From the NCBI GenBank assembly GCA_018400815.1, contig JAGYLS010000047.1, forward strand, positions 1-13,368: 13,368 nt of DNA, given 5' to 3'. This document shows positions 1 to 13,368 of this stretch, in pieces. The notes under the pieces are model-generated. The model was not told where the DNA came from. It searched no databases and saw only the letters and a program-made list of their open reading frames with translations. How positions within the stretch are numbered: the stretch's first letter is position 1; the number at the start of each line of letters is the position of its first letter. Made by a program: the position numbers and the translations under genes. The stretch is from Candidatus Oleincola secundus. Lineage in GTDB: Bacteria > Atribacterota > Phoenicimicrobiia > Phoenicimicrobiales > Stramentimicrobiaceae.

Positions 1-1
1 T

Positions 2-1108
2 CATCCTGATGCAAATGAACATACTACTGAATATGTTCTTCCTGCCGCATTGCCGGTAGCTGAAAAATTAAGGTGCAGTGGAAAAGACCTAATATTGGCT
101 GTTGCCTTGGGAAATGAGATAATTTCAAGAATTGGTGCTTCTGTTCATACAATTACTGGTGTTAGCATGGCTAGAACCCATTCCGTGTTTAGGGTTTGGG
201 GGCCTGTTATTGCAGTGGGGAAATTATTAGGATTAAGCAAACCAGAGATGATTGATGCCATAGGTCTTTCTTATACACAAGGTGGTTGTGATAATAAGAT
301 GTTTGTAGATGGGGTTTTAAAAATAAGAGCCCAACATGGTTTGGTAGCTGATACTGCTATAAAATGTGTTTATATGGCTCAACGCGGTATAACGGGTACT
401 AGAAAAGTACTTGAAGGAGAGAAGGGTTTTTATGAAGCTTTTTATCCTAGGTATGACCTGAATTGGATTTTAAATGGATTGGAAGAGAAAAATTTTATCG
501 CAACAAAGACAATTATTAAAGGTTATCCCACTTGTACTTATACCCATAGCTCCATAGAGACTGCCTTAGAATGCATAATCGAAAATGATATTCAGCCTGA
601 AGAAATAAAAGAAGTCAAGGTGGGAGTAAATACCCCGACTTATGAATTAGTTGCATTGCCTTTAGAGAGCAGATATCATCCGGTAACACCTGCTGATGCC
701 CAATTTAGTATTCCTTATTCGGTAGCATGTGCAGTTGTAAATAGAAAAGTATTTATTGATGATTATCTGGATAAAGCCCTTAAAAGACAAGAAATACAGG
801 AAATGACTCAAAAGGTGAGGGTTGAAGTAGATCCTGATATAGAAAAAACTGACCCTGTTGGATTTGCGGGAGCAAAGGTATTAGTAATTACTAAAAATGG
901 TAAGAAATATGATAAGAGAATTGACCATGTTAAGGGAACCCCTCAAAATCCCATGTCCTCAGAAGAACTTGAAAAAAAATTCAGGGGATGTATGAATTTT
1001 TCAGTTAATAAATTAGCTGAAACCAATATAGATAATATTATTGATAAATTTAGGAATCTTGAAGATGAGACTGATGTTTCTCAGCTAGTTAAATTATTAT
1101 GCCCATAG
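2..1108 (+). CDS. MmgE/PrpD family protein (5'-truncated by window edge)
   Basis: The frame is open from base 2 (HPDANEHTTEYVLPAALPVAE...), so the TTG at 50 is not the real start. Family motifs: H...H..VLPAAL.VAE, SGKDLILAVALGNEI, G.TG...LEGEKGFY, IKGYPTC.YTH, AQFSIPY, KGTPQNPMS.EEL..KF. Confidence 0.9.
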   Translation, partial: HPDANEHTTEYVLPAALPVAEKLRCSGKDLILAVALGNEIISRIGASVHTITGVSMARTHSVFRVWGPVIAVGKLLGLSKPEMIDAIGLSYTQGGCDNKMFVDGVLKIRAQHGLVADTAIKCVYMAQRGITGTRKVLEGEKGFYEAFYPRYDLNWILNGLEEKNFIATKTIIKGYPTCTYTHSSIETALECIIENDIQPEEIKEVKVGVNTPTYELVALPLESRYHPVTPADAQFSIPYSVACAVVNRKVFIDDYLDKALKRQEIQEMTQKVRVEVDPDIEKTDPVGFAGAKVLVITKNGKKYDKRIDHVKGTPQNPMSSEELEKKFRGCMNFSVNKLAETNIDNIIDKFRNLEDETDVSQLVKLLCP

Positions 1109-1130
1109 TTTTGAGGAGAGGAGAAAATTT

Positions 1131-2423
1131 ATGAAACTCACTGATAAAGAGAAAATGATGTTGTCTGGAGAAGAGGGAGATGCAGTTCAAAAGGGCATGG
1201 AGTTATTAATTGATTATGGCGAAGCCTTGGGAGCAGAAAAACTTATAGATACGAATAATGTTCATGTACTTACTCCCTTTTATTTTTATCCGGATATATT
1301 GAATAAATATCTAGATATAAATGATATAGATGATTTCATTTCCAAATCAGTTTTAAACACAGATAATAAGGTAATTGTTGATAGAGTCAAGGCATTTACT
1401 ACTTCTCATATCCCGGCAGTTGATTTAGAATATTTTGATTTATTGGAGGCAAGTAAAGGACGAGACCCAGACAATTTTTATGAAATGGTTGTGCAAATGC
1501 AGAATTATTGTACTAGGATTGGCATAAACATGAGTGCAACATGTACTCCGTATACAGTAGGAAATGTTCCTATAAAAGGAGAGCATTGTGCTTGGACAGA
1601 ATCTTCTGCCATTTCATATGCTAACTCTGTTCTTGGTGCTAGAACAAATATAGAAGGAGACCATAGTTCTTTTGCTTCAGCTATAACTGGCAAGACAGCA
1701 TATTGGGGAATGCATCTTTCTAAGAATAGAACTGGAGAGATAATGATTGATGTTGAAGCACAGCCACAGGACACTATGGATTGGGATTTGCTCGGATATT
1801 ACACTGGCTTTAAGGTTGGTTTAAAAGTGCCAGTTTATAATAATATCAAGACAACTGCTAATATGAGAAGATTAATGGCTTTGTGTTCGGCCGGTGCAGC
1901 TTCAGGGGCAGTTATCATGTATCATGTTATAGGAATAACTCCGGAAGCTAATACAATAGCTGAAGCTTTTGGGAATAAAAAACCGGTGGACATAATGAAT
2001 TATGGTAAAACAGAAAGAGAAGAATCATATAACAAGTTAAATTGTAGTAGTTCTGATAATATTGATTTTGTGTTATTAGGATGTCCTCATTATACTATCC
2101 AGGAAATTAATTATATAGCAAATATCTTGGAAGATAAAAAAGTGGCAGATGGGGTAAAGCTATTTATATTTACTAATATGCAACATAAAGCTTTGGCCAA
2201 AAAAAGTGGTTATTTAGATACAATTGAAAGGTCAGGGGGGAAGTTAATAATTGATAGTTGTCCTTTAAATACCAAAATATCTCCTTCCAATGTTATTGCT
2301 ACTGATTCGGCGAAAATATCTCATACTAGCGGTGGAATGAAAGGATGGAAGAATGTTTGGTATGGAAGAACCAAAGAATGTATTGAAGCTGCCATATCAG
2401 GTAAATGGAGAGGTGAGTTATGA
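1131..2423 (+). CDS. Aconitase X (AcnX type II) large/catalytic Fe-S subunit, DUF521 family
   Basis: MKLTD.EK.ML.GEEG, SATCTPY (C138), AWTESSAISYANSVLGARTN.EG, ASGAV.MYHV.GITPEA, LGCPH (C318), DSCP (C377), ATDSAK, C-terminal CIEAAISG. RBS GAGGAGAGGAG at 1113-1123. Confidence 0.92.
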   Translation: MKLTDKEKMMLSGEEGDAVQKGMELLIDYGEALGAEKLIDTNNVHVLTPFYFYPDILNKYLDINDIDDFISKSVLNTDNKVIVDRVKAFTTSHIPAVDLEYFDLLEASKGRDPDNFYEMVVQMQNYCTRIGINMSATCTPYTVGNVPIKGEHCAWTESSAISYANSVLGARTNIEGDHSSFASAITGKTAYWGMHLSKNRTGEIMIDVEAQPQDTMDWDLLGYYTGFKVGLKVPVYNNIKTTANMRRLMALCSAGAASGAVIMYHVIGITPEANTIAEAFGNKKPVDIMNYGKTEREESYNKLNCSSSDNIDFVLLGCPHYTIQEINYIANILEDKKVADGVKLFIFTNMQHKALAKKSGYLDTIERSGGKLIIDSCPLNTKISPSNVIATDSAKISHTSGGMKGWKNVWYGRTKECIEAAISGKWRGEL

Positions 2424-2836
2424 TGAATAAAACAATAAAGGGAAGGAAGGTTTATAGAGGAATAGCAGAGGGAGAAGCATTAGTTTCAGAAGATCCTATA
2501 GCTTTTTGTGCAGGCATTGATCCCAATACAGGGGTTATTACTGAAAGAGGACATAGATTAAATGGTCAAAGTATGAGCGGGAAAATACTCATTTTCCCAT
2601 CTGGTAAAGGTTCATCAGCTTTTTCTAAAGCAGCCTATGCTCTTTGGTTGGCAGGGAAATCCCCGGCTGCTTGTGTGATTAATAAAATTAATCCCCAAAC
2701 TGCTTTATCGTCTATTGTGATGCATACGCCAACTGTAACTGATTTAGAAATCGATCCGACAAAAGTCATCAAAACTGGCGACTTGGTAAAAGTAGATGGA
2801 GATAGGGGAATAGTTGAAATTGAAAAAAGATGTTAA
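2420..2836 (+). CDS. Aconitase X small (swiveling-domain) subunit, DUF126 family
   Basis: G.AEGEALVS.DPI.F..GIDP.TG.I...GH.L.GQS..GKILIFP.GKGSS and TGD.VKVDG.RG.VEI. Start overlaps the upstream stop (ATGATGA). The second ATG at 2423 is better spaced from the RBS GAGGTG at 2410-2415. Confidence 0.92.
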   Translation: MMNKTIKGRKVYRGIAEGEALVSEDPIAFCAGIDPNTGVITERGHRLNGQSMSGKILIFPSGKGSSAFSKAAYALWLAGKSPAACVINKINPQTALSSIVMHTPTVTDLEIDPTKVIKTGDLVKVDGDRGIVEIEKRC

Positions 2837-2863
2837 TACTGTTGGATTGTTTTAAAATATTAA

Positions 2864-2960
2864 GCTAGAGTAGATGACCTGCGTTTAAGTGTTAGAGAAT
2901 GGGACGTTGTCTCTAAACGAAAGGACTATAGTCTTGCGATGGGTCATCGCGTCCGCTGCT
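2864..2960 (+). ncRNA. THF (tetrahydrofolate, class I) riboswitch aptamer
   Basis: AGAGUA-GAUGACCU-GCGUUUAAGUG-UUAGAGA-AU-GGGACG-UUG-UCUCUAA-ACG-AA-AGGAC-UAUA-GUCUU-GCG-AU-GGGUCAUC-G-CGUCC-GCUGC. Stems GAUGACCU/GGGUCAUC, UUAGAGA/UCUCUAA and AGGAC/GUCUU, pseudoknot GGACG/CGUCC. Lies directly upstream of a folT-like gene. Confidence 0.92.
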
Positions 2961-2984
2961 ACATCGAAAATGCCTTAATAAACA

Positions 2985-3026
2985 TTCTTCTTGATGTAGC
3001 AGAAATAAAAGCTATATCAAGGAGAA
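2985..3026 (+). promoter_or_regulatory. SD-sequestering hairpin (translational expression platform of the THF riboswitch)
   Basis: TTCTTCTTGATGTAGC (2985-3000) pairs over 16 bp, including two G-U pairs, with GCTATATCAAGGAGAA (3011-3026), which contains the RBS AGGAG (3020-3024). Confidence 0.85.
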
Positions 3027-3033
3027 AAATTAA

Positions 3034-3561
3034 ATGAAGATATCATCACATAAAATTACCAATATGGGTTTTCTGATAGCCTTAAGTATTATACTTACCC
3101 GTATTGCCAGTTTAAGAATTGCTATTGGAGGAGTAGAAGGTATTAGAATAGGTCTAGGAAAATTTCCCGTTGTTTTAGGAGGTATCCTTTTCGGTCCATT
3201 AGCTGGAGGTTTAATTGGGGGATTTTCCGACTTATTAGGATACATCATCAATCCTATTGGGGCATATATGCCACATTTTACCTTAACCTCTGCTTTAATC
3301 GGGATTATCCCAGTCGTTGTTCTGCGATTATTAAAAAGGACAGAAGAAATCAAAACGATAGAATTGGGATTTTCAATTGCTATTGGTCATATCATAACTT
3401 CTTTAATAATGATTCCTTATTTCCTGCATACTATCTTTGGTATTCCATGGGTTGTTCTTATGCCTGCAAGAATGATTGCAGCGCCATTCAATATATTAAT
3501 CTATACATATATAATAAAAATATTACTTAAAAGGAATAATTTTATGGCTCATATTCAGTAA
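3034..3561 (+). CDS. folT: Folate ECF transporter S-component
   Basis: 175 aa, hydrophobic. Motifs IALSIILTR, IRIG.G..P..LGGILFGP..G...G..SDLLG....P.GAY.P.FTLTSAL.G.IP. THF riboswitch upstream. Confidence 0.9.
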   Translation: MKISSHKITNMGFLIALSIILTRIASLRIAIGGVEGIRIGLGKFPVVLGGILFGPLAGGLIGGFSDLLGYIINPIGAYMPHFTLTSALIGIIPVVVLRLLKRTEEIKTIELGFSIAIGHIITSLIMIPYFLHTIFGIPWVVLMPARMIAAPFNILIYTYIIKILLKRNNFMAHIQ

Positions 3562-3562
3562 A

Positions 3563-3597
3563 AAAAGTTTCTTATTTTACTTTAATAAGAATCTTTT
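3563..3597 (+). terminator. Possible weak AT-rich terminator hairpin after folT
   Basis: AAAAG-T-TTCTTATT (3563-3576) pairs with AATAAGAA-T-CTTTT (3584-3597). The stem has few GC pairs. Confidence 0.35.
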
Positions 3598-3770
3598 ACT
3601 CTATACAGTGTTTTCTTTTTCTAATAATGGTAACAACATTGCTTATTTTGAATAATGAGAAATTATGATACAATTCTTGCATTAAGAGTGAGACAAAGGG
3701 TTATAGTCAACATTAGAATGTTAGAATGTTGCACAAAAAAGAGGTTATATAAGAAAGAAAAGAGGAGGGA

Positions 3771-3947
3771 ATTGTTTTAAAAGAATTGTTTGATCGTTAC
3801 ACTAAAGAAATGGGTAGTTTTGACTGTAAACCTTTAAAAGATAGGTATAGGACAGAAGAAAAAAAATGCTATGATATCATTATTAAAGGTGCTGAAATTT
3901 TAGATGAAATTGTAGTAAGAGAAAAAAGAAAAAGGAGAATGTTGTAG
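3771..3947 (+). pseudogene. 3' remnant resembling a C-GCAxxG-C-C family putative redox protein
   Basis: Translates to IVLKELFDRYTKEMGSFDCKPLKDRYRTEEKKCYDIIIKGAEILDEIVVREKRKRRML*. The pattern F..E.GS..C..L...C..II..GAEIL.EI resembles the C-terminal half of that family. There is an in-frame TAA at 3750-3752 and no N-terminal half with the GCAxxG motif. Confidence 0.6.
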
Positions 3948-4007
3948 CCATCTATTTTTCTTTGGTAGGGAGTCCTTTTTTATTAAAAAAGAAAGGATAT
4001 AAATATT

Positions 4008-4649
4008 TTGAAGTATACGGCTATCATTTTTTTTGTAATTGTTACTTTTATTGATTTATATTTAATTAGTTCTAAGCAGGAAAAGAAACGTTATTACACT
4101 AAGCCTTTCATTATCCCGGGAATTATTCTTATTTATCTTTTATTCGCTCATCAATATAATAAATTTTTACTGGTAGCACTTTTATTCTCATTTTTTGGTG
4201 ATTTATTGTTACTTTTTTCAGAAAAAAAATTATTTTTTAGATTGGGATTATTTGCATTTTTATCCAGTCATATATTTTATATTTACACCTTTGTAGAAAA
4301 TATAGCTTTCAATAGAATATCTCCCTTCTGGATTCCCTTAGCATTAATTCCTTATCTTATTTATGCCTGGAAAATTTTTCGAGGTTTAAGACCATATTTA
4401 GAGCATTATTTTATCCCGGTAATTTTATATATTGTTACTATTATTGGAATGAGCTATGCTAGTCTGTTTCGTTTCTGGACAAGCCAGGGAATTTCTTATT
4501 GGTTTCCATTGATCGGTTCAATATTTTTCATAATCTCAGATACACTTTTAGCAACCCGAAATTTCAAATATGGGCAAAGAAAAGGATGGGTGAGTGTAAT
4601 GACTACCTATGTTTTGGCTCAACTATTCATTATGATAGGGTTTATTTAG
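4008..4649 (+). CDS. YhhN/TMEM86-like membrane protein (lysoplasmalogenase family)
   Basis: Motifs TKP, ALLFSFFGDLLL, F.LGL.AFL.SHIFYI, PVILY...I..M, GSIFFIISDTLLA, VM.TY.LAQ. TTG start with RBS AAGGA. Confidence 0.9.
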   Translation: MKYTAIIFFVIVTFIDLYLISSKQEKKRYYTKPFIIPGIILIYLLFAHQYNKFLLVALLFSFFGDLLLLFSEKKLFFRLGLFAFLSSHIFYIYTFVENIAFNRISPFWIPLALIPYLIYAWKIFRGLRPYLEHYFIPVILYIVTIIGMSYASLFRFWTSQGISYWFPLIGSIFFIISDTLLATRNFKYGQRKGWVSVMTTYVLAQLFIMIGFI

Positions 4650-4690
4650 CTAGAAAGATAGTAAAAAAATACAAAATATCTTAAAGTTTC

Positions 4691-4719
4691 TTGACATTGA
4701 CTGCCTAGATTGATAGCAT
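4691..4719 (+). promoter_or_regulatory. Sigma70-type promoter driving the ykkC riboswitch leader
   Basis: TTGACA (4691-4696), 17-bp spacer, TAGCAT (4714-4719), with an extended -10 TG at 4711-4712. The predicted TSS near 4726 is just upstream of the aptamer. Confidence 0.75.
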
Positions 4720-4739
4720 TTTAAATAATTTGTATCAAA

Positions 4740-4865
4740 ATGGGAGTATACCTAGGGTTCCGTTCTGGGAAATAGAAGCTGGACCAAGCGGTATAAGATC
4801 TATTTGTTTAATATAAGCCAAATAGATTACACTTTTGGGATAAAAACCCGGAGGATAGGTTCCAT
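4740..4865 (+). ncRNA. ykkC/yxkD-class riboswitch, subtype-2-like (ppGpp/PRPP-type architecture with P0 helix); ligand not assignable from sequence alone
   Basis: P0 AUGGGA (4740-4745)/UUCCAU (4860-4865). P1 UAUACC (4747-4752)/GGUAUA (4790-4795). Conserved CUAGGGUUCCG and GGACCAAGCG. P2 AUCUAUUUG/CAAAUAGAU. ACAC junction. P3 GGG-AUAAAAA-CCC, then GGAGGAUAGG. Confidence 0.9.
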
Positions 4866-4889
4866 AACTATTATCCTCCCGGGTTTTTT
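4842..4889 (+). terminator. Intrinsic terminator overlapping the 3' end of the ykkC aptamer (ligand-ON logic)
   Basis: AAAAACCCGGAGGATA (4842-4857) pairs with TATCCTCCCGGGTTTTT (4872-4888) with one bulged C, and the U-run continues to 4889. It is mutually exclusive with aptamer P3/P0. Confidence 0.88.
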
Positions 4890-5157
4890 ATATTTAATAT
4901 TTAATTGAAATATCTAAATTATATCAGGCTAGATTAAAAGACAAAATTTTCTGATTACATTGCAATGCTTCCTTTGAAGGGGGGAGAGAAAAATGTAGAA
5001 TAAACAAATACATTTATCATTTATATAGCAATATCAATATAAAGGCCACAAGTAAGGGAATTAAAGTAAAATTAAAAAAATTATCTTTTGGATTCATTAT
5101 TCATTATTTAAGGTTTAAGGTTAAAAGAAAGACTTTATAAATATAAGGAGTATAAAG

Positions 5158-6465
5158 ATGAGTAAAAATAATTTATTACCTGTTTCCGTCTTGATATTAA
5201 TATCAGGAGCTATGTTTTCTTCCCATTTTGGCGTAGGAGATCTTATTTTTCCACCAATTTTAGGAAGAGGTGCTGGAACAAGTTGGTTTATTGCTGCTTT
5301 AGGTTACATGATAGTTAATAGTGTTGGTGTTTGGTTAGCATACTTAGCCTGTGCTCATCAAAATAAGTCATTAGCTGGAATTGCAACTAATATATTAGGA
5401 GATGTTTTCGGAAAAATATATACTGCTATTCCAATATTGATTACTGTTTTCTTTATTCTACCCCGAGTTTCTTCAGCTACTCACGAAATGGCTGTTATGC
5501 CTTTGTTGCCTGGTATTCCCTTGTGGCTAACTTTAGCGGTATTTTTCTTGCTCTGTTATTACGTAGCATTCACCAGGGCTACAGTCATGGATAAATTAGG
5601 GAAATTGCTTGCCCCGGTCTTAATATTATTTGTGGTTATTTTAGTAATAAAAGGGATAGCTACCCCACTTGCTGCTCCAGAAGCACCGGAATCAACAAAT
5701 ATTTTAAGCACTGGGATGTTGGAAGCTTATAATACGATGAATGCGATAGCGGCACTCTTATTCGGTGGATGGGTTTTACATGAATTAAGTATGCGTAATA
5801 TAAAAACAAAAGAAGACCAAAGTGTTAATTTAAATGTTATCGGATTGTCTGCGGCTGTGCTTCTGGGCATTACCTCCACTGCTCTGGTTTATTTAGGAGC
5901 TTCTTCAGGTTCATTTTATCCTGAAGCTCCAATAGGGGTTCTTTCTACCAACATTTCTCTAGGTCTGTTAGGACAAGTTGGATTAGTAAGTTTTGCTATT
6001 ATAATGGCTTTTAGTTGCTTAACAACTGCAGCTGCAATTATTTCAATGGCTGGAGATATGTTCCTTGAGATGACTAATGGTAAACTCAGTTATAGGTTTA
6101 CAGTTACTTTAGCTACAATTGCGGGATTCACTTTAGGCCTGGTGGGATTAAGTAGAATAATAAACTATACTGTTCCCTGGTTAGTTTTGTTATATCCTTC
6201 AATAGTTGTGATAATTTTAAGTGGCTTATATTATAAATTTGAAAAAATCAGAAAAGCAGTTGTAGTTGGAGTGATTACGGCACTATTTTTTGGTCTAGGA
6301 GATATGCTTGCTTTTTATGGCCTTACAGGCAATTTTATTACACAATTGGCTTCTAAACTACCGCTTGGAGGCCAGGGAGTAGGTTGGATTTTACCTACGA
6401 TAATTATCATGGTCATAGCTCAAATAATTTTTAAACCGAAAGTTGAAGAAGGGAAAACTTCTTAG
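5158..6465 (+). CDS. BrnQ/LIVCS-family amino acid:cation symporter (divergent paralog)
   Basis: 435 aa, about 12 TM segments. Motifs FG.G.LIFPP.LG..AG, ILPR, D.LGK.L.P.L, Y.TM.A.AA..FG, LVYLGASS, CLTTA, GL..II...VP.L.LLYP, LPL...G.GWILP. RBS AAGGAG. Confidence 0.88.
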   Translation: MSKNNLLPVSVLILISGAMFSSHFGVGDLIFPPILGRGAGTSWFIAALGYMIVNSVGVWLAYLACAHQNKSLAGIATNILGDVFGKIYTAIPILITVFFILPRVSSATHEMAVMPLLPGIPLWLTLAVFFLLCYYVAFTRATVMDKLGKLLAPVLILFVVILVIKGIATPLAAPEAPESTNILSTGMLEAYNTMNAIAALLFGGWVLHELSMRNIKTKEDQSVNLNVIGLSAAVLLGITSTALVYLGASSGSFYPEAPIGVLSTNISLGLLGQVGLVSFAIIMAFSCLTTAAAIISMAGDMFLEMTNGKLSYRFTVTLATIAGFTLGLVGLSRIINYTVPWLVLLYPSIVVIILSGLYYKFEKIRKAVVVGVITALFFGLGDMLAFYGLTGNFITQLASKLPLGGQGVGWILPTIIIMVIAQIIFKPKVEEGKTS

Positions 6466-6487
6466 ATATAATTGAGTAGGAGAAAAT

Positions 6488-7627
6488 ATGAAAAAAAATA
6501 TTGAAGAATTTGTTAGCAAAAAGATAGATAAAGGATTGTATCCCGGGTGTCAGGTATTAATTGGCCAACACGGAGATATAACATTAAATCTGTCTGTTGG
6601 TTCTATGTTAAAGGATTCTAGCAACCCTATAGACAGAGTAAATGAAAATACACTGTTTAACATAGAATCAATTACTAAGGTAATGGTGACCCTTCCCCTG
6701 GTATTCAAATTAGTTGAACAGGGGAAGGTGCATCTTGATGATAAGATAGTAAGCTATATTCCGGAGTTTGGAACTAACCGGGAAAAAGAGAAAATTACCA
6801 TAAGAAATCTCTTGAATTTTACCGGGGGAATTTCTTTGGATGACCCTGTAGGTTGTGAGGAAGCTGCGTCAAAGGGAGATTTAGAAAAAGCATGGGCTTT
6901 GCATTACAATCAAGAATTAGCTTATCAACCGGGGACTAAAGTTTTTTACAGTGATGTTTCCTGCCGGATTTTGGGAAAATTAATGGAGCGGGTTATGGGG
7001 CAGTCTTTGTCTTTGGCAGCCAAAGAATGGATTTTTGACCCACTGGGCATGAAAAATACTATGTTTACCCCTCAGGAGAAAGAAAATTGTGCAGCTACTG
7101 GAGAATCAGACAATGGCCGCTTATTAAGAGGGGAACTTACCCAGGATTTAGAACATTATTTAGGTGAAGTTCTGGGGTCTGATGGACTTTTTTCTACTGC
7201 TGAAGATATGTTTCTTTTTTCCCAAATGATTTTGAATAAAGGCGCTTATAATGGTAAAAAAATCTTAGGTGAAATTACTGTAAATAAAATGACTGAAGGG
7301 ATTACTAATTCTAGTTTATACGAATCTCCCACTTCCTATCTTCACTATATTTTAAGTGGTCCCAAGACCTGGTTCTGGGAATATGCTTTTTCTAATTACT
7401 CGTTTTTTGGAGATTTAGTTTCCAAGAAAGCTATTGGAAAAATGGGGGGAGCAGGAACTTTTCTTTTCATTGATCCTGAATATGACCTTATTATTGTTTA
7501 TCTTACTAATTATGGACAACCTGAGCGTACTTTAGAAGGAGAAGAAGGTTGGAATAAATTCTTAAAAGAGATTGATGTAATGGGTTTATGTAATATTGTT
7601 TTAGGGGATATGATAAAATCAGCTTAA
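6488..7627 (+). CDS. Beta-lactamase-related (class C/EstB-like) serine hydrolase, no signal peptide
   Basis: S61-I-T-K64 (SxxK), LDD....YIPEF, ITIRNLL..T.G, PG....YSD, IFDPLGMKNT.F, GLFSTAEDM..F.QMILN.G, GKMGGAGT..FIDPE.DL.IV.LTN. Starts 22 bp after the transporter, RBS AGGAG. Confidence 0.9.
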   Translation: MKKNIEEFVSKKIDKGLYPGCQVLIGQHGDITLNLSVGSMLKDSSNPIDRVNENTLFNIESITKVMVTLPLVFKLVEQGKVHLDDKIVSYIPEFGTNREKEKITIRNLLNFTGGISLDDPVGCEEAASKGDLEKAWALHYNQELAYQPGTKVFYSDVSCRILGKLMERVMGQSLSLAAKEWIFDPLGMKNTMFTPQEKENCAATGESDNGRLLRGELTQDLEHYLGEVLGSDGLFSTAEDMFLFSQMILNKGAYNGKKILGEITVNKMTEGITNSSLYESPTSYLHYILSGPKTWFWEYAFSNYSFFGDLVSKKAIGKMGGAGTFLFIDPEYDLIIVYLTNYGQPERTLEGEEGWNKFLKEIDVMGLCNIVLGDMIKSA

Positions 7628-7729
7628 ATCCCTGGGTATGATTAATTTATTTGCCGGGATAAGAAGCTAAAAACAAATGAACAATTTTACTTTCCTGTTC
7701 AAAAAATTGTAAAAAGGGAAAAATATAGT

Positions 7730-8545
7730 ATGAAATTAAAACAAAATCTGGCAATTATCGGTGTAGGAAAAATGGGGGATACCCTCATAAGCAGTCTTAT
7801 CAAAAATAAAGTTGTTGAACCGGAGCAAATTTTTGGAACAACCTCCCGGGAAGAAACTGCCTTAAAGATTAGAAAAAAGCATCAAATACATACTGGAACA
7901 GACAATATACAAGCAGTATCCAAAAGTGATATCATTATTTTAGCGGTTAAGCCACAGATGATAAAAAAGGTATTAGCACAGATTTTGCCGGAATTAAATG
8001 AAGAAAAAATCATAATATCTATTGCAGCAGCCACGAGTAGCAGTTTTATTGAGGAACAATTAAATAAATCTATACCGGTTATTCGAGCGATGCCCAATAC
8101 AGCTTCATTGGTTAACGAAGGCATGACTGTACTATGTCCCGGAAAATTTGTTGATGAAGAACATCTTAAATTAGCCTTAAAAATATTTAAATCAATTGGA
8201 GAAGTAGAAATAATTCACAGAGAAGAACTTATGGATGTTGTTACTGCTCTTTCCGGAAGTGGTCCGGCTTATAGTTATATGATGATAGAATCCCTTACTG
8301 ACGGAGGTGTAAGAATGGGCTTGCCCAGAGAATTAGCTCGCAAATTGGCTGCTCAATCTGTTTTGGGAGGAGCAAAGATGATTTTAGAAACCGGATTACA
8401 CCCTGCCTTATTAAAAGATGAGGTTACTACGCCGGCAGGAGTAACTATAGACGGATTAATGGAGCTGGAAGACGGAGGATTCAGAGTGGCGTTAATAAAA
8501 GCGATTGACAGAGCTACTCAAAAATCCAGGCAGATTTCCAAATAA
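7730..8545 (+). CDS. proC: Pyrroline-5-carboxylate reductase
   Basis: IIGVGKMG Rossmann motif, ILAVKPQ, ISIAA, IRAMPNT, TALSGSGPAY, HPALLKDEVTTPAGVTI.GL. Confidence 0.96.
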   Translation: MKLKQNLAIIGVGKMGDTLISSLIKNKVVEPEQIFGTTSREETALKIRKKHQIHTGTDNIQAVSKSDIIILAVKPQMIKKVLAQILPELNEEKIIISIAAATSSSFIEEQLNKSIPVIRAMPNTASLVNEGMTVLCPGKFVDEEHLKLALKIFKSIGEVEIIHREELMDVVTALSGSGPAYSYMMIESLTDGGVRMGLPRELARKLAAQSVLGGAKMILETGLHPALLKDEVTTPAGVTIDGLMELEDGGFRVALIKAIDRATQKSRQISK

Positions 8546-8573
8546 TTGATTTCTGCATCAAATTCCTTATAAT
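8546..8573 (+). promoter_or_regulatory. Possible sigma70 promoter for the aminotransferase
   Basis: TTGATT (8546-8551), 16-bp spacer, TATAAT (8568-8573). Confidence 0.45.
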
Positions 8574-8619
8574 ATTTAAATAGATATAGTAAAATAGAAC
8601 AAATCAGGAGGTATCGAAT

Positions 8620-9807
8620 ATGCAGATTGCCAATCGCATGAAACGCCTGGGCACAGAAACAGCCTTTGAAGTATTGGCCGAGGTTAACAAGTTAAAGGCT
8701 AAGGGAAAAGATATTATTAGTTTTGCCATCGGAGAACCGGATTTTGACACCCCCCTTAATATTATTGAAGCAGGCTCAAAGGCACTTCATGAGGGTTATA
8801 CCCATTATGGTCCTTCAGCAGGACTTATGCCTTTTCGGGAAAGTATTGCCCGTTATATATCCCGAACCCGTGGCATTGAAGTCAATCCCGAAGAAGTTGT
8901 AGTTACACCGGGTGCAAAACCTATTATTTTTTATAGCATATTGTCCTGTATCAATGAAGGAGATGAAGTTATTTACCCTAATCCGGGTTTTCCAATTTAC
9001 GAATCGGTTATTAATTTTATTGGTGCAAAGGCAGTTCCGCTACCCCTACTGGAGGAAAAAGATTTTCGGTTTGATATTGATATGCTGAAAGATAAAATAA
9101 CTGATAAAACAAAACTAATCATCATCAATTCTCCCCAGAATCCGACCGGCGGAATATTGACCCAGTCAGATTTAAAGGCAATAGCAGATTTAGCAATTGA
9201 AAATGATATTTGGGTTTTTTCGGATGAGATTTACTGTAATATGGTCTACGATGGTGAATTTCAAAGTATTATATCTATACCCGGCATGAAAGAAAGAACT
9301 ATATTATTGGATGGTTTTTCCAAAACCTATGCCATGACTGGTTGGCGCTTGGGTTTTGGCGTAATGAATACTGAACTGGCAGCACATTTTACCAGATTGG
9401 CAACTAATTCAGTTTCCTGTACCGCGAGCTTTGTACAAATGGCAGGTATTGAGGCTTTGGAAGGACCACAAGAAGAATCTGTGAAGATGATTAATGAATT
9501 CCATTCCAGGAGAGATATTATTGTTGAGGCATTGAATAATATTAATGGTATTTCTTGCAAAAACCCCGGTGGGGCATTTTATGTCTTTCCTAATGTAACT
9601 GAAGCATGCCGTAATTTAAATCTAAAGAACTCTAAGGAACTACAACAATATTTATTGTATGAAGCTGGTGTAGCAGTACTGGCAAGAACCTGTTTTGGTA
9701 GCAAAAATCAGGAAGAGAGTCAGGAATACATCAGGCTTTCTTATGCTACCTCTCGGGAAAATATTTTAGAGGGCGTAAAAAGGATTAAGGAAGCAGTGGA
9801 GAAATAA
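8620..9807 (+). CDS. PLP-dependent aminotransferase class I/II (aspartate aminotransferase-like)
   Basis: GEPDFDTP, THY.PSAG, VTPGAK, NSPQNPTG, SDEIY, GFSKTYAMTGWRLG (PLP lysine), P.GAFY.FP, IRLSYA. RBS AGGAGG. Confidence 0.95.
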   Translation: MQIANRMKRLGTETAFEVLAEVNKLKAKGKDIISFAIGEPDFDTPLNIIEAGSKALHEGYTHYGPSAGLMPFRESIARYISRTRGIEVNPEEVVVTPGAKPIIFYSILSCINEGDEVIYPNPGFPIYESVINFIGAKAVPLPLLEEKDFRFDIDMLKDKITDKTKLIIINSPQNPTGGILTQSDLKAIADLAIENDIWVFSDEIYCNMVYDGEFQSIISIPGMKERTILLDGFSKTYAMTGWRLGFGVMNTELAAHFTRLATNSVSCTASFVQMAGIEALEGPQEESVKMINEFHSRRDIIVEALNNINGISCKNPGGAFYVFPNVTEACRNLNLKNSKELQQYLLYEAGVAVLARTCFGSKNQEESQEYIRLSYATSRENILEGVKRIKEAVEK

Positions 9808-9854
9808 GAAGCGAGTTTGTTATTATTGGGTAAGAGAGATAATAAGACAGTTTT

Positions 9855-11138
9855 ATGAAACAGATAAGTAGGCCACCATTCATTATATGTCCACGTTGTG
9901 GTGAAAAGAGTTTTGGGATTAGTGAGATATTACCTGGTTATTATCTGAGAAAATGCAATAAATGTTTTTATCCGGATTCCCAGCGTAATGAGCCGGAAGT
10001 TAATTATATATTGCCTAATCTTTCTAAAAGGATTATCTATATTGATCAATTTGCTCTCAGCTATATGGTAAGAGCACTTCATCCTAATATGAAAGCTACG
10101 GGAAACAATGATGCAGATAACTTCTGGCTACGCTTATACCAAAAGCTTGATAGACTTGTCAAAATGCAGATTATTATTTGTCCCCAATCCAGTTTTCATC
10201 TTCAGGAGTCAGTAGTCTCTAATTTTTTTGAACCTCTGGAAAGAATGTACCATTTATTATCAAGAGGTTCAAAATTTGTCGATCAGTATCGGATAAAAAG
10301 GGTTCAAGTTGAGAATTCTGTTAGAAATTGGATTCGTGGTTTATCAAAAAAACCAACAATTAATTCTTTGGAAACAGTTGTTGACAGAAATATCAATATC
10401 TGGCTCCCCCGGGAGGTCAAATTATATCTCTCTCAATATCCACAAACCTATGAAGAAGAATTAAGAAAATCAAGAGAAAGAATTCATCAACAATGGCTCA
10501 AGGAATTTTATATCTGGAAAAAGTATTCGGATGCTAAATTTGAACAATGGGTAGAGGATTTTTATTTATCTTTAGTAAAAGAGATTTTGCATGCTTATCC
10601 TGATTGCCTAAGACATATTATTAAGTTTCCCGCACAGCAAATTCATGAGATTAGGCTTTGTCAATTTTTGTTTGAATCAATGGATCCTATACAGTTAATA
10701 CATTCAATACTCCAGGAAGAAGGAATAGCCTATAATGATTTATGGATGAATAGCTGGCAGTATCTTCAGTCCGAATCCTTCAGACAGATACCTTTTATAA
10801 AATTATATGCTCTTTTTTATGCCTATTTTGCTCGAAAGGCTGGTTCTGGACAGAAGAAGCCTCCTGATCGTGGTATGACTAATGATTTAAATATCCTCTC
10901 TTTGTTATTACCTTATTGTGATGCCATGTTTGTTGATAATCAATGTCGTGCCTGTCTGGAAGAAAAGGATGTACAGGATAATATTAATTTTTCTCCCCGG
11001 GTTTTTTCTCTGACTAGCAAAGAAGATTTTTTAGCATATTTGGAACAGTTAGAAGCAAATTTTCCATCAAAATATCGAAAAAAAGTAGAAGAGTTATACG
11101 GGATAGAATGGATAAACACACCCACCCGGCTTTATTAG
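9855..11138 (+). CDS. Hypothetical protein with N-terminal Zn ribbon and PIN-like motifs
   Basis: 427-aa ORF. C12-PR-C15 and C34-NK-C37; IIYID64QFAL; S.FH.QES; C-terminal DRGMTNDLNIL..LLPYCDAMFVDN. The RBS is weak. Confidence 0.65.
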   Translation: MKQISRPPFIICPRCGEKSFGISEILPGYYLRKCNKCFYPDSQRNEPEVNYILPNLSKRIIYIDQFALSYMVRALHPNMKATGNNDADNFWLRLYQKLDRLVKMQIIICPQSSFHLQESVVSNFFEPLERMYHLLSRGSKFVDQYRIKRVQVENSVRNWIRGLSKKPTINSLETVVDRNINIWLPREVKLYLSQYPQTYEEELRKSRERIHQQWLKEFYIWKKYSDAKFEQWVEDFYLSLVKEILHAYPDCLRHIIKFPAQQIHEIRLCQFLFESMDPIQLIHSILQEEGIAYNDLWMNSWQYLQSESFRQIPFIKLYALFYAYFARKAGSGQKKPPDRGMTNDLNILSLLLPYCDAMFVDNQCRACLEEKDVQDNINFSPRVFSLTSKEDFLAYLEQLEANFPSKYRKKVEELYGIEWINTPTRLY

Positions 11139-11160
11139 AATGAAGTTAAAGAATGATAGC

Positions 11161-11799
11161 TTATTGAAATCCCTGGTCAAAAAGAACACAGAATAACATT
11201 CCTTCTTTAAAATTAATTTCCAGCTTGTCATCAATGATGACATTACTGATACTGTAATCTGTAATTAATAAATTTTTCTTTGAAAAATGATATTGAGCCC
11301 CTGCCATGGTAAATTGTTTAATTGTACTTAGCGGAAATAGCGAGAATCTTCTACCTTTCATTTTAAGTAAGGCCATCTTCCCGGTAACAGGGAAAATAAC
11401 AGAATTAGAGGTAATAATCTCCATTTTAATATCTGGTTGATAATTACGAAAAAGATTAATTATGCTAGCATAACTGTGGTCAAAATAATTACCGGTCATA
11501 GCCAACAATAAGATTTCTTTTGGGTTCATAGTAATCGCTTTTTGAATACACAGTTCTGAATCAGTGAAATCCTTCTTTACGGGATGCTTATCTATCGGTA
11601 TTTGATGGTAATATTGCAACAATGTTGGTGAAACGCTATCGAGATCTCCGATAATGAGATTAGGTGTTATGTCAAAACGATGAAGTAATGATAATCCGTT
11701 ATCAGCAGCAATGATATAATCAGATTTTTGGCAAAAACTAATTATTTTTTCTTTTTGCCAGTTTTCTCCGTTTCCGACAATTGCAATTTTTTGTGGCAA
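11161..11799 (-). CDS. thiN: Thiamine pyrophosphokinase (thiamine diphosphokinase)
   Basis: IVGNG, IIAADNG, PNLIIGDLDSV, P.KKDFTDSEL, TG..FDH, FSLFPL, ISN. TTG start. Confidence 0.92.
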   Translation of the reverse strand: MPQKIAIVGNGENWQKEKIISFCQKSDYIIAADNGLSLLHRFDITPNLIIGDLDSVSPTLLQYYHQIPIDKHPVKKDFTDSELCIQKAITMNPKEILLLAMTGNYFDHSYASIINLFRNYQPDIKMEIITSNSVIFPVTGKMALLKMKGRRFSLFPLSTIKQFTMAGAQYHFSKKNLLITDYSISNVIIDDKLEINFKEGMLFCVLFDQGFQ

Positions 11800-11899
11800 T
11801 TCTCTTATTTAACCCCTTTTAATCAGTTTTTCTGCTTCAATCATAGTACATATGGTTATCTTTTTCAAATAAATTGAGCTAGGCTTAGTCCAGCTTTTC

Positions 11900-11927
11900 T
11901 TTACAAAAAAAGCAATAGTGGTATAAT
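11900..11927 (+). promoter_or_regulatory. Sigma70 promoter for the TPP riboswitch operon
   Basis: TTTACA (11900-11905), 16-bp spacer, TATAAT (11922-11927), with an extended -10 TG at 11919-11920. Confidence 0.7.
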
Positions 11928-11959
11928 ATAATTAAATTGTATAAAAGAAAAAATAAGGA

Positions 11960-12045
11960 GTTACTGGGGGAGCTACGTGCTGAGAGAAAGCATTTTGCTT
12001 TGACCCCTTAACCTGACCTAGGTAATTCTAGCGGAGGGAAGTAAC
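11960..12045 (+). ncRNA. TPP riboswitch (THI element)
   Basis: P1 GUUACU/AGUAAC; GGGG...GCUGAGA; hairpin AAAGC/GCUUU; GACCC; ACCUGA; CUAG-GUAAUU-CUAG; CGGAGGGA. Flanked by thiN and thiamine transport genes. Confidence 0.95.
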
Positions 12046-12067
12046 CGTAAAATAAACGGTAAGACCT

Positions 12068-12105
12068 AATGCCATTGCCTTTGTTCAGGTAATGGCATTT
12101 TTTTT
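12068..12105 (+). terminator. Intrinsic terminator, expression platform of the TPP riboswitch
   Basis: AATGCCATTGCCT (12068-12080) pairs with AGGTAATGGCATT (12087-12099). The U-run extends to 12105, immediately before the RBS GGAGG (12106-12110). Confidence 0.9.
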
Positions 12106-12115
12106 GGAGGTAAAA

Positions 12116-12406
12116 ATGGCAAAAATTACACTCGGTTTACAGGTATTACCCTATGTTCCGGAGGAAAAACTATATCGTGTTGTTGATCAGGTAATTGCTT
12201 ACATTGATTCTTGTGGAATCAAATATGAAGTTGGTCCCATGGAAACAACCATGGAAGGGGAGTTGGATGATTTGCTGGTTATTGTAAAAAAGGCTCAGGA
12301 AATTTGTATTGAACAGGGAGCATCCCGGGTGGTTTCCCTGGTAAAGATAGATTACAAAAAGACAGGTGTTACTATTGATGAGAAAGTGGGAAAGTATAAG
12401 AGATAA
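12116..12406 (+). CDS. Thiamine-binding protein (MTH1187/DUF77 family)
   Basis: MAKITLGLQVLP..., VD.VI..I..CG.KYEVGPMETT.EG..D.L, GA.RV...VKIDY, TI.EKV.KY. The start is placed at ATG 12116, after the RBS GGAGG. The ATG at 12092 lies inside the terminator stem. Confidence 0.92.
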   Translation: MAKITLGLQVLPYVPEEKLYRVVDQVIAYIDSCGIKYEVGPMETTMEGELDDLLVIVKKAQEICIEQGASRVVSLVKIDYKKTGVTIDEKVGKYKR

Positions 12407-13142
12407 AGCTATCCCGGTATTGTTTATTATCCTGGTTATTCTAATATGGCAATTGATTGTAGATTCAGGCATAATTGCCCGTTATATCCTACCGTCACCC
12501 TGGGATGTGATAACGGTATGCATTGCTATTCTCCCGGAGATAACAGTGCATATCTATACTACCTTACAAGAGGCATTAACCGGTTTGTTAATTGCCATTA
12601 CTTTATCAGTTTTGCTGGCTATTTTAATGGATAATTTTACTGTTGTTAAAAAAGCATTACAGCCTTTACTGGTCGTTTCCCAAACCATTCCCATTATGGT
12701 GCTGGCTCCCCTATTTGTTATGTGGTTCGGGTTTGGAATGCTTCCAAAGGTCATGGTGGTTATCCTGGTTTGTTTTTTTCCTATTGTAGTGAGTCTTTTA
12801 GAAGGGTTGGGCTCACTTGATAAAGATTTATTAAACTTAATGAAATCGATGAAAGCAAATCGCTGGCAAATTTTTTATCTGGCTAAATTCCCGGCTTCTT
12901 TGGGAAGTTTTTTTTCAGGGCTGAAAATTGCAGCGACCTATAGTATTATCGGGGCGGTTATCGGTGAATGGATGGGTGGTAAAGCAGGATTAGGTGTTTA
13001 CATGACTCGAGTGAGGCAATCTTTTGCACTTGATAAAGTATTTGCTTCTATCTTGGTCATCATTATTTTAAGTATGCTTTTGTTTAAATTAATTGAATTA
13101 ATTCAGTTACTAGCAATGCCCTGGAAAAGGGCTATAAAATAA
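12378..13142 (+). CDS. ABC transporter permease, SsuC/TauC/ThiX type (thiamine/HMP precursor uptake)
   Basis: YILPSP, QTIP..LAPLF..WFGFG..PKV..V.L.CFFPI, EAA-like loop, FFSGLKIA.TYS.IGAVIGEW.G...GLG. ATG 12378 with RBS AGGTG (12364-12368); overlaps the upstream gene by 29 nt. Confidence 0.92.
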   Translation: MRKWESIRDKAIPVLFIILVILIWQLIVDSGIIARYILPSPWDVITVCIAILPEITVHIYTTLQEALTGLLIAITLSVLLAILMDNFTVVKKALQPLLVVSQTIPIMVLAPLFVMWFGFGMLPKVMVVILVCFFPIVVSLLEGLGSLDKDLLNLMKSMKANRWQIFYLAKFPASLGSFFSGLKIAATYSIIGAVIGEWMGGKAGLGVYMTRVRQSFALDKVFASILVIIILSMLLFKLIELIQLLAMPWKRAIK

Positions 13143-13164
13143 ATTAACAGGGAGGTGAGCAGTT

Positions 13165-13368
13165 ATGCTTTACGTATCAAAAAAATATGCTTTACTTATT
13201 TTGCTAACATTTCTGGTATTGCTTCTTTTTTGTACCCCAATTTATTCTATGGAAGAACAGTCTTTACAGGAAATTACCGTATTACTGGATTGGGTTCCTA
13301 ATACTAACCATACCGGATTGTATGTTGCAATTGAAAAGGGATTTTATAAGCAAGAAGATTTAGAGGTC
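13165..13368 (+). CDS. ABC substrate-binding protein, NMT1/THI5 (ThiY-like), 3'-truncated by window edge
   Basis: Not in the ORF track. RBS GGAGGTG, then [68 protein letters not shown]: a signal peptide followed by the [17 protein letters not shown] family motif. Confidence 0.92.

Follow-up and report, generated by a model that had tools for sequence, protein, structure and literature searches.

A probable (p)ppGpp-sensing ykkC subtype 2a riboswitch upstream of a BrnQ-family transporter gene in Candidatus Oleincola secundus (Atribacterota)

Introduction

The described RNAs closest to the leader considered here belong to the ykkC class. A pyrimidine at position 49 marks subtype 2 of this class, where the guanidine-I riboswitches (subtype 1) have an A (PMC6031431). 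Subtype 2 includes the PRPP riboswitches (2b) and the ppGpp riboswitches (2a), and position 96 "is not always present" in the ppGpp aptamers (Knappenberger 2018, PMC6031431). The offset between the ligand-pairing C of the ACAC junction and the linker amounts to 26 in the PRPP aptamer of Thermoanaerobacter mathranii (C75 to A101, from the numbering only; PMC6031431), and to 25 in the crystallised ppGpp aptamer of Sulfobacillus acidophilus (C70 to C95; PMC9881157) and in a Clostridiales ppGpp riboswitch (C69 to A94; PMC10687018).

Among the 105 subtype 2a candidates tabulated in PMC9881157 (Table S1), at least 13 have the short length that corresponds to a missing position 96, as counted by eye (C3, C7, C27, C32, C42, C46, C51, C89, C94, C101, C103, C104, and C105). 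Five of the six RNAs of this length assayed there bind (p)ppGpp, namely C3, C27, C42, C94, and C101, the first three of which are part of both binder models of that study; C105 binds neither ligand. C101 binds pppGpp with a Kd of 119 nM, and C94 binds both ppGpp (about 400 nM) and pppGpp with a preference for the latter (PMC9881157). In the same table, a U-rich P3 occurs only in C94, C101, and C103, where it is combined with a linker different from the one described below. The Cba ppGpp riboswitch of PMC10687018 would be identical to C101, as judged from the organism name and the residue numbering.

Results

Architecture of the leader

The leader is located upstream of a gene for a BrnQ-family transporter in the window, i.e. 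the whole stretch of 13,368 nucleotides of DNA that was analysed (Table 1). RF00442 is the only Rfam family matching its aptamer (positions 4741-4856; 51.6 bits, E 5.7e-07), at a score that does not reach the gathering score of 63 bits. Unconstrained folding of positions 4738-4868 yields a four-way junction of -37.9 kcal/mol (z -3.39), and none of 200 shuffled sequences folded as well. The fold and the alignments thus bear out the proposal of the first-pass annotation that the leader contains a ykkC subtype-2 aptamer with P0 and without an equivalent of G96. A4745 and G4746 are the equivalents of the pocket residues A5 and G6 (G6 being listed as unpaired among the subtype 2a features).

Table 1. 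Positions of the leader elements and of the adjacent genes in the window.
Feature	Position	Strand	Basis
Sigma-70-type promoter: -35 at 4691-4696, 17-nt spacer, extended -10 at 4714-4719	4691..4719	+	10/12 consensus matches
ykkC subtype 2a-type aptamer, four-way junction P0-P1-P2-P3	4740..4865	+	RF00442, 51.6 bits; unconstrained fold
P0, 5' strand (4740-4745 pairs with 4860-4865), ending in A4745 and G4746	4740..4746	+	Fold, covariation
P1, 49 nt, with G4788 and C4789 (G48 and C49 equivalents)	4747..4795	+	Fold
P2 hairpin, length variable among relatives	4797..4828	+	Fold, alignment
ACAC junction; C4830 is the C75 equivalent	4829..4832	+	Invariant in 30/30 aligned rows
P3, unbroken 8-bp helix (4832-4839 with 4847-4854), 7-nt A-rich loop, no bulged G96 equivalent	4832..4854	+	Pairing in relatives
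P3-P0 linker AUAGG, 5 nt	4855..4859	+	Fits (A)NARG consensus
Intrinsic terminator, shares bases with P3 and P0; C bulge within 4878-4880; U-tract 4884-4889	4842..4889	+	-22.7 kcal/mol, z -3.97
BrnQ/LIVCS-family amino-acid transporter, 435 aa, first gene under the switch	5158..6465	+	Pfam PF05525, E 3e-72
Beta-lactamase-fold serine hydrolase, 379 aa, 22 nt after the transporter gene	6488..7627	+	PF00144; NCBIfam matches all below cut-off

Sequence changes among relatives agree with these helices. Both sides have changed in four of the six P0 pairs, with 97.8% of the cells paired, and four of six pairs covary in P1a (23 sequences in each case). All eight pairs of P3 are formed in 27 of 28 short-form relatives and seven in the remaining one, and the register is clearly defined: 99.3% of the cells pair across 17 distinct P3 sequences, compared to 62.5% and 72.1% after sliding one strand by one column. 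Both sides have changed in only two of the eight P3 pairs, so the support for this helix consists mostly of compatible (G-U/A-U) changes. For P0, P1a, and P3 together, both-side changes affect 10 of 20 pairs, and the covariation score was reached by none of 500 shuffles (23 full aptamers), counts which come from related genomes and overstate independence. The sequence of the linker agrees with the consensus of known (p)ppGpp binders, and AUAGG itself is also present in the binders C17, C57, and C65 (PMC9881157). Because there are only two G in the core, P3 is unbroken, which would leave C4830 available for pairing with the guanine of (p)ppGpp, in analogy to the role of its equivalent in described aptamers (PMC6031431, PMC6003355).

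The two-G core in relatives and metagenomes

Read directly, the ACAC junction is followed by TTTT (4833-4836), GGG (4837-4839), a 7-nt loop (4840-4846) ending in AAAAA, CCC (4847-4849), GG (4850-4851), and A4852, so that the GG in place of GGG after CCC reported in the first-pass annotation is indeed present. The first-pass annotation had considered a homopolymer sequencing error, and the site does consist of a short G run that was compared in assembled contigs rather than raw reads, but a true GGG obscured by a sequencing or assembly error is hardly conceivable in view of the recurrence of the same core. Orthologous leaders with two G are present upstream of the same gene in a genome of the same genus (G001, L003) and in another one of the same family (G006, L002), such leaders being among the checks that the first-pass annotation had proposed, and the exact 27-nt core was found in 10 metagenome contigs, some of which are nearly identical to one another. 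Four sequencing runs were compared, all as assembled contigs. Run X1 is identical to the window, of which it may be the source, and was left out of the count. The contigs of run X3, from another study, span positions 4650-4888 with one substitution and without gaps, and those of run X5, also from another study, span the site with gaps only at 4672 and 4767; a further X5 record (record 8) contains 13 gaps, none of which is at the G run among the 10 listed. The contigs of run X6 stop at 4848 and resume at 4859 and thus do not bridge the G run. Shares in RNA runs were small (0.06-0.15).

The short length is also the state of the whole lineage. A pattern describing the U-rich sub-type at this length gave 40 matches in 28 of 86 genomes of the phylum and none when reversed as a control, and the pattern extended by one base did not match in any of the 86 genomes; these genomes are related and incomplete, so that the counts indicate a lineage state rather than independent events.

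Assignment to subtype 2a

The leader shows each of the seven features that PMC9881157 lists for (p)ppGpp binders. The ACAC junction with its ligand-pairing C is intact, position 96 is absent, and there is an offset of 25 between this C and the first base of the linker. The first-pass annotation had suggested that the loss of a G could be an indel route to ppGpp sensing or create a new ykkC specificity, and had named a two-G form already common in subtype 2a as the finding that would speak against it. This is what the published candidates show: the form lacking this G, found in at least 13 of the 105 listed and in proven (p)ppGpp binders among them, is a published and common form of subtype 2a and not a novel specificity (PMC6031431, PMC9881157). 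The best fit among the four options raised originally is a ppGpp sensor upstream of a BrnQ-family gene.

The leader failed the tests for guanidine-I riboswitches, since C4789 is not an A, a 6-bp P0 is present, and the score stays below the gathering score of RF00442; it also failed those for PRPP riboswitches, with neither a conserved G96 nor a downstream purine gene. Another ykkC subclass, binding XMP/GMP, was reportedly described by Barth et al. in 2025 and is said to keep the G96 equivalent and to precede GMP synthesis genes; neither a G96 equivalent nor a GMP synthesis gene is present here. Judged by genes alone, following the definitions in PMC7266159, the 29 proteins scanned behind short-form motifs include no NUDIX/HAD hydrolase as expected for subtype 2c ((d)ADP/(d)CDP) and no EamA/TauE protein as expected for the orphan subtype 2d.

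The most similar published RNAs are the natA aptamers C94 (Clostridium sp. BL8) and C101 (oral taxon 876), which have the same P3 length and register and share 20 of 26 gapless positions with the leader from ACAC to the end of P3, as compared by eye (PMC9881157). They also share the U-rich 5' strand, the unbroken helix, the 7-nt A-rich loop, a 5-nt linker, P0, and an overlapping terminator, but differ in having the linker ACGAG and a P1 of 43 nt instead of AUAGG and 49 nt, in preceding natA instead of a BrnQ-family gene, and in coming from Bacillota instead of Atribacterota. The S. acidophilus ppGpp aptamer (6DMC; C3/C7) has the same pocket residues, the same offset of 25, and a short P3 without a base at position 96, but differs in its GC-rich CGUG-type P3 strand, a 4-nt linker, and another downstream gene (PMC9881157). 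The PRPP riboswitch of T. mathranii shares P0, the pyrimidine at position 49, ACAC, and a similar linker with the leader, which is unlike it in being one base shorter, in lacking a G96 equivalent, and in not preceding a purine gene (PMC6031431, PMC5912903). Finally, the guanidine-I aptamers have the overall scaffold in common with the leader, which differs by the C at position 49, by P0, and by four instead of three bases between ACAC and upper P3. The combination of a U-rich P3 with an AUAGG linker occurs in none of the 105 candidates listed in PMC9881157, and no string matching the leader is present in the accessible supplementary text of PMC5912903 and PMC10687018; the sub-lineage may already be represented in alignments of the PNAS and eLife supplements.

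Terminator and alternative folds

The terminator values in Table 1 refer to the fold of positions 4838-4892, which none of 200 shuffled sequences equalled; a scan for consensus terminators did not list this element. The 3' arm (4872-4883) contains the CCC at 4878-4880 and is followed by six T. Reading and folding confirm that three C are present in the arm, one of which remains bulged, as previously noted. The further observation that the arm exactly complements a version with three G applies to this strain, but not to the 12 other copies with an identical 27-nt core, in which position 4878 is T in nine and absent in three, and never C. As judged from this alignment, the third C occurs only in this strain. 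Of 28 family members, 4 have one additional base in the lower part of the 3' terminator arm, which the brnQ leader of another family (L009) lacks. In the simplest history suggested by these sequences, one clade would have gained a base in the terminator arm, which would then have changed from T to C in this strain. The resulting bulge, as a local insertion in the 3' arm, may tune the strength of the terminator; a one-base bulge is also present in the Cba terminator (PMC10687018). The AAAAA at the loop end is matched by the terminator arm, as had been proposed, since the alignment shows that the partner C is lost there: most relatives have a G at the loop end and the matching C in the arm. Loops ending in five A are also known from the binders C9 and C25 (PMC9881157).

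These observations bear on the proposal of a PRPP-like scaffold that has recently lost its G. The linker and P0 region do resemble those of long-form motifs from Thermoanaerobacter-like genomes, and a three-G version would be fully complementary to the terminator arm of this strain, but the apparent memory of a third G in the terminator is the strain-private T-to-C change just described, and with C at position 4878 in none of the 12 other exact-core copies, the terminator argument for a G loss fails. In addition, the whole sub-lineage is short with a bulge-free P3, the form with one more base is absent from the 86 genomes, G96 is more than 97% conserved in subtype 2b and contacts PRPP (PMC6031431), and no purine gene follows any of the 29 short-form motifs scanned. 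A PRPP riboswitch, whether still sensing PRPP or with a recent loss of G96, is thus highly improbable.

Positions 4847-4865 are used either by P3 and P0 or by the terminator stem, so that the two folds exclude each other. For the full leader, the OFF fold is predicted at -47.5 and the ON fold at -39.9 kcal/mol, the OFF fold being more stable by 7.6 kcal/mol in a model that does not include ligand and tertiary contacts. This difference, together with a P3 rich in G-U pairs (three of the five lower pairs; -8.7 kcal/mol for P3 alone), would be compatible with a decayed or nearly always-off switch whose aptamer is too weak to beat the terminator, as would the lack of such a motif in the 353-750 nt upstream of the orthologous brnQ-like genes of G007, G030, G038, and G039 (the ortholog of G025 was left out because its upstream DNA is too short). 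However, 13 sequences share an identical 27-nt core although their P1, P2, and spacer regions have diverged, the promoter is conserved, and compensatory changes are found in P0, P1a, and P3; because of this covariation, the decayed switch considered in the first-pass annotation appears very unlikely.

Promoter and downstream genes

Promoter matches of the observed quality occur at chance level throughout the window (60 found, compared to 54.6 +/- 8.5 expected), so that the support for the promoter of the leader lies in its conservation: the -10 element is present in all 13 exact-core copies and the -35 element is visible in 10 of them, being outside of the available sequence in the other three. 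The BrnQ-family gene starts 270 nt past the terminator. An Rfam scan of the spacer (4860-5200) gave a single chance match (E 1.5), and relatives do not share a conserved spacer sequence. The transporter scores 205.8 bits with TIGR00796, below the cut-off of 243.4, which leaves its substrate uncertain. The serine hydrolase gene also follows the brnQ-like gene in five of six other loci checked and is probably co-transcribed with it; co-transcription of the following proC and aminotransferase genes as well is a guess from their spacing. Four orthologs of the brnQ-like gene (G030, G039, G038, and G025; L005-L008) share a different upstream element consisting of a T-run and an A-run, which may represent a promoter or operator.

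Other parts of the window contain further regulatory RNAs and genes. A THF riboswitch (RF01831, 65.6 bits, above the cut-off) at 2864-2960 precedes the gene for an ECF S-component (3034-3561), probably of a folate transporter, and a TPP riboswitch (RF00059, 63.5 bits, above the cut-off) at 11956-12056 is followed by three ORFs (12092-13368) which by eye resemble genes for an ABC transporter and a small thiamine-binding protein. An MmgE/PrpD-family gene, with the genes for both aconitase X subunits (PF04412, PF01989) after it, is located at 2-2836, and a 427-aa ORF with an N-terminal CxxC...CxxC motif and without a Pfam match at 9855-11138.

Gene context of related motifs

A scan of the genome collection admitting both lengths gave at least 120 matches with a pattern that excludes the CGUG-type of subtype 2a, and thus does not provide frequencies. 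Among the matches listed, at least 44 are short, at least 30 are long with a G at position 96, and at least 46 are of the guanidine type. The genes behind 18 of the long motifs were scanned, and 17 of them have a role in the uptake, salvage, or synthesis of purines, coding for 13 xanthine/uracil permeases, a PurK-like protein, a phosphoribosyltransferase, and two proteins with a PurL linker domain; the remaining gene codes for an NMT1/THI5-like protein. None of the 29 proteins scanned behind short-form motifs, which were chosen for distinct N-termini and include at least two duplicate pairs, is purine-related. The 24 genes behind motifs of the U-rich type code for LivK-like binding proteins (6), Glu/Leu/Phe/Val dehydrogenases (5), BrnQ-like transporters (4), GAF-ANTAR proteins (3), and one each of a DctP protein, a class III aminotransferase, an SNF transporter, M19 and M20 peptidases, and a glutamate synthase-type amidotransferase; in other phyla, the five short motifs of a different type precede four acetolactate synthase-like genes and one gene without a match. 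The leader thus shows the gene association of subtype 2a, with a PF05525 transporter downstream and sister copies before LivK-like and glutamate synthase genes, which are classic 2a partners (PMC6003355). The published tables of PMC9881157 contain no brnQ, and glutamate dehydrogenase, class III aminotransferase, GAF-ANTAR, and DctP partners do not appear in the published 2a gene lists.

Of 41 related genomes, 36 contain matches to RF00442 (87 in total), from which 73 distinct motifs were parsed, 44 of the CGUG-type and 29 of the U-rich short type. Position 49 is U in 42 of the 44 CGUG-type motifs and C in all 29 of the U-rich type. The two types also differ in the genes that they precede: CGUG-type motifs are found before genes of branched-chain synthesis (ilvB/ilvD/leuA-like in 9 of 10 scanned, compared to 0 of 24 behind the U-rich type), and U-rich motifs before genes of amino-acid uptake, glutamate and nitrogen metabolism, and GAF-ANTAR proteins. 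The genome containing the leader carries one of each type, the other copy being a CGUG-type motif (G000:C130:9632-9753, L228) before an acetolactate synthase-like gene.

This coexistence of two sub-types partitioned by gene set could mean that the unbroken U-rich P3 type senses another guanine-nucleotide-like ligand, or is strongly selective for pppGpp or pGpp, and responds to a signal different from that of the ilv-linked copy, which would agree with the preference of the closest published P3s, those of C94 and C101, for pppGpp (PMC9881157). Yet every known pocket residue matches subtype 2a, LivK-like and glutamate synthase partners are classic for it, and the partition may be due to descent alone; moreover, the pppGpp preference has been tied to a short P1 and a different linker, while P1 comprises 49 nt here and the linker is that of RNAs binding both ligands (PMC9881157). 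Overall, a ligand of this kind appears quite unlikely.

A RelA/SpoT domain is encoded in 40 of the 41 related genomes, and the Rel protein of this genome (718 aa) has the full HD-synthetase-TGS-ACT organization, which rules out that the ligand differs because the lineage is devoid of Rel.

Discussion

The leader is regarded with good confidence, as far as sequence comparison allows, as an intact ykkC riboswitch of subtype 2a that senses (p)ppGpp and acts as an ON switch by transcription antitermination. Points against this reading are the non-binding C105, the lack of published candidates combining a U-rich P3 with AUAGG, the three lower G-U pairs of P3, the greater predicted stability of the OFF fold, the four orthologous genes without the motif, and the partner genes outside of the published lists. 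In the proposed mechanism, the terminator would form in the absence of the ligand, and transcription would stop near position 4889. Upon amino-acid starvation, Rel would synthesize (p)ppGpp, whose guanine would pair with C4830 in the absence of G96, as in the aptamers described in PMC6003355 and PMC10687018. The bound ligand would then stabilize the P0/P3 stack and keep the 3' strands of both helices (4847-4865), which double as 5' arm of the terminator, from forming the latter, allowing RNA polymerase to read through into the gene for the BrnQ-family transporter, probably together with that for the serine hydrolase and possibly with proC and the aminotransferase gene. Most likely, the switch would thus turn on an amino-acid transporter operon in starvation, which would make sense as amino-acid scavenging under the stringent response.

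The import of the finding in itself is small, as the deletion form has already been published. It would add a BrnQ-family transporter and the phylum Atribacterota to the contexts of (p)ppGpp riboswitches: searches of the available literature found no paper joining Atribacter and riboswitch and, going by titles and abstract openings, no description of a ppGpp riboswitch before brnQ. The split between CGUG-type and U-rich motifs may reflect simple descent or different alarmone preferences. That the two 2a lineages in one genome differ in their ligand (pppGpp, pGpp, or another guanine nucleotide) and divide the stringent response into two regulons is rather unlikely. The question whether the P3 architecture sets the preference for ppGpp or pppGpp has been raised before (PMC9881157), and the leader and the CGUG-type copy on C130 form a natural pair within one genome for testing it.

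Several other arrangements were observed among the motifs collected. Many copies of the short type (L045, L094, L212, and similar ones) precede the gene for a GAF-ANTAR protein of 232-236 aa, i.e. a riboswitch is placed over an RNA-binding antiterminator. Other phyla such as Armatimonadota contain a distinct ykkC type whose short P3 includes a G-G mismatch, as seen by eye (L036, L061, L081, L086, L100, L107, and L109), with acetolactate synthase-like products for four of the five downstream genes scanned. Finally, the long-form motifs L040 and L106 carry a G at position 49 and a U after G96, and L040 precedes a gene for a xanthine/uracil permease; these two may represent a variant of subtype 2b.
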